IMG/VR virus record: IMGVR_UViG_2534682295_000017
Source of the DNA: a virus
Taxonomy: Duplodnaviria > Heunggongvirae > Uroviricota > Caudoviricetes
Reading direction: 5' to 3' (one strand)
Length of the DNA: 8,139 bases
In this document: in pieces, positions 1 to 8,139 of the stretch
Numbering within the stretch: the first letter of the stretch is position 1
How the letters are laid out: each line of letters begins with the position of its first letter
The notes under the pieces: model-generated
Databases searched by the model: none
The model's input: the letters and a program-made list of their open reading frames with translations, nothing else
Told to the model about the DNA's origin: nothing
Made by a program: the position numbers and the translations under genes

Positions 1-6075: not shown

Positions 6076-6355
6076 CGCGATAACGGTCAAAAATTATGGC
6101 GCTGACACTTTTGTGCCACTGGAGATGACTGTACCTAAGTTCAGGGGAGAAGAACACGTCCGGTGGGATGGTCGGGCCAGATTTAAAGGGCAGGTCATGG
6201 CTCCAGCCTGTACGCTGGCAATGGAGGCTGCCTGGCGGGAAATTGATATGGGAACCACGCCACTCAGGGATTTACTGCCGGTCCAGAGAATAAATTCCTG
6301 TTACGGTTACACCACTGTGATCTTGCAAGTGCAGGAAAGTAGGTCTACACGGTAA
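6044..6355 (+). pseudogene. possible remnant of a fimbrial major-subunit gene (N-terminal conserved block only)
   Basis: The translated segment RARFKGQVMAPACTLAMEAAWREIDMGTTPLRDL parallels the conserved N-terminal block of type 1 fimbrial subunits (FimA TVHFKGEVVNAACAV...VQLGQVRTASL). There is no signal peptide and the downstream sequence diverges. Confidence 0.3.
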
Positions 6356-6581
6356 CGCGAGTGCGTGTAACTTTTGATGTCATTCCCGTAGAAACACCGG
6401 ACAAATTTTCGCTGACAGGTCATGCAGAAGGTATAAATCTGCAGATTATGGACAATTACGGATATCCGGCAAGAGCCGGAAAAAGCATGCCGCCTCTAAT
6501 TCTCAGTGGAAGATGGACTTGATTATACTCATTGCATTGTCAGAAATAGTTATCCATTAAAGGCTGGCTATTCCAAACAGG

Positions 6582-6609
6582 ATGTTGATTACAAAAATGT
6601 AATCAACAT
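6582..6609. promoter_or_regulatory. 12-bp perfect inverted repeat, candidate operator upstream of the binding-protein gene
   Basis: ATGTTGATTACA-aaaa-TGTAATCAACAT lies in an AT-rich region about 165 bp upstream of the ATG at 6774. A TATAAT hexamer sits at 6636-6641. Confidence 0.35.
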
Positions 6610-6773
6610 GTAAGGTTTATACTCTTCAATATGCGTATAATTTTCCTTATTTTGTTGACTTTAAATAACAAGCTATGCACGAGGTAAAGTCGGATAAGTT
6701 TATCTGGATGTAATATATATTATTTGTAGTGTTTATAACTTTATTTCATGATAACCAATAAAAGGAGTTTTTT

Positions 6774-7532
6774 ATGAGGAACATAATGGCAGGTTTTTTA
6801 ATATTCCTGTCTTCTGCTGCTTATGCTGATATCAATCTGTATGGTCCTGGTGGCCCGCATACAGCCTTGCTTGATGCAGCCAAACTTTATGCCGAAAAAA
6901 CAGGTATTATAGTGAACGTTCATTACGGCCCACAGAACAAATGGAATGAAGATGCCAAAAAAAATGCAGATATCTTGTTTGGCGCATCAGAACAATCTGC
7001 TCTGGCTATCATTCGGGACCATAAAGACAGCTTCAGTGAAAAAGATATTCAGCCTCTTTATCTGCGAAAAAGTATTTTACTGGTAAAGAAAGGTAATCCT
7101 AAAAATATCCGGAGTATTGACGACCTGACCAGACCTGGGATTGGCGTAATTGTTAATGATGGTGGTGGTACCAGTAATACATCAGGCACTGGCGTCTGGG
7201 AAGATATTGCCGGACGTAAAGGGAATATAGAAACTGTCGCCGCAATCCGAAAAAATATTATTTTATATGCGCCCAATAGCGGAACTGCACGTAAGGCTCT
7301 TGAGAATCAGCCTGGAGCAGATGTCTGGATAACCTGGGCTGACTGGGCAGCCAGTAATCCAGAAATTGGTGATGTCGTGGAAATAGCGCCAGACTACGTG
7401 ATATGGCGTGATATGAACATTACAGTACGTCAGGATGCAAATGATGAAACCCGTCGATTTGCAGAATGGCTACAAACCGATGAAGCGGCGCCTGCATTCA
7501 AAAAATATGGCTGGACCAGGAAAGGCACTTGA
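6774..7532 (+). CDS. secreted periplasmic substrate-binding protein, ModA-like fold, orphan
   Basis: RBS AGGAG lies 7 nt upstream. Predicted signal peptide MRNIMAGFLIFLSSAAYA with an A-Y-A cleavage motif. The mature protein shows the type 2 periplasmic binding-protein pattern seen in ModA (INLYGP..., ADILFGASEQ, C-terminal KKYGWTRK compared with ModA KRYGFTIK). No permease or ATPase gene is adjacent. Confidence 0.75.
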   Translation: MRNIMAGFLIFLSSAAYADINLYGPGGPHTALLDAAKLYAEKTGIIVNVHYGPQNKWNEDAKKNADILFGASEQSALAIIRDHKDSFSEKDIQPLYLRKSILLVKKGNPKNIRSIDDLTRPGIGVIVNDGGGTSNTSGTGVWEDIAGRKGNIETVAAIRKNIILYAPNSGTARKALENQPGADVWITWADWAASNPEIGDVVEIAPDYVIWRDMNITVRQDANDETRRFAEWLQTDEAAPAFKKYGWTRKGT

Positions 7533-7533
7533 C

Positions 7534-7564
7534 ATCCTCGTCCTTCAGGACGTGGATTCTTTTT
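7534..7564 (+). terminator. intrinsic terminator of the binding-protein gene
   Basis: Stem CGTCC (7539-7543) / GGACG (7548-7552) with loop TTCA, further flanking pairs, then a T-rich run 7557-7564. Confidence 0.6.
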
Positions 7565-7590
7565 CCGGATGCCGCGCCAGCGGCATGTAG
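7565..7590. repeat. REP-like palindromic unit
   Basis: CCGGATGCCGCGCCAGCGGCATGTAGG contains the stem ATGCCGC (7569-7575) / GCGGCAT (7580-7586) and resembles the E. coli REP consensus GCCGGATGCGGCG...CCTAC. Confidence 0.3.
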
Positions 7591-7651
7591 GGGCAGCTCA
7601 CAAAACGGAAAAAATTGTACGCTAAGCCTCGCCAGGTGAACTGAATTCATT

Positions 7652-7675
7652 CCGATATGGGAATTCCCATATCGG
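7652..7675. promoter_or_regulatory. 24-bp perfect palindrome of unknown function
   Basis: CCGATATGGGAA/TTCCCATATCGG, a 12+12 inverted repeat with no spacer, centred on GAATTC, lies between the binding-protein terminator and the hok leader. Confidence 0.3.
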
Positions 7676-7779
7676 GCGAAAACGGTTTGCTGTAACGGCA
7701 GAGTTAAGTAGGATTGCTGCGGGTGCTTGAGGCTATCTGCCTCGGGCATGAACACCAACGGCAGATAGATAAAAGCCCC

Positions 7780-7867
7780 ACCCGACTATAAATCGAAGTG
7801 AGGCCCCTATATGCTCGTCACATATAGATTGCCTCTTACGGACCGAAAGGTCAAGGAGAAGCAGGCT
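7780..7867. promoter_or_regulatory. hok leader region: in-frame upstream start (mok-like), stem-loop, and candidate antisense sok promoter
   Basis: An upstream in-frame ATG at 7811 with GAGG 7 nt before it extends Hok by 19 codons. A 7-bp inverted repeat CTATATG-ctcgtca-CATATAG (7807-7827) spans that ATG. The minus strand carries TTGACC (plus 7844-7849), which could serve as the -35 of a sok-type antisense promoter. Confidence 0.35.
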
Positions 7868-8023
7868 ATGAAGCAGCAAAAGGCGATGTTAATCGCCCTG
7901 ATCGTCATCTGTTTAATCGTCATAGTGACGGCACTGGTAACGAGGAAAGACCTCTGCGAGGTACGAATCCGAACCGGCCAGACGGAGGTCGCTGTCTTCA
8001 CAGCTTACGAACCTGAGGAGTAA
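7868..8023 (+). CDS. hokD: Hok/Gef-family type I toxin (51 aa)
   Basis: MKQQKAMLIALIVICLIVIVTALVTRKDLCEVRIRTGQTEVAVFTAYEPEE is a single-TM Hok-family peptide (compare R1 Hok ...[25 protein letters not shown]) and is near-identical to RelF/HokD as I recall it. AAGGAG lies 9 nt upstream. The symbol rests on that recollection plus the Qin-like context. Confidence 0.85.
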   Translation: MKQQKAMLIALIVICLIVIVTALVTRKDLCEVRIRTGQTEVAVFTAYEPEE

Positions 8024-8093
8024 GAGACCAGGCGGGGGAGAAATCCCTCGCCACCTCTGATGTGTCAGGCATCCTCAACGCACCCGCACTTAA

Positions 8094-8118
8094 CCCGCTT
8101 CGGCGGGTTTTGTTTTTT
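8094..8118 (+). terminator. intrinsic terminator of the hok transcript
   Basis: CCCGC (8094-8098), UUCG tetraloop (8099-8102), GCGGG (8103-8107), followed by TTTTGTTTTTT (8108-8118). Confidence 0.8.
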
Positions 8119-8139
8119 CCTGGCATTCTGGTTTACAAT

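What the first reader, a model, noticed from the sequence alone, without database searches (positions are those of the whole stretch)
6360..7565. AT-rich cargo island encoding an orphan ModA-like secreted binding protein
The composition drops sharply relative to the GC-rich replication genes. Inside the AT-rich segment is a single signal-peptide-bearing type 2 periplasmic binding protein with its own promoter-like region, a 12-bp perfect palindrome (6582-6609) and its own terminator, but no cognate ABC permease or ATPase. An orphan secreted binding protein carried by a prophage next to a toxin locus could be a receptor-masking or exclusion factor, a ligand scavenger, or a decoy, rather than a transporter component.
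Basis: partly seen in the sequence, partly recalled or inferred. Interest (0 to 1): 0.65.

Follow-up and report, generated by a model that had tools for sequence, protein, structure and literature searches.

The report
Known prophage colonisation gene paa/adfO
The AT-rich segment carries paa (also called adfO), a well-known virulence-associated gene of E. coli O157:H7 prophage Sp9/CP-933O that encodes a periplasmic binding protein of the AcfC/PEB3 family, so the finding is real but already described.

Summary
GC falls from about 0.52 in the replication genes to 0.27-0.33 just upstream of a 252-aa ORF (6774-7532). That ORF has a Sec signal peptide, a 12-bp-arm palindrome at 6582-6609 and an intrinsic terminator, and no ABC partner lies nearby.

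The gene is not an unknown orphan. It is 100% identical to paa/adfO (ECs1772, Z2053) of prophage Sp9/CP-933O (O-island 57) of E. coli O157:H7. The neighbouring hok gene is the 'ckf' marker.

The protein belongs to the AcfC/PEB3/Paa family: E about 1e-81 to solved PEB3 and AcfC, model TM 0.95-0.97. ModA resembles it only at fold level (16% identity, modA model far below cut-off).

Lacking an ABC partner is typical of this family, in all nine gene contexts I checked. The gene sits in a roughly 1.02-kb cassette (6569-7592). That cassette also occurs on ETEC-type plasmids and is present in 624 of 5,426 complete E. coli genomes. Here it abuts a decayed pixH/papH-like pilin gene.

The right half of the palindrome and a TATAAT box are the best-conserved upstream elements, but the dyad symmetry itself is not conserved.

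I found no support for a phage-exclusion or decoy role. Novelty: already known. Interest: low.

The parts
6080..6568 (+). Remnant of a pixH/papH-like minor pilin gene. It is truncated at both ends, frameshifted and has an internal stop. It is filler DNA of the island, not part of the paa unit.
   Evidence: RefSeq annotates a 'fimbrial protein' pseudogene here. It is 85-86% nt identical to an intact gene of a Pix-like chaperone-usher operon and 67% aa identical to PixH of ETEC B7A. Homology to the intact gene stops at about 6568 (A3), and no signal peptide remains.
6569..7592 (+). The paa cassette: about 1.02 kb holding the upstream control region, paa, a terminator and a GC-rich hairpin. This is the block shared with plasmid-borne copies.
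   Evidence: Plasmid copies at 85-89% nt identity align only from window 6570-6580 to 7592. GC is 0.416 (computed over 6565-7597). It is present in 624 of 5,426 complete E. coli genomes.
6582..6609 (.). Perfect inverted repeat, 12-bp arms with a 4-nt AAAA spacer, 13 bp inside the left end of the cassette. Candidate regulator-binding site.
   Evidence: Read directly. 2 of 300 shuffles reach this arm length. A 15-nt invariant run at 6592-6606 is the longest in the upstream region, and the core is 96% identical against 83% for the rest of the upstream region. The left arm is degenerate in L002 and L075.
6636..6641 (+). TATAAT, candidate -10 hexamer of the paa promoter, with no good -35.
   Evidence: Invariant in five cassette copies. 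It reads TACAAT at the equivalent place in L075. The consensus scan did not call a full promoter here. The transcription start is not mapped.
6763..6767 (+). Shine-Dalgarno sequence AGGAG, 6 nt before the ATG.
   Evidence: Read directly. The ATAAAAGGA block is invariant.
6774..7532 (+). paa / adfO coding sequence (252 aa; ECs1772 in Sakai, Z2053 in EDL933). Signal peptide codons are 6774-6827.
   Evidence: 100% identical to WP_001449026.1 'AcfC family adhesin Paa'. PEB3 and AcfC match at E about 1e-81. AF2 model pLDDT is 90.8, with TM 0.97 to AcfC 4jb7.
7531..7564 (+). Intrinsic terminator: a hairpin that starts in the stop codon, followed by TTTTT.
   Evidence: Found. Other cassette copies keep a hairpin plus T-run here with different stem sequences (A2).
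7569..7586 (.). GC-rich hairpin ATGCCGC-gcca-GCGGCAT at the right end of the cassette. Function unknown.
   Evidence: Present in all five cassette copies examined. Folds.

Best explanation
The segment is a lysogenic-conversion cargo island (a 'moron') in the early region of lambdoid prophage Sp9/CP-933O (O-island 57, inserted at ompW) of E. coli O157:H7. It lies in the variable slot between the replication genes and the hok/sok locus. Its working part is a roughly 1.02-kb cassette that carries paa (= adfO).

Shown here:
- The product has a Sec signal peptide and no lipid anchor or extra domain.
- The mature 234-aa protein is entirely a two-lobed class II periplasmic-binding-protein fold.
- It is about 52-53% identical to C. 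jejuni PEB3 and V. cholerae AcfC.
- It keeps every motif that is invariant across the family (GPGGPH, SNTSGTG-WED, NSG, W-TW-DW, R212, N215).

Inferred:
- The protein is exported to the periplasm and closes around a small anionic ligand. The likely type is what its relatives bind: phosphorylated C3 acids for PEB3, D-aspartate in the AcfC crystal, and sulfated glycans for AcfC in ELISA.
- Because no dedicated permease exists in any member's neighbourhood, the liganded protein most likely acts as a sensing or colonisation factor. Options include signalling to a chemoreceptor, as proposed for AcfC-AcfB, or acting after reaching the surface.
- The published adherence defect of paa/adfO mutants would follow from this.
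- The gene is transcribed on its own in the lysogen from the AT-rich upstream region (invariant TATAAT; conserved ACAAAAATGTAATCA...GTAAGG element as a likely activator site) and is insulated by its own terminator.

The confidence given covers the identity, the family, the cargo status and the general mode of action (an exported ligand-binding colonisation factor). The sub-question of periplasmic sensor versus surface adhesin versus scavenger is open and is scored under the rivals.
For: Identity and location:
- The window is 100% identical to EDL933 and Sakai Sp9, where the gene is annotated paa/AdfO.
- The literature equates adfO (z2053) and ckf (z2054) with OI-57/CP-933O at ompW (PMC9144400; PMC8565820).

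Family:
- PDB sequence search gives PEB3 at 1.2e-81 and AcfC at 3.5e-81.
- The AF2 model matches 4jb7 (AcfC with D-Asp) and 3fj7 (PEB3 with phospholactate) at TM 0.96-0.97 and rmsd 1.1-1.4 A.
- A 31-sequence alignment has 49 invariant columns, all kept in Paa.

No ABC partner, across the family: nine contexts in Edwardsiella, Enterobacter, Francisella, Aeromonas, Salmonella plasmids, V. cholerae, Campylobacter, an unnamed metagenome taxon (L018/L019) and O157 show no ABC operon containing the gene.

Moron features:
- The slot holds other genes in related prophages.
- GC and GC3 are depressed.
- A terminator is present.
- The cassette is shared with plasmids, including one copy next to sta1 flanked by IS1.
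- Family members also sit in other prophage slots (L011, L075, L078).

Expression without prophage induction:
- ECs1772 rises more than 4-fold in early stationary phase (PMC2241611).
- It is induced in bovine rumen and rectum content (PMC8524897).

Function of relatives and of the gene itself:
- AcfC is periplasmic, binds sulfated glycans and mediates chemotaxis to mucin (PMC5976639).
- PEB3 is described as binding 3-phosphoglycerate (PMC12469816; PMC3417527).
- An adfO mutant is less adherent to HeLa cells and shows fewer secreted proteins (Ho 2008, as summarised in PMC8565820).
Against: - The ligand of Paa itself is unknown, and I could not inspect pocket residues in the solved complexes.
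- Whether Paa stays periplasmic or reaches the surface in E. coli is unresolved. The original papers call it an adhesin. Their full texts were not available here.
- No chemoreceptor or sensor partner is encoded nearby.
- The promoter is not mapped and the scan tool called none.
- The palindrome's dyad symmetry is not conserved in all copies, so its role as an operator is uncertain.
Confidence: 0.85

Rival explanations
1. Paa is a true adhesin. After Sec export it is moved to the cell surface or medium (for example by the pO157 type 2 secretion system). There it binds sulfated host glycans or mucin directly and promotes the early attachment that precedes attaching-and-effacing lesions.
For: This is the function given in databases and reviews ('AcfC family adhesin Paa'). 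paa/adfO mutants adhere less (PMC8565820; PMC10562709). Recombinant AcfC binds heparin, chondroitin sulfate and mucin in ELISA (PMC5976639).
Against: The protein is nothing but a soluble binding-protein fold, with no anchor or adhesin domain. AcfC was found in the periplasm and did not mediate cell adhesion (PMC5976639). A review of Campylobacter cell adherence and invasion questions the 'adhesin' label for the Peb proteins (PMC3417527). The adfO mutant is pleiotropic, with several secreted proteins reduced, which suggests an indirect effect.
Confidence: 0.25
2. Paa is a nutrient-scavenging binding protein. It delivers a phosphorylated or sulfated metabolite (such as 3-phosphoglycerate or PEP) to a transporter encoded elsewhere in the chromosome, giving a metabolic advantage in the gut.
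For: PEB3 is described as a transporter component for 3-phosphoglycerate-type metabolites (PMC12469816; PMC3417527). PDB complexes of PEB3 exist with phospholactate. The cleft motifs are strictly conserved.
Against: No family member examined sits in an operon with a permease or ATPase. A cassette that moves alone between phages, plasmids and species would need a compatible, pre-existing membrane partner in every host. No such partner has been reported in the papers I could read.
Confidence: 0.15
3. One reading: the secreted binding protein serves the phage as a receptor-masking or superinfection-exclusion factor, or as a decoy or ligand scavenger directed at other phages.
For: The only support is circumstantial. 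The gene lies in a prophage next to a hok/sok locus, and family members recur in prophage cargo slots.
Against: No match to any PADLOC defence model. The same cassette is common on non-phage plasmids beside enterotoxin genes. Close homologues are chromosomal colonisation factors in Campylobacter and Vibrio. The published phenotypes are host adherence and colonisation. A periplasmic anion-binding fold has no known way to block phage adsorption.
Confidence: 0.03

Closest known systems
Paa / AdfO of E. coli (porcine attaching-effacing associated protein; ECs1772, Z2053; OI-57, prophage Sp9/CP-933O)
   Same: Identical protein, and the same prophage, insertion site (ompW) and neighbours (hok = ckf).
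   Different: Nothing. This is that gene.
PEB3 of Campylobacter jejuni (PDB 2hxw, 3fj7, 3fjg)
   Same: 52-53% identity over the whole mature protein, the same fold (TM 0.95-0.96), the same invariant cleft motifs, a Sec signal peptide and no adjacent ABC genes.
   Different: PEB3 is chromosomal and N-glycosylated in Campylobacter, and its ligands (phosphorylated C3 acids) are known. Paa is carried on mobile elements and its ligand is untested.
AcfC of Vibrio cholerae (PDB 4jb7)
   Same: About 52% identity, TM 0.97, periplasmic, and no ABC partner. It is a horizontally acquired colonisation factor.
   Different: acfC lies in the VPI-1 island downstream of the chemoreceptor gene acfB and is under ToxR/ToxT control (PMC5976639). 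paa has no chemoreceptor neighbour and a different upstream region.
ModA / Sbp-CysP oxyanion-binding proteins of ABC importers
   Same: The same class II binding-protein fold, and the nearest fold neighbours after the family itself (TM 0.7-0.78). Both match the Pfam SBP_bac_11 superfamily model.
   Different: Only 12-19% identity. NCBIfam modA scores 18.3 against a cut-off of 62.5, and the sulfate-binding model 22.6 against 288. There are no modBC or cysTWA neighbours.
Phage morons (lysogenic-conversion genes with their own promoter and terminator, such as lambda bor/lom)
   Same: A separate transcription unit in a variable slot between conserved modules, with deviant GC and a benefit to the lysogen rather than to lytic growth.
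   Different: Here the same unit also circulates on plasmids, and it arrived with a fragment of a pilin gene.

Membership tests
AcfC/PEB3/Paa family of periplasmic binding proteins | Full-length sequence similarity to PEB3 and AcfC | tested here: met
   phmmer against the PDB: PEB3 1.2e-81 and AcfC 3.5e-81, covering residues 11-248. The protein is 100% identical to WP_001449026.1, 'AcfC family adhesin Paa'.
AcfC/PEB3/Paa family of periplasmic binding proteins | Two-lobed class II binding-protein fold that superposes on the solved members | tested here: met
   AF2 model with pLDDT 90.8. Foldseek: 4jb7 TM 0.97, rmsd 1.1 A; PEB3 TM 0.95-0.96.
AcfC/PEB3/Paa family of periplasmic binding proteins | Family-invariant motifs (GPGGPH, SNTSGTG-WED, NSG, W-TW-DW) | tested here: met
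   All 49 invariant columns of a 31-member alignment are present in the window protein.
AcfC/PEB3/Paa family of periplasmic binding proteins | Sec signal peptide and a soluble mature protein of about 25 kDa | tested here: met
   MRNIMAGFLIFLSSAAYA|D with no Cys lipobox. The mature PEB3 crystal chain starts at the residue aligned to D19. Cleavage itself was not tested.
AcfC/PEB3/Paa family of periplasmic binding proteins | Stand-alone gene without cognate ABC permease or ATPase | tested here: met
   None within 26 kb around the gene. None in an operon with homologues in eight other contexts.
AcfC/PEB3/Paa family of periplasmic binding proteins | Contribution to adherence or intestinal colonisation | not testable with these tools
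   Known only from the literature, as summarised in PMC8565820 and PMC10562709.
ModA molybdate-binding protein | Score above the cut-off of the modA equivalog model TIGR01256 | tested here: not met
   18.3 bits against a cut-off of 62.5. PRK03537 scores 17.7 against 470.
ModA molybdate-binding protein | Linked modB and modC genes | tested here: not met
   No ABC genes in the window or in L001.
Sulfate/thiosulfate-binding protein (Sbp/CysP) | Score above the NCBIfam cut-offs | tested here: not met
   22.6 against 288, 21.5 against 155.5 and 19 against 308 bits. Only residues 93-146 match.
Phage moron (autonomous cargo unit in a prophage) | Sits in a slot whose content varies among otherwise related prophages | tested here: met
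   Related prophages carry DUF977, DUF551 or QueH genes between the DUF1627 gene and hokD.
Phage moron (autonomous cargo unit in a prophage) | Own terminator and deviant base composition | tested here: met
   Terminator at 7531-7564. GC is 0.416 against 0.52, and GC3 0.348.
Phage moron (autonomous cargo unit in a prophage) | Own promoter active in the lysogen | tested here: inconclusive
   No full consensus promoter was called. An invariant TATAAT lies at 6636-6641. Microarray and RNA-seq papers report regulated expression in uninduced cultures. The transcription start is not mapped.
Anti-phage defence / superinfection exclusion protein | Similarity to a known defence protein model | tested here: not met
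   No PADLOC hit at E of 0.01 or better.

The most novel reading that the evidence does not exclude
The 'adhesin' label may be wrong. AcfC-family proteins, Paa included, could be self-sufficient periplasmic sensors for a gut-derived anionic metabolite. They would plug into a pre-existing host chemoreceptor or sensor kinase. That would explain why a lone 1-kb cassette works after transfer between lambdoid and P2-like prophages, plasmids and species. The conserved upstream ACAAAAATGTAATCA-N4-TGTAAGG element would then be the site of a host response regulator that switches the gene on in the gut. Neither the ligand, the partner nor the regulator is known for E. coli.
Probability: 0.3. Interest if true: 0.4.

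Novelty: already known. Interest (0 to 1): 0.1.

Why it matters
[quoted passage not shown] It is a recognised adherence factor of EPEC, EHEC and porcine ETEC, so finding it in an O157 prophage window is expected. What remains open is biochemical: the ligand of Paa, where the protein ends up, and how a binding protein without a transporter promotes colonisation. The points added here are small. They are the cassette boundaries, the decayed pilin gene beside it, the conserved upstream element, and the recurrence of the family in several different prophage cargo slots. These refine the picture but do not change it.

Tried and rejected
1. ModA, WtpA or TupA identity. Rejected: the NCBIfam modA and sulfate models score far below cut-off, and ModA structures match only at fold level.

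2. The palindrome as the 3' coding end of the pilin gene, as the RefSeq pseudogene span (to 6613) suggests. Rejected: homology to the intact pixH-like gene ends at about 6568, and the rest is read-through.

3. An ancestral pilin-paa linkage. Rejected: in the two intact operons examined the pixH-like gene is followed by the usher gene, and no paa-like gene is annotated in the stretches examined.

4. The palindrome as an operator shared by a regulon. An exact 20-mer scan of 185,579 species genomes gave 14 hits. All were in unrelated phyla with no paa homologue nearby. There was no second copy in the window.

5. The palindrome upstream of distant homologues. It is absent in Salmonella plasmid, Edwardsiella, Enterobacter, Francisella, Aeromonas, Vibrio and Campylobacter loci.

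6. A transposon-like cassette with subterminal hairpins. The left end is consistent in three contexts. The right end is not common to plasmid and prophage copies, and the two hairpins are unrelated, so I did not pursue this.

7. A defence-system role. No PADLOC hits.

8. Rfam. Only sok (RF01794, 7721-7870) was found, and nothing in the paa unit.

9. Primary papers. Batisson 2003, Ho 2008, Imamovic 2010, Rangarajan 2007 and Selvaraj 2015 were not available, so their content is cited only through later open papers.
Full report
**What the window is.**
The 8,139-base window is the immunity, replication and early-cargo region of a lambdoid prophage of E. coli O157:H7. Positions 1-8117 match EDL933, Sakai and many other O157:H7 chromosomes at 100.0%. 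In Sakai the region is annotated as prophage Sp9. In strain TR01 the prophage integrase lies next to ompW.

The genes in order are:
- a CI-like repressor (2434-2841, minus strand);
- cro (2918-3145);
- a YdaT-family gene;
- a DnaT-domain replication protein and a lambda-P-like protein (Pfam);
- a DUF1627 gene (5333-5914);
- a small ORF (5911-6075);
- the segment in question;
- a hok/sok locus (Rfam sok 7721-7870; Hok Pfam 1.7e-21).

**Checking the observation.**
- GC is 0.52 in the O/P genes and 0.408 over 6360-7565. It falls to 0.273 in 6565-6773. The ORF has GC 0.439 and GC3 0.348.
- ORF 6774-7532 has a good Shine-Dalgarno sequence and a typical Sec signal peptide, MRNIMAGFLIFLSSAAYA|D, with no lipobox.
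- The palindrome ATGTTGATTACA-aaaa-TGTAATCAACAT lies exactly at 6582-6609. It is unusual: 2 of 300 shuffles reach arms of at least 12 bp, and the fold z-score is -5.0.
- A hairpin at 7531-7559 followed by TTTTT is a credible intrinsic terminator.
- No ABC permease or ATPase gene lies in the window or in 26 kb around it.

Three caveats apply. The composition drop begins near 6440. Bases 6360-6568 belong to a different object. The promoter scan called no full sigma-70 site in the 250 bp upstream of the ORF.

**What the gene is.**
The ORF is annotated in RefSeq as 'paa: AcfC family adhesin Paa' (WP_001449026.1). [quoted passage not shown] It is 100% identical to a cluster of 616 database sequences with that name.

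Reviews place adfO (z2053) and the neighbouring ckf (z2054, the hok gene at 7868-8023) in O-island 57, within prophage CP-933O inserted at ompW. They describe the two genes as always occurring together. They also describe an adfO mutant that adheres less to HeLa cells and shows fewer secreted proteins (PMC9144400; PMC8565820; PMC10562709). Eleven 'PPompW' phage records carry the segment at 99.9-100%.

**Family membership.**
- Pfam gives only the broad SBP_bac_11 model.
- The NCBIfam models for ModA (18.3 bits against 62.5) and for sulfate- and thiosulfate-binding proteins (at most 22.6 bits against cut-offs of at least 155) fail by a wide margin.
- Sequence search of the PDB gives C. jejuni PEB3 (1.2e-81) and V. 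cholerae AcfC (3.5e-81) over the whole mature protein. The next hit, a sulfate-binding protein, is at about 1e-4.
- An AlphaFold model (pLDDT 90.8) superposes on AcfC 4jb7 (TM 0.97, rmsd 1.1 A) and PEB3 (TM 0.95-0.96). ModA structures follow at TM 0.71-0.78 and 12-17% identity.

'ModA-like' is therefore right for the fold and wrong for the family. In a 31-member alignment from Enterobacterales, Aeromonas, Vibrio, Francisella, Helicobacter and Campylobacter, 49 columns are invariant. They include GPGGPH (24-29), SNTSGTG-WED (134-144), NSG (168-170) and W-TW-DW (185-191), and Paa keeps all of them. This degree of conservation argues for a conserved small-ligand cleft. PDB titles show PEB3 with phospholactate and AcfC with D-aspartate. 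Papers describe PEB3 as binding 3-phosphoglycerate. They describe AcfC as a periplasmic protein that binds sulfated glycans and mediates chemotaxis to mucin, not cell adhesion.

**The missing ABC partner is a family trait.**
Gene neighbourhoods of homologues show no member in an operon with a permease or ATPase. The contexts examined were:
- Edwardsiella and Enterobacter chromosomes;
- Francisella;
- an Aeromonas P2-like prophage;
- Salmonella IncF plasmids;
- a V. cholerae VPI-like island (beside ToxT and TagA);
- Campylobacter (beside cdtABC);
- an unnamed metagenome taxon.

In Enterobacter an ABC operon with its own binding protein ends about 690 bp upstream, but a second context for the same protein lacks it.

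**Anatomy of the island.**
Plasmid-borne paa-like genes (74 PLSDB records, 85-89% nt identity) align with the window only from about 6570 to 7592. Many are on porcine or ETEC IncF plasmids, and one lies beside the STa enterotoxin gene flanked by IS1. This defines a cassette of about 1.02 kb holding the upstream region, paa, the terminator and a GC-rich hairpin (ATGCCGC-gcca-GCGGCAT, 7569-7586) that is present in all five copies examined. The cassette occurs in 624 of 5,426 complete E. coli genomes, at 582 chromosomal and 49 plasmid places.

To its left, 6080-6568 is the remnant of a pixH/papH-like minor pilin gene. It is 85-86% nt identical to an intact gene in a Pix-like chaperone-usher operon and 67% aa identical to PixH of ETEC B7A. 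It has lost its signal peptide, carries a frameshift and a stop, and its homology to the intact gene stops at about 6568. The RefSeq pseudogene span to 6613 is only read-through, so the palindrome is not pilin coding sequence. It lies 13 bp inside the left end of the paa cassette.

To the right, lambdoid backbone sequence shared with other prophages resumes at about 7638. In related prophages the same slot, between the DUF1627 gene and hokD, holds DUF977, DUF551 or QueH genes instead.

**Conservation of the control region.**
Among five cassette copies:
- the longest invariant run upstream of the gene is CAAAAATGTAATCAA (6592-6606), which is the spacer plus the right arm;
- the palindrome core is 96% identical, against 83% for the rest of the upstream region;
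- TATAAT at 6636-6641 is invariant.

The left arm varies. The inverted repeat is 9-10 bp in two plasmids, has no arm of 7 bp or more (about 6 bp by eye) in one, and carries TTGCA in E. albertii. In a sixth, more distant prophage copy (L075, 86% aa) the left arm is lost, while ACAAAAATGTAATCA...TGTAAGGTTT and a TACAAT about 21 nt downstream remain. What is conserved is therefore not the dyad as such. It is the right arm and the following GTAAGG, that is, two TGTAA(T/G) units 11 bp apart just upstream of where a -35 would be.

Reading this as an activator site is an inference. I could not identify the factor. The element is absent upstream of more distant homologues. An exact scan of 185,579 species genomes found it only by apparent chance in unrelated phyla. 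The terminator position keeps a hairpin plus T-run in the other copies, with different stem sequences.

**Expression.**
Published transcriptomes report that ECs1772 rises more than 4-fold in early stationary phase in uninduced cultures (PMC2241611). The EDL933 gene is induced in bovine rumen and rectal contents (PMC8524897). It is not Fur-regulated (PMC4382993). This fits an independently transcribed lysogenic-conversion gene.

**Mechanism.**
Shown here:
- the gene's identity and family;
- the fold;
- the signal peptide;
- the absence of a partner;
- the cassette structure;
- the variable prophage slot.

Inferred: Paa is exported by Sec, binds a small anionic ligand in its cleft, and promotes colonisation either as a periplasmic sensor (by analogy with the proposed AcfC-AcfB pairing) or after reaching the surface. 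I favour the sensor or indirect route for three reasons. The protein has no domain beyond the binding fold. AcfC was shown to be periplasmic and non-adhesive. The adfO mutant is pleiotropic. The direct-adhesin model (about 0.25) and a scavenging role through a distant transporter (about 0.15) remain open.

There is no PADLOC match, the same cassette sits on plasmids, and chromosomal homologues exist in non-phage contexts.

**Verdict.**
The feature is an already known virulence-associated gene, so interest is low. The small additions from this analysis are the cassette boundaries, the adjacent decayed pilin gene, the conserved upstream element, and the recurrence of AcfC-family genes in several distinct prophage slots. 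Those slots are the lambdoid early region here, after tail gene L in L075, next to the integrase in L078, and between gpA and ogr of a P2-like Aeromonas prophage in L011.

Noticed in passing
window 7652-7675: A 24-bp perfect palindrome, CCGATATGGGAATTCCCATATCGG (RNA hairpin z = -4.3). It lies in lambdoid backbone just upstream of the sok/hok locus. The same stretch occurs in several copies per E. coli genome at 93-94% identity, inside ORFs annotated as hypothetical.
   Followed up: partly
window 6080-6568: A decayed pixH/papH-like minor pilin gene, truncated at both ends, with a frameshift and a stop. It is fused to the left end of the paa cassette. RefSeq extends the pseudogene to 6613, but that tail is read-through into the cassette.
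   Followed up: yes
window 7569-7586: A GC-rich hairpin, ATGCCGC-gcca-GCGGCAT, directly after the paa terminator. It is identical in all five cassette copies from prophage and plasmids. Its function is unknown.
   Followed up: partly
L011 6001-6774; L075 4001-4753; L078 1461-2207: AcfC-family genes are recurrent prophage cargo in different slots. One lies between gpA and ogr of a P2-like Aeromonas prophage, one after tail gene L of a lambdoid remnant, and one next to an integrase.
   Followed up: partly
window 6774-7532: PHROGs family phrog_11834 matches Paa at 4e-176 but is labelled 'unknown function'. Phage annotation pipelines that rely on PHROGs will miss this known virulence-associated gene.
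   Followed up: no
L005 5214-5965: The paa-like gene on E. albertii plasmid pEA26_2 splits into two tblastn segments, and no gene is listed there in PLSDB's (incomplete) gene table. It is probably a pseudogene. Its upstream element reads TTGCA instead of TTACA.
   Followed up: no
window 3129-3680: The YdaT-family gene reads as an intact 183-aa ORF in the window and is annotated as intact in Sakai (ECs_1767). RefSeq marks the corresponding gene of strain TR01 as frameshifted.
   Followed up: no
window 8118-8139: The last 22 bases are not covered by the 100%-identity O157:H7 matches. They are covered by 99.3%-identity matches in non-O157 strains. This may be a local mosaic junction or only end-trimming by BLAST.
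   Followed up: no
L022-L035: The 20-mer TGATTACAAAAATGTAATCA occurs exactly in 14 genomes of unrelated phyla (Flavobacterium, Paraglaciecola and others). My rough estimate of the chance expectation is 1-3, so this is a mild excess. None has a paa homologue nearby.
   Followed up: partly

Follow-up and report, generated by a model that had tools for sequence, protein, structure and literature searches.

A hok/mok/sok type I toxin-antitoxin cassette, very probably complete, from the early region of a lambdoid prophage resembling Qin and PPompW

Location and genes of the locus

The stretch of DNA analysed here, referred to as the window, is 8,139 nucleotides long and contains, at positions 7687-8118, what is very probably a hok/mok/sok cassette of the hokD/hokC/hokW subfamily, a complete type I toxin-antitoxin unit. 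The carrier is, with equally high confidence, a Qin/PPompW-like lambdoid prophage of the E. coli O157 type, whose early region has the cassette between the adhesin moron paa and rem. The upstream gene (6774-7532) encodes a 252-aa protein with a solute-binding fold (PF13531) and is annotated as paa, an AcfC-family adhesin, in genomes 99.9% identical to the window. The hok gene lies downstream of it at 7868-8023, in agreement with an earlier note on this DNA that had described a Hok following a binding-protein gene. The window ends 21 nt past the hok terminator and rem falls outside it; in the PPompW prophages of O157 (99.5% identity to the window) the locus is situated between paa and rem. The locus had also been described as lacking relBE, and a tblastn search of the window with K-12 RelB and RelE returned nothing at E <= 1. 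Masking of relBE by misassembly was ruled out because positions 793-8117 are collinear, at 99.9% identity, with a complete O157:H7 chromosome in which paa is again the upstream gene.

Copies of the cassette with 99.5-100% identity exist in PPompW prophages and in more than 560 E. coli records, and 566 records have a leader that matches the window at 99% identity or more, although much of this conservation may simply reflect clonal O157-type lineages. Up to approximately seven such hok loci are found in O157 genomes. The RefSeq label at this position covers the 51-aa hokD coding sequence only and leaves out mok, sok and the RNA elements. The hok/mok/sok layout seen here is standard for the subfamily, has been in phage database records for years and is not new. 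A search of the literature for the locus tags ECs1773 and Z2054 and for 'sokD' gave nothing relevant, and expression data for the window copy were not found.

The Rfam family sok (RF01794), the model strand of which is the strand of the hok mRNA leader, matches the plus strand at 7721-7870 with 103.9 bits (gathering score 59, E = 2.2e-23). The match is full-length (model positions 1-157 of 157), with model position 1 aligned at 7721 and the final three model positions aligned with the hok AUG. The locus had earlier been placed at 7780-8118, and the features listed for that span are all present, but the cassette begins approximately 90 nt further upstream. The shorter span leaves out 7721-7779, which are the first 59 nt of the hok mRNA and hold the tac and ucb elements and the 3' end of Sok, and it also leaves out the hok promoter at 7687-7714.

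The hok toxin gene (7868-8023, plus strand) encodes a 51-aa protein of the HokD type that matches Pfam PF01848 (HOK_GEF) over the whole profile (all 42 positions; 75.9 bits, the cut-off being 22; E = 1.7e-21) and carries the RefSeq name 'type I toxin-antitoxin system toxin HokD' (WP_032287685.1). It was said to be nearly identical to K-12 HokD, and a single residue change, T17I, separates the two. K-12 HokD has been reported to be toxic when expressed (bioRxiv 10.1101/2025.08.07.668861), and since the window copy is one conservative residue away, its toxin is plausibly functional. The hok Shine-Dalgarno sequence (SD) AAGGAGA (7853-7859, plus strand) is sequestered in the predicted fold of the full-length mRNA, where 7856-7859 pairs with 7834-7837 in a helix (helix 6) with 98.7% pairing among relatives.

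The in-frame start at 7811

A second plus-strand reading frame of 70 aa begins at ATG 7811, runs in the frame of hok and shares its stop codon (7811-8023). The start is preceded by the SD GAGG at 7800-7803 with a 7-nt spacer, and lies within a region (7800-7835) that combines the mok translation initiation signals with the Sok target. There, 7807-7813 is predicted to pair with 7821-7827 around the loop 7814-7820 (CUCGUCA), a hairpin that is also part of the Rfam consensus structure, and the dcb element GCCUC follows at 7831-7835. Both the SD-led in-frame start and the stem-loop spanning it had been recognized in the earlier note; its reading of the start as a replacement for a separate mok frame, and hence possibly as an alternative regulatory arrangement, does not hold, the layout being the usual one for the subfamily. 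Judged by its annotated homologues, the start at 7811 is mok, because mokC/hokC, mokW/hokW and the Rac-SA53 pair are annotated identically, with the same 57-nt offset and one stop. In K-12 (RefSeq), mokC is 210 nt and hokC 153 nt long with one stop codon, giving the 57-nt in-frame offset, and sokC is annotated on the opposite strand, its overlap with mokC covering the opening 9 nt of mokC. VT2-Sakai has the same geometry, with mokW of 213 nt, hokW of 156 nt and sokW of 71 nt, 933W is annotated likewise, and the 213-nt ORF of the window is present in identical form in PPompW_EH2201 as 'gef: phage maintenance protein'.

Since mok is in the hok frame in this subfamily, initiation at 7811 would also yield a 70-aa extended Hok, and this product could be a functional long isoform with a basic, cytoplasmic N-terminal extension (MLVTYRLPLTDRKVKEKQA), acting as a modulator or as a second form of the toxin in the manner of the in-frame dual start of the lambda S107/S105 holin-antiholin. 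The shared frame, found in six of the 11 loci compared (window, Evi, pD17EC, hokW, Rac-SA53 and hokC), and the basic character of the extension would suit such a protein, but in four other close relatives (Rac 442/2, a P1 variant and two plasmids) mok lies in the +1 frame and specifies an unrelated 68-aa product; in the eleventh locus, phage 666R9, mok has decayed. Two compensating single-base indels separate the in-frame loci of the window/hokC type from those of the hokW type; they restore the 57-nt offset, which would favour a functional long Hok, but alter the seven codons between them (PLTDRKV versus ASYVPKG). Between the indels the nucleotides are conserved and the Mok peptide is not, and this points to a constraint on the mok region at the level of RNA rather than protein. 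The report that hokW-sokW aids lysis upon induction of phage Sp5 (PMC8621323) would give a long Hok a possible task, whereas in plasmid R1 what counts is that mok is translated, not what it encodes (PMC9841398). On balance, a functional long isoform is considered very unlikely, and it is hardly to be expected that its extension tunes how soon or how strongly the membrane is damaged when the prophage is induced. The 7811 start is referred to below as mok, the leader frame through which hok would be controlled.

Predicted hok mRNA and Sok RNA

A promoter for the hok/mok mRNA is predicted by homology at 7687-7714 (plus strand), with the -35 hexamer TTGCTG at 7687-7692, a 16-nt spacer, the -10 hexamer TAGGAT at 7709-7714 and a +1 G at 7721. 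The -10 hexamer aligns with TAGAAT in hokW, Evi and Rac, TATAAT in hokC and TATGAT in the R1 type, and the -10 of the relatives is always located 6 nt ahead of the conserved GGGTGC 5' end. The leader begins with GGGUGCUUGAGGCU, which is invariant across ten relatives. From the Rfam match and the predicted fold, the full-length hok mRNA would be a plus-strand transcript of approximately 397 nt (7721-8117), reaching from the 5' end GGGUGCUUGAGG to an intrinsic terminator. The RNA of 7721-8117 has a predicted minimum free energy of -164.8 kcal/mol (z = -8.09), and none of 100 dinucleotide-preserving shuffles was as stable.

Complementarity between the two ends of the hok mRNA had been named beforehand as a test of the locus, and it is present (7721-7732 with 8073-8085). 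The tac element at the 5' end (7721-7732, plus strand) is predicted to pair in the full-length RNA with the fold-back inhibitory element fbi (CCUCAACGCACCC, 8073-8085, plus strand), 7721-7726 with 8080-8085 and 7727-7732 with 8073-8078, leaving one bulged base; the helix appears in both the minimum-energy and the centroid folds and rests on exact inverted repeats of 9 nt and 13 nt. In the same full-length fold, the anti-Shine-Dalgarno box ucb (AAGCCCCAC, 7773-7781, plus strand) engages the mok SD region, 7775-7781 pairing with 7798-7804. When the RNA was shortened in silico to 8072 or 8065, 7721-7728 paired instead with 7773-7779 (AAGCCCC), so that the partner of tac became ucb, and in the RNA ending at 8065 the mok SD (7800-7804) paired with dcb (7831-7835) around the nested target hairpin, as in the Rfam consensus. 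These tac/fbi, ucb and dcb interactions are those described for plasmid R1 (PMC9841398).

The predicted fold was projected on 11 loci that are 80-99% identical to the window, and 91.7% of the pair cells were standard, against 38-42% when the 3' partners were slid by 1-3 columns, a comparison favoured by the derivation of the structure from the window sequence itself. Pairs changed on both sides numbered 17 in the 11 loci and 3-10 in the slid controls. The tac/fbi helix (helix 1) is 93.3% paired in relatives, and the ucb/mok SD helix (helix 4) is 99% paired, with four of its nine pairs changed on both sides. The hok mRNA of the R1 type, for which an intact copy was used and a copy cut by IS150 without the 5' end was left out, folds with the ends GGCGCUU/AAGCGCC paired, and therefore both ends differ together between distant members of the family.

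The intrinsic terminator (8092-8118, plus strand) had been described as a strong UUCG terminator and is found as such, with the hairpin AACCCGC-UUCG-GCGGGUU at 8092-8109 (a 7-pair stem with five G-C pairs) followed by a T run (tail TTGTTTTTTC). An isrK-like match in the hok 3' UTR (8032-8113) reached 27.2 bits, below the gathering score of 50, and was not regarded as meaningful because only two generic hairpins align.

On the minus strand, a Sok antisense RNA of approximately 53 nt is predicted from 7819 to approximately 7767, its ends being projected from the annotated sokW and sokC, which start opposite the ninth base of mok. The predicted RNA starts with G at 7819 and consists of a single-stranded 5' tail (GACGAGCAU, 9 nt free), one long hairpin and the tail GGGGCUUUUAUCU, with a fold of -21.4 kcal/mol. 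A 5' tail, one hairpin and a U tail are common to the predicted Sok RNAs of all 10 relatives. The RNA is 53 nt long in the window, 57 nt in hokC and 73-75 nt in most relatives, where it is longer because the leader carries an extra hairpin of 21-22 nt that is missing from the window and from the similarly short hokC leader. Homology to the sokC and sokW promoters places the predicted Sok promoter at 7826-7854 (minus strand), with -35 TTGACC at 7854-7849, a 17-nt spacer, -10 CAATCT at 7831-7826 and the start at 7819; the corresponding sites are TTGACC-17-CACTCT in K-12 sokC and TTGCCT-17-TAACCT in sokW. The -10 hexamer is weak, with two of six consensus matches, and retains A at position 2 and T at position 6. 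The possible antisense promoter of the earlier note thus corresponds to a site homologous to the promoters of sokW and sokC, but it does not emerge from a generic consensus scan: a sigma-70 scan of 7533-8139 found no site on either strand, the hok and Sok promoters included, and both promoters were therefore called by alignment, with annotated sokW/sokC and with the regions upstream of hok genes. Both the promoter and the Sok transcript are thus putative.

Proposed mechanism, activity and significance

By analogy with plasmid R1, a weak constitutive promoter would give rise to a stable hok mRNA of approximately 397 nt. In its closed form, tac would be paired with fbi, ucb would hold the mok SD and the hok SD would also be paired, so that neither frame is translated. 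Slow trimming from the 3' end would remove fbi and let tac capture ucb, upon which the mok SD and start codon would be displayed in the sokT hairpin. The short, unstable Sok would pair at sokT, block translation of mok and mark the duplex for RNase III. If Sok synthesis stopped, ribosomes would translate mok through the hok SD, and coupled translation of Hok, a 51-aa membrane toxin, would follow. In R1, 3' processing, cleavage of the duplex by RNase III, toxicity and killing on loss of Sok have been shown (PMC9841398), and for hokW-sokW this has been done in part: it is by experiment a toxin-antitoxin system of type I, in which HokW is toxic and is counteracted by sokW expressed from its own promoter (PMC8621323). 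HokW is produced upon mitomycin C induction and the locus approximately doubles the release of phage Sp5 (PMC8621323). For the window copy, the activity of the two promoters, the Sok transcript, 3' processing, translational coupling, toxicity and the biological role are all attributed by homology; it most likely works like hokW-sokW, and its role may be prophage maintenance or, as reported for hokW-sokW, assistance to lysis on induction.

An alternative is that the sequence is intact but functionally silent, a decaying relic that rides along with the prophage and in which the hok mRNA, Sok or both stay below useful levels. Both -10 hexamers are one step further from consensus than in most relatives (TAGGAT against TAGAAT for hok, CAATCT against TAATCT or TAACCT for Sok), which would agree with a relic, as would the empty generic promoter scan and a leader 21-22 nt shorter than in most relatives; in the hok -10, however, the key bases A (position 2) and T (position 6) are preserved, and the predicted Sok promoter has the architecture seen in K-12 sokC, an annotated sRNA gene in RefSeq. 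Decay is known among relatives: hok is frameshifted in phage 666R9 (41 aa), the K-12 hokC locus is disrupted by IS186, and a copy of the R1 type is cut by IS150. In the window, by contrast, nothing is broken or wrongly spaced among the ORFs and the two SDs, the tac, fbi, ucb and dcb elements and the terminator, and the RNA is predicted to fold very stably. In print, the majority of chromosomal hok loci are regarded as inactive, and those that had been tested before did not bring about post-segregational killing, as stated by work that bioRxiv 10.1101/2025.08.07.668861 cites. Since an active hok would kill in combination with a silent Sok, hok would have to be the first to be silenced. Given the slightly degraded -10 hexamers and the reports of no post-segregational killing by chromosomal hok, a silent relic is rated as unlikely though by no means negligible, and a cassette working like hokW-sokW is the preferred reading.

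Beyond correct annotation, the importance of the locus is small, the layout being already annotated and its close paralogue hokW-sokW already characterised experimentally. If the window copy is active, it may contribute to the retention of EHEC prophages or to lysis on induction, as has been reported of its paralogue, and with up to approximately seven such loci in an O157 genome, cross-talk among different Sok RNAs becomes an incremental question. The comparison also shows the K-12 relBE-hokD arrangement cited by textbooks in another light, as the truncated and less common form: among 5426 complete E. coli genomes, the relE-hokD junction was present in 1167 and a leader-bearing locus of the window type in 2167.

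Comparison with known systems

The K-12 relB-relE-hokD operon of Qin, in which hokD (relF) is the third gene, aligns with the window only over 7854-8117 (98.5% DNA identity), and the sequence upstream is unrelated; similarity thus begins 14 nt before the hok ATG. What remains in K-12 hokD is the stretch from the hok SD through the ORF and 3' UTR to fbi and the terminator, and both loci have an identical UACG editing motif at the Tyr47 codon; missing from K-12 are the hok promoter, the tac and ucb elements, the start of mok, the Sok target and the sok gene, which the window has or is predicted to have. The leader 7721-7853 has no K-12 counterpart, relE lying 71 nt upstream of hokD in its place. 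The prophages are otherwise alike, rem and ydfU being found downstream of hokD in K-12 Qin and likewise in the PPompW and O157:H7 prophages, and the dicB-ydfC-dicA-dicC early region being common to the PPompW/O157:H7 prophage type and Qin. Because every other relative examined (hokW, hokC, Rac, Evi, P1-type, plasmid copies and R1) carries the full leader, K-12 relBE-hokD is, on this comparison, a derived and truncated form, in agreement with the published view that hokD lost its canonical components by rearrangement (PMC12214031). The earlier proposals that the window locus retains its own regulatory elements and may represent the ancestral arrangement are both upheld by this comparison.

The hokW/mokW/sokW locus of the Stx2 phages Sp5 (= VT2-Sakai) and 933W is approximately 86% identical to the window in DNA over the whole cassette. 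Its 5' tac and 3' fbi sequences are identical to those of the window, and three primers of PMC8621323 match the window exactly, at tac and fbi. As in the window, mok is in frame, is 70 aa long with a 57-nt offset, and is carried by a lambdoid prophage. The two differ at the C-terminus of the toxin (VDYESEK in HokW, TAYEPEE in the window), in the two compensating indels that alter seven Mok codons, in the extra 21-22-nt hairpin of the hokW leader, with a sokW of approximately 71-75 nt against a Sok of approximately 53 nt, and in the sokW -10 hexamer (TAACCT against CAATCT). hokW is located near the right end of Sp5, whereas the window locus occupies the early region between paa and rem.

K-12 hokC (gef)/mokC/sokC shares with the window the in-frame mok (69 or 70 aa, with the N-terminus MLNTCRVPLTDRKVKEKRA against MLVTYRLPLTDRKVKEKQA in the window), the short leader without the extra hairpin and the promoter build TTGACC-17-CA(C/A)TCT (predicted for the window) of sokC, an annotated sRNA. 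The DNA is approximately 80% identical, and HokC, of 50 aa, has several substitutions in the transmembrane segment. In K-12, IS186 is inserted just past the hokC stop codon, where the window has fbi and the terminator, and hokC forms a chromosomal islet outside any prophage, whereas the window locus is prophage-borne.

The hok/mok/sok (parB) locus of plasmid R1 has the same logic and order of elements as the window, with tac-fbi pairing, an SD-led mok, a target hairpin that spans the start of mok, a Sok promoter (predicted in the window) within the mok leader and the conserved segment GCCUCUUAC...AAGGAGAAG, and its hok mRNA of approximately 398 nt is close to the approximately 397 nt predicted here. 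R1 Hok is only approximately 40-45% identical to the window Hok, R1 mok is read in another frame than hok, unlike in the window, where the two share one, and the tac/fbi pair is GGCGCUU/AAGCGCC in R1 and GGGUGCUUGAGG/CCUCAACGCACCC in the window. The R1 locus is plasmid-borne, and it is there that post-segregational killing has been proven.

Reading frame of mok and the Sok-encoding leader

Among the 11 hok loci examined, the reading frame of mok, the leader frame upstream of the toxin gene, varies relative to hok between close relatives. It is in frame with hok in six of the 11 and in the +1 frame in four, the comparison being made between loci L006, L009, L012 and L013 and the window, L003, L004 and L007. 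In phage 666R9 mok has decayed, and the hok of that phage is frameshifted as well, giving 41 aa. The leader of the window (7780-7800) lacks a 21-22-nt hairpin segment, CATTACGCGTCCTGCAAGACG, when aligned with loci L004, L006, L007 and L008; the segment is present in hokW, Rac, Evi, and the P1-type and plasmid relatives. Because of this absence, the antisense RNA Sok is predicted to be ~53 nt long rather than ~75 nt, and the K-12 hokC locus is short like that of the window. The closing stem of the predicted Sok hairpin is preserved via changes on both sides.

Upstream boundary and disruption of hok cassettes

The gene directly upstream of the hok cassette is paa (6774-7552, including the hairpin), a virulence-associated moron encoding an AcfC-family adhesin, which has a terminator-like hairpin of its own at 7539-7552. 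Immediately preceding paa in the matching O157:H7 genome is a fimbrial-protein pseudogene with a frameshift, which corresponds to approximately 6080-6613 of the window. A perfect 24-bp palindrome (CCGATATGGGAA/TTCCCATATCGG; 7652-7675), with an EcoRI site at its centre, stops 11 nt short of the predicted -35 element of hok, on the upstream side. The palindrome is restricted to the paa-linked copies (L001, L005), is absent from other hok loci, and is positioned where the likeness between different hok cassettes stops. Such a sequence may represent an operator, or else a scar left by recombination. In the R1-type hok locus of an IncF plasmid (L014; NZ_LC520268.1, 1-340), IS150 has removed the 5' end, with loss of the promoter, tac and ucb, and this is a further case of IS-mediated inactivation of hok loci.

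Other small RNA matches

A DicF-like match at 641-690 (- strand; 43.5 bits, E = 4.3e-07) scores slightly below the Rfam gathering score of 48, and is adjoined by an STnc100-like match (447-652, - strand; 32 bits). Both are located in the prophage's early region, on the dicB side, a position consistent with a Qin-like dicF-dicB operon. A sub-threshold Rfam isrK match at 8032-8113 (+ strand; 27.2 bits versus a gathering score of 50) spans the hok 3' UTR hairpin and terminator, but is probably not meaningful, as its alignment shows two generic hairpins only.

Tyr47 codon of Hok

The sequence contains the TadA editing motif UACG (8006-8009) at the UAC codon of Tyr47, within GCUUACGAA, and this tyrosine is the conserved C-terminal Tyr of Hok. 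R1-type hok shares CUUACGAA with the window. The sequence at the motif in K-12 hokD is identical to that of the window, and ~6 % A-to-I editing, changing Tyr to Cys, has been reported for hokD (PMC12214031).
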